A program made the position numbers and the translations under genes. From positions 12,630 through 76,629 of the forward strand of contig CALXWT010000001.1 of the NCBI GenBank assembly GCA_944392445.1: a DNA stretch of 64,000 nucleotides, in the 5' to 3' direction. Source of the stretch: an uncultured Clostridia bacterium. GTDB lineage: Bacteria > Bacillota > Clostridia > TANB77 > CAG-508. Positions 1 through 64,000 of this stretch are shown here, one piece after another. Under the pieces are notes generated by a model that saw only the letters and a program-made list of their open reading frames with translations, was not told where the DNA came from and did no database searches. Every line of letters starts with the position of its first letter. Positions within the stretch are counted from its first letter, which is position 1.

Positions 1-113
1 TTTATAGAAAAAATAATGCACTTTATACAATTTATCCAAAAGATGTTGATGTTGCAGTAAAGGATATAAAAAAATTTTTAGAGGAATATAAGAAAGGCAT
101 TTCGCAGGGATAG
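1..113 (+). CDS. adk: probable adenylate kinase, C-terminal end (partial, runs off 5' edge)
   Basis: Frame is open from the window edge to TAG 111-113. The peptide ...YRKNNALYTIYPKDVDVAVKDIKKFL resembles Adk C-termini. Position upstream of map-infA-rpmJ fits the conserved secY-adk-map order. Confidence 0.45.
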   Translation, partial: YRKNNALYTIYPKDVDVAVKDIKKFLEEYKKGISQG

Positions 114-246
114 GCTCTGGAGCAACGGCGAAATATATGTCACTCGTTTCACTCGGACGGCCCAAGGAAGCCTAACCTTGTTTTATAGGAAAAATTGCTA
201 TGAATACAAAATTATTAAGCAAAGAGTCAATTTTTCCTATAAAATA
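114..246. repeat. structured intergenic element: CG-rich core plus hairpin with 17-bp arms
   Basis: Core 114-180 is unusually CG-rich for this genome. Arms TTTTATAGGAAAAATTG (181-197) and CAATTTTTCCTATAAAA (228-244) are perfectly complementary. Confidence 0.6.
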
Positions 247-307
247 GAAGATGCAATTAGTTATAAATAAAATGTAAAAAAATTAACTAATTCAAAGGAG
301 GTTAAGA

Positions 308-1078
308 GTGGTTACTATAAAATCAGAAAAAGAAATTAAATTGATGAGGGAAGCTTGTAGAGTTACAGGATTAGTATACAAAGAAATAGAAAAGGTTATT
401 AGACCTGGCATGACTACCATGGAATTAGATAAGTTTGCCGAAAAGGTAATCAAAGAAAATGGAGGAATATCTGCCCAAAAGGGATATCCAAGTGGTATGA
501 AAGGTGTACCTCCATTTCCTGCAAACTTATGCATATCAATAAATGATGAGGTAATTCATGGAATACCATCTCATAAAAAAATAATAAGAGATGGGGATGT
601 GGTAAGTATAGACTTAGTAGTATACAAAGATGGCTTTAATGGAGATGCAGCTAGAACATTCATAGTGGGAAATGCTTCTGACGAAGCAAAAAGATTGGTA
701 GAGATAACTCAAAAAGCATTCTTCGAAGGAATTAAATATGCAGTAAAAGGAAACAGAATAGGAGATATATCACATGCAATTGGCGAATTTGTAGAAAAAA
801 ATGGATATAATGTAGTAAGAGAATTTCAAGGCCATGGAATTGGCAGGGAAATGCATGAAGATCCAGGTATACCAAACTATGGAAAAGCAGGCAGAGGAGT
901 AAGATTAGAACCAGGAATGACATTAGCCATAGAACCAATGGTTATAGCTGGAGCTAGAGATATATATCAAGACTATGATGGATGGACAATACTTACACAA
1001 GATGGAAGCTTATCTGCACACTATGAAAATACTATTTTAATAACAGAAAAAGAGCCAGAAGTCTTGACATTAGTTTAA
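308..1078 (+). CDS. map: type I methionine aminopeptidase
   Basis: 256 aa ORF with GTG start 6 nt after AAAGGAGG. Carries typical MetAP metal-binding motifs (DGDVVSIDL, GHGIGREMHE, LAIEPM). Confidence 0.93.
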   Translation: MVTIKSEKEIKLMREACRVTGLVYKEIEKVIRPGMTTMELDKFAEKVIKENGGISAQKGYPSGMKGVPPFPANLCISINDEVIHGIPSHKKIIRDGDVVSIDLVVYKDGFNGDAARTFIVGNASDEAKRLVEITQKAFFEGIKYAVKGNRIGDISHAIGEFVEKNGYNVVREFQGHGIGREMHEDPGIPNYGKAGRGVRLEPGMTLAIEPMVIAGARDIYQDYDGWTILTQDGSLSAHYENTILITEKEPEVLTLV

Positions 1079-1151
1079 TTTTGTTATATACTATATGGGT
1101 ATTTAATATAAAATAGTATAATTGACTAAAAATAAAAAATGGAGGACAATC

Positions 1152-1370
1152 ATGTCAAAAGAGGATGTTATAGAAGTTGAAGGAACTGTTGTTGAAACAT
1201 TGCCTAATACTACATTTAAAGTAGAACTTGAAAATGGACATCAAATATTAGCTCATATTTCAGGAAAATTAAGAATGAATTATATTAAAATTCTACCAGG
1301 TGATAAAGTTAAAGTAGAATTATCTCCTTATGATTTAAACCGCGGAAGAATTACTTGGAGAGCTAAATAA
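1152..1370 (+). CDS. infA: translation initiation factor IF-1
   Basis: [30 protein letters not shown]...RITWR is canonical IF-1. The internal ATG at 1152 follows GGAGG; the upstream part of the track ORF is likely spurious. Confidence 0.95.
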
Positions 1371-1424
1371 ATTAAGATTAACCCAAACATATATAAATAA
1401 TTCTAAAATAGTGAGGTGTAAAAA

Positions 1425-1538
1425 ATGAAAGTAAGACCATCAGTAAAACCAATATGCGAAAAATGTAAAGTAATTAAAAGAAAAGGTGTAATTAGAGTTA
1501 TTTGCGAAAACCCTAAACACAAACAAAGACAAGGATAG
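1425..1538 (+). CDS. rpmJ: 50S ribosomal protein L36
   Basis: Hand-translated 37 aa: [46 protein letters not shown] lies upstream. Too short to appear in the ORF track. Confidence 0.95.
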
Positions 1539-1560
1539 TATAATTTATTAAAATGTTAAT

Positions 1561-1629
1561 AACACAAATTAGATTGCGGCTGTAACTGTTAGAAAAATAA
1601 TCTAACAGTTATATATCGGATTTGTGTTT
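1561..1629. repeat. imperfect palindrome in rpmJ-rpsM spacer
   Basis: AACACAAAT...CTGTAACTGTTAG / CTAACAGTTA...ATTTGTGTT. Outer 9-bp and inner 10-bp stems are separated by an internal loop. Confidence 0.6.
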
Positions 1630-1754
1630 AATATATTGTTTGAAAACATATTAAAGACTGGTTTAGCAGACCAGTGCATTTCACCTTTAATAAAGCTCAA
1701 GCAAAAAAACAAAAATATAAGAAATAAAAAACAAGTGGAGGTGCTAAGAAAATT

Positions 1755-2123
1755 ATGGCTCGTTTAGCAGGAATTGATTTACCTAGAGAAAAAAGAGTTG
1801 AGATTGGATTAACATACATATATGGTATAGGTTTAACAAGCTCACAAAAAATATTAAAAGCAGCAAATGTAAATCCAGATACAAGAGTTAAAGATTTAAC
1901 AGATGACCAAGTAGCAGCTATAAGAAAAGCTATGGAAGGTTATAAAGTAGAGGGAGACTTACGTAGAGAAGTTGCTTTAAATATTAAAAGACTTACAGAA
2001 ATAGGATGCTATAGAGGTCTAAGACATAGAAAAGGCTTACCTGTTAGAGGACAAAGAACAAAAACTAATGCTCGTACAAGAAAAGGTCCTAGGAAGTTAG
2101 TTAGTAAGAGCAAAAAAGACTAG
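1755..2123 (+). CDS. rpsM: 30S ribosomal protein S13
   Basis: [26 protein letters not shown]... is canonical S13. Confidence 0.97.
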
Positions 2124-2124
2124 C

Positions 2125-2249
2125 AAAACAAATGAAAAGCTTCGTATTGCGTTGTCAAGCGTCGCATAAAATTTTTTCGATATACAATACGTATAATCTC
2201 AAAAATTTTAGCTAGCTTTCCTAGCACTACTTGCTTTTGATTTGTTTTG
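2125..2249. repeat. long imperfect palindrome directly after rpsM
   Basis: CAAAACAAATGAAAAGC (2125-) pairs with GCTTTTGATTTGTTTTG (2233-2249). The interior has further complementary A/T runs and a CG-rich core. Confidence 0.55.
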
Positions 2250-2410
2250 AAATTCTGATTATAGCGATGCGCTTCTAATTCGAATTATGAAAGCAAATGA
2301 AAGAATAAAGTAGTTTTTGATTTGTTTTGAAATTCTGATTATAGCGATGCGCTTCTAATTCGAATTATGAAAGCAAATGAAAGAATAAAATAGCTTTTGA
2401 TTTGTTTTGT
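2231..2410 (+). repeat. 80-bp tandem repeat, about 2.25 copies, in rpsM-rpsK spacer
   Basis: Units start at 2231, 2311 and 2391. Positions 2236-2309 and 2316-2389 are identical. Each unit contains the palindrome AGCGATGCGCT. Confidence 0.9.
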
Positions 2411-2501
2411 AACCAAAGAATAAAAAGAAAATTAGTTTTCTAAAATAAAAAATAAAAATTTTACATAATAGTAATATTTCTAAAAAGGAGGAAAAACTAA
2501 A

Positions 2502-2897
2502 ATGGCTAAAAATGTAACAAAAAAAGTAACTAGAAGAAAAGATAGAAAAAATATCGAAAAAGGTATGGCTCATATTCATTCTAGTTTTAACAACACAATA
2601 GTTACAATAAGCGATACTCAAGGTAATGTATTATCTTGGGCAAGTGCCGGAGAACTTGGATTTAAAGGTTCAAGAAAAAGTACACCATTTGCAGCTGGAG
2701 AAGCAGCTGAAACAGCAGCTAAGGCAGCAATGGAACATGGACTAAAAACAGTAGAAGTTTATGTTAAAGGACCAGGTTCTGGACGTGAAGCAGCAATTAG
2801 GTCATTACAATCAGCAGGATTAGAAATTAGTAGTATTAAGGACGTAACTCCAATACCACATAATGGTTGTAGACCACCAAAAAGACGTAGAGTTTAA
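2502..2897 (+). CDS. rpsK: 30S ribosomal protein S11
   Basis: ...[30 protein letters not shown]...[13 protein letters not shown] is canonical S11. Confidence 0.97.
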
Positions 2898-2928
2898 TAA
2901 AAAATATATAGGAAGGTGAAAATTAAAA

Positions 2929-3555
2929 ATGGCAAGATATAAAGATGAACAATGCCGTATTTGCCGTAGAGAAGGACAAAAATTGTTTTTAAAAGGTTCA
3001 AGATGTTATACTGACAAATGTAGCATATCAAGAAGAAATTATGCACCAGGACAAAATGGTCAAAAGAAGAAAAAACTTTCTGAATATGGTACTCAATTAA
3101 GAGAAAAACAAAAAACTAAAGCTTACTATGGAGTAAGTGAAAAACAATTTAGAAAATACTTTGAAATGGCTTTAACAGAAAAAGGTATTACAGGTGAAGT
3201 ATTACTTCAAATATTAGAAAGTAGATTAGATAATGTAGTATATAGATTAGGTTTCGGAAGTTCAAGAGCACAAGCAAGAATGCTTGTAACACATGGAGCT
3301 TTTGAAGTAAATGGACATAAAGTTGATATACCATCATATTTAGTAAAAGCAGGAGATGTAATTTCTGTAAGAGAAATAAGAAAAGACAATGGAGCTATAA
3401 AAGTTAATGTGGAAGAAAATATAGCAAGACCAGTTCCAGCTTGGCTTGAAAAAGATGCTGAAAAATTAAGTGGAAAAGTTGTTAGATTAGCAGAAAGAGA
3501 AGAAGTTGATTTACCAGTAGAAGAACACTTAATAGTTGAGCTTTACTCTAAATAA
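2929..3555 (+). CDS. rpsD: 30S ribosomal protein S4
   Basis: [23 protein letters not shown]...[14 protein letters not shown] is canonical S4. Confidence 0.97.
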
Positions 3556-3561
3556 TAGCTA

Positions 3562-3670
3562 GAAGTTAGATGAAAAAATTTAGAAATTAAAAAGGCAGAA
3601 TTTCTAAAATTAAATAAATGATGAAGTAGGGTAAAAGTTAAATTTTTTTAACTACCAACCTCTAACTTCT
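3562..3670. repeat. nested hairpins in rpsD-rpoA spacer
   Basis: AGAAGTTAGA (3562-) is complementary to TCTAACTTCT (3661-3670). Inner hairpin: TTTAGAAATT/AATTTCTAAA. Confidence 0.5.
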
Positions 3671-3688
3671 AAAAATTAGGAGGTAAAA

Positions 3689-4636
3689 ATGATAGAATTT
3701 GAAAGACCAAATATCAAATGCTTAGAAATTGATAATGATAGTAACTATGCAAAATTTGTATGTGAACCATTAGAAAGAGGATATGGCATAACAATAGGAA
3801 ATTCGCTAAGAAGAATATTACTATCTTCACTTCCTGGAAGTGCTATTACAAGTGTAAAGATAGAAGGTGTTTTACATGAGTTTTCTACAATACCAAATGT
3901 TGTAGAAGATGTTCCAGAAATAGTTATTAATCTAAAAAATGTTAGATTAAAATTAGACAAAAATGAAGAAAAAACATTAAGAATAGATGTTAGAGAGCCT
4001 GGAGAAGTAAAGGCAGGAGACATCATTACAGATGGAACAGTAGAAATATTAAATCCAGATTTACATATAGCAACAGTTTCAGAGGGTGGAACACTAAAGA
4101 TGGAACTAACAGCTGATATGGGTAGAGGATATAATAACGCTGAGAAGAACAAAAAACCAGATCAACCAATAGGCGTTCTACCAATAGACTCAATCTATAC
4201 ACCAGTTAAAAAAGTAAATTACTCTGTTGAAAACACAAGAGTTGGACAAAGAGTAGATTATGATAAATTAACAATAGAAGTATGGACAGATGGAAGTTTA
4301 AAACCTTATGAAGCATTAAGTTTAGCTGCAAAGGTTATGACAGGACATCTAGAATTATTTATAGATTTATCAGAGACAGCGAAAAATACTCAAGTAATGG
4401 TTGAAAAAGAAGAAAACAAGAAAGAAAGAGTATTAGAAATGTCAATAGAAGATCTTGAATTATCTGTAAGATCATTTAACTGTTTAAAAAGAGCAGGAAT
4501 ATCAACTGTTGAAGATTTAACAAACAAATCTGAAGCAGATATGATGAAAGTTAGAAACCTAGGAAAGAAATCTTTAGATGAAGTAACTAATAAACTTCAT
4601 GCTTTAGGATTAGATTTTAGAAGAGATGATGAATAA
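3689..4636 (+). CDS. rpoA: DNA-directed RNA polymerase alpha subunit
   Basis: 315 aa with conserved N-terminal domain. C-terminal domain motif: [22 protein letters not shown]. Confidence 0.97.
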
Positions 4637-4668
4637 AGCAATAACACAATAAAGAGGAGGAAAATAAA

Positions 4669-5193
4669 GTGGCAACTAATAGAAAATTAGGTAAAACAAC
4701 TGACATTAGATTAGCTATGCTTAAAACTCTAACTACTGATTTAATTCTACACGGAAAAATAGAAACAACAGAAGCTAGAGCTAAAGAAGTAAAAGCAATA
4801 GCTGATAGCTTAATTTCATTAGCAATGAAAGAAAAAGATAATTTTGAAACAGTTGATGTAAAAGTTTCAAAAGCAAAATTAGATGCTAAGGGAAATAAAG
4901 TAACAGAACTTGTAAAAAGCAAGAACGGTAAAGAATATCTAAGAGTAGTTAGAGAAGAAACTACTGAAAAAAGACAAAAAGATATGCCATCAAGATTAAA
5001 TGCAAGAAGAAAAATGATGAAAACATTAAACAAAGTAAAAGATGAAGATGGAAAGAATATAGACTTAACTGCAAAACTATTCAACGAAATAGCACCAAAA
5101 TATGAAGGAAGAGTTGGAGGATACACAAGAATCATAAAACTTGGACAAAGAAGAGGAGACGCAGCAGAAGTAGTTATATTACAATTAGTTTAA
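4669..5193 (+). CDS. rplQ: 50S ribosomal protein L17 with ~55-60 aa internal insertion
   Basis: GTG start after GAGGAGG. The N-terminus ([36 protein letters not shown]) and C-terminus ([25 protein letters not shown]) are canonical L17. It is 174 aa against the usual ~113-120. Confidence 0.9.
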
Positions 5194-5228
5194 AATAAAG
5201 TCAAAAAAGATGAATGAAATTTAAGGGG

Positions 5229-5254
5229 GCAACAATAATGTTGCTTCTTTTTTT
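5229..5254 (+). terminator. weak intrinsic terminator after rplQ
   Basis: GCAACA-ATAA-TGTTGC stem-loop followed by TTCTTTTTTT. Confidence 0.45.
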
Positions 5255-5390
5255 GTCGGGTTTGGGGACAGGCTCTTTTCTGACAAACTTGTCTGGTTTG
5301 GGGACAGGCTCTTTTCCGACAAACTTGTCGGGTTTGGGGACAGGTCTATCTGGGACATACATGTCATAGTGAGGAACAGGTTGGAGGAAC
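5253..5390 (-). repeat. REP array, 36-bp period, 3 good copies plus 1 degenerate (reverse orientation)
   Basis: TTGTCGGGTTTGGGGACAGGCTCTTTTC(T/C)GACAAAC units start at 5253, 5289 and 5325. A degenerate copy lies on the gene-proximal side. Confidence 0.9.
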
Positions 5391-5532
5391 ATAGTTTTGC
5401 TTTTTGTGGGGAAAGTATTTAATATACGATTAACTAAAATTAACAGTAATACATATTATATTATAACCAATAATCATTTGATTGTAGTAAATTAGATAAA
5501 TCATATAACAAATATAAGTTGGAGGTAATATA

Positions 5533-5889
5533 ATGCTTAATTTTATATTAAATGAAATATTATGGACACTTGCACTTTATGGCCTTTTTGAAATTATTAA
5601 AAATATTATATATATTTGTACATATACAAATTTAAAATCAGATGGAATCTATATAATAATAGCAGCTAAAAATCAGGAAAATAAAATAGAAGGATTTTTG
5701 CGTACAATACTCTTTAGGATAATGTATGGTAAAGAAGATTGTGTGAAAGACGTGATTGTAACAGACTTGGACTCTACTGATGATACTATGAAAATTTTAA
5801 ACAAACTTAGTAAAGACTATGATGAGATAAAAGTTGTAAATTGGAAAGAATGCAAAGAAGTAATTGATAACATAAAAGAAGCTAATTAA
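5533..5889 (+). CDS. hypothetical membrane-anchored protein with weak GT-A (family 2 glycosyltransferase N-half)-like signature
   Basis: 118 aa, RBS GGAGG, N-terminal hydrophobic segment. IIIAAKNQENKIE...VIVTDLDSTDDT resembles the GT2 nucleotide-binding half. Function not established. Confidence 0.4.
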   Translation: MLNFILNEILWTLALYGLFEIIKNIIYICTYTNLKSDGIYIIIAAKNQENKIEGFLRTILFRIMYGKEDCVKDVIVTDLDSTDDTMKILNKLSKDYDEIKVVNWKECKEVIDNIKEAN

Positions 5890-5967
5890 CATAAAGCTAG
5901 CAAATTAAACATTGTAAATGGATTTATATTATGATATAATTCATTCATAATGATAGGCTTCTAAATA

Positions 5968-6103
5968 CCGGCTTGTCCCTAAAAATGACACATATGTCTC
6001 AAATAGACCTGTCCCCAAACCCGACAAGTTTGTCGGAAAAGAGCCTGTCCCCAAACCCGACAAGTTTGTCGGAAAAGAGCCTGTCCCTAAACCCGACAAA
6101 ACT
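5968..6103 (+). repeat. REP array, 36-bp period, 1 degenerate plus ~2.7 good copies (forward orientation)
   Basis: CCTGTCCCCAAACCCGACAAGTTTGTCGGAAAAGAG units start at 6008, 6044 and 6080. This is the mirror image of array 5253-5390. Confidence 0.9.
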
Positions 6104-6125
6104 ATACAAAAAAGAGGTACACACA

Positions 6126-8542
6126 TTGGAATTACAAGGAGAAGTTATAGAAATAATATATAAAAACGATTTAAATAGTTATTGCATTGCTGCGTTAAAG
6201 TTGGATAAAAATTCTATTATGCAGAACAAAAAGAAAAACAGCAATAAATATGATGGCAACCAAATAGAATTTAAATATACTAACAATGTAGATAATGATG
6301 ATTATACAAATGAAATAATAGATAATATAGATGAGGAAATTACTATAGTAGGGTATCTACCATTTGTAAATATTGGAGATACTCTTAAAGCTATGGGAAA
6401 ATTTGTAGAACACCAAGAGTATGGTCTTCAATTTAAGGTAGATACTTTTGAAAAGATGATGCCACAAACCACTAAAGCTTTAGAACGCTATTTGGCAAAT
6501 TGTGGAATTAAAGGTGTTGGTCCTGCTACTGCAAGAAATATTGTCGAAACTTTTGGGGAAGACACATTAAATATCTTTAAGTTTGAACCAGCTAAATTGG
6601 CTCAGATTAAAGGAATAACCAAAGATAGAGCTATAGAAATAGCAAATACTTTTATAGAAAACTGGGAAGTTTGGCAACTTGTTGGCTTTTTAGACAAGTT
6701 TGGTATAGGACCACAAAATGCAGAAAAGATTTATAAAGCGCTTGGCATAAATGCAATTGATGAGATAGAGAGCAATCCATACATTTTAGTGGATTTGGTA
6801 AATAAAGTTAATTTTGAGCAAATTGATAAGATGGCACTTAATTTAGGTGTTGAATATAATAATGAGAAGAGGGTTAGAAGTGGTATTAAACATGCACTAA
6901 TACTTATGACATATAATGGGCATTGTTGTACTAGATATGAAGGGCTAATAGATTTTGTAAAGAAACTACTTGGCGTAAGTGAAAATGATATTGAAGATGT
7001 AATTATTAATATGAAAGCTAAAGAAGATATTGTACTAGAAGAAAGAGATGGAGAAGAGTGGGTATATTTATACCAATACTATGAGGCAGAAGCAAATGTA
7101 GCAAGACGTTTAATTGAATTAGATGAATATAAAAATATAAAAAAAATAGATAGATTTGAGAAAGAACTAGAATTATTTGAAGAAAAATCTAGTATAGAAC
7201 TATCTGAAAAGCAAATTGAAGCGATAAGTGCAATAAATGATAATAATGTTTGTGTTATAACAGGACGGACCTGGTACTGGTAAAACCACAATTATAAAAA
7301 CAATAATAGATATATTTAAACATAATGAAATGAAGCCCGTGCTTTGTGCTCCAACGGGCAGAGCTGCTAAGAAGATGACAGAAGCAACAGGAAATGAGGC
7401 TAGTACCCTACATAGATTGCTAGAGATAGGAAAGATTTCTGATGAAAACCAAGGCATAAATCCGGATTTTTCTGTTGCACCTATTGACGGAGATATAGTA
7501 ATTGTAGATGAAATGTCGATGGTGGATTTGTTCTTAATGAATTATTTATGCAAAGCTCTATATAAAGGTACTAAACTGGTTTTAGTAGGAGATATTGATC
7601 AGCTACCATCGGTTGGCCCAGGAAATGTTCTAAAAGATATTATTGAATCTGATAAAATAACTACAATTAGACTTAACAAAATTTTTAGACAAGCAGCTAA
7701 AAGCAAAATTATAGTAAATGCACATAGAGTAAACGAAGGTAAAGGATTTATAATAAAAGAGGAGATAGACGATTTGGAAAATTCTAACAAAGAGGAAATA
7801 GAGAGAAAAAATAGCAATGATGCCGAAATTCAAAAAGAAAGTAAAAGTGGAGGATTTTTAGAGGACTTTTTCTTTGTGAATGAAACCAAAAAAGACAAAA
7901 TTTTATATAATGTTCTGTCTTTAAGTGGAGAAAGGCTGAAAAGCTATGGCGATTATGATTTTTTTAAAAACATACAAATTATAACACCAACCAAAAAAGG
8001 TGACTTAGGAACAAAGGAGTTAAATAAGCTAATACAGAATACTGTAAATCCAGCTTCTGATACTAAAAAAGAGAAAAAGTTTGGAGATAATCTTTTTAGA
8101 GAAGGAGATAGGATAATGCAAGTAAAAAACAATTATGATATCTATTGGGAGCGTAAAGAACCAATTTTTGAAAGTGGAAGTGGTGTGTTCAATGGTGAGT
8201 TTGGAACAATAGAAAAAATAGATGATTTTAATAAGCAAGTGAAAATTAAGTTTGATGATGATAAACAGGTCTGGTATCAATATACTGATTTAGAGCAAAT
8301 AGAACATGCATATGCTATAACTGTTCATAAAGCACAACGGTAGTGAGTTTGATGTGGTAATAATGCCTATTTCGCAAACTGCACCAATGCTACTTACAAG
8401 AAACTTGCTTTATACTGGCATGACTAGAGCAAAGAAACTACTAATTATTATAGGCAGTAAAAATATAATAGACTTTATGATAAATAATAATGACAATAAA
8501 AAAAGAAATACTGGATTGGCTTTTAAGATGATAAATATATAG
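6126..8542 (+). CDS. recD2: RecD2-type ATP-dependent helicase (SF1), split into 3 ORFs by two single-C (+1) shifts
   Basis: Probable TTG start at 6126 after AAGAGG; the track ORF upstream is translated REP array. Shows helix-hairpin-helix region, Walker A, DEMSMVD and motif VI. The frame is restored by skipping C7266 and C8338, giving ~804 aa. Confidence 0.85.
7266..7268 (+). other. in-frame CGG at ORF break; +1 continuation restores Walker A glycine
   Basis: ATA ACA GGA CGG ACC TGG.. reaches a stop after 4 more codons. Skipping the C gives GGA CCT GGT ACT GGT AAA ACC ACA = ITG-GPGTGKTT. Confidence 0.7.
8338..8340 (+). other. in-frame CGG at ORF break; +1 continuation restores helicase motif VI glycine
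   Basis: CAT AAA GCA CAA CGG TAG. Skipping the C gives GGT AGT GAG TTT GAT GTG = HKAQ-GSEFDV. Confidence 0.7.
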
Positions 8543-8602
8543 TTTAAAAATAAAGTCATTTCAAAACAATAGATATTCGGGGGAATGTTTTAGGAGGTTA
8601 AA

Positions 8603-9256
8603 GTGAATCTTATAGAAAAGGCTCTCGAATATATTTTTGTACCAAGTTGTGGAGTTTGTGGCAAGATTGGCGAAGGTTATTTGTGCAAAAATTGTGGAAA
8701 AGTCCTAGAAAGATATGTGGAATGTGATGATAATTTTGCAAATTTGAGGGAAGATATAGAGAAAAAGAAATTGCATATTTTTCAATACAAAGAAATAGTA
8801 AGAAAGCTAATTATTCAATACAAATTTAACAACAAATCCTATCTATACAAAACTTTTTGTGAATTTATTGTAAAAAATAAAAAAGCTTTTGATTTTATAA
8901 AAAGTTATGATATAATAATTCCAGTTCCGATGCATAATAAAAAAAGAGCTTTAAGAGGCTATAATCAAAGTGAATTGATTGCAAAAGAACTAGCAAAGAA
9001 AATGAAAATAAAAATTTTTACAGATGTTCTTATTAAGACAAAAAACAATAAAGTTCAAAGTAGCTTAAATAAGGAAGACAGAAAAAACAATGTGAAGGAT
9101 GTATATAAATTAGTCAATAAAGAGAAAATATACAATAAAAAAGTATTGATTTTTGATGATATATATACAACTGGAGCTACTATAGAAGCATGCAAAAGAG
9201 AAATATTAAAAGCAGATGTAAAACAACTTGGAATATTGACACTGGCAAAGGACTAG
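8603..9256 (+). CDS. comFC: ComF family protein (phosphoribosyltransferase-like, ComFC)
   Basis: GTG start after AGGAGG. N-terminal CxxC...CxxC zinc finger and C-terminal PRTase motif VLIFDDIYTTGAT. Confidence 0.85.
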   Translation: MNLIEKALEYIFVPSCGVCGKIGEGYLCKNCGKVLERYVECDDNFANLREDIEKKKLHIFQYKEIVRKLIIQYKFNNKSYLYKTFCEFIVKNKKAFDFIKSYDIIIPVPMHNKKRALRGYNQSELIAKELAKKMKIKIFTDVLIKTKNNKVQSSLNKEDRKNNVKDVYKLVNKEKIYNKKVLIFDDIYTTGATIEACKREILKADVKQLGILTLAKD

Positions 9257-9332
9257 ATAGTAGGTACCAATAGGAAAATACTGAAGAATAAAATATGGAT
9301 AATTAGTCCGAATTGTAAGAAAGGAGAAACGA

Positions 9333-11321
9333 ATGGAAGATTTAGTTGAGAGTATTTTAGACTATATTAGATCAGACTATACAGATTATGCCATAATGAT
9401 AAATGGTGAGTGGGGAAGTGGAAAAACTTATTTCTGGAATAATAAAATTAGACCCAAGATAGAATCAATGCAATTAAATGGAAAAAGATATACTGCAATA
9501 TATATGTCTTTATATGGAATATCAAACCTAGAAGAAATAAGCAAAAAAATATTTATTGAAACTACCCAACTTATGGATAAAAACTTAAAAAAGTTTATGG
9601 ATGCAAGTGGAGTAAAAAACATACCAGAATATGCTAAAACAGGTCTGGATATGGCAAACTTTTTTGGAGTTACACAAAATGGAGATAGAATAGATTATGG
9701 ACAATTTTTCTCTACAGATGATAAAGTTTTATGCTTTGACGATTTAGAGAGAGCAAATGTAGATGTTATTGATATTTTAGGTTATATCAATAACTTTGTT
9801 GAACATGATCATATAAAAACGATAATTATATGTAATGAAAAGGAACTATCTACAAAATTAAAAAATAGTAACCTAGAAATGAAAACATTTATTGCAACAT
9901 ATCTTCTAGATAAGGAAAATAAGCTTAATATAAAAACTGACAAGCCAATGGTTGAAAGAATTCGTGATACCATCGAATATGTTTTTGATAAAGCAAATGA
10001 CTATGAAAGAATTAAAGAAAAGTTAATTGGTGAAACCTTTGAGTATGCACCAGAGTTTACTTATATAATAAACGGGCTTTTAATGAGGTATGAAAATTGT
10101 CCAGACTTAATAAGATTTTTAAGAGAAAATACTAACCTTATTATTTCTACATTCAATAAGAGTGGAACTAGAAACTTAAGAATTTTAAAGCACTCACTAA
10201 CAAATTTTAAGAAAATTTTTGATGAGGTAAATAAGTCATATCCAAATACAAATCATAGAGTATTACAAACAATGCTAATATTTACAATTGCAATATCTTT
10301 TGAAATTAAAGCAGGTAAAATTACAAAGGATAAATTTGTAAATATCAATGATAATGAAGAATACAAAGCTATACTTGTTTCTTCAAGAGTATTTATGGAT
10401 AATAGACAATTCTATATAAAAGAATTTGATAATAATTATTACTATAACTTCAAAGCTGAATATAGATTTTTTAAATTTATAGAACTATATGTACGTACAC
10501 GTATATTCGATATGAAAGTATTTAAAAGAGATATGGAAGCAATAATAAATACAGTAGATACGGATAAACTACCAGGCTATAAAAGACTTCTTACAGAAGA
10601 GTATTGGAAAATATCTGATGACCAATTTAGTGGAGTGGTAACAGAAGTGTTGGACGACGTAAAAAATGGACGCATAGAACTTATTAATGTAGTAAAACTA
10701 TTTGCATACTTTGCCCATTTTGTTAGAAAAGGACTTATAGACTATGATATGAGGACGATTAAAAGTGTTTTCTTAAATGGAATGAATATATCATCATTAA
10801 CTTCAAGCTATTGCCCTAACGTAGAGGAGGAACTTGCAAGTTTAGCAATAGAAGAGGATAAATCTGCTGATATGGAAGAAATTCTAAATCATTTTGACAA
10901 TATAAATGCACAATTGGAAGATAAGATGTATAAAGAAAAAGCAGAAGAAGTATTTAAATATATACCAATGAAAATGGAACAATTTTACGATAAATTTGAT
11001 AAAGAATGTATGCAAGTTCCAATATTTAAATATTATGATGTATTCCAAATGTTCCAAAGAATATCATGCGCAAGTAATGAAGACATAGTAACAATAAAAG
11101 AAAAACTAATGGATAGAGCAAAAAGATTTGGGGAACAATTACAAGATGAATTACCAAATTTGAAAAAGCTAAAACAAGTAATGGATGATTATATAGATGG
11201 AAAACAACCAACAATAAAATTAGTTATACTTCAAGATTTTGCAGATGAACTTGGAAATGTAATAAAGGAATATAAAACAGAACAAGGAAGCCAAGTAGAA
11301 CAAGTTGAAATTACTGAGTAA
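9333..11321 (+). CDS. KAP-family-like P-loop NTPase (solitary)
   Basis: 662 aa. Walker A GEWGSGKTYFWN and Walker B LCFDDLERA, followed by a long helical C-terminal region. No obvious partner genes. Confidence 0.65.
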   Translation: MEDLVESILDYIRSDYTDYAIMINGEWGSGKTYFWNNKIRPKIESMQLNGKRYTAIYMSLYGISNLEEISKKIFIETTQLMDKNLKKFMDASGVKNIPEYAKTGLDMANFFGVTQNGDRIDYGQFFSTDDKVLCFDDLERANVDVIDILGYINNFVEHDHIKTIIICNEKELSTKLKNSNLEMKTFIATYLLDKENKLNIKTDKPMVERIRDTIEYVFDKANDYERIKEKLIGETFEYAPEFTYIINGLLMRYENCPDLIRFLRENTNLIISTFNKSGTRNLRILKHSLTNFKKIFDEVNKSYPNTNHRVLQTMLIFTIAISFEIKAGKITKDKFVNINDNEEYKAILVSSRVFMDNRQFYIKEFDNNYYYNFKAEYRFFKFIELYVRTRIFDMKVFKRDMEAIINTVDTDKLPGYKRLLTEEYWKISDDQFSGVVTEVLDDVKNGRIELINVVKLFAYFAHFVRKGLIDYDMRTIKSVFLNGMNISSLTSSYCPNVEEELASLAIEEDKSADMEEILNHFDNINAQLEDKMYKEKAEEVFKYIPMKMEQFYDKFDKECMQVPIFKYYDVFQMFQRISCASNEDIVTIKEKLMDRAKRFGEQLQDELPNLKKLKQVMDDYIDGKQPTIKLVILQDFADELGNVIKEYKTEQGSQVEQVEITE

Positions 11322-11327
11322 TGAATC

Positions 11328-11435
11328 GTGGACAAAAGGGACACTCCTTTTTGTCCACACTTTAAAATTATACATAATTTACTATTTATGATAGCATAGT
11401 AACTGTGGACAAAAAAGAGTGTCTCTTTTGTTCAC
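11328..11435. repeat. inverted doublet of GTGGACAAA...TTTGTCCAC hairpins (REPIN-like)
   Basis: GTGGACAAAAGGGACACTCCTTTTTGTCCAC (11328-11358) and GTGGACAAAAAAGAGTGTCTCTTTTGTTCAC (11405-11435). The second is the reverse-complement form, and a 46-bp AT-rich spacer separates them. Confidence 0.85.
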
Positions 11436-11510
11436 GATAAAAAAACTTGAATAAAATTTTCCTCTTTTGTAATAATAAGAATAGACATAAAATTTAAAAG
11501 GAGGAAAATT

Positions 11511-12065
11511 ATGAAAGCAACAGGTGTTGTAAGAAGAATAGATGATTTAGGCAGAGTAGTTATACCAAAAGAAATACGTAAAACTCTAAGAATAAAAGAA
11601 GGAGACCCTTTAGAAATATTTACTGATAAAGAAGGAGAAGTTATACTAAAAAAATATTCACCTATAGGTGAACTTTCAGAATTTGCAACTGAGTACGCAG
11701 AAACGCTTGCTAAAACTACTGGACATATTGCCTGCATTACAGATAGAGATACTGTAATTGCCGTATCTGGTGGACCTAAAAAAGAATTTTTAGAACAAGG
11801 CATAAGTGATGAATTAGAAAAAATAATGGAAGACAAAGAAAAATATACTAGCAAGGAAAATAATGATATGTCAGTGCCTATTACTAAAAATGACAATAAA
11901 GAAAGAAAATTTAACTCACAGGTAGTATACCCAATAATATCAGATGGAGATACAATAGGGACAGTAATTCTTTTGGCAAAGGACAAAGGAACAAAAATGA
12001 CAGAGGTAGAGCAGAAAGTTGTACAATCAGCAGCAACTTTTTTAGGAAGACAAATGGAAATATAA
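11511..12065 (+). CDS. spoVT: stage V sporulation protein T (AbrB-family regulator with GAF-like C-domain)
   Basis: MKATGVVRRIDDLGRVVIPKEIRKTLRIKEGDPLEIF is a SpoVT/AbrB swapped-hairpin N-domain. The 184 aa length matches SpoVT. Confidence 0.9.
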   Translation: MKATGVVRRIDDLGRVVIPKEIRKTLRIKEGDPLEIFTDKEGEVILKKYSPIGELSEFATEYAETLAKTTGHIACITDRDTVIAVSGGPKKEFLEQGISDELEKIMEDKEKYTSKENNDMSVPITKNDNKERKFNSQVVYPIISDGDTIGTVILLAKDKGTKMTEVEQKVVQSAATFLGRQMEI

Positions 12066-12070
12066 TCGTA

Positions 12071-12109
12071 TGTAACATTTCTGTAACAAACATGTAACGA
12101 AAATGTAAC
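12071..12109. promoter_or_regulatory. four TGTAAC repeats at exact 11-bp spacing
   Basis: TGTAAC at 12071, 12082, 12093 and 12104. Confidence 0.5.
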
Positions 12110-12186
12110 AAAATTCTAAAAAGCTTAGAAATAGAGCGTTACAGAGAATTTTAAACTGAAAAATCTAAAATACAGAAAAAAATCAC

Positions 12187-12215
12187 TTGATTTATAAAAA
12201 AAAATGTAGTATAAA
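12187..12215 (+). promoter_or_regulatory. sigma-A-type promoter for the 12260 ORF
   Basis: TTGATT, 17-nt spacer, TATAAA. Confidence 0.5.
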
Positions 12216-12259
12216 TAAGATAATAATTATTATTTAGACCACGAAGGAGGAAATTAATT

Positions 12260-12517
12260 ATGGATAATCGTGTAAATTCAAACAATTTACCAACAGAAGT
12301 AAGTGTATGGACAAAAATAAGAAATTTTTTATGCCAAGATATAAGTTTTGAATTAACACCAAAGCAAGAAAAAGTTTTTCAAGAAGTACATGATTTTTGG
12401 ACACAAGAAATTACAGGAGAAAAGGTTCATGATTTCTTATTCTATGAAGTAACAGGGGAAAAAGTAAAAAACTTTTTATTTAAAGAAATAGAAATTACAG
12501 ATGATGTTGAATTATAA
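12260..12517 (+). CDS. small hypothetical protein with 13-aa tandem repeats
   Basis: 85 aa with strong RBS GAAGGAGG and its own promoter and terminator. Repeats: EITGEKVHDFLFY / EVTGEKVKNFLFK. Confidence 0.55.
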   Translation: MDNRVNSNNLPTEVSVWTKIRNFLCQDISFELTPKQEKVFQEVHDFWTQEITGEKVHDFLFYEVTGEKVKNFLFKEIEITDDVEL

Positions 12518-12518
12518 T

Positions 12519-12558
12519 AAAGAAGCACAATAAGTAGTAAACTGACTTGTGCTTCTTT
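12519..12558 (+). terminator. hairpin terminator
   Basis: 12-bp stem AAAGAAGCACAA/TTGTGCTTCTTT followed by ACATTTT. Confidence 0.5.
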
Positions 12559-12600
12559 ACATTTTGATTGTAAAATAAATGTAAAATAATAAATAAACAC

Positions 12601-12627
12601 TTGAAAATTATGAAAAATTGATATAAA
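12601..12627 (+). promoter_or_regulatory. possible extended -10 promoter of the gap operon
   Basis: TTGAAA, 15-nt spacer, TGATATAAA (TGN-extended -10). The spacer is short. Confidence 0.35.
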
Positions 12628-12652
12628 ATGATTGTGTTTAGGTAATAATTAA

Positions 12653-13696
<1,044 letters not shown>

Positions 13697-13726
13697 AAAT
13701 TGTAGTAATTTTGTTTGGAATAAAAG

Positions 13727-13918
13727 TAGAGGCTAGAATAATATTAAAAATATTTTCGAATATGTCGGTCAAGCTGATTTTTACACTAATTCTAACGAAA
13801 TTTTTGCAGCGCCCTCAAAAAATTCGAGATTCCCTACAAAAATTTCTTAAGAATTAGTATGTTCAAATCACATTCCATTCCATATTCTCGAATATTTTAA
13901 ATATCATCCTAGCCTCTA
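13727..13918. repeat. ~190-bp imperfect palindrome filling the gap-pgk spacer
   Basis: Outer arms are TAGAGGCTAGAATAATATTAAAAATATTTTCGAATATG and CATATTCTCGAATATTTTAAATATCATCCTAGCCTCTA. Inner complementary arms surround a CG-containing apex. Confidence 0.8.
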
Positions 13919-13942
13919 TAAATATAGAAAGGATGATTATTA

Positions 13943-15259
13943 ATGAATAAGAAAACAGTAAGAGATGTTGATGTTAAAGGAAAAAAAGTGCTAGTAAGAT
14001 GTGATTTTAATGTACCTTTAAAAGATGGAAAAATAACAGATAACACAAGAATAACAGCTGCACTTCCAACAATAGAATATTTAAGAGATAATGGAGCAAA
14101 AGTTATACTATGCTCACACTTAGGAAGACCAAAGGGAGAAGTTAAAGAAGAATATTCTTTAAAACCAGTAGCAGAAGAATTAAAAGATTTACTAGATACA
14201 GATGTTAAATTTGCAAGTGATGTTACAGGAGAAAGTGCAAAAAGTGTTACCAATAGCCTAACTGATGGTGATGTTGCCCTATTAGAAAACGTTAGATTTG
14301 ACCCAAGAGAAGAACAAAATGATGATACAATGGCGATGGAACTTGCAAATCTTTCAGATGGAATCTATGTAAATGATGCTTTTGGAGCAGCACATAGAGC
14401 ACATAGCTCTACAGAGGGTGTAGCTCATCATGTAGATGAAGCAGTAGAAGGATTTTTAATGGAAAAAGAAGTTAAGTTCTTAAATGGAACTCTAGAGGAT
14501 CCAGAAAAACCATTTGTAGCAATACTAGGTGGAGCAAAAGTATCTGATAAAATAGGAGTTATAGAAAACTTACTTGATAAAGTAGACGAAATCTTAATTG
14601 GTGGAGGAATGGCATATACATTCTTAAAAGCACAAGGACATGAAATTGGAGATTCATTATGCGAAGAAGATAAAATAGAAGAAGCTAAAAAAATAATGAA
14701 TAAGGCAAAACTTGCAGGTGTAAAAATAGTTCTTCCAGAAGATACTGTAGTTGCACCAAAACAACCAGAGCCAGAAGAAGAATTAGACAAAAAAGCAAAA
14801 CAAAAAGCATTTATAAGCTTCTTAGAAACAGCACCAGATAAAGTTGTAAATTCAAACGAAATTCCAGCTGGATGGCAAGGATGCGATATTGGCCCAAAAA
14901 CAGCTAGAACATTTGCAAACGAATTACAAGATAAAAAGACAATACTTTGGAACGGACCACTTGGAATATGCGAAGTAGAAAAGTTTAGTATTGGAACAGA
15001 AAGAGTTGCAGAAGCAATAGCAGCTACAAAATCTATATCTATAGTAGGTGGAGGAGACTCTGTAGCAGCAATTAAAAAGTTACATTTAGAGGATAACTTT
15101 TCTCATATTTCAACAGGTGGAGGAGCTTCACTTGAACTATTAGAGGGTAAGGTATTACCAGGAATTGCATGCTTAACTGATAAACCAGAAAAAGAAAAAA
15201 CAGATGGTAATGATATGGACGTGGACAAAGGGGACACTCCTATTTGTCCACAAAGATAG
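13943..15259 (+). CDS. pgk: phosphoglycerate kinase (with internal insertion and ~25-30 aa C-terminal extension)
   Basis: Conserved PGK motifs (VLVRCDFNVP, GGGDS, STGGGASLE). It is 438 aa against the usual ~395-400. The tail DVDKGDTPICPQR is encoded by the hairpin repeat at 15221. Confidence 0.95.
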   Translation: MNKKTVRDVDVKGKKVLVRCDFNVPLKDGKITDNTRITAALPTIEYLRDNGAKVILCSHLGRPKGEVKEEYSLKPVAEELKDLLDTDVKFASDVTGESAKSVTNSLTDGDVALLENVRFDPREEQNDDTMAMELANLSDGIYVNDAFGAAHRAHSSTEGVAHHVDEAVEGFLMEKEVKFLNGTLEDPEKPFVAILGGAKVSDKIGVIENLLDKVDEILIGGGMAYTFLKAQGHEIGDSLCEEDKIEEAKKIMNKAKLAGVKIVLPEDTVVAPKQPEPEEELDKKAKQKAFISFLETAPDKVVNSNEIPAGWQGCDIGPKTARTFANELQDKKTILWNGPLGICEVEKFSIGTERVAEAIAATKSISIVGGGDSVAAIKKLHLEDNFSHISTGGGASLELLEGKVLPGIACLTDKPEKEKTDGNDMDVDKGDTPICPQR

Positions 15260-15325
15260 AAAATTTATATAAATAATATAATGGTATTAAAGCGTGGACA
15301 AAAGGCAGTAGTCCCCTTTGTCCAC
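15221..15325. repeat. inverted doublet of GTGGACAAA...TTTGTCCAC hairpins
   Basis: GTGGACAAAGGGGACACTCCTATTTGTCCAC (15221-15251) and GTGGACAAAAGGCAGTAGTCCCCTTTGTCCAC (15294-15325, inverted form), with a 42-bp AT spacer. Confidence 0.85.
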
Positions 15326-15346
15326 GTTTTGTTAGGAGAGAATTTT

Positions 15347-16099
15347 ATGAGAAAAAAAGTGATTGCAGGAAACTGGAAAATGAATATGCTACCTGATGCT
15401 GCTATAAGATTTATTGATGAATTAACACCTCTAGTAAAAGATGCTGAAAGCGAAGTAATACTATGTGTACCTTATATAGATTTGTTTTATGCATTGCTTA
15501 CAGCACAAAACACAAACATCAAAATAGGTGCGCAAAATATGCACTGGGAAGAAAGTGGTGCATATACGGGAGAAGTTTCTGGACAAATGCTAAAAGCTAT
15601 AGGAGTAGAATATGTAATAATAGGACACTCTGAAAGAAGGCAGTATTTTGCAGAAACAGATGAGACTGTAAACAAAAAATTAAAATCAGCATTTAAATAT
15701 GGGCTAAAACCTATTGTATGTGTAGGCGAAACTCTAGAAGAAAGAGAAGCTGGAAAAGCAGAGGAGATAATAACTTCTCAAACAGAAAAAGCATTAGCAG
15801 GTCTAACAGAAGAGCAAGTTGCAAACACTATAATTGCGTATGAACCAATCTGGGCAATAGGAACAGGAAAAACAGCTACATCAGAAGATGCAAACAATGC
15901 TGTAAAATCAATAAGAAACAAAATATCAAATATGTATGGACAAATGGTATCAGAAAGAGTTATAATACAGTATGGTGGAAGTGTAAAAGCTTCAAATGCC
16001 AAAGAACTATTTACTATGTCTGACATAGACGGAGGACTAGTAGGAGGAGCAAGTTTAAAATCAGAAGAATTTGCTAAAATTGTAAATTATAATAAGTAA
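15347..16099 (+). CDS. tpiA: triosephosphate isomerase
   Basis: MRKKVIAGNWKMN..., IIGHSERR, AYEPIWAIGTG. ATG 15347 follows AGGAGA; the track ORF N-terminus overlaps the hairpin repeat. Confidence 0.95.
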   Translation: MRKKVIAGNWKMNMLPDAAIRFIDELTPLVKDAESEVILCVPYIDLFYALLTAQNTNIKIGAQNMHWEESGAYTGEVSGQMLKAIGVEYVIIGHSERRQYFAETDETVNKKLKSAFKYGLKPIVCVGETLEEREAGKAEEIITSQTEKALAGLTEEQVANTIIAYEPIWAIGTGKTATSEDANNAVKSIRNKISNMYGQMVSERVIIQYGGSVKASNAKELFTMSDIDGGLVGGASLKSEEFAKIVNYNK

Positions 16100-16243
16100 A
16101 ATTATAAATTCTATATAAGTTCGTTTTGACTCTGTAGCATGGCTATATTGTTTTCTCTAAGTATTTGAATAAAATATAGTATCACCATATGGAACTACGT
16201 AAGGAGCATATGTGGAAATTATAATTTAGAAAGGAATAGGAAA

Positions 16244-17773
16244 ATGGACAAAAAAGTTACAATGTTAATGATATTAGATGGATTTGGAATAAACGAAAAC
16301 ACACAGGCAAATGCTGTAGCGATGGCCAATACACCTAATATAGATAAACTAATGAAAACATGCCCAACTACAAAAATGTATACTAGTGGTTTAAATGTTG
16401 GTTTACCAGATGGACAAATGGGAAATTCAGAAGTTGGACATACTAATATTGGAGCAGGAAGAATTGTATACCAAGAACTAACAAGAATAACAAAATCTAT
16501 AGAAGATGGAGATTTTTTTAGTAATCCAGAATTAGTAGAGGCAATAGAAAATTGTAAAAAACATAATTCTAAATTACACATTTTAGGATTATTATCTGAT
16601 GGAGGAGTGCATAGTCATAATCGTCATTTATATGCTATATTAGAACTAGCCAAAAGAAAAGACTTTGAAAATGTATATGTGCATTGTTTTATGGACGGAA
16701 GAGATACACCACCTACTTCAGGAGAAAGCTATATAATGAATCTTGAAGAAAAAATGAAAGAAAAAGGTGTAGGAAAAATAGCAAGTATCTCAGGTAGATT
16801 CTATGCAATGGATAGGGATAAAAGATGGAACAGAGTTCAAAAGGCATATAATGCAATTGTAAACGGAGATGGAATCAAGGCTACATCTGCAATATCTGCT
16901 ATTGAAAGCTCATATCAAAAAGAAGTATTTGATGAATTTGTTGAGCCAACAGTAATATGCCAAAACAATGAGCCAATAGCAAAAATAGAAGAAAATGACT
17001 CTGTAATATTCTTTAATTTTAGACCAGATAGAGCAAGAGAATTAACAAGAGCAATAGTAGATAAAGACTTTAATGAATTTGAAACTAAAAAAATGGATTT
17101 GGATTATGTATGCTTTACACAATATGACGAAACAATGCCAAATGTAAAAATAGCATTCAAACCAGAAACATTAAAAAATACTTTTGGAGAATATATAAGC
17201 AAAAAAGGACTAACACAACTAAGAATTGCCGAAACAGAAAAGTATGCTCATGTTACTTTCTTCTTTAATGGAGGAGAAGAAAAACAATATCCAGGAGAAG
17301 ATAGAATATTAGTTCCATCACCAAAAGTTGAAACTTATGACTTAAAACCAGAAATGAGTGCATTCGAAGTAACAGACAGAGTATTAGAAGCAATTAACTC
17401 AAGAAAATATGATTGCATAATTCTAAATTATGCTAACCCAGATATGGTAGGACACACAGGAAGCTTAGAAGCTGCAATTAAAGCAGTAGAAACAATAGAC
17501 GAATGCGTTGGAAAAGTAGTAGAAGCAATAAGAAAAAATGATGGTGTAATGTTAATTACAGCAGACCATGGAAATTGCGAGCAAATGCTAGACTATAAAA
17601 CAGGAGAGCCACATACAGCACATACTACAAACCCAGTACCACTTATACTAGTAGGAAAAGATGACGCAAAATTAAAAGAAGGAAAACTTGCAGATTTAGC
17701 TCCAACAATGTTAGAACTTATGGGATTAGAAAAACCAGAGGAGATGACAGGAGAGAGTATTATAGTAAAATAA
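16244..17773 (+). CDS. gpmI: 2,3-bisphosphoglycerate-independent phosphoglycerate mutase
   Basis: 509 aa; LMILDGFG, GNSEVGHTNIGAGR, ADHGN. Confidence 0.96.
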   Translation: MDKKVTMLMILDGFGINENTQANAVAMANTPNIDKLMKTCPTTKMYTSGLNVGLPDGQMGNSEVGHTNIGAGRIVYQELTRITKSIEDGDFFSNPELVEAIENCKKHNSKLHILGLLSDGGVHSHNRHLYAILELAKRKDFENVYVHCFMDGRDTPPTSGESYIMNLEEKMKEKGVGKIASISGRFYAMDRDKRWNRVQKAYNAIVNGDGIKATSAISAIESSYQKEVFDEFVEPTVICQNNEPIAKIEENDSVIFFNFRPDRARELTRAIVDKDFNEFETKKMDLDYVCFTQYDETMPNVKIAFKPETLKNTFGEYISKKGLTQLRIAETEKYAHVTFFFNGGEEKQYPGEDRILVPSPKVETYDLKPEMSAFEVTDRVLEAINSRKYDCIILNYANPDMVGHTGSLEAAIKAVETIDECVGKVVEAIRKNDGVMLITADHGNCEQMLDYKTGEPHTAHTTNPVPLILVGKDDAKLKEGKLADLAPTMLELMGLEKPEEMTGESIIVK

Positions 17774-17795
17774 ATAGAAAAGACTGGAGGAATAT

Positions 17796-18602
17796 ATGAT
17801 ACAAAATTCAGAGATAAGAAAGGTATACTCTGAATTACAGAAACAATTATTTTATCTAATACCAGAAAAATGGGATAGAATATACTTATATGCTTCTGTA
17901 GAAGAGAAAATGGAGGGACTAGAAACAGGAGAATTGTTCTTTTACTACTTCCCAAGAGGAATCTTAAAAAAGAATCCTGTAAATGTTTATGAAATACCAA
18001 ATAAATTTAGCCTAAATGAAGAAGAATACATACAATTAGTAGGGAAATTATATGCTCAAATAAAAAAAATATGGGAAATATTTAAAAAAGAGAAGCATAG
18101 ATTATGGACAAGTGTAACAATAAGAATAGAAGGCTTAAAATTTGAAATAGAATATAATTATGAAAAAATTAATTATAAAGAATATTCTAATATGGATAGG
18201 CACATTATATGGAAATACAACAACTTAGGATTACCAGACGAAGCCTTTACACGTAAAGAAAGAAAGCTCATAAGAAACTATGTTAATGAAACCATATATT
18301 TTAGGCCAGATATAGAAAAATACTCAGAAGCAATATATAAAAATCCAGTCAAAAAAATAGTTGACTATAATAGGGAAAGAAGAGAACAGGAATATATTCC
18401 TGAAACAGAAATGCAAAAATTAGAAAAGCAAACTAAAAATAAATTTGAACAACAACACTATACTTATAAAATACAAGAAAGAAAAAAACTCAAAAATTTG
18501 TTAAAAGATAAAGAAGAAAAGTCAAGTAAACCCAAAACTTATGTGGAGCAAATTGAAGAGCAGAGGAATAGTGTTAAGAGTCAGATTTTAAAACACATCT
18601 GA
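17796..18602 (+). CDS. EsaG/YezG (DUF600)-like immunity protein with Lys-rich C-terminal extension
   Basis: KVYSELQKQLFYLIPEKWDRIYLYASVEE...GELFFYYFP...WTSVTIRIEGLKFEIEYNY...WKYNNLGLPDE follows my recollection of the EsaG/YezG pattern. Needs an HMM check. Confidence 0.55.
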   Translation: MIQNSEIRKVYSELQKQLFYLIPEKWDRIYLYASVEEKMEGLETGELFFYYFPRGILKKNPVNVYEIPNKFSLNEEEYIQLVGKLYAQIKKIWEIFKKEKHRLWTSVTIRIEGLKFEIEYNYEKINYKEYSNMDRHIIWKYNNLGLPDEAFTRKERKLIRNYVNETIYFRPDIEKYSEAIYKNPVKKIVDYNRERREQEYIPETEMQKLEKQTKNKFEQQHYTYKIQERKKLKNLLKDKEEKSSKPKTYVEQIEEQRNSVKSQILKHI

Positions 18603-18725
18603 GTTGCAAAGATAATCATCATTTGACTGCGTTAAATTATTTATAAATTTATTCAACGTACACGGAGTACGCCTCATAAATTTATAAATAATTATGCCTT
18701 GTCAAATAACAATTCTCTTTGTAAC
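18603..18725. repeat. ~120-bp palindrome
   Basis: About 50-bp arms: GTTGCAAAGATAATCATCATTTGACTGCGTTAAATTATTTATAAATTTAT and its near-complement. CG-rich apex: CAACGTACACGGAGTACGCCTC. Confidence 0.8.
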
Positions 18726-18760
18726 AGCGAGTGAGAGTGATTTTTTCGATGTATAAAAAT

Positions 18761-18863
18761 AAGGCAAAAGAGTGCATAATAAAAATTTTATTTGCATTCC
18801 TCGGCTCAATACGAAGGTACATTTCGTCATTTAATAAAATTTTTATTATGCACTCTTTTGCCT
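18761..18863. repeat. ~100-bp palindrome
   Basis: Arms AAGGCAAAAGAGTGCATAATAAAAATTTTATT / AATAAAATTTTTATTATGCACTCTTTTGCCT around a CG-containing apex. Confidence 0.8.
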
Positions 18864-18879
18864 ATAAATTCTAATATAA

Positions 18880-20205
<1,326 letters not shown>

Positions 20206-20214
20206 TAAAATAAT

Positions 20215-20245
20215 GTGGACAAAAGGGACACTCCTATTTGTCCAC
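20215..20245. repeat. single GTGGACAAA...TTTGTCCAC hairpin
   Basis: GTGGACAAAAGGGACACTCCTATTTGTCCAC, lying between eno and the tRNA. Confidence 0.85.
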
Positions 20246-20251
20246 ACACAT

Positions 20252-20326
20252 TGGGGTATCGCCAAGCGGTAAGGCATCGGACTCTGACTCCGACATTCCT
20301 GTGTTCGAATCACAGTACCCCAGCCA
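20252..20326 (+). tRNA. tRNA-Gln (anticodon CUG)
   Basis: Hand-folded cloverleaf. Acceptor UGGGGUA/UACCCCA with U1-A72, G73 and encoded CCA. Anticodon arm UCGGA-CUCUGAC-UCCGA has a normal 7-nt loop. T arm is CUGUG-UUCGAAU-CACAG. Confidence 0.9.
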
Positions 20327-20374
20327 TATCTGTTTGACAGCAGAAATATAAAATATAAATAAAGGAGAGCACTT

Positions 20375-20509
20375 ATGATAGTAGATAAAGAAGGAAAAAT
20401 GTTTGAAGATAGAAGAAAAAATAAAACAGATAGAAGGAAAAAACAGGTAGAAGTAGAAGTGGAAAGAAGAAAAGAAAATAGAAGAAGAGAAGACAATAAA
20501 AGAAGATAA
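20375..20509 (+). CDS. possible 44-aa highly basic peptide
   Basis: AAAGGAGA RBS. Peptide MIVDKEGKMFEDRRKNKTDRRKKQVEVEVERRKENRRREDNKRR, followed by a long hairpin. No recognisable family. Confidence 0.3.
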   Translation: MIVDKEGKMFEDRRKNKTDRRKKQVEVEVERRKENRRREDNKRR

Positions 20510-20556
20510 AACGATAAAAATTGTAGAGAAATTACACTCTACGATTTTTATCGTTT
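20510..20556 (+). terminator. long hairpin (terminator-like)
   Basis: AACGATAAAAATTGTAGAG / CTCTACGATTTTTATCGTT, a 19-bp stem with 1 mismatch. The U-tract is weak. Confidence 0.4.
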
Positions 20557-20641
20557 GAAGACAATAAGGTTCTGATTATTAGGCTGAAATCCTTAATTGA
20601 TAAGTCTGGTCAGCTCCTTATTCAAATGTATTGCTTACAAA

Positions 20642-20761
20642 TTAGCAACATCCACCTCTGTTGCCACCACAACAGCAACATATTAATATTAATACGATTA
20701 TTATCCAGCAACAATCATCACCAAATCCAAAACCGCATCCACATCCTCTATTTTCTGGCAT
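20642..20761 (-). CDS. tiny Cys/Gly-rich membrane peptide (YjcZ-like sporulation peptide type)
   Basis: Hand-translated 39 aa MPENRGCGCGFGFGDDCCWIIIVLILICCCCGGNRGGCC. RBS AAGGAGG lies 8 nt upstream. Confidence 0.5.
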   Translation of the reverse strand: MPENRGCGCGFGFGDDCCWIIIVLILICCCCGGNRGGCC

Positions 20762-20799
20762 ATATTTCCCCTCCTTTCAAATTAAAAATTTTAATGTAA

Positions 20800-20922
20800 T
20801 TAACAACCACAAGAATTGTTACATGAGTTACTACAACAGTTGTTACCTCCACAACAGAAGAGTAGTAAGAATAGGATTATGAACCATAAAAGTTCGCTAT
20901 TATTACAACAACAATTTCCCAT
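20800..20922 (-). CDS. tiny Cys-rich membrane peptide, paralog of the previous
   Basis: Hand-translated 40 aa MGNCCCNNSELLWFIILFLLLFCCGGNNCCSNSCNNSCGC. RBS AAGGAGG. Confidence 0.5.
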   Translation of the reverse strand: MGNCCCNNSELLWFIILFLLLFCCGGNNCCSNSCNNSCGC

Positions 20923-21031
20923 TTCTTTACCTCCTTATAAAACTTTTTAAATGTATTTATGAAGTTCTTTCGTATGGTATATATTATTCAAATCTGAAAA
21001 AAGGGTTACAAAGTAATTAGAAAAATATATT

Positions 21032-21048
21032 TTGTGAAAATTTTGTAA
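21032..21048. promoter_or_regulatory. TTGTGA/TTGTAA pair at 11-bp spacing upstream of mutL
   Basis: TTGTGA at 21032 and TTGTAA at 21043. An extended -10 TGATATAAT lies at 21075-21083. Confidence 0.35.
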
Positions 21049-21158
21049 AAAACTATACAAAAAATGTAGTTTAATGATATAATTCTATGGAATAAACAAA
21101 AAAGAAGATTATTAATAAAATTTTGTTAAACAAAAATTAGCTCAAATGGAGGAATAAA

Positions 21159-23756
21159 ATGGGTAATATAGTTTTATTAGATGACTTAACAATTAATAAA
21201 ATAGCAGCTGGAGAAGTTATAGAAAGACCAGCTTCAGTAGTAAAGGAGCTAGTAGAAAACTCAATAGATGCAGGAGCAAATAAAATAAATATAGAAACCA
21301 AAAATGGTGGAATAACATATATACGAATTACAGATAATGGCAAAGGCTTTTTACCAGACGATATGGAAATGGCATTTGAGAGACATGCAACAAGTAAAAT
21401 AAGAGAAGCATCAGATTTAGAAACAGTTACTTCTATGGGGTTTAGAGGTGAGGCATTAGCTAGTATTGCAGCTATTAGTCATGTAGAACTAGTTTCAAAA
21501 ACTGCAGATAACGAGATAGGCAAAAGAGTAGAAGTAAAAGGTGGAAGCATAATTAATGTGGAAGATGCTGGATGTCCTCAAGGAAGCACTATAACAGTAA
21601 CAGATTTATTTTATAATACACCTGTAAGATATAAATTCTTAAAAAAGGATTTTACAGAGGCTGGTTATATAGAAGATGCAGTTACAAGAATTGCACTTGT
21701 GCATCCAGAAATAGCTATTAAGTTAGTAAATTCTGGAAAAGTAATACTACAAACTTCTGGTAATGGGGATATGAAATCTGTAATATATAGCATTTATGGT
21801 AAAGATGTTGCCGAAAATGTTATTGATGTAAATTATACTTATGAGGACCTAAAAATAACAGGTGTTGTAGGAAAACCAGTAATAGCACGTTCTAATAGAG
21901 CAAATCAATTATTTTTCATAAATAAAAGATATATAAAGGACAAAATACTAACAAGTGCAGCAGAGCAAGGGTATAAAGGATTACTTACAATAGGAAAATA
22001 CGGGTTTTTAGTGCTAAATATGGAAATGAATCCTAAAAAAGTAGATGTTAATGTGCATCCTGCTAAATTAGAAGTTAGGTTTGAAGATGAAAATCAAGTG
22101 TTTAAAGCTGTGTACCACGCAATAAAAGATAGTTTATTAAAAGAAGATTTAATTCCAGATAAAACAAAAATTGAATTAGATAAACAAATGCAATCAAGTA
22201 ATGCTTGGAAAATTGGTCTAAGCACATTAAATAATTTTGAAAGTAATAATAGTGAAAAAATAGGTATATCAAATAGTTCAGAAAGCAAATTAAGCTATTC
22301 TTTCGCAGACAACAGCAAAAATTATGAAAATTCAAACAAAAATTTTAATTATACAAAGATGCCAGAAGCTAATTTAGAAGTGTTAGAAGAACCAAAAGTT
22401 AATATAGCAAATACTGTAAATCAATTCGAAAATAAATCAGAAGCTAAAACTGAAACAGTAGCTCAAGAAGAAGTAAAAACGGAAGAAACAAAAGAAAATA
22501 TGGGAATAAGCAATTTAGATAGATTTTTCAAAGAAGACGAAGAAGAGAAAAAAGAGCATAAAAGAGGCGGTCTGTTTGGATTATTTGGAAGAAAAAAAGA
22601 ACAAGATGTAGACGAAAAGAAAAATGTAGATGACACACAAAATTTTATTGCACAAATTTATAATAATAAAAACGGAATAAATAGTTGTGAAAATAGTAGT
22701 AATACAGCAGATGTTTTTAAAGAAAGTGACAACAATAATAATTTTAATACAGCAGATGACTCTAAAGAAAGTGGCAATAGTAATACTTTTAACATAGCAG
22801 AAGAAAATTCAAAAATATTAAACACATCATTAGGCAATAATATGCTAAAAGATAACAGCACCAATGTTATAGAAACAAATGACAAGAATGCAAATGTTAT
22901 AAAAGGCATAAGCCAAGTTATAGAAAGCTCAGAAGAAACAGTAGATGCTACAAAAACAATAGATATAAACGAAATAAATGAAAAAATGCACAAAGTAGAT
23001 GACTTAAAACTAAATACAGATTATAAAAATTTTGATGAAATGTATGCATTAACTTTTGGAAAAACAAAAAAAGAAGAATCAAAAGTTGAAGAGGAAAATA
23101 AAGAATATAGAGTTAATGAAACAGATTTGAAAACTGCAGAAAATATTTCTATATTTGAAAAACTACCTCAAAACGAAATTCCAGACTACAAATATATAGG
23201 AATAGCTTTTTCTACATATATAATTATAGAAATGAATAGTGAGCTTTATATAATAGACCAACATGCAGCCCACGAGAGAATAATGTATGAGCAAATAAAA
23301 GCGAACTATTATAATGATACCAATAAAGATTCTCAGCTAATGCTACTACCAGATATAATAACCTTAAGTCATAAAGATATGCAAATAGCAAAAGATAATA
23401 TGGAAATTTTTGAAAAAGCTGGATTTGTATTAGAAGAATTTGGAGAAAATACTATAAAACTAAGTGGTGTACCAACTGTATGCTTAGACTTAGATACCAA
23501 AGAATTATTCTTAGAAACGTTAGACGAAATAAATACAGTGGCAAGAACAGCAAAACAAGAAATAGAAGAAAAATTTATTGCAACAGTAGCCTGTAAAGCA
23601 GCAGTTAAAGCTAATATGGCTTTAACTAAAGAAGAAGTAGATAGTTTGATGCAAAAACTACTAACACTTCCAAATCCATTTACATGTCCACACGGAAGGC
23701 CAACAGCTATTAGGATGACTAAAGCAGATATTGAAAAGAAGTTTTCAAGAAGATAA
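21159..23756 (+). CDS. mutL: DNA mismatch repair protein MutL with greatly expanded low-complexity linker
   Basis: GHKL ATPase N-domain (AAGEVIERPASVVKELVENSIDAG) and C-terminal endonuclease/dimerisation domain (DQHAAHERI, CPHGRP). It is 865 aa. Confidence 0.95.
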   Translation: MGNIVLLDDLTINKIAAGEVIERPASVVKELVENSIDAGANKINIETKNGGITYIRITDNGKGFLPDDMEMAFERHATSKIREASDLETVTSMGFRGEALASIAAISHVELVSKTADNEIGKRVEVKGGSIINVEDAGCPQGSTITVTDLFYNTPVRYKFLKKDFTEAGYIEDAVTRIALVHPEIAIKLVNSGKVILQTSGNGDMKSVIYSIYGKDVAENVIDVNYTYEDLKITGVVGKPVIARSNRANQLFFINKRYIKDKILTSAAEQGYKGLLTIGKYGFLVLNMEMNPKKVDVNVHPAKLEVRFEDENQVFKAVYHAIKDSLLKEDLIPDKTKIELDKQMQSSNAWKIGLSTLNNFESNNSEKIGISNSSESKLSYSFADNSKNYENSNKNFNYTKMPEANLEVLEEPKVNIANTVNQFENKSEAKTETVAQEEVKTEETKENMGISNLDRFFKEDEEEKKEHKRGGLFGLFGRKKEQDVDEKKNVDDTQNFIAQIYNNKNGINSCENSSNTADVFKESDNNNNFNTADDSKESGNSNTFNIAEENSKILNTSLGNNMLKDNSTNVIETNDKNANVIKGISQVIESSEETVDATKTIDINEINEKMHKVDDLKLNTDYKNFDEMYALTFGKTKKEESKVEEENKEYRVNETDLKTAENISIFEKLPQNEIPDYKYIGIAFSTYIIIEMNSELYIIDQHAAHERIMYEQIKANYYNDTNKDSQLMLLPDIITLSHKDMQIAKDNMEIFEKAGFVLEEFGENTIKLSGVPTVCLDLDTKELFLETLDEINTVARTAKQEIEEKFIATVACKAAVKANMALTKEEVDSLMQKLLTLPNPFTCPHGRPTAIRMTKADIEKKFSRR
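22701..22814 (+). repeat. 45-bp in-frame tandem repeat (~2.5 copies) within the mutL linker
   Basis: Units at 22701 and 22746 encode NTADVFKESDNNNNF / NTADDSKESGNSNTF. A partial third unit starts at 22791. Confidence 0.85.
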
Positions 23757-23787
23757 GCCAAAAAAGAAATATAAAAGGAGATAAATT

Positions 23788-24447
23788 ATGCCAATTATAA
23801 TTTTATTTATACTAATTTTAAATGTTGTTTCAATACTTCTTATGTATCGCTCACTTAATGCTAGAGAACCAAAAGAAAAACTATTATTTATTGTAATAGG
23901 TACTGCATTAATGTATGTACTAACTTCAATTGTATATTGGATAAGTACAAGAAACATAGAAATAACAGAAGTTTCGGACTTAGGAAAAGATTTAATAATT
24001 TTCTTATTTGTTCCAATAAATGGAATAATTGTCCTTCCTTTATTTGCAAGATTTTATTGCAAATTTAAGGATGGCGGAATTAGTAATACAGTTCTAAGAA
24101 ATAGAGGAATAGTACTTGGAGTGATTTTACTTATTTTGCTTATAGTAGAGTGTACATATTTTGAAAATATCCAAAAACAAGTTGTAAATATGATTAATGA
24201 AAGAAATAATCAAACACAACAAGGAAACGATAATAATGAGCAATTAGAAGCTACTGCAAATGATATAAACTCGAATGAAACAGTAGAAAGTACCAATACA
24301 TCAAATCTAATTGAAGTAGAAACTACAAATGTAGTAAACGATAATACTGTAAACGAAAATATAGAACAAACTAATACAGAAATGGAAAATGCTGTAGAAG
24401 GTATATCAAGCAATATAGTAAACCAGACAATAGATCCAGTAGAATAG
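23788..24447 (+). CDS. hypothetical multi-pass membrane protein with Asn/Thr-rich tail
   Basis: 219 aa with RBS AAGGAG, about 4 hydrophobic segments and a low-complexity C-terminus. Confidence 0.5.
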   Translation: MPIIILFILILNVVSILLMYRSLNAREPKEKLLFIVIGTALMYVLTSIVYWISTRNIEITEVSDLGKDLIIFLFVPINGIIVLPLFARFYCKFKDGGISNTVLRNRGIVLGVILLILLIVECTYFENIQKQVVNMINERNNQTQQGNDNNEQLEATANDINSNETVESTNTSNLIEVETTNVVNDNTVNENIEQTNTEMENAVEGISSNIVNQTIDPVE

Positions 24448-24466
24448 GCAAATTTAGGAGAAAATT

Positions 24467-25399
24467 ATGGATAAGCACAAAGTTATAGTTATATGTGGCC
24501 CAACGGCCTCTGGAAAAACTAAATTATCAATAGAATTAGCTAAAAAAATAAATGGAGAAATTGTATCTTGCGATTCTATGCAAATATATAAAAATATGAG
24601 TATTGGGACTGCAAAGCCAACTAAGGAAGAAATGCAAGAAATAAAACACTATTTAATAGATTGTGTTTCTCCAGAAAAAAGGTATAGTGTAGCAGACTAT
24701 AAAAAGGATGCAATTTCTGCTATTAAAGAAATTATTTCTAAAGGTAAGGTTCCAATAATAGTTGGAGGAACTGGGCTCTATTTGGAATCTCTTCTATACA
24801 ATATTGAGTATAACGAAATAGAAGTAGATTTAAAATATAGAGAAGAGTTAGAAAAAATAGAAAAAAAGGAAGGACTCGAAAGTCTTTACACAAAAGCAGA
24901 GACTATAGATTCTGAAGCAATGCAAAAAATTAGTCATAATGATAAGAAACGTATTTTTAGAATTCTAGAAATATACAATTCTACTGGAAAGACAAAAACA
25001 GAATTAGAGATAGAATCCAGAAAAAATGAACCTGAATACAATTATTTATTGTTTGGAATAACAATGGACAGAGAAAAGTTATACGAAAGAATTAACTTAC
25101 GAGTAGATTTTATGATAAAAGAAGGCTTAATAGAAGAGGTAAAAGCATTAAAAACTAAATATAAGCAATTGCCAACAGCAATGCAGGGACTAGGATACAA
25201 AGAAGTAGTAGAATACTTAGAGAATAAGATTTCTAAAGAGGAAATGATAGAAAAAATAAAGCAAGAAACACGAAGATATGCTAAAAGACAGTTGACTTGG
25301 TTTAGAAAATATGATAACTTAATTTGGCTTGATGGATTGGGAGATGTACAAAATAATATAAAAGTTATTTTGGAGGAATACAGTGAAAAGAACAACTAA
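24467..25399 (+). CDS. miaA: tRNA dimethylallyltransferase
   Basis: VICGPTASGKTKLSIELA, SCDSMQIYK, GGTGLY. Confidence 0.95.
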   Translation: MDKHKVIVICGPTASGKTKLSIELAKKINGEIVSCDSMQIYKNMSIGTAKPTKEEMQEIKHYLIDCVSPEKRYSVADYKKDAISAIKEIISKGKVPIIVGGTGLYLESLLYNIEYNEIEVDLKYREELEKIEKKEGLESLYTKAETIDSEAMQKISHNDKKRIFRILEIYNSTGKTKTELEIESRKNEPEYNYLLFGITMDREKLYERINLRVDFMIKEGLIEEVKALKTKYKQLPTAMQGLGYKEVVEYLENKISKEEMIEKIKQETRRYAKRQLTWFRKYDNLIWLDGLGDVQNNIKVILEEYSEKNN

Positions 25400-26669
25400 T
25401 GTTGAAAATGAAGAGAAAAACATAAAAAAGAAAGATAATAAGTTAATAAAATTTTTAAAAAAGCATAGAAAAAAAATACTATTGCTTTTGTTGGTGTGCG
25501 TTTTAATATATATAATATATGTAGTGGTACAATTAATAAGAAAGCCAACAGATACGGTTTATGTTGAAATGGGACAAATACGAGAAGAGGAAGTAGCAGT
25601 TGGATATATAATAAGAGATGAAGAGGTAATACAAGGAGAAAACTATAAAAACGGAATAGAGCAAATAAAAACAGAAGGAGAAAAGGTTGCAAAGGGAGAA
25701 GCAATTTTTAGATATTATTCAAATAATGAAGAAAATTTGGTTGAAAAAATAAAAAAATTAGACGAAAAGATAGATATAGCAATGGAAGAATCAGGAAATT
25801 TACCTACATCAGATACTAAAGCATTGGAAGACCAAATTGATTCTAAAATATATGATTTATATGAAGAAAGTGACTTAACCGAAATTCAAAATAATAAAGA
25901 AGAAATTATTAGCAATATGAGTAAGAAATCAAAGATTGCAGGAGAAGAGAGCCCAGCAGGTTCTTATTTAAAAAAACTAATTGATGAAAGAAGCGAATAT
26001 GAAAATCAATTAACTTCAGGCGAAGAATACATTGAGGCTACCAAGAGCGGAATTGTATCTTATAGAGTAGATGGATATGAAGATATTCTAACGACAGATG
26101 ATTTTGGAAAATACACAAAAGATTTTTTGGAAGAATTAAATTTAAAAACAGGACAAATTATACCAATGAGTAGCGAGGCTGGAAAAATAGTGGACAATTA
26201 TAGTTGTTACATAGTTTGTGTTTTGGACTCGGAATACGCAAGAGATGCAGAAGTGGGAGATAGTGTAACTATCAAATTACCAAGTGGAAAAGAAGTGGAA
26301 GCAAGCATAGAGTATAAGATTATAGAAGGCGAAGAATATATATTAACTCTAAAAATAAATGAAGGGGTAGAAGAGTTAACATCTTATAGAAAAATTTCTT
26401 TTAGTATTATTTGGTGGAGTAAATCTGGATTAAAGGTGCCAAATACAGCCATTTCTACAGAAGAAAAAGACGGTAATGAAATTTCTTATGTAACAAGGAC
26501 AAGAATTGGATATGAAGATAAAATTATAGTAAAAGTATTAAAGAAAAATGAGAAATACTCTATAGTTACAAATTACACTAGTGACGAACTGCAAGAATTA
26601 GGATATTTAATATCGGAAATAAGAAGTATGCCAAATATTGCGATTTATGACGAAATATTAATTAAATAG
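25383..26669 (+). CDS. membrane-anchored coiled-coil protein, weakly HlyD/membrane-fusion-like
   Basis: GTG start overlapping the miaA end. N-terminal TM, then a barrel-sandwich-like segment (VAKGEAIFRYY) and coiled coil. The family call is tentative. Confidence 0.35.
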   Translation: MKRTTNVENEEKNIKKKDNKLIKFLKKHRKKILLLLLVCVLIYIIYVVVQLIRKPTDTVYVEMGQIREEEVAVGYIIRDEEVIQGENYKNGIEQIKTEGEKVAKGEAIFRYYSNNEENLVEKIKKLDEKIDIAMEESGNLPTSDTKALEDQIDSKIYDLYEESDLTEIQNNKEEIISNMSKKSKIAGEESPAGSYLKKLIDERSEYENQLTSGEEYIEATKSGIVSYRVDGYEDILTTDDFGKYTKDFLEELNLKTGQIIPMSSEAGKIVDNYSCYIVCVLDSEYARDAEVGDSVTIKLPSGKEVEASIEYKIIEGEEYILTLKINEGVEELTSYRKISFSIIWWSKSGLKVPNTAISTEEKDGNEISYVTRTRIGYEDKIIVKVLKKNEKYSIVTNYTSDELQELGYLISEIRSMPNIAIYDEILIK

Positions 26670-26690
26670 TCAATAATCAGCAAAAAAATA

Positions 26691-26728
26691 TTACAATTAT
26701 ATTACAATTATATTAAAAAAATGTTACA
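26691..26728. promoter_or_regulatory. TTACA-core repeats upstream of sepF promoter
   Basis: TTACA at 26691, 26703 and 26724. The last is 20 bp upstream of the TTGACA at 26744. Confidence 0.4.
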
Positions 26729-26743
26729 AAAACAAAAAAACTA

Positions 26744-26772
26744 TTGACAATATTAAAAAAATGATAGATACT
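26744..26772 (+). promoter_or_regulatory. possible sepF promoter
   Basis: TTGACA, 17-nt spacer, GATACT (weak -10). Confidence 0.35.
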
Positions 26773-26816
26773 ATATCAAGTAGAAACCAAGGACGAATTT
26801 TAAGGAGGTTATTTGA

Positions 26817-27299
26817 ATGTCAGGAGCTATTATGGAAAAAGTATGGGGAATGTTAGGGTTACCAGAAAAAGAAGAGGAAGAAACAGAAGAAATAGATTAT
26901 GAAAAAAATGAAGATATAGAAAATCAAGAAGAAGAGGAAGAAGATAGAAAAATCTGGGGTAGAAAGAGTAATAAAGTAGTTAATATGCCACAAACTCAAC
27001 AAGTTAAGATGGTTATTTGTCAACCAACTACTTTCGAGCAATCAGAAAGTATATGTAATTTATTAAAAGAAAAGAAGTCAATTATTGTAAACTTAGAGTA
27101 TGTCAACAAAGATGTGGCTAGAAGAATAGTTGATGTTGTTAGTGGTGCAGTTCACGCACTAGATGGCAATCTACAAAAAGTATCAAATTCTATCTTTTTA
27201 GTAGCACCATTTAACTATGATATAACAAATGAAATGGCAAGAGAAGAGATAAAAAATAAATTATCTGTTTCATGGCTAAGAAATAATTCAAATAATTAA
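26817..27299 (+). CDS. sepF: cell division protein SepF
   Basis: Acidic N-terminal linker followed by the SepF core (VICQPTTFEQSESICNLLKEKKSIIVNLE...DVVSGAVHALDGNLQKV). Confidence 0.85.
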   Translation: MSGAIMEKVWGMLGLPEKEEEETEEIDYEKNEDIENQEEEEEDRKIWGRKSNKVVNMPQTQQVKMVICQPTTFEQSESICNLLKEKKSIIVNLEYVNKDVARRIVDVVSGAVHALDGNLQKVSNSIFLVAPFNYDITNEMAREEIKNKLSVSWLRNNSNN

Positions 27300-27331
27300 T
27301 ATAGTTATATAAAGAGCTTAGGAGGAACAAT

Positions 27332-27784
27332 ATGTACACACCATTGGATATAGAAAATAAAAAATTTGCGAAACAAATGATGAATGGCTATAGCGTAGAA
27401 GAAGTTGATAATTTTTTAGATGAACTAACAGCTGATTATGAAAAGTTATATAAAGAGTCAAATGAGAAAAATTCAAAAATATCAGAATTAGAAACAAATC
27501 TTGTTAAATATAAAAATTTAGAAACAACATTACAAAATACCTTAGTAATGGCTCAGAGTACAGCTGATGAAATAAAAAAAGTTGCAAAACAAGAATCTGA
27601 ACAAATAATAAGAGATGCACAAGCTACTGCCAAAAGTCAATTAATGGAATTAGAACAACAAATAACTATAAAAACAAGAGAGTTAGATGACTTAAAAAAA
27701 CAATTTGATGTATATAAAGCTAAAATGGAATCATTGTTAATATCACAATTAGAATTGATAAAGGATGTAAATAAAGATGACTAA
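27332..27784 (+). CDS. divIVA: DivIVA domain protein
   Basis: MYTPLDIENKKFAKQMMNGYSVEEVDNFLDEL plus coiled coil. Confidence 0.85.
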   Translation: MYTPLDIENKKFAKQMMNGYSVEEVDNFLDELTADYEKLYKESNEKNSKISELETNLVKYKNLETTLQNTLVMAQSTADEIKKVAKQESEQIIRDAQATAKSQLMELEQQITIKTRELDDLKKQFDVYKAKMESLLISQLELIKDVNKDD

Positions 27785-27799
27785 TATGTACAAAAGAGA

Positions 27800-27827
27800 A
27801 GCTAGGTATATATATGCCTAGCTTTTT
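27800..27827 (+). terminator. intrinsic terminator after divIVA
   Basis: AGCTAGG...CCTAGCT stem followed by TTTTT. Confidence 0.7.
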
Positions 27828-27937
27828 GTGACTTGTTCTTACATGTATTAAATTTTCAAATATATAATATCAAAAAATTATGTTAAATTAGATTCTAGCT
27901 AATTCATTAAAAATTGAAGAAAGTACTATACGTAATA

Positions 27938-27983
27938 TTACAAAAATATAACAGTATTACAAAACTATTAAATATATGTTACA
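27938..27983. promoter_or_regulatory. TTACA/TAACA-core repeats upstream of rsmD promoter
   Basis: Cores at 27938, 27949, 27957 and 27979, showing 11- and 22-bp spacings. The last is 20 bp upstream of the -35. Confidence 0.4.
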
Positions 27984-27998
27984 TTTGTGTTAATATTA

Positions 27999-28026
27999 TT
28001 GACATATAAAAAATAAAATATAAAAT
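27999..28026 (+). promoter_or_regulatory. probable rsmD promoter
   Basis: TTGACA, 16-nt spacer, TAAAAT. Confidence 0.5.
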
Positions 28027-28053
28027 ATATATAAAATTAGTATAGAGGTGTTT

Positions 28054-28614
28054 ATGAGAGTCATTAGTGGTATAGCAAGGGGAACAAAGCTATATTCAAT
28101 TAATAGTCTTGCAACAAGACCAACTTTAGATAGGGTTAAAGAATCTTTGTTTAATATTATTAGAGAAAGAATTGAAGGAAGTACAGTTCTAGATTTGTTT
28201 GCTGGAAGTGGAGCTATTGGAATAGAATTTATAAGTAGAGGTGCTAAAAAAGTTTATTTTTGCGAGAAATCTTATGAGGCAACAAAAATGATATATAAAA
28301 ACCTTGAGAAGACTCGATTTGTTGATAAATCTGAAATTTATGAAAAAGACTATAAGGAATGTTTATACGAACTAAAGAAAGAAAATATTAAAATAGATGT
28401 AGCCTTTATAGATCCACCATATAAAGACAATTTGGCAGTAAAGTCTGTAGAACAGATTTTACATTTTAACTTATTAAATAATAATGGAATTATAATATTA
28501 GAAACAGATGAAAAAGAAAGAGAATTAAGAGAACTAGAAAAATTACAAGTAAAAATATATGATTTAAGAAAATATGGCAGAGTTTATCTAATATTCTTAA
28601 GTCGAAAGGAGTAG
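28054..28614 (+). CDS. rsmD: 16S rRNA (guanine966-N2)-methyltransferase
   Basis: MRVISGIARGTKL...RPTLDRVKESLFN, LDLFAGSGAIGIE, FIDPPY. Confidence 0.88.
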   Translation: MRVISGIARGTKLYSINSLATRPTLDRVKESLFNIIRERIEGSTVLDLFAGSGAIGIEFISRGAKKVYFCEKSYEATKMIYKNLEKTRFVDKSEIYEKDYKECLYELKKENIKIDVAFIDPPYKDNLAVKSVEQILHFNLLNNNGIIILETDEKERELRELEKLQVKIYDLRKYGRVYLIFLSRKE

Positions 28615-28618
28615 GATT

Positions 28619-29056
28619 ATGGAAATATTTACTTTATTAGAAACATTGGAAGATATGCTAGATAAAAGTAGAAAAGTACCATTCTCAAGTAAGTGTATAG
28701 TAAATAAGGATGAAATTTTGGATATAATAAAAGAAATAAGATTAAAATTACCAGATGAATTGAAACAAGCAAAATGGATAAAAGAGGAAAGGCAAAGAAT
28801 ATTAGTTGAAGCTCAAAACGAAGCTGACGAAATAATTAAAGAAGCAGAAAATAGAATTATATCTATGATAGATGAACATGAGATTACCAAGAAAGCATAT
28901 GATAAGAAAGTAGAGATAATAGAAACAGCAAATGAGATGTCTAGAGAAATAAAAAGTGGGACAGAGGAATATGCTGATGGGATTTTAGCAGGAATAGAAG
29001 TGGCATTAGAGGATGCACTTAAAATAATACAAAACAATAGAAAAGAGTTAAAATAA
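28619..29056 (+). CDS. hypothetical coiled-coil protein
   Basis: 145 aa, charged and helical. Closely follows rsmD (4-nt gap). Confidence 0.5.
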   Translation: MEIFTLLETLEDMLDKSRKVPFSSKCIVNKDEILDIIKEIRLKLPDELKQAKWIKEERQRILVEAQNEADEIIKEAENRIISMIDEHEITKKAYDKKVEIIETANEMSREIKSGTEEYADGILAGIEVALEDALKIIQNNRKELK

Positions 29057-29059
29057 TAT

Positions 29060-29090
29060 GTGGACAAAAGGAATTATGCCTTTTGTCTAC
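29060..29090. repeat. diverged GTGGACAAA...TTTGTCTAC hairpin
   Basis: GTGGACAAAAGGAATTATGCCTTTTGTCTAC followed by TTTT. May also act as a terminator. Confidence 0.7.
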
Positions 29091-29104
29091 TTTTACTTGT
29101 AGAA

Positions 29105-29132
29105 TGTAACAAAAATGTTACATTTTTGTTAC
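29105..29132. promoter_or_regulatory. three TGTAAC/TGTTAC repeats at exact 11-bp spacing
   Basis: Repeats at 29105, 29116 and 29127. The last is 22 bp upstream of the -35 at 29149. Confidence 0.5.
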
Positions 29133-29148
29133 ATTTTTAAAATTCTGT

Positions 29149-29176
29149 TTGCTTTTATAAAACCTTGTGATATAAT
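29149..29176 (+). promoter_or_regulatory. probable ftsK promoter (extended -10)
   Basis: TTGCTT, 16-nt spacer, TGATATAAT. Confidence 0.6.
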
Positions 29177-29222
29177 ACCAAGGGATATAACAAAAAAGAT
29201 ATTTTCGAAGGAGGAAAATACT

Positions 29223-31619
29223 TTGGCTAAACGAGGAAAAAGAAGCAAAAAAAAGGGATTAGATATAAATGTAGCAGTAGTAATTATGATTTTAATAAGT
29301 ATACTACTTGCAATTTTAATATATACAAAATCAGGATATATAGGAGAACATTTAAGTCCAATCTTAGGTGGAATAATGGGAGCTATTAAATATATAATTC
29401 CTATTGGAACTTTTTTAATAGCTATATATATGACTTCGGAGGATAAAGAATATTTAATATCGAAACTAATACAGTATGGAATCTTTTTACTTTGCATAGC
29501 TACTGTGCTTAGTGTATTTCAGTTCTCAAACAGCAACTTAGACGAAAATGGAGATTTTTCATCAGTAGTAGAAAGGGGATATGAATTAGGAGAAAATAAT
29601 AATGGAGGCGGAGCAATAGGAACCGCAATAGCATTTTGGCTTATAGGACTATTAGGAGAAGTAGGAACTGTAATACTATGTATAGGAATTGGAGCAATAT
29701 TACTAGTGTTTATGTTTGGAATAAAACCAGCCGAAATGATTGCAGATTTTATTGATTCAAGAAGAGAAGAAAGGGAAGAAAAAAGAGCTGAGAGAGAAGA
29801 AAATAAGATTACTAGAATGCAAGAAGACGTAGAAGAAAGAAAAGAAACCAAAAGAGAACGTAGATTAAGAGAAAAAGAAGAACAAAAACGAGAAGCAGAA
29901 CAATTAGCAGAGCAATTAACTATAAATTTAAACGATGATTCTGAAAATGATGGAAAAAGAAAAGATAAAAAACTTAAAAAGTATGATCATTCTAATGATG
30001 ACCTAATACCATTTAATATAAGTGGTAGAGTAAAAGATAAAAAAGAAGAAAAGTCAAATCCAAATGAAATAGAAGCTAACTTGTTTAAAGAAGAGCAAGA
30101 GACGAAAGAAGAAAAAGTAAAACAAGTATTACAACTAGAACACACATTAACTGTAGAAGATGAGCACTATGAATTCCCACCAATACAATTATTAGCAGAA
30201 GGTGATAAGAAAGCTGTAAAAGGGGGTAAAAAAGCTGTTGCAGATACAGCAACACGTTTACAAAAAACATTATATAGCTTTGGAGTATCAGCAAAAGTTG
30301 AAAATGTATCAGTAGGACCAGCTATAACTAGATATGAATTGAAACCTGCCGAAGGCGTTAGAGTAAGCAAAATAGCAAACCTAGCAGATGATATAGCGCT
30401 TAGTTTAGCAGCAGAAACTATTAGAATCGAAGCACCAATACCAGGAAAACAGGCTGTGGGGATAGAAGTACCAAACAAGGAGAATGAAATTGTACCATTA
30501 AGAGATATAATAGATAGTGATAGTTTTAAAAATCACAAATCAAAATTAGCATTTGCTTTAGGAAAAGATGTTGCAGGAGAAGAAGTAGTAGCAGATATTG
30601 CAAAAATGCCTCATGTACTAATTGCGGGTGCAACTGGTTCTGGTAAATCTGTATGTATAAATACTTTGATAGCTAGTATAATTTATAAAGCAAAGCCAAG
30701 TGAAGTAAAACTAGTTATGGTAGATCCAAAAGTAGTTGAACTTTCTGTCTATAATGGTATACCACATTTGCTTATTCCTGTAGTTACAGACCCTAAAAAG
30801 GCAGCAGGAGCACTAGCATGGGCAGTACAAGAAATGGTAAATAGATATAGCTTGTTTGCAAGCAAAAACGTAAGAGATATAAAAGGGTATAATGCAGCTT
30901 TAGAAGAAGAAGGAGAAGGACAAAAGTTACCTCAAATTGTAATTATAATAGACGAGTTATCAGATTTAATGATGGTTTCACCAAAAGATGTAGAAGATTC
31001 AATATGTAGACTAGCTCAAATGGCAAGAGCTGCAGGTATGCACTTAGTAATAGCTACTCAAAGACCATCTGTAGATGTAATTACTGGTATAATCAAAGCA
31101 AATATACCATCAAGAATTGCTTTTTCTGTTTCCTCTCAAGTGGATTCAAGAACAATATTAGATATGGCAGGTGCAGAAAAATTATTAGGAAAGGGCGACA
31201 TGTTATTTTACCCAGCAGGAGCACCAAAGCCAACTAGAATTCAAGGTGCATTTATTTCTGATAAAGAGGTAGAAAAAATAGTAGATTTTATAAAAAATAA
31301 TGGTGAAGCAACATACAATGATGAGATTTTACAACAAATTGAAAACTCGAATAGCACAGATAAAGAAATAGATAGCCAAGATGAAGATGATAATACAGAT
31401 CCATTGCTAATGGAAGCCATAGACGTGGTTGTAGAAACAGGACAAGCATCCACATCATTTATTCAAAGACGTTTTAAGGTAGGATATGCAAGAGCAGGTA
31501 GAATTATAGACCAAATGGAAGAAAGAGGAATAATATCAGGTTTCCAAGGAAGTAAGCCTCGTGAAGTGCTTATGACTAAGGAAAGATGGGAAGAACTTAA
31601 GATGAGTAGTAATGAATAA
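29223..31619 (+). CDS. ftsK: DNA translocase FtsK/SpoIIIE
   Basis: Probable TTG start 8 nt after AAGGAGGA. N-terminal TM segments, charged linker, motor domain ([21 protein letters not shown]) and gamma wHTH domain. Confidence 0.93.
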
Positions 31620-31642
31620 CTTTAGGAAGGAATTATAATTTT

Positions 31643-33133
31643 ATGGAAAAAAATAAGATTCTATCGAAATTAAACATTGACATAAAAGATTATAATAACG
31701 AATTAGAGAAGATTTTAGAAAACAAATTATTTTCTTATGATGTGAAAAATTTGTTGCTAAGTATGTTATATAAAATTGAAAATGCATATAAAGATTATGA
31801 AGTAGTAAATGTAGAAGTTCCATCTAAAAGAGAATATATAGAAAATTTATTTAACATAATAAAAGAAAAATGTTTAAAAATATTTTTAGTAAAATCTGGA
31901 ACTCTAGAGGCAGAAAATTTAGAAAAAAACAATCTATTATATAAAGTAGACAGAAAAAATGGAGAAATAGTGTGCTTTCAAAACGAACTTGTAATATTAA
32001 CTGCAATATTAACTTTGGATGCAACGCAGACTTGGCTTGAAATGCCTTATGAATATATGGAGACTCCAATATTTTTACTATTAAAAATTGGAAAAATAGA
32101 TTCGGAGGTTCAGGTAATACGAGATTTTAATGGTTGGTCATGGGATATAGATAGAAGTAAAATAAAAGACATAGAATATAATTACATTTATCAAACTATG
32201 TTATTGGTTAATGGAAGAAAAGGTATAAACAATAAAAATCAAAAAAAATTGTTTAATATAATTTCTAAGATGGCTATAAAAAAATATTTAAGTGACGCAA
32301 ATGATTTGGAATATAATGAAAACTTTGAAAACTTGAGAAAACAAAAACAAGAGAGACTAAAATTATTTGATAACAAAAGAGAGTTTATAAATCAAATTTC
32401 TCAAGAAAAAAAGGATTACTCAAAAGAAATAGAAAGAATAGATAAATTACTAAATAATAACGAACTACTAAGAAAGGAATACTATGCTAGAAACGAAAAA
32501 CTACCTAATAAGCAGAAAATATTTAGTGTGAGCTATTTGGTAGGAATATTAGACAAAGAAAGAGCTGACTTAATACAAAAAATAGAAGAATGCAATAAAA
32601 TAATTTTACCAAAAGAATTTGTAGAGCAAAAAAGCAAATTAGAAGAAGAAGTAAAGTTCTTAAATGATATTATAGACACTAATAAAGATACTGCTTTGAT
32701 AGAACTAGCTACTGAATTTTTAGAACAAGCAAAAAGTATAATACTAAAAATAAATGAAGAGCATAAAGAAAAGTTAATTAGTTGGATATATAAAATAAGA
32801 TGTTATAGATATATACCAATAAATGAAAATCTATATATGAAAGACATAGAGGCTTTAAATCCAAAATTTGAAGAAATTATTAAGCTTATAATAAAAAAAG
32901 CACAAGAACTTAAAATATGGGATAATTTTTCAGAGGATAAGGATTTAACATATACAATTTTAAGAGAAATATTTGATACTAAGATGATTAGTTTGCAAAA
33001 CTTAAACATACAATGTTCGTATCAAAATAAGGTTTTAACTGTTGAATATTATGATGACACTATTATAGAAATTACAAAAAAAATAGATATAGATAATGTA
33101 AAAATAAAAAAGAAGATAAAGTTGTTTATTTAA
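31643..33133 (+). CDS. hypothetical protein
   Basis: 496 aa, Lys/Glu/Asn-rich, with no motif I recognise. Confidence 0.5.
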   Translation: MEKNKILSKLNIDIKDYNNELEKILENKLFSYDVKNLLLSMLYKIENAYKDYEVVNVEVPSKREYIENLFNIIKEKCLKIFLVKSGTLEAENLEKNNLLYKVDRKNGEIVCFQNELVILTAILTLDATQTWLEMPYEYMETPIFLLLKIGKIDSEVQVIRDFNGWSWDIDRSKIKDIEYNYIYQTMLLVNGRKGINNKNQKKLFNIISKMAIKKYLSDANDLEYNENFENLRKQKQERLKLFDNKREFINQISQEKKDYSKEIERIDKLLNNNELLRKEYYARNEKLPNKQKIFSVSYLVGILDKERADLIQKIEECNKIILPKEFVEQKSKLEEEVKFLNDIIDTNKDTALIELATEFLEQAKSIILKINEEHKEKLISWIYKIRCYRYIPINENLYMKDIEALNPKFEEIIKLIIKKAQELKIWDNFSEDKDLTYTILREIFDTKMISLQNLNIQCSYQNKVLTVEYYDDTIIEITKKIDIDNVKIKKKIKLFI

Positions 33134-33286
33134 ATACTAAAGTATCAAAAAAGAGTGGACTTATTCTATTTAATAAAAAAGTTACTAGATAATGGTTTTA
33201 TTCTCTAAATATACATATTACCTAGACTTAAAATCATCGTTTAGTAACATAAGAAAAATAAATTTAAGTTCGAAAGGAGAAATTTA

Positions 33287-34936
33287 ATGAAAGTAACTTT
33301 TTTAGGAGCTACGAAAACTGTAACAGGTTCTAACTTTTTAGTAGAAGGAGCAGGAAAAAAATTTTTAGTAGATTGTGGAATGTACCAAGGCTCTGCTGCA
33401 GATGAATTTGAAAACGAAGCACCGTTTTTATTTATTATAGATGAAATAGATTTTATGCTACTTACACATGCACATATAGATCACTCTGGAAGAATACCTA
33501 AACTATATAACGAGGGATATAGAAAAGACGTTATAGCAACTAAAGCTACTTGTGATTTATGTTCAATAATGCTTCCAGATAGTGGACATATTCAAGAAAT
33601 GGAAGCAGAGTGGAAGAATAAAAAAAGAGAAAGAAAAGGAGAAAAAACAATTCCACCAATATATACGGCAGAAGATGCAGCGAAATCTTTAGAAATATTC
33701 AGACCAGTGCAATATAACGAAATAGTAGAAATAGACGAAAATATAAAAGCAAGATTTAATGATGCAGGACACATGCTAGGGTCAAGCATTATAGAAGTTT
33801 GGATTACAGAAAATGGAGAAACTAAAAAAATTGTATTTACAGGTGATTTAGGAAATAATGATATTCCTCTTTTATCACCACCAACAATGATAAGTGATGC
33901 AGATTATTTGGTAATGGAATCTACTTATGGAAATAGACTTCATATGAGAAATGATGACAAAGCAGAAATCTTTTTGAATGTAGTATACGAGACTTTAGAA
34001 AAAGGTGGAACAGTAGTTATACCATCATTTGCAGTGGGTAGAACTCAAGAAATTTTGTATGAACTAAATAGAATCAAAGACAAAAAAGATGACGAGGAAT
34101 TTTCTAAAAAATACCAAAAACTGATGAGTGTCCCAGTGTATGTGGACAGCCCACTTGCAATCTCTGCAACAGAAGTGTTTAAAGAAAATATGAATTTATT
34201 TAACGAAGAAACTCAAGCTATAATAAATGAGGGAGATAATCCACTAGAATTTAATGGACTAAAATTTACTAGAACTGCAGATGAATCAAAAGCACTTAAT
34301 GCAAGCGAAGAATCTTCAATAATAATATCAGCAAGTGGCATGTGCGAGGTTGGAAGAATAAAACATCATTTAAAACATCATTTGTGGGAACCAAATAGCA
34401 CAATTCTGTTTGTTGGATATCAAGCTCCTGGTACACTAGGAAGAAAATTGGTAGATGGAGAAAAAAAGGTAAAAATATTTGGCGAAGAAATAGCAGTAAA
34501 TGCTAGAATAGAATACATAGAGGGGTATTCTGGACATGCTGACCAAGAATGGCTTATGAACTTTGTTTATTCATTTACTACACCACCAAAACATATTTTC
34601 TTAGTTCATGGAGAGCCTGAAGGACAAATAGTTTTAAAGCAAAAATTAGAGGAAAATACAAATATTCCTATAACAATTCCAGATTATGGAGAAACATATG
34701 AGATAGGTGAAGAAATTGCAATGATAGGTAAGACAGAAAATAAGGCAAGAGAAAGATTCTTAAGATTAGAAGTATTAGAAAGAATGAATACTTTAAAAGA
34801 AGAATTAGAAGATATGTCTACAATTGTTAAAGAAGAATACCTAGAAAAGGATAATACAGATGCAGATATAATTAGAATTAAAGAAAGATTAAAAGAATTA
34901 GAAGCTCAAATAGTAAAAATAGTTGAGAATACATAG
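33287..34936 (+). CDS. MBL-fold beta-CASP family (RNA-metabolising) hydrolase
   Basis: THAHIDHSG motif, beta-CASP layout (ESTYG, ...GYSGHAD) and a C-terminal coiled coil. Confidence 0.8.
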   Translation: MKVTFLGATKTVTGSNFLVEGAGKKFLVDCGMYQGSAADEFENEAPFLFIIDEIDFMLLTHAHIDHSGRIPKLYNEGYRKDVIATKATCDLCSIMLPDSGHIQEMEAEWKNKKRERKGEKTIPPIYTAEDAAKSLEIFRPVQYNEIVEIDENIKARFNDAGHMLGSSIIEVWITENGETKKIVFTGDLGNNDIPLLSPPTMISDADYLVMESTYGNRLHMRNDDKAEIFLNVVYETLEKGGTVVIPSFAVGRTQEILYELNRIKDKKDDEEFSKKYQKLMSVPVYVDSPLAISATEVFKENMNLFNEETQAIINEGDNPLEFNGLKFTRTADESKALNASEESSIIISASGMCEVGRIKHHLKHHLWEPNSTILFVGYQAPGTLGRKLVDGEKKVKIFGEEIAVNARIEYIEGYSGHADQEWLMNFVYSFTTPPKHIFLVHGEPEGQIVLKQKLEENTNIPITIPDYGETYEIGEEIAMIGKTENKARERFLRLEVLERMNTLKEELEDMSTIVKEEYLEKDNTDADIIRIKERLKELEAQIVKIVENT

Positions 34937-35018
34937 AAATAGCTTTTTAAAAAAATCAGAACTTTAATGATTAGTAAGAAAATGCTATAGCAAAAATAAA
35001 ATGAGGAGAGATAAACAG

Positions 35019-36956
35019 ATGAAAAACAAGTATTTTAATGATGCAATAATTGGAGGAAAAGATATAACTGCAAGCTTCACATATCATGGTGAAATGCTAA
35101 GGTTAATGTACAACACACCAGACTTTAAGCAATTTTTAGACTTTTTCCATACAGGAGTCAAAATAAATGACTCTTGCATAATTTATTTACATCAAGACCA
35201 AAACAATAGGTATAATCAGTATTATACAGAAGATACAAATATATTAAACACCGAAATAGAAAACACATATTTTAATTTGCAAATTAAGCAAATAGATTTT
35301 GTATCTATGAAAAATAGTGTTTTAATAAAAAGATATATATTTAAAAATAATAACACAATAGATTTGAATGTAAACTTTTTAGTACACTCAAAACTATTAT
35401 CAAATCCAAACAATATGGTAGGTTCGAAAATAGAAAATAATGTGCTAATGCAGTATAGCCATAATAACACATTGTGTATGTTTTCAAAGAAGAATATAAA
35501 TGCACATCAATTAAACGATACAGAAAATAATATAGGAAGTGGTGTAATACACGATAAAGATTATATAGGAATGAGTTCAGATTCTAGCATCAATTATGAA
35601 CTTGGAGTTATCAAACCAGGGGAAACGAAAGAATTAGATATATATTTATATATTCTTGAAAATGATAAAGTTAATGCAGAAGAAATGTGGAAGAATATAG
35701 AAAATATTAGAAAGCAAGATGTGGAAGCAGAACAAAGTTCAGTGCAAAAATATTGGAAAAAATATGTAAAAGAACATATCAATATAGAACTAAAAGAAGA
35801 AAATAGTGAGTATAATAAAAAATTTAATAAGGTATATAAAAGGAGCATATTGATATTTCCACTGCTAACAAACAAAGAAACAGGAGGAGTTGCAGCAGCA
35901 GTAGAAGTGGACGAGAATCTAACCCAATGTGGTAGATATGGATATTGTTGGCCACGTGATGCAGTATTTATAACAAGAGCATTTGACAAATTAAAAATGA
36001 ATAAAGAAACAGAAAAATTCTACAAAGTATTTTGCAAAAACACACAAAGCAGAAATGGAATGTGGGAGCAAAGATTCTACACAGACGGACGCTTAGCACC
36101 TTGCTGGGGATATCAAATAGACGAAACAGCAGGAGTAGTATATGGGGTATATGAACACTATAAAGTTACAAAAGACAAAAAATTCTTAAAAGATATGCTA
36201 AAAATGTGTGAGAATGCAGTAAAATTCTTGTGCATATATATGGACAACATTTTAGGATTACACGATGACAGCGATGTAGTAAAAAATGAAATAGAAAAAA
36301 CATATCACACAGAAGACAGAAACAAGCTACCAGTAAGTTATGATTTGTGGGAAATGCATGAAGGAGTACACTTATATTCACTTGCAAGCATTTACTCAGC
36401 ATTTAATGCAATTCTAGAAATGTATGAAATATTAAAACCAGAATACGAAGAAAAAAATAGATTAAAACTAGAAAGCATAAATAAATTAAGCAAAAAGATA
36501 GACTTTTATAAAAAAGAAATGGACAAATACATAAAAGCAAATATGTATAATGAAAACACAAAAACATTGAAGAGAAACACAAATGACGAAGTAACAGACA
36601 TAAGTGTATTGGGAACAGTAGTACCATTTAAAATGTACAAGCCAAACGAAAAGAAAATAATTAACACAATAGAAAAAATAAACATGAGACTAAGAACATA
36701 TACGGGAGGCTACCTAAGATTTGAAGGAGACCACTATAGAGGAGGAAATAGCCCTTGGGCAATTTCTACATTATGGATGGCAATGTACTACGAAGAAGTA
36801 GGAGAAAATAAAAAAGCAAAAGAATGCATAGACTTCATAGTAAACAGCAGTAACCAACACGGCTTACTTGGAGAACAAATAGACAACAGCACAATGCAAC
36901 CAAATTGGGTAATAGGCCTTGCATGGTCACACGCAATGTTCATTTTGGCACTTTAG
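35019..36956 (+). CDS. glycoside hydrolase family 15 (glucoamylase-like) protein
   Basis: YCWPRDAVF, YDLWEMHEG, LLGEQID, WSHAMF match the (alpha/alpha)6 GH15 catalytic domain. ATG 35019 follows GAGGAGAG. Confidence 0.75.
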   Translation: MKNKYFNDAIIGGKDITASFTYHGEMLRLMYNTPDFKQFLDFFHTGVKINDSCIIYLHQDQNNRYNQYYTEDTNILNTEIENTYFNLQIKQIDFVSMKNSVLIKRYIFKNNNTIDLNVNFLVHSKLLSNPNNMVGSKIENNVLMQYSHNNTLCMFSKKNINAHQLNDTENNIGSGVIHDKDYIGMSSDSSINYELGVIKPGETKELDIYLYILENDKVNAEEMWKNIENIRKQDVEAEQSSVQKYWKKYVKEHINIELKEENSEYNKKFNKVYKRSILIFPLLTNKETGGVAAAVEVDENLTQCGRYGYCWPRDAVFITRAFDKLKMNKETEKFYKVFCKNTQSRNGMWEQRFYTDGRLAPCWGYQIDETAGVVYGVYEHYKVTKDKKFLKDMLKMCENAVKFLCIYMDNILGLHDDSDVVKNEIEKTYHTEDRNKLPVSYDLWEMHEGVHLYSLASIYSAFNAILEMYEILKPEYEEKNRLKLESINKLSKKIDFYKKEMDKYIKANMYNENTKTLKRNTNDEVTDISVLGTVVPFKMYKPNEKKIINTIEKINMRLRTYTGGYLRFEGDHYRGGNSPWAISTLWMAMYYEEVGENKKAKECIDFIVNSSNQHGLLGEQIDNSTMQPNWVIGLAWSHAMFILAL

Positions 36957-36957
36957 T

Positions 36958-36995
36958 TTGTCGGGTTTGGGGACAGGCTCTTTTCTGACACAGTT
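36958..36995 (-). repeat. single REP copy (reverse orientation), 2 nt after the GH15 stop
   Basis: TTGTCGGGTTTGGGGACAGGCTCTTTTCTGACA. Confidence 0.85.
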
Positions 36996-37064
36996 GCCAA
37001 ATACTGAAGAGAATTTCTTTCTAAATAGTGCTTAAAAATAAGATGAAAAACAAGGTGACATAAA

Positions 37065-37081
37065 TTGTAAAAATTTTGTAA
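37065..37081. promoter_or_regulatory. TTGTAA pair at 11-bp spacing
   Basis: TTGTAA at 37065 and 37076. Confidence 0.35.
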
Positions 37082-37119
37082 AAAGTATAGCATATTTATA
37101 AAAAATGTGCTATACTTTT
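37081..37119. other. perfect 12-bp-stem hairpin upstream of rayT
   Basis: AAAAGTATAGCA ... TGCTATACTTTT. Confidence 0.5.
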
Positions 37120-37209
37120 TAATGTGACAAAAATTTAAGTAGAAAAATATGATATGGGGGTTAAGTATTTTTTACTAATAAAAATAAAATATTGAAAGGA
37201 GAAAATATT

Positions 37210-38007
37210 ATGCCTCGCATATCCAGAGTAAATTTAAAGGAAATAACAAATATGCATCATATTATTCTAAGAGGTGTTAATAAGCAAGATATCTTTTTGG
37301 ATAATAGTGATAGAGAAAAATTTATCAAAACAATAATTGAAACAAAAGAAAAATTTGTGTTTGAATTATACTTATATGTATTAATGAATAATCATGTTCA
37401 TGTAGTAATATATGATGAAAATAAAGAAATATCGAATATTATGCATAAATTATGTACTACGTATGCTTTATATTTTAATAAAAAATATGGTAGAGTGGGT
37501 CACTTATTTCAAAATAGATATAAAAGTATATGTATTATTGACGAAAAGCATTTATTTAATTTAATAAGATATATTCATAGCAATCCAGAGAAAGAAGGAA
37601 TAGGTAGTATAACTGAATATAAATGGAGCAGTTATGGAGATTATATCAATAGAAATAAAAATAAGATAACAGATACTGAGTTTATTCTTGGACTATTTGA
37701 AAGCAAACAAGAAGATGCTTTAAGCAGTTTTATAAAATTTAATGCGAAAGAAGACAAAAGAGGATATTTAGAAACAAAACTTATATGCGAAAATAAACTT
37801 AGTGATGATGAAGCTATTATCTATATAAAAGAAATTTTAGGAATAGATAATATTCTATCAATAACCAATTACAATAAAGAAATAAGAGATTCATATATCT
37901 ATAAAATTTCTAAGATTAGAGGAATTTATAAAAATCAAATAGCAAGAATTTTAGGAATAAGCGAAAGAAGTGTAGAAAGAATTATAGAAAAAAATAAATC
38001 AAAATAA
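37210..38007 (+). CDS. rayT: REP-associated tyrosine transposase-like protein (HUH/Y1, IS200-like fold) with C-terminal HTH
   Basis: HUH motif NNHVHVVI and catalytic Tyr context HLFQNRYKS...IRYIHSNP. C-terminal IARILGISERSVERIIEK HTH. ATG 37210 lies 8 nt after AAGGAG. Confidence 0.8.
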   Translation: MPRISRVNLKEITNMHHIILRGVNKQDIFLDNSDREKFIKTIIETKEKFVFELYLYVLMNNHVHVVIYDENKEISNIMHKLCTTYALYFNKKYGRVGHLFQNRYKSICIIDEKHLFNLIRYIHSNPEKEGIGSITEYKWSSYGDYINRNKNKITDTEFILGLFESKQEDALSSFIKFNAKEDKRGYLETKLICENKLSDDEAIIYIKEILGIDNILSITNYNKEIRDSYIYKISKIRGIYKNQIARILGISERSVERIIEKNKSK

Positions 38008-38070
38008 AATTCTTATTCAGAATGTTAGTTGTTGAAAGAATAAAAAAGCGTAAACAAAATTATAAGTAAG

Positions 38071-38127
38071 CCTGTCCCCGAACCCGACAGGTATGTCGGA
38101 AAAGAGCCTGTCCCCAAACCCGACAAA
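38071..38127 (+). repeat. REP array, ~1.6 copies (forward orientation), abutting the radA RBS
   Basis: CCTGTCCCC at 38071 and 38107 (36-bp period). The array ends ...CCCGACAAAAGGAGG. Confidence 0.9.
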
Positions 38128-38135
38128 AGGAGGAA

Positions 38136-39509
38136 ATGATGGCAAAAGCAAAGACAATTTTTGTGTGTAGTAATTGTGGATATGAATCTGCAAAATGGCT
38201 AGGGAAGTGTCCAGCTTGTAATGAGTGGAATAGTTTTTATGAGGAAAAGGTTGCAAATACATCAAGTACATCTGGTGGAAAAAGTAGTGTAAGTAAAGAG
38301 AAAAGTATGCCTCGCAAGTTAAAAGAGGTAGAAGGAATAGAAATGGCAAGAACAAGCACAGGAATAGGTGAGTTAGATAGAGTCTTGGGAGGAGGATTGG
38401 TAAAAGGCTCACTTGTGCTAGTAGGAGGAGAGCCAGGAATTGGTAAGTCTACTTTAATTTTGCAACTCTGTGATAAAGTCAAAGGTGAAGGAAAAGTTTT
38501 ATATGTTTCTGGAGAGGAATCGGCAGAACAAGTAAAGATTAGAGCTGATAGACTAAACATTAATAATGATGATTTATTATTTTTAGGTGAAACAAATATT
38601 GATAATATTCAAGAAACAATAATGTCTGTAAATCCGAAACTTGTTATTATAGATTCTATTCAAACAATGTATTCAGAAGAGATTACTTCAGCTGCAGGTA
38701 CTGTTAGCCAGGTTAGAGAAATTACTTCAAGAATTATGAGAATGTGCAAGGATAATGGAATTACTACAATAATAATCGGTCATGTTACAAAGGATGGAAA
38801 TATAGCAGGACCTAGAGTATTGGAGCACATGGTAGACACTGTTTTATATTTAGAAGGAGAAAGATATTTCTCTTATAGGATATTAAGGAGTGTAAAAAAT
38901 AGATTTGGCTCAACAAACGAAGTAGGAATGTTTGAAATGAAAAATGAAGGTATGGTAGAAATAATAAATCCATCATCAATTCTTATTTCAGAGAGAAACG
39001 ACAATCCTGCTGGCTCGGTAATTGTAGCTAGTATGGAGGGAACAAGGCCACTTTTGGTTGAACTACAAGCACTAACAACGCCAAGTGTATTCGGAATACC
39101 AAAAAGAACTGCAAATGGAATAGATTTTAACAGATTAGCAGTTTTAATTGCTGTTGTAGAAAAAAGAGCAGGAATAAATTTAGGTGGACAAGACGTATAC
39201 TTAAATGTTGTAAGTGGAATAAAATTGGCAGAGCCTGCTGTAGACTTGGGCATTATTTTAGCATGTACATCTAGCTTTAAGAATATTAGTATACCACAAG
39301 ATGTAGTAGCAATAGGTGAAGTTGGTCTAACAGGAGAAGTACGTGCAGTAAACATGATAGAAAAAAGAATAAAAGAAGCAGAAAAGTTAGGATTTAAAAA
39401 ATGTATTATACCAGAAAGTAACAAAAAACTCTTGAAAGAAAACTATAAATTAGATATAATAGGTGTCAGAAATATAAATGAGGCAATAAAGGGATTGCAG
39501 TTAAGGTAA
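38136..39509 (+). CDS. radA: DNA repair protein RadA (Sms)
   Basis: Zinc finger CSNCGYESAKWLGKCPAC, Walker A GGEPGIGKST, KNRFG motif and Lon-like C-domain. The start may be the second ATG at 38139. Confidence 0.95.
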   Translation: MMAKAKTIFVCSNCGYESAKWLGKCPACNEWNSFYEEKVANTSSTSGGKSSVSKEKSMPRKLKEVEGIEMARTSTGIGELDRVLGGGLVKGSLVLVGGEPGIGKSTLILQLCDKVKGEGKVLYVSGEESAEQVKIRADRLNINNDDLLFLGETNIDNIQETIMSVNPKLVIIDSIQTMYSEEITSAAGTVSQVREITSRIMRMCKDNGITTIIIGHVTKDGNIAGPRVLEHMVDTVLYLEGERYFSYRILRSVKNRFGSTNEVGMFEMKNEGMVEIINPSSILISERNDNPAGSVIVASMEGTRPLLVELQALTTPSVFGIPKRTANGIDFNRLAVLIAVVEKRAGINLGGQDVYLNVVSGIKLAEPAVDLGIILACTSSFKNISIPQDVVAIGEVGLTGEVRAVNMIEKRIKEAEKLGFKKCIIPESNKKLLKENYKLDIIGVRNINEAIKGLQLR

Positions 39510-39620
39510 TAACTATAAAGATAAAACTTGTATAATACGTAGGCAAAAAGGCTTGTTAAAGACAAGTTTAGAGGAATTATAGGTTTGAAGAACAATCAAG
39601 GGAAAAAATAGAAAATCAAA

Positions 39621-39720
39621 GGGGAGCCTGTCCCCAAACCCGACAACAATGTCGGAAAAGAGCCTGTCCCCAAACCCGACAAATGTGTCGGAAAAGAGCC
39701 TGTCCCCAAACCTGACAAAA
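39621..39720 (+). repeat. REP array, ~2.7 copies (forward orientation), between radA and disA
   Basis: CCTGTCCCC at 39627, 39663 and 39699. The central 4 nt of each palindrome vary (CAAT, ATGT). Confidence 0.9.
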
Positions 39721-39734
39721 GGAGTGAAACGAGA

Positions 39735-40800
39735 GTGACAGAAGGAATTGAAGAAATTTTGAAATTGATAGCACCTGGTACACCAATAAGAAATGGATTG
39801 GAGAATATTTTAAATGCTAAGACAGGAGCTCTAATAGCAATCGCAGACAATGAAGAAGTTCTAAAATTAGTTGATCGGGGGATTTAAACTAGATGTAGAC
39901 TTTAGTCCAGCTAAATTATATGAACTTGCTAAGATGGATGGAGCTATTATATTGAGTTCTGACTTTAAGAAAATTTTATATGCTAATACGCAATTAATAC
40001 CTTCACCCGAAATTTCTACCACTGAGACTGGTACTAGGCATAGAACTGCAGAACGTACGGCAAAACAAACTGGCTCTTTAGTAATTAGTATATCGCAAAG
40101 AAGAGGTATAATTACTTTATTTAGAGAAAATGAAAGGTATGTGTTAAGAAATTCGGCAGATGTTATTTCAAAAGCTAATCAAGCTTTACAAATTGTAGAA
40201 AAATATAAGAAAGTATTTGATAATAAGATAAATATACTTAATGAATATGAATTTAATGATATTGTAACATTAGAAAATGTAATTACAGTAATACAAAGAG
40301 CAGAATTAGTTATGAAAATCGCAACTGAGGTTGAACGAGCGATAGATGAATTAGGCGAAGAGGGCAGATTATTAGAAATGCAACTAGATGAAACTGTTGG
40401 AGATTTAGAAAAAGAGGAACTTTTGATTATTAAAGACTATATTGCACCTGGTAAGAAAAGAAATGCAGAAAAAATTCTATTAGAACTTAAAAATATTGTG
40501 TATGAGAATCTTATAAAACCAGATAAAATAGCTAATTTATTAGGTTATGAGGATTTTGACAATTATGATGAAGTTGGTGTATACACCAGAGGTTATAGAA
40601 TATTAAATAAAATACCAAGAATGCCAAGCACTATAGTGGAAAACTTAGTAAAAACTTTTAAATCATTCCAACACATATTGGTTGCAGATATTCCAAAACT
40701 TGATGAAGTAGATGGAATAGGAGAAATTAGAGCAAGGACTATTAAGCAATCCTTAAAAAGAATGCAAGAACAATTTGTATTTGATAATTTAATAATGTAA
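39735..40800 (+). CDS. disA: DNA integrity scanning protein DisA (diadenylate cyclase), split by one single-C (+1) shift
   Basis: GTG 39735 follows [31 protein letters not shown]... continues after C39876 as [27 protein letters not shown]...[10 protein letters not shown]. About 354 aa once joined. Confidence 0.88.
39876..39878 (+). other. in-frame CGG at ORF break; +1 continuation restores conserved GG
   Basis: GTT GAT CGG GGG ATT TAA. Skipping the C gives GGG GGA TTT AAA CTA GAT = VD-GGFKLD. Confidence 0.7.
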
Positions 40801-40816
40801 AGAGAGGAATAGAAAG

Positions 40817-41797
40817 ATGAATAAAACATTAGTTAGAATTTTATTAATATTAGGAATTATTTTAGTTATAGTAGGTATAGCATTTGCTAGTTACGGAGTA
40901 TATAAAAAATATACAATAAATATACCAAATCCAGTAGCTACTATAGAAATAGAAGATTATGGAACAATTAAAGTAGAATTATATCCTGATAAAGCACCAA
41001 ATACAGTAGCTAATTTTATTAGATTAGCAAACAGAGAATTTTATGACGGATCTACTTTCCATAGAACAATGCCAGACTTTGTTATACAGGGAGGGGCAAA
41101 GGATGGAGATACTACAGCATCTCCTAAACTTAGCGATATATATGATTTAGACGAAGTTTTAAATAATAAGGAATTATTTGAGAAAATTTTGAATGAGTTT
41201 TATGATGGAGAATATACTACAAACGATGATACAACCATAAATTCTTATTCTGATTTCCAAAAATATAAAAAGGAATTTGAAAAAGAGCACAAAAACGAAG
41301 AAAATACAAGTGTAAATTCTGAATTTGAGGATTTCCTAAATACTGAATATAATATAGTAGGAGAATTTATAGCAAATGGAGATAATGACAATAATATAAA
41401 ACATGAAGAAGGAGTTATATCTATGGCAAGAAGTGACTATAGCACATATGGATATGCATCAGAAGGATATAATTCGGCAGGGTGCCAATTCTTTATAATG
41501 TCAGCAGATAATACAGATTTAGATGGACTATATGCACCATTTGGAAAAGTTATAGAAGGTATGGATGTAGTAGAGGAAATAGCAAATGTAGAAGTATACT
41601 ATAGAGACGACGAAGTAGATGAAGATTTTGAAGTACCAGAAGATGAAGATGGAAATGAAATAGCATCTGATACACCAAAAAATGAACCTGTTATAACAAG
41701 TATAAGAGTGGAAACTTATGGAGTAGATTATGGTGCACCAGAAACAATCGTACCTTTTGATGTATCATCAATATTTTCTAGCTTATATAACTATTAG
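40817..41797 (+). CDS. membrane-anchored cyclophilin-type peptidyl-prolyl isomerase with internal insertion
   Basis: N-terminal TM. YPDKAPNTVANFIRLA...FHRTMPDFVIQGG ... GCQFFIM ... FGKVIEGMDVV. Confidence 0.85.
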   Translation: MNKTLVRILLILGIILVIVGIAFASYGVYKKYTINIPNPVATIEIEDYGTIKVELYPDKAPNTVANFIRLANREFYDGSTFHRTMPDFVIQGGAKDGDTTASPKLSDIYDLDEVLNNKELFEKILNEFYDGEYTTNDDTTINSYSDFQKYKKEFEKEHKNEENTSVNSEFEDFLNTEYNIVGEFIANGDNDNNIKHEEGVISMARSDYSTYGYASEGYNSAGCQFFIMSADNTDLDGLYAPFGKVIEGMDVVEEIANVEVYYRDDEVDEDFEVPEDEDGNEIASDTPKNEPVITSIRVETYGVDYGAPETIVPFDVSSIFSSLYNY

Positions 41798-41852
41798 TGG
41801 TTTATAGGTATAGCCATAAAAACCTAAATTAATTATCTTAGAGGCAAGAAAA

Positions 41853-41999
41853 ATGGATAAATCAAATAAAAAAGAAAAAACTAAAAAAAATAGAAGAGAT
41901 ATAGGGAAAATCGCAACCAAAATAATGGCTGCAATCCTTGCAATACTAATGATACTTGCAGTAGGAGGAACACTAGTATACTATTTAATAAATATGTAG
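41853..41999 (+). CDS. possible 48-aa tail-anchored membrane peptide
   Basis: MDKSNKKEKTKKNRRDIGKIATKIMAAILAILMILAVGGTLVYYLINM. The RBS is weak (AGAGG). Confidence 0.35.
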   Translation: MDKSNKKEKTKKNRRDIGKIATKIMAAILAILMILAVGGTLVYYLINM

Positions 42000-42015
42000 A
42001 AAAAGAGGAAATTAT

Positions 42016-42951
42016 ATGAATGTATTTTCGGCCAATATAAATAGACTTGGAGAAAGCATAGCAGAATATGTAACAGATATTTCAAACAATCCATTTAAAC
42101 TAATAATTTTTATATTAGATATACTAATTGTAGGATATATAGCATATAAATTCATAAAGTCAGCAAGAAGTTCAAGAGTTTGGCAATTACTAAAAGGTAT
42201 TGTATTAATAGTTTTAATCACAATACTAAGTGGAATATTTGAACTTAGAATATTAAATTGGTTTTTAACAATCTTTACAACTTATGGTGTAATTGCATTG
42301 ATTGTAATATTCCAACCAGAATTAAGAAGAGTACTAGAACAATTAGGAACAAATAAGTTTACTAAATTTTTAGGAATAGGCTTAGAAAAAAGTTTAGAAA
42401 CAAAAACAAAGGAAGATATATATAAAGTTGTAATTGCTGCAAAAGAATTATCAAACAATAAAGTAGGTGGGCTAATTGTAATAGAAAGGGATATACAACT
42501 AGACGACATAATGGATACTGGTGTAAAAATAGATGCTGAAGTATCACCTCAGCTATTAGTTAATTTATTTGTACCTAACACACCATTACACGACGGAGCA
42601 GTAGTAATAAGCAAAAATAAAATAGCTGCAGCAGCATGTATTTTACCACTATCTGATGACAAAAACATATCAAAAGGCTTAGGAACAAGACATAGAGCTG
42701 CAATTGGAATTTCAAGAGAAACTGATGCAATAGCTATTGTTGTATCAGAGGAAACAAGTAAAATATCTATTGCAAAAGATGGTAATTTAATAGTAGATTT
42801 AAAAGAAGAAGCTTTAAAAAATATTCTAATAAAAAATTTAGTAACGAAAAAATTTGGAAATGAGGAAAGCACAAATAAGCATAGGCCCAAATTTAGAAAA
42901 GCTAAAAAGAAAGAAGAAAAATTAGATAACGAAAAAAAAGAAATCAAATAA
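42016..42951 (+). CDS. cdaA: diadenylate cyclase CdaA (DacA) with Lys-rich C-terminal tail
   Basis: Three N-terminal TM segments and a DAC domain (PLHDGAVVI, GTRHRAA, VVSEETSKIS). Confidence 0.9.
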   Translation: MNVFSANINRLGESIAEYVTDISNNPFKLIIFILDILIVGYIAYKFIKSARSSRVWQLLKGIVLIVLITILSGIFELRILNWFLTIFTTYGVIALIVIFQPELRRVLEQLGTNKFTKFLGIGLEKSLETKTKEDIYKVVIAAKELSNNKVGGLIVIERDIQLDDIMDTGVKIDAEVSPQLLVNLFVPNTPLHDGAVVISKNKIAAAACILPLSDDKNISKGLGTRHRAAIGISRETDAIAIVVSEETSKISIAKDGNLIVDLKEEALKNILIKNLVTKKFGNEESTNKHRPKFRKAKKKEEKLDNEKKEIK

Positions 42952-42978
42952 ATATTAATGCAAGGAATAGATGAAAAA

Positions 42979-43718
42979 ATGCGAAATATTAAGTTGGTTA
43001 TAGAATATGATGGTAAAGATTTTAATGGATGGCAAAAACAACCAAACAAATTAAATATACAAGGAGAAATAGAAAGAGCCATAGAAGCAATAACACATGA
43101 AAGGGTAGAACTCATTGCTTCTGGAAGAACTGATGCGGGAGTGCATGCACTTCGGACAAGTAGCTAATTTTAAAACTAATTCAAATATTGATATAGAAAA
43201 AATACCAATAGCAATAAATTCACAGGTAAAAAATTCTATAAGAATAAAATCTGCAAAAGAAGTAGACGAAAATTTTCATAGTAGATTTAATTGCAAAAAA
43301 AAGACATATAGATATGTTATAGATAATTCTAAATATGGAACAGCAATTTATAGAAACTTAGTGTATCATTTTCCAATAAAATTAGATGTAGAAGCAATGA
43401 AAAAAGCAGTAAAATATCTTGAAGGAGAACATGATTTTAAGGCATTTAAATCTAGTGGAACAAGTAGTAAAACTAGCATAAGAACCATATATTCTGCTAA
43501 CATAGTAAAAGAAGGAGATAACATAGGAATAGAATTAACAGGAAATGGATTTTTGTATAATATGGTAAGAATAATAGCAGGAACTTTGTTGGATGTGGGA
43601 TTACGGAAAAATAAAACCAGAGGAAATTCCTAACATAATAGAAAGCAAAGACAGAAAAAAAGCAGGAAAAACACTTCCACCACATGGTCTTATGCTACTA
43701 CATGTGGACTATGACTAG
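42979..43718 (+). CDS. truA: tRNA pseudouridine(38-40) synthase TruA, split by two single-C (+1) shifts
   Basis: [23 protein letters not shown], catalytic [24 protein letters not shown]. Skipping C43153 and C43604 gives 245 aa ending ...[11 protein letters not shown]. Confidence 0.88.
43153..43155 (+). other. in-frame CGG at ORF break; +1 continuation restores conserved Gly
   Basis: GCA CTT CGG ACA AGT AGC TAA. Skipping the C gives GGA CAA GTA GCT AAT TTT = GVHAL-GQVANF. Confidence 0.7.
43604..43606 (+). other. in-frame CGG at ORF break; +1 continuation restores conserved Gly
   Basis: GGA TTA CGG AAA AAT ... TAA. Skipping the C gives GGA AAA ATA AAA CCA GAG GAA = DVGL-GKIKPEE. Confidence 0.7.
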
Positions 43719-43974
43719 AACAATTGAGTTGTTAATTTTTATGAATTATTATATATTTTTTTATAAAAGAAAGAGTGTGTATTTTTTTTCTTTATATTGA
43801 AGTCTTAAGGTGGGGACCGACAAGTTTACAAACTGTAAAAACAAAACTTTAGTTTTGGCTTATACAGTTTGTACGCTGTTGGGGGACGTAAATATAAAGA
43901 AAAAAAATACACACTCTTTCTCTTACTAAAAGATAATTCATAAAAATTAATGTCTCAATTGTTCCAGTAACAAA
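43718..43974. repeat. ~257-bp palindrome with REP-like core, overlapping the truA stop codon
   Basis: About 80-bp arms (GAACAATTGAG...CTTTATATT / AATATAAAG...CTCAATTGTTC). The core contains GGGGACCGACAAGTTT and GTTTGTACGCTGTTGGGGGAC, which resemble REP segments. Confidence 0.85.
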
Positions 43975-44040
43975 AAATAATGTAATTACATAAGATATAT
44001 AAAACGTATTAGAGCATTTAACTGCTCAAATGGAGGTCTT

Positions 44041-44511
44041 ATGAATACATTATTATTACTTTTTTTAGCACTACCAATTGCTACAATAATATTATCAATA
44101 GTTTTATTAAAAATATTAAAATGTCCTGCTTTGGTGGCAGCAACATTTTTTGCCATATACTTAATTTTAACATATGCAATATTTGGTTCAGATTTCTTGA
44201 TATTGGCTATTCTATATACTATACTCTCATATATTACGGCGGTTATTACTAAAATAATATGTAAAATAATTGAAAGAATAAATAGGTGCTCGAATTATAG
44301 AGAAGGAGAAAATAATAATTGTTGTACTAGTATTTGCAATTGTACAAATAATAGTAATAATAATAGTACAACAAACAACGTGGCAACCAGTTCAAGTTTA
44401 CCAAGAGCACAATTTACAGTAACCACGAATCAAGCAAATCCTGTTTTATTTTTAGGAAATAGAAATACCACATCAGGAAGGCAAAACTGTTGCAGTTGTA
44501 GAAGAAGATAG
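44041..44511 (+). CDS. hypothetical membrane protein with Cys/Asn-rich tail
   Basis: 156 aa with 3 hydrophobic segments, then NNNCCTSICNCTNNSNNN...CCSCRRR. Confidence 0.45.
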   Translation: MNTLLLLFLALPIATIILSIVLLKILKCPALVAATFFAIYLILTYAIFGSDFLILAILYTILSYITAVITKIICKIIERINRCSNYREGENNNCCTSICNCTNNSNNNSTTNNVATSSSLPRAQFTVTTNQANPVLFLGNRNTTSGRQNCCSCRRR

Positions 44512-44515
44512 AACA

Positions 44516-44553
44516 TTACAAAAATATTACAATAATATTAATTTTTTATTACA
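44516..44553. promoter_or_regulatory. TTACA-core repeats at 11/22-bp spacing upstream of the Tad-like locus
   Basis: TTACA at 44516, 44527 and 44549. Confidence 0.4.
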
Positions 44554-44641
44554 AAAAAGCTAATGTTATTGTATTTTTTTTTATATTGTTGTAAAATAAA
44601 ATATGAAATAGTATTTTGTCAAAATCAAGGAGGAATAAATT

Positions 44642-45580
44642 ATGGCAGTTAATCCAATGCAAAGAAAGGCAAACAATTCATTTTTATTAGGAATTTTAGT
44701 TACATTATTAATTACAGGCTTAATAATAGCTTTTTTGATATTGCAAATATCTCAATTAAATAGTGAGATTGAAGAAACATCATCGCACATAGTATATGCC
44801 TATGTTGTTACCGATACAATACAATCTGGTACCGAGATAACGGCAGATAAAATACAAGGAATAGAAGTAAATATAGCAACAGATACATCATCATTATACA
44901 CAGGTCAATCAAGAGATGCTGATGGAAATCCAACAGCTGACACAACAGCTTCTCTTTTTCCAGCTGGACTTAAAGCAAAAATTGATTTGAATCCAGGTGC
45001 TATTTTAACAACAGATATGACTTATGAAGAGGAAGCAATTAGTAATGACCTAAGAAGTGTAGAATATAATGTTATAACTATAAATAGCCAATTACAAACA
45101 GGTGATTATATAGATATAAGATTAAGAACACCTGATGGTAGAAATTTAATAGTAGTATCTCATAAAGAAGTAACAATACCAGACCTTGCAGGTGTAGATT
45201 CAACAAACTGTATATGGATGGATTTAACAGAAGAAGAAATTCTAATGTTAAGCTGTGCTATAGTGGAGTCTTATGAAATGAATGGTGCTATGCTATATAG
45301 TACAAAATATGTAGAAGCAGGAATACAAGAAGCAGCTACAGTAACTTATGTGCCAAACGATGAAGTAAGAGCACTAATTGAAAGAGATCCAAATATAGTA
45401 CAAGAAGCTAAAAATGCATTATTAACAGTATTAAATTCTAATAGTGAATTAGTAAGACCAGGTATAGAAAGTGCAACAAATAATGAAGATGCAGCTGATA
45501 ATGTAGTACAAAAAACAGAAGATGAAATCTCAAGCTTACAAGATGAGAGAGAAGCATATATAGATTCATTAGGTGGATAG
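44642..45580 (+). CDS. CpaB/RcpC-like pilus assembly protein (TM + SAF-like domain)
   Basis: N-terminal TM followed by VYAYVVTDTIQSGTEITADKIQG, which is SAF-like. It is the first gene of the locus. Confidence 0.5.
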   Translation: MAVNPMQRKANNSFLLGILVTLLITGLIIAFLILQISQLNSEIEETSSHIVYAYVVTDTIQSGTEITADKIQGIEVNIATDTSSLYTGQSRDADGNPTADTTASLFPAGLKAKIDLNPGAILTTDMTYEEEAISNDLRSVEYNVITINSQLQTGDYIDIRLRTPDGRNLIVVSHKEVTIPDLAGVDSTNCIWMDLTEEEILMLSCAIVESYEMNGAMLYSTKYVEAGIQEAATVTYVPNDEVRALIERDPNIVQEAKNALLTVLNSNSELVRPGIESATNNEDAADNVVQKTEDEISSLQDEREAYIDSLGG

Positions 45581-45600
45581 AAGTAAATTTAGGAGGAAAT

Positions 45601-46299
45601 ATGAGAAAAATAAGCTTTATAGGAACTTATGACAAAATAGACTTAATATTATACATAGCTAAAATATTAGTAGCAACAGATAAAAAAGTTTTAGTAATAG
45701 ATTCAACAGTTAATCAAAAGGCTAAATACGTAGTACCAGTTATAAAGCCTACTAAAGCTTATGTTACTGAATTTGAAGATATAGATGTAGCAGTAGGATT
45801 CAACAATCTAAATGAAATAAAAGAATATTTGGGAATGCCTATACATGCGGAGTTACCTTATGATATTGCTCTATTAGATATAGATTCGTATCAAAGTATT
45901 GTCGACTTTGGAATTGACAATACAGAAAGAAATTATTTTGTTACAGGACTAGATTTGTACACTTTGAAAAAAGGGCTTGAAATATTAAGTGGCATTACTG
46001 AAATACTTAACTTAACTAAAGTATTCTTCTCAAAAAATGCTACTAAAGAAGATGATGATTATTTAAACTATCTGTCATTAGGTTATAAAATTCAATGGAG
46101 TGAAGAAATAATATATTTCCCATTTGAAGTTGGAGACCAAAGTGTTATGGCAGAAAACCAAAGAGTAGCAAAAATAAAATTCAAAAAATTAAGTGCACAA
46201 TATAAAGAAGCACTAATATATATAGTAGAACAAATACTTGACCAAAATGAATATGCAAAAATGAAAAGAATTTTTAAACAATTAGAAAAAGGAGTTTAG
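45601..46299 (+). CDS. ParA/MinD-fold protein with degenerate Walker A (TadZ/CpaE-like)
   Basis: KISFIGTYDKIDLILYIAKILVATDKKVLVIDST has the ParA-like layout, but the GKT loop is lost. Confidence 0.4.
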   Translation: MRKISFIGTYDKIDLILYIAKILVATDKKVLVIDSTVNQKAKYVVPVIKPTKAYVTEFEDIDVAVGFNNLNEIKEYLGMPIHAELPYDIALLDIDSYQSIVDFGIDNTERNYFVTGLDLYTLKKGLEILSGITEILNLTKVFFSKNATKEDDDYLNYLSLGYKIQWSEEIIYFPFEVGDQSVMAENQRVAKIKFKKLSAQYKEALIYIVEQILDQNEYAKMKRIFKQLEKGV

Positions 46300-46301
46300 T
46301 A

Positions 46302-47138
46302 ATGGCAATAATAACTTTTATAAGTAATGAACAAAAAGAAACAGGACAGACACTATCGTTAGTAGCTGTTGCAACACAGATGGCTATTGAACATAGCTAT
46401 AGGATATTGATAGTATCAACAAATTTTAAAGATCAAACACTAGAAAATTGTTACTGGGAGCTAGATAGACTTAATAAACCTATAATGAAAGACCAAAAAG
46501 CAAATGTAGGAGTAGACTCTGGAATTGAGGGACTAATAAGAGTTTTAGCTAGTAATAAAACAAGTAATGAAATTGTAAAAAACTATTCTAAAACTGTTTT
46601 GAGAGACAGATTAGATATACTATTATCTCCGGCAACTGAAGAATATAAAGACTATATTCAAATATGTAGAGAATACCCAGAAATACTTAGAGTGGCTAAC
46701 AGAAATTATGATTTAGTGTTTGTGGATTTAAGCAGTAGAATGCAAGATAAAGAAAGAGAAGATATAATAAATGTTTCAGATTTAGTTGTTGTAAATATAA
46801 CACAAAGATTGAAAACAATTAATGATTTTATGGAATTAAAAGAAAATAATCAGTTTTATAAAGGCAAAAATGTAATATTATTAATGGGAAGATATGATGC
46901 ACACTCTAAATATAATGTAAAAAATGTTACAAGATATTTAAAAGAGAAAAAAGATATTTTAGCAATACCATATAATACATTGTACTTTGAATCTTGTTCA
47001 GAAGGAAAAGCTATTGATTTCTTCTTGAGTTTTAAAACTGTTGAGGAAGGAGATAGAAATAGACAACTTGTTAATGAGGCAAATAGAGCTGATGAAGCTA
47101 TAATTTATAAATTACAAGAATTACAAATGAAGATATAA
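46302..47138 (+). CDS. second ParA/MinD-fold protein with degenerate Walker A
   Basis: IITFISNEQKETGQTLSLVAVATQMA...RILIVSTN. A deviant P-loop. Confidence 0.4.
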   Translation: MAIITFISNEQKETGQTLSLVAVATQMAIEHSYRILIVSTNFKDQTLENCYWELDRLNKPIMKDQKANVGVDSGIEGLIRVLASNKTSNEIVKNYSKTVLRDRLDILLSPATEEYKDYIQICREYPEILRVANRNYDLVFVDLSSRMQDKEREDIINVSDLVVVNITQRLKTINDFMELKENNQFYKGKNVILLMGRYDAHSKYNVKNVTRYLKEKKDILAIPYNTLYFESCSEGKAIDFFLSFKTVEEGDRNRQLVNEANRADEAIIYKLQELQMKI

Positions 47139-47159
47139 TCCTTGGAAAGGAGAAAAAAT

Positions 47160-49141
47160 ATGGTAAACTTATTACTGATAGCAATAGTTGTAATTATAGC
47201 CTTTGCATTACTTATTAATTTTATTAGAAAAAGAAAAAATGAAGAAAAAGAGGATGTGCTAGAGGTTGATGATAAGACATATACACTTGACATGATGGTA
47301 GCATTTGTTAAGAAAAGGCTTGATGAAATTACAAAGATTAACCTTTATGATATAGGTCTTTCAGAAGAAGAGCTAAAAAGAAGAAAAAATAAAAAATACG
47401 AATTGAAAAAAGCATTAAAAGGATGTACATATGGAGACGTTAATGATAAGAAATATGTAAAAGAATTAATTTATGACTTATTATATAAAGAATATGGTGT
47501 AGACGAAACAAACGTATCAAAAGCTATTCCATTTGATATACCATCGCTTTTAACTGCACAAGATAAATTCGACATAATTTTGTATATGTATAAACAAGAA
47601 TTTGGTTATGAAGCTTTATCAGAAATAATTAAAAAATATGACCTAGCACAATTAAAATACATAGATGGAGAATCAAAGCCTTGTTATGTTATTACAGAGG
47701 AAGAAATAAGCGACATATTTGAAAAAGAAAATTTTGTATTAACACTAGAGGATAAAATTAATGTCGTAGTACAAAGAATATATCAAAAATATAAAGGATA
47801 TAGCAGTATAGACGAAATAAGGGATATGAACATAGATGGTATCTCGGGTGGTGTATCTGGACTTCCAGAATCATTCTTAAGCCAAGTTGCACAAACCGAT
47901 GGAGATTACTTAAGCCAAATAGCAGAACATAAAGTTCCACGTGCTTGTGATAGTATTTGGATTATGTATGCAGGTAAATCAATACGTTTAGCATTTTTAT
48001 CATTTGGAACAGAAGCAGAACTAAAGAGAGTATGTCAAAATATATATAAATACAATAACCCAGGTCAGTTATCTGATACAAACGGTTATAAAATCAATGA
48101 AATGAAAGATGGTTCTCGTGTCGTTGTTGTTAGACCTAGTATGTCTGAAACATGGGCATTCTTCGTAAGAAAATTCGACGTAAAGCGTGCAGCACTAGAA
48201 CAAATTATTCATGGACCAGGAAAAGACGAAGCAATAGATTTATTAAAATACTTAGTAAAAGGAGCAAGAATCATATCACTAACTGGTGAGCAAGGATGCC
48301 GGAAAAACCACAATGCTTATGGCTATGATAGAAAATATATACGAAACTATGAACCTACGTATTACAGAGACAGCATTCGAGCTTCACTTAAGAAAAATAT
48401 ATCCAACAAGAAACATATTATCAATGCGTGAAACAGAAACAGTTTCTGGACAAGCCTGCTTGGACGTTCAGAAAAAGACTGACGGTTCTGTTAATATAAT
48501 TCGGAGAGGTCGCTACAGACCCGGTTGCATCTTGGATGATTCAATCAGCGCAGGTTGCATCTAAATTTACATTATTTACTCACCACGCTAAGACTTTCCC
48601 AGACTTAGTTACAGCACTACGTAACTCAATGCTTAGAGCTGGTGTGTTCAGAAATGAAAAAACAGCAGAAGAGCAAGTTGTACAAGTTTTAAACTTCGAT
48701 ATTCACTTAGTTAAAGACTTTAGAGGAAGAAGATACATAGAAAGAGTAACAGAATGTATACCAGTAGAAGATAAAAACGAATATACTTACGACCATAGAA
48801 AAGAAAAAACAATAGAAGGAAAGCTAGACAAATTTATGGATAACGCAACAATGTATTTTACTAAAAGTACCAATAAAGAATTATATAAATACGTTAATAT
48901 TTTGGAATACCATGACGGATCTTATGTACTTACAAACCCAATTTCAGAACATAATATCACAGAAATGAGAAACAACATGGATGACAGTGATATTGATGGA
49001 TTTGAAAATTTCTTATATAGAAACTGGGGAATAAAATTAAAAAGATATACAGATACGGAAGAGGAAGCAGATAATAATATATTTGAAACAGTAGGAGAGA
49101 AAAAGACAGAAAGAAGAGGAAGACCTAAAAAAGCAGAATAA
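47160..49141 (+). CDS. TadA/CpaF-like secretion ATPase (VirB11/T2SSE superfamily), split by two single-C (+1) shifts
   Basis: N-terminal TM and long N-domain. Walker A GEQGC-GKTTMLMAM, then NII-GEVATDP...FTLFTHHA. Skipping C48300 and C48502 gives ~659 aa. Confidence 0.8.
48300..48302 (+). other. in-frame CGG at ORF break; +1 continuation restores Walker A glycine
   Basis: GGA TGC CGG AAA AAC. Skipping the C gives GGA AAA ACC ACA ATG = GEQGC-GKTTM. Confidence 0.7.
48502..48504 (+). other. in-frame CGG at ORF break; +1 continuation restores conserved Gly-Glu
   Basis: ATA ATT CGG AGA GGT. Skipping the C gives GGA GAG GTC GCT ACA GAC CCG = NII-GEVATDP. Confidence 0.7.
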
Positions 49142-49165
49142 TAACAAGGAGGTGCTACTTAGTCA

Positions 49166-64000: not shown

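Follow-up and report, generated by a model that had tools for sequence, protein, structure and literature searches.

In this study, a Y1 (HUH) gene and a family of 36-bp repeats were found together in DNA of an uncultured Clostridia bacterium, and the best explanation, with a probability of about 0.66, is that the gene encodes a domesticated single-strand DNA nuclease that works with cognate short repeats in a REP-RAYT-like way and belongs to the HTH-bearing TIRYT type. The window referred to below is the whole stretch of DNA that was analysed, 64,000 nucleotides in length. To our knowledge, work on domesticated Y1 transposases and their cognate repeats has been confined almost entirely to Proteobacteria and to GTAG-type REPs, and the locus would extend this mainly proteobacterial type of system to a gut Clostridia lineage and to a new repeat layout. 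The initial annotation had named the locus a REP-RAYT system outright; the single-copy, non-IS Y1 gene and its inverted, dispersed palindromic repeat agree with that name, whereas the missing GT[AG]G, the scarcity of inverted doublets and the HTH of the protein do not.

The Y1/HUH gene and its inheritance

37210-38007, plus strand: Y1/HUH nuclease gene with C-terminal HTH, 265 aa
37081-37119, no strand assigned: perfect 12-bp inverted repeat AAAAGTATAGCA-N15-TGCTATACTTTT in the Y1 promoter region, read from the sequence

The product of 37210-38007 matches Pfam Y1_Tnp (PF01797) at E 2e-11 and carries the HUH motif as H62-V-H64, in keeping with its earlier description as a Y1/HUH transposase-type protein. 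By homology the catalytic tyrosine is Y121, followed by N125. The initial annotation had placed this tyrosine in FQNRYKS, a position held by Phe in most homologues; the invariant one, Y121, belongs to RYIHSNP and aligns with the catalytic Y115 of E. coli TnpA-REP. In an alignment of 33 homologues H62, H64, Y121 and N125 are invariant, corresponding to H59, H61, Y115 and N119 of E. coli TnpA-REP, and a serine motif, W139-S140-S141-Y142 (WSSY), is invariant or nearly so. Judged from these residues, the protein probably retains nuclease catalysis.

The HMM comparison that had been proposed gave 58 bits with the NCBIfam RAYT model (REP_Tyr_transpos), below its equivalog cut-off of 80 bits, versus 14 bits with the IS200 model, whose cut-off is 55 bits; the RAYT model was matched by 33/33 homologues and the IS200 model, at E<=0.01, by 23/33. 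A search of the PDB with the Y1 sequence alone returned nothing relevant, and an alignment profile was required for the best match, 4ER8 (E. coli TnpA-REP; profile E 0.0035, fold E 2.6e-5), in which the HUH and YI.xNP motifs align. The AF2 model (pLDDT 89.6) likewise had 4ER8 as its top Foldseek match, with a target-normalised TM of 0.71. Residues 150-265 are helical with high confidence in this model and make up, approximately, the helical and HTH part of the protein; weak HTH_23 and HTH_28 matches bear out the C-terminal HTH seen earlier; among homologues, HTH_23 was found in 11/33 and HTH_28 in 4/33.

Inheritance of the Y1 gene is vertical and its locus fixed; the window has one copy, in which the HUH, Tyr and Asn of the catalytic centre are retained. 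The order GH15 - Y1 - radA - disA is kept over 10 homologue clusters of 41-60% identity, radA adjoining in 8 and GH15 in 8; the syntenic position holds across lineages in which RadA is 71-94% identical, and the linkage of Y1 to radA survives where upstream neighbours differ. No second Y1 copy was found in the window by tblastn, and no tnpB stands near the gene, whose neighbours are GH15 and radA. As had been claimed, the gene is not part of an insertion sequence; against the opposite picture that the initial annotation kept in reserve, a multi-copy IS200/IS605 TnpA with IS ends, there is one window copy in fixed synteny. The protein evolves faster than its neighbours, with dN/dS of 0.15-0.27 versus 0.03-0.05 for GH15 and radA, and between the window and homologue locus L019 Y1 is 60% identical, GH15 and RadA 91-93%. 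A phage origin was rejected: viral contigs gave 1 match to the 19-mer CCTGTCCCCAAACCCGACA and 10 tblastn relatives, of which none exceeded 38% identity over a long stretch.

Each arm of the palindrome at 37081-37119 bears an extended -10-like TGCTATACT, and the palindrome is conserved at homologue loci L019, L023, L026, L033 and L065, which suggests a candidate promoter and operator of the Y1 gene.

The repeat unit

The 36-bp unit, CCTGTCCCCAAACCCGACA-NNNN-TGTCGGAAAAGAG, is made of three parts: a conserved core CCTGTCCCC (complement GGGGACAG), a hairpin CCGACA-N4-TGTCGG and an A-rich linker. The palindrome first described here, CCGACAA-NN-TTGTCGG, stood as a hairpin and was too long as a stem, the actual stem being of 6 bp (CCGACA/TGTCGG) with a variable 4-nt loop. 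The four loop positions have entropies of 1.1-1.9 bits and every other position <=0.6 bits. Loci were picked by the exact 19-mer, so that conservation of unit positions 1-19 is partly an artefact; low entropy includes positions 24-36, outside the part used for selection, and positions outside the loop are far more conserved than the adjoining spacer. With <=3 mismatches the 19-mer CCTGTCCCCAAACCCGACA occurs 12 times in the window versus 0 expected from shuffles. The motif GGGGWSAS has 13 matches in the window, 12 of them inside the main repeat family, and GTAG or GTGG is absent from both strands of the unit, the conserved flank being CTGTCCCC/GGGGACAG. A CRISPR-like array was rejected, for units abut with a 4-nt variable junction, without spacers and without cas genes; so was a known RNA family, as Rfam at the gathering threshold gives one tRNA only in the window.

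Arrays in the window and in related genomes

36957-36996, minus strand: left inverted repeat, 1.1 unit (TTTGTCGGGTTTGGGGACAGGCTCTTTTCTGACA...), immediately 3' of the GH15 stop codon
38069-38128, plus strand: right array, 1.6 units, loop GGTA, ending ...CCCGACAAAAGGAGG, the radA ribosome-binding site
39624-39720, plus strand: array of 2.7 units, loops ACAA and AATG, between radA and disA, ending at the disA ribosome-binding site
5251-5378, minus strand: array of 2.6 A-type units and an inner degenerate unit, after the rplQ terminator
5974-6101, plus strand: array of an inner B-type unit (CTTGTCCCTAAAAATGACA-CATA-TGTCTCAAATAGA), then 2.6 A-type units, upstream of recD2
59776-59880, no strand assigned: composite relative, GGGGACAGGTCTATTTG..., CCTGTCAC..., with a GTGCCA/TGGCAC palindrome, upstream of pnp

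Units in the window lie head to tail with a period of 36, and inverted doublets are rare (MAG loci L006 and L015). The head-to-tail arrays reported earlier were recovered at 5251-5378, 5974-6101, 38069-38128 and 39624-39720, TRF giving period 36 at 5253-5344, 6008-6099 and 39624-39720. The relative suspected at 59783 is real, though of a different unit subtype, and its orthologues in two MAGs (L003 and L004) have an A-type terminal unit. New here are the tandem arrays with their exact 36-bp period, the hypervariable loop of 4 nt and the variation in unit number from strain to strain.

Inverted units bracket the Y1 gene in nearly every lineage examined. In the window the two flanking copies, 36957-36990 and 38094-38127, are inverted and 97% complementary over 34 nt, just as the initial annotation had it. 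Inverted GGGAC/GTCCC-type motifs flank Y1 in the window lineage and 9/10 homologue clusters, and also at relatives of 34-38% identity, one of these in 50%-GC DNA; at the non-syntenic locus L067 a GGGGAAAAAGGGGCC-type palindrome takes their place. The same inverted arrangement occurs around an unrelated gene, since the arrays 5251-5378 (left arm) and 5974-6101 (right arm) form a 128-nt inverted repeat, 91% complementary, enclosing an unrelated 118-aa ORF (5533-5889); inverted flanking is not exclusive to the Y1 gene.

Beyond the window, four related MAGs have the unit on at least 17 of their contigs, often with neighbours spaced 36 bp, so that the repeat does recur elsewhere, the point on which the earlier reading could have fallen. 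A metagenome scan contributed little more, with 13 stretches. Core variants in homologue loci are GGGGACAG, GGGGACAC, GGGGACG and GGGACAG. Among core-adjacent xxGACA-N3-5-TGTCxx sites both outer pairs are kept in 19/22, in four lineage-specific combinations (CC/GG, GC/GC, GT/AC and TG/CA), and a lineage-specific palindrome variant recurs at further sites of its own locus or genome. As read from these sites, the palindrome beside the core changes between lineages by compensatory substitutions.

Plus-oriented arrays end exactly on ribosome-binding sites, those of radA, disA and recD2 in the window and those of other genes in MAGs; at L065 the array abuts the radA ATG. About half of the arrays are oppositely oriented, just 3' of stop codons. 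Arrays fill the space between genes as far as the stop codons and ribosome-binding sites, are therefore presumably transcribed and may affect mRNA too.

Array turnover and recombination

Strains differ by the gain and loss of entire units in their arrays, and unit number is polymorphic on near-identical backgrounds. The array at 39624-39720 has 6 alleles in about 20 strain contigs, and the left-repeat slot holds 1 or 2 units depending on strain; the right array at 38069-38128 shows no variation among 8 strain contigs, and the array at 5251-5378 is identical in 5, its ortholog in another species differing in unit number and subtype. Allele L045 is a plain whole-unit loss and L072 a duplication that copies the loop (GGCA|GGCA). 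Array sites are orthologous between species, and this, with the identity of 5 strains at rplQ/recD2, means that little recent transposition is visible. The stretch from 38071-38127 to 39624-39720 encloses a diverged radA tract, whose right edge falls inside the second of these arrays; the left tract boundaries are biased because strain contigs were fetched via the identical Y1 protein, and the right boundary in the 39624-39720 array is the only unbiased one.

Cleavage at the loop centre was rejected as a general rule, as allele ACTG and the L044 deletion agree with it but L045 and L072 do not. A bolder and quite unlikely proposal is that the Y1-HTH enzyme cuts at or just 3' of GACA (GACA|NN|NN) and inserts or excises whole 36-nt units, so that the arrays would be its products and preferred endpoints of gene exchange. 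If true, this would be a site-specific single-strand reaction unlike classical REP transposition, and it would account for the exact 36-bp period, the free 4-nt junction, array ends that are always ...CCGACA, the 13-nt terminal partial duplications (CCCAAACCCGACA) and allele ACTG as AC|AA + AA|TG; the radA tract between 38071-38127 and 39624-39720 would be an example of such an exchange.

Comparison with known systems

The closest described kind, judged by its described features, appears to be TIRYT, that is, the HTH-bearing TnpAY1 subclass 2.1. TIRYT/TIRtron has been equated with this subclass, the terminal repeats share GGGG[AT][CG]A[CG], and its proteins have HTH_23, HTH_28 or DnaA_C tails (Di Nocera 2013, PMC3733652; Quentin 2018, PMC6006769). 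The likeness extends to a long Y1 protein that carries an HTH at its C-terminus (HTH_23 or HTH_28), inverted flanks with GGGG[AT][CG]A[CG] (here GGGGACAG on both flanks), the lack of GTAG and flanking repeats that can be moderately abundant families in dimers or clusters. For the short conserved serine motif that subclass 2.1 has just behind the helix of the catalytic Tyr, WSSY at 139-142 is a candidate counterpart. The differences are the exact 36-bp head-to-tail dispersed arrays with their hypervariable loop and the host, a low-GC clade of uncultured gut Clostridia in which vertical inheritance next to radA runs deep. While no REP-like hairpins were found near subclass 2.1 genes in the survey of Quentin 2018 (PMC6006769), the flanking repeat of the window carries a covarying 6-bp hairpin.

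With the REPtrons of E. coli, Pseudomonas and Stenotrophomonas the locus shares a single-copy, vertically inherited Y1/HUH gene, with TnpA-REP 4ER8 as the best profile and fold match, the bracketing of this gene by a palindromic repeat of its own that is scattered between genes as well, and putatively the co-evolution of protein and repeat. However, the window unit has neither a GT[AG]G foot nor a bulged long stem, its copies are mostly direct tandem versus inverted doublets (REPIN/BIME), and the protein is 100 aa longer, with an HTH; the GTAG-contacting residues WQ of E. coli are FQ in the window protein. RAYT Group 1 is reported to be "also found in the Clostridia", with flanking 16-mers at about 12 per replicon, a modest repetition (Bertels 2017, PMC5581495); compared by description only, it differs in that neither tandem arrays nor an HTH belong to that account (PMC5581495). 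The IS200/IS605 TnpA proteins (IS608, ISDra2) have in common with the window protein the HUH/Y1 fold and presumably the recognition of ssDNA hairpins, whereas the window Y1 does not move as a unit, is present once, has no tnpB, scores below the IS200 cut-off and bears an added HTH.

Subclass 2.1 hereby gains a tractable candidate substrate, namely a 36-bp unit that contains the motif GGGGACAG and a covarying hairpin, and what its enzymes recognise and cut, as well as the purpose of the HTH, become directly testable questions. The locus also offers a natural allelic series of arrays, a fast-evolving protein and conservation across a deep gut Clostridia clade, and short arrays are flagged on the ribosome-binding sites of DNA-repair genes, coinciding with edges of recombination tracts.

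Proposed working and alternative explanations

In the working that we favour, the folded hairpin and the core are probably bound by the Y1 domain while the DNA is transiently single-stranded; the domain would then cut and rejoin there, with the result that units are added, removed and occasionally seeded. The HTH probably anchors the enzyme on double-stranded DNA, or serves to repress the promoter of the Y1 gene itself via the conserved 37081-37119 palindrome, and the Y1 protein and the repeat seem to co-evolve fast.

The rival that survives best, although we consider it unlikely, is that the repeats are now kept by the host alone, through slippage, unequal or homologous recombination or selection on RNA or DNA, Y1 being a past founder or a passenger. 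Slippage or unequal recombination would suffice for tandem gain and loss of units, and L045 and L072 look exactly so; different species have arrays at orthologous sites, some of them identical from strain to strain, and as conserved islands the arrays could merely attract the endpoints of homologous recombination. A passenger protein is, however, hard to reconcile with HUH, Tyr and Asn residues invariant in 33 homologues and a Y1 dN/dS below 0.3, nor would host maintenance lead one to expect that palindrome and protein shift together between lineages, that Y1-flanking units always match the dispersed ones, or that unit positions outside the loop are conserved far beyond the neighbouring spacer.

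Still less credit is given to the proposal that the protein is mainly an HTH DNA-binding regulator and the arrays operators or mRNA leaders for radA, disA, recD2 and other genes. It draws on plus arrays whose ends coincide exactly with the radA, disA and recD2 ribosome-binding sites, and in MAGs with those of other genes, on the L065 array that touches the radA ATG, on the persistence of the Y1-radA linkage despite changed upstream neighbours and on the conserved palindrome of the Y1 promoter. But about half of the arrays lie in the opposite orientation directly after stop codons, the genes downstream of arrays are unrelated in function (from their reading frames they look like coaE, ftsE and rimO/miaB-type genes), the published GGGGWSAS flanks are found in many unrelated contexts, and an invariant nuclease centre would be superfluous for a pure regulator. 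LexA or CtsR operators upstream of radA are presumably not involved, as we take the sequences to be unlike such boxes.

An ordinary autonomous IS200/IS605 insertion sequence, a mobile tnpA with subterminal hairpins, would share the Y1_Tnp fold and the flanking hairpin-bearing repeats, but is already contradicted and has next to no probability given 14 bits with the IS200 model against a cut-off of 55, a protein of 265 aa with an HTH, without tnpB and single copy in the window, a Y1 position that is syntenic though RadA is only 71-94% identical, and the same repeats around an unrelated ORF and standing alone elsewhere.

Other hairpins in the window

The initial annotation had also listed 43811-43900 as a degenerate relative of the repeat, which we found unconvincing: the resemblance is of 16 nt only (GGGGACCGACAAGTTT), and the segment folds into its own long hairpin within nested inverted repeats. 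It is unconfirmed as a relative because only GGGGACCGACAAGTTT is common to both and the hairpin is a separate one.

11328-11439, no strand assigned: tentative sister family, two inverted hairpins GTGGACAAAAGG-GACACT-CCTTTTTGTCCAC, from the repeat search

Further hairpin copies of this family lie at 15221-15251, 15294-15328, 20215-20245 and 29060-29090, the copy at 15221 being the sole GGGGWSAS match in the window outside the main family. As a DNA hairpin it has a folding energy of -11.2 kcal/mol. Its build, with a half-palindrome xxGACA, an A-run, a GGGACAC core, a T-run and TGTCxx, matches that of the main unit, and by this shared build it may tentatively be related to the main repeat family.

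Y1 gene and protein class

The window has a GC content of 30%, and its plus strand carries nearly all long ORFs. The Y1/HUH nuclease gene (Y1) lies there with a GH15-family gene, radA and disA as neighbours, and is bracketed by copies of a 36-bp repeat.

35001-36956: GH15-family gene
36957-36996: 1.1-unit repeat copy, on the strand opposite to the 38071-38127 array
37210-38007 (+): Y1, 265 aa; Pfam Y1_Tnp (E 2e-11), weak C-terminal HTH matches
38071-38127: 1.6-unit array
38136-39509: radA
39624-39720: period-36 array (TRF)

The Y1_Tnp identity and C-terminal HTH proposed in the initial annotation were thereby supported. No tnpB was found among the Y1 neighbours, as that annotation had stated for the locus, and a tblastn search of the window for further copies gave no second Y1. 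In the profile comparison, Y1 was nearer to the NCBIfam RAYT model (58 bits, below its equivalog cut-off of 80) than to the IS200 model (14 bits); all 33 aligned homologues matched the former, while only 23 matched the latter at E<=0.01. A family profile search of PDB returned E. coli TnpA-REP (4ER8) as the sole significant match (E 0.0035), and the confident AF2 model of Y1 (pLDDT 89.6) has the same structure as its closest neighbour (E 2.6e-5, TM 0.71 normalised to target); the TnpA structures of IS608 and ISDra2 rank below it. H62, H64, Y121 and N125 are invariant in the homologues and align with H59, H61, the catalytic Y115 and N119 of TnpA-REP, in agreement with the predicted HUH motif. 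However, the catalytic tyrosine had been placed in FQNRYKS, where most homologues have Phe; the invariant tyrosine is Y121. Residues 150-265 are helical, and HTH_23 and HTH_28 were matched in 11 and 4 of the 33 homologues, respectively.

The Y1 promoter region contains a perfect 12-bp inverted repeat, AAAAGTATAGCA-N15-TGCTATACTTTT (37081-37119), both arms of which look like extended -10 elements. This candidate autoregulatory operator or pair of divergent promoters is kept in homologue loci L019, L023, L026, L033 and L065.

Repeat units and arrays

The 19-mer CCTGTCCCCAAACCCGACA occurs 12 times in the window at <=3 mismatches, against 0 expected from shuffles, and the two Y1-flanking copies are inverted relative to each other and 97% complementary over 34 nt. 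Together with the period-36 arrays detected by TRF, these results confirm the initial observation of tandem arrays and inverted copies bracketing Y1. Of two proposed degenerate relatives, the one near 59783 proved to be a third unit subtype, while that at 43811-43900 was not convincing. Features farther from Y1 are as follows.

5253-5344: period-36 array (TRF)
5533-5889: 118-aa ORF between rplQ and recD2, inside 128-nt inverted arrays; weak match to glycosyltransferase family 2 N-terminus
6008-6099: period-36 array (TRF)
59776-59880: third unit subtype, upstream of pnp

Arrays 5251-5378 and 5974-6101 form the 128-nt inverted repeat that encloses this unrelated ORF, so Y1 is not alone in having inverted flanking arrays; the cassette-like arrangement is also kept in another species (L016).

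In an alignment of 18 full units, taken from the window and related MAG loci, only the four loop bases between the half-stems are hypervariable (1.1-1.9 bits versus <=0.6 bits elsewhere); the CCGACA/TGTCGG stem and the rest of the unit are near-invariant. The exact search by which the loci were found had selected on positions 1-19, and positions 24-36 are free of that selection. Folded in single-stranded form, the unit makes this 6-bp hairpin (-5.5 kcal/mol, z -2.65). Arrays always end exactly in ...CCCGACA, which abuts the ribosome-binding site of radA, disA and recD2 in the window and of other genes in MAGs; the end of an oppositely oriented array abuts a stop codon or terminator instead (GH15, rplQ). 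Arrays begin with (A)GCCTGTCCCC or have another, second unit subtype in front of them, ...CCTGTCCCTAAxATGACA-N4-TGTCTCAAATAGA.

Several arrays terminate in a 13-nt partial duplication, ...CCCGACA/CCCAAACCCGACA (L002 2641-2672, L006 3390-3420, L015 3581-3610, L016 2151-2185), a possible sign of a second breakpoint that recurs, located between CCTGTC and CCCAAAC. In lineages other than that of the window, repeats extend into coding sequence: an array encodes an extra C-terminal tail of P0007 (L019 10792-10836), and GH15 3' ends overlap units in L026, L033 and L035. In L065 (5800-5870), the radA ATG is directly abutted by an array, with no obvious ribosome-binding site.

Association of Y1 with its repeats across lineages

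Inverted GGGAC/GTCCC-type motifs with an adjoining short palindrome flank Y1 in every syntenic lineage, and the palindrome varies by lineage.

CCGACA/TGTCGG: window
GCGACA/TGTCGC: L065
GTGACA/TGTCAC: L023, L026
TGGACA/TGTCCA: L030, L037
GGGGAAAAAGGGGCC/GGCCCCTTTTTCCCC (different): L067, the one non-syntenic cluster

Both variable pairs are complementary in 19/22 core-adjacent xxGACA-N3-5-TGTCxx sites, via four pair combinations, and each lineage's own variant is found again elsewhere in the same locus. Relatives at 34-38% identity have inverted GGGGACAGG/CCTGTCCCC or GGGGACG.../...CGTCCCC flanks, one of them in 50%-GC DNA. Four MAGs of uncultured Clostridia carry the exact window 19-mer, on 17 contigs in all, with neighbours often 36 bp apart.

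A second palindromic family, GTGGACAAAAGG-GACACT-CCTTTTTGTCCAC, folds as DNA with an energy of -11.2 kcal/mol, and its copies sit at gene ends or shortly beyond them (11328-11358, 11405-11439, 15221-15251, 15294-15328, 20215-20245, 29060-29090). In modular build it matches the 36-bp repeat: an xxGACA half-site, an A-run, a GGGACAC core, a T-run and TGTCxx. Its TGGACA/TGTCCA palindrome is that of the Y1-flanking repeats in L030 and L037.

Synteny and vertical inheritance

Genomic context was read for ten homologue clusters (41-60% identity). GH15 is directly upstream of Y1 in eight and radA directly downstream in eight, with disA following in seven of the latter; single clusters have the order MiaB-like gene - Y1 - radA - disA, GH15 - Y1 - GAPDH, or an altogether different context. 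All 20 contigs with the window's own Y1 protein share its context. An ordinary IS was ruled out by this conserved synteny and the lack of tnpB and of a second Y1 in the window. Between the window and L019, RadA and GH15 are 93% and 91% identical, Y1 only 60%; dN/dS is 0.15-0.27 for Y1 versus 0.03-0.05 for its neighbours, and Y1 is therefore under purifying selection, yet its rate of evolution is several times theirs.

Array dynamics

Strain contigs whose flanks are nearly identical have 1 or 2 units in the slot between GH15 and Y1, and six loop alleles in that between radA and disA (ACAA/AATG, ACTA/AATG, GGCA/GGCA/AATG, ACTG, ACTA and ACAA); no strain variation was found in the Y1-radA slot or the rplQ/recD2 arrays. 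Some of the variants differ purely by 36-nt indels, in surroundings free of SNPs (L042, L045). Against L039 and L041, the window has a densely diverged tract (38168-39683, radA plus downstream spacer) whose edges are arrays 38071-38127 and 39624-39720, with >1 kb without differences on either side; divergence in the radA tract is about 5% of sites (L039, L041, L044). The right boundary, inside the 39624-39720 array, is free of contig-selection bias, while left boundaries are biased because the strain contigs were fetched by identical Y1 protein. In the comparison with L039, L041 and L044, a diverged GH15 3' patch (35750-36933) stops at the array at 36958.

Place among known systems and putative mechanism

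The REP-RAYT reading of the initial annotation holds for the RAYT-like Y1 and its own inverted flanking repeats, but the GT[AG]G foot and the REPIN/BIME inverted doublets of canonical systems are absent. RAYT-like genes with terminal inverted repeats sharing GGGGWSAS have been named TIRYT/TIRtron by Di Nocera et al., some of their repeats being moderately abundant families in dimers or clusters (PMC3733652). Quentin et al. equated TIRYT with TnpAY1 subclass 2.1, whose proteins are long, with HTH_23/HTH_28/DnaA_C tails and a serine motif, and found no REP-like sequences near these genes (PMC6006769). RAYT Group 1 also occurs in Clostridia, with flanks only modestly repeated (Bertels et al., PMC5581495). 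The window system agrees with TIRYT/subclass 2.1 in protein architecture and flank motif, 12 of 13 GGGG[AT][CG]A[CG] matches in the window lying within the 36-bp repeat family. Beyond that description, it has a hairpin that covaries, head-to-tail arrays with an exact 36-bp period and a free loop, unit turnover at population level and deep vertical inheritance next to radA in gut Clostridia.

What was observed is the architecture, the synteny, the polymorphism, the covariation and the conservation of catalytic residues. The mechanism suggested by analogy with TnpA-REP and with IS608 (PMC3479197, PMC8266576) is that the Y1 domain would bind the folded hairpin and CTGTCCCC core on single-stranded DNA, then cut and rejoin; arrays would gain or lose units in this way, and a new site would be seeded now and then. 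Anchoring of the enzyme on duplex DNA, or repression at the promoter palindrome, is a possible role of the HTH. The main rivals are that the repeats are maintained by host processes alone, which the pure unit indels favour and the lineage-matched palindromes oppose, and that the HTH protein has a regulatory role, which the candidate operator favours and the invariant nuclease residues oppose.

Other features of the window

A single inserted nucleotide, the C at 39876 (GTTGAT-C-GGGGGATTT), splits disA into 39735-39887 and 39871-40800, and disA is split in this way in >20 contigs from different samples; a diverged allele in L044 is without the extra C and reads through as intact DisA. recD2 likewise occupies two ORFs (6126-7283 and 7330-8343), apparently owing to a single C inserted among the codons for Walker A (ATAACAGGA-C-GGACCTGGTACTGGTAAAACC), and is so split in four other strain contigs (L060-L063). 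The disA frameshift is similar, with an added C ahead of a run of G, and both are DNA-repair genes. truA (43115-43633) is apparently truncated or fragmented, with three ORFs in L039, and directly downstream (43714-43968) are 250-bp nested inverted repeats (arms 43714-43749/43933-43968 and 43746-43804/43885-43943) that enclose a long hairpin (43805-43890). At intergenic positions 2233-2409, 80 bp are duplicated in tandem almost perfectly (2.2 copies, 96% matches). Three neighbouring small genes have in common a conserved 5' end encoding MENASKAL(I/L)(M/I)A... (51274-51362, 51976-52064, 53052-53140), which suggests a paralogous cluster, and their N-termini are presumably pilin-like or pseudopilin-like.
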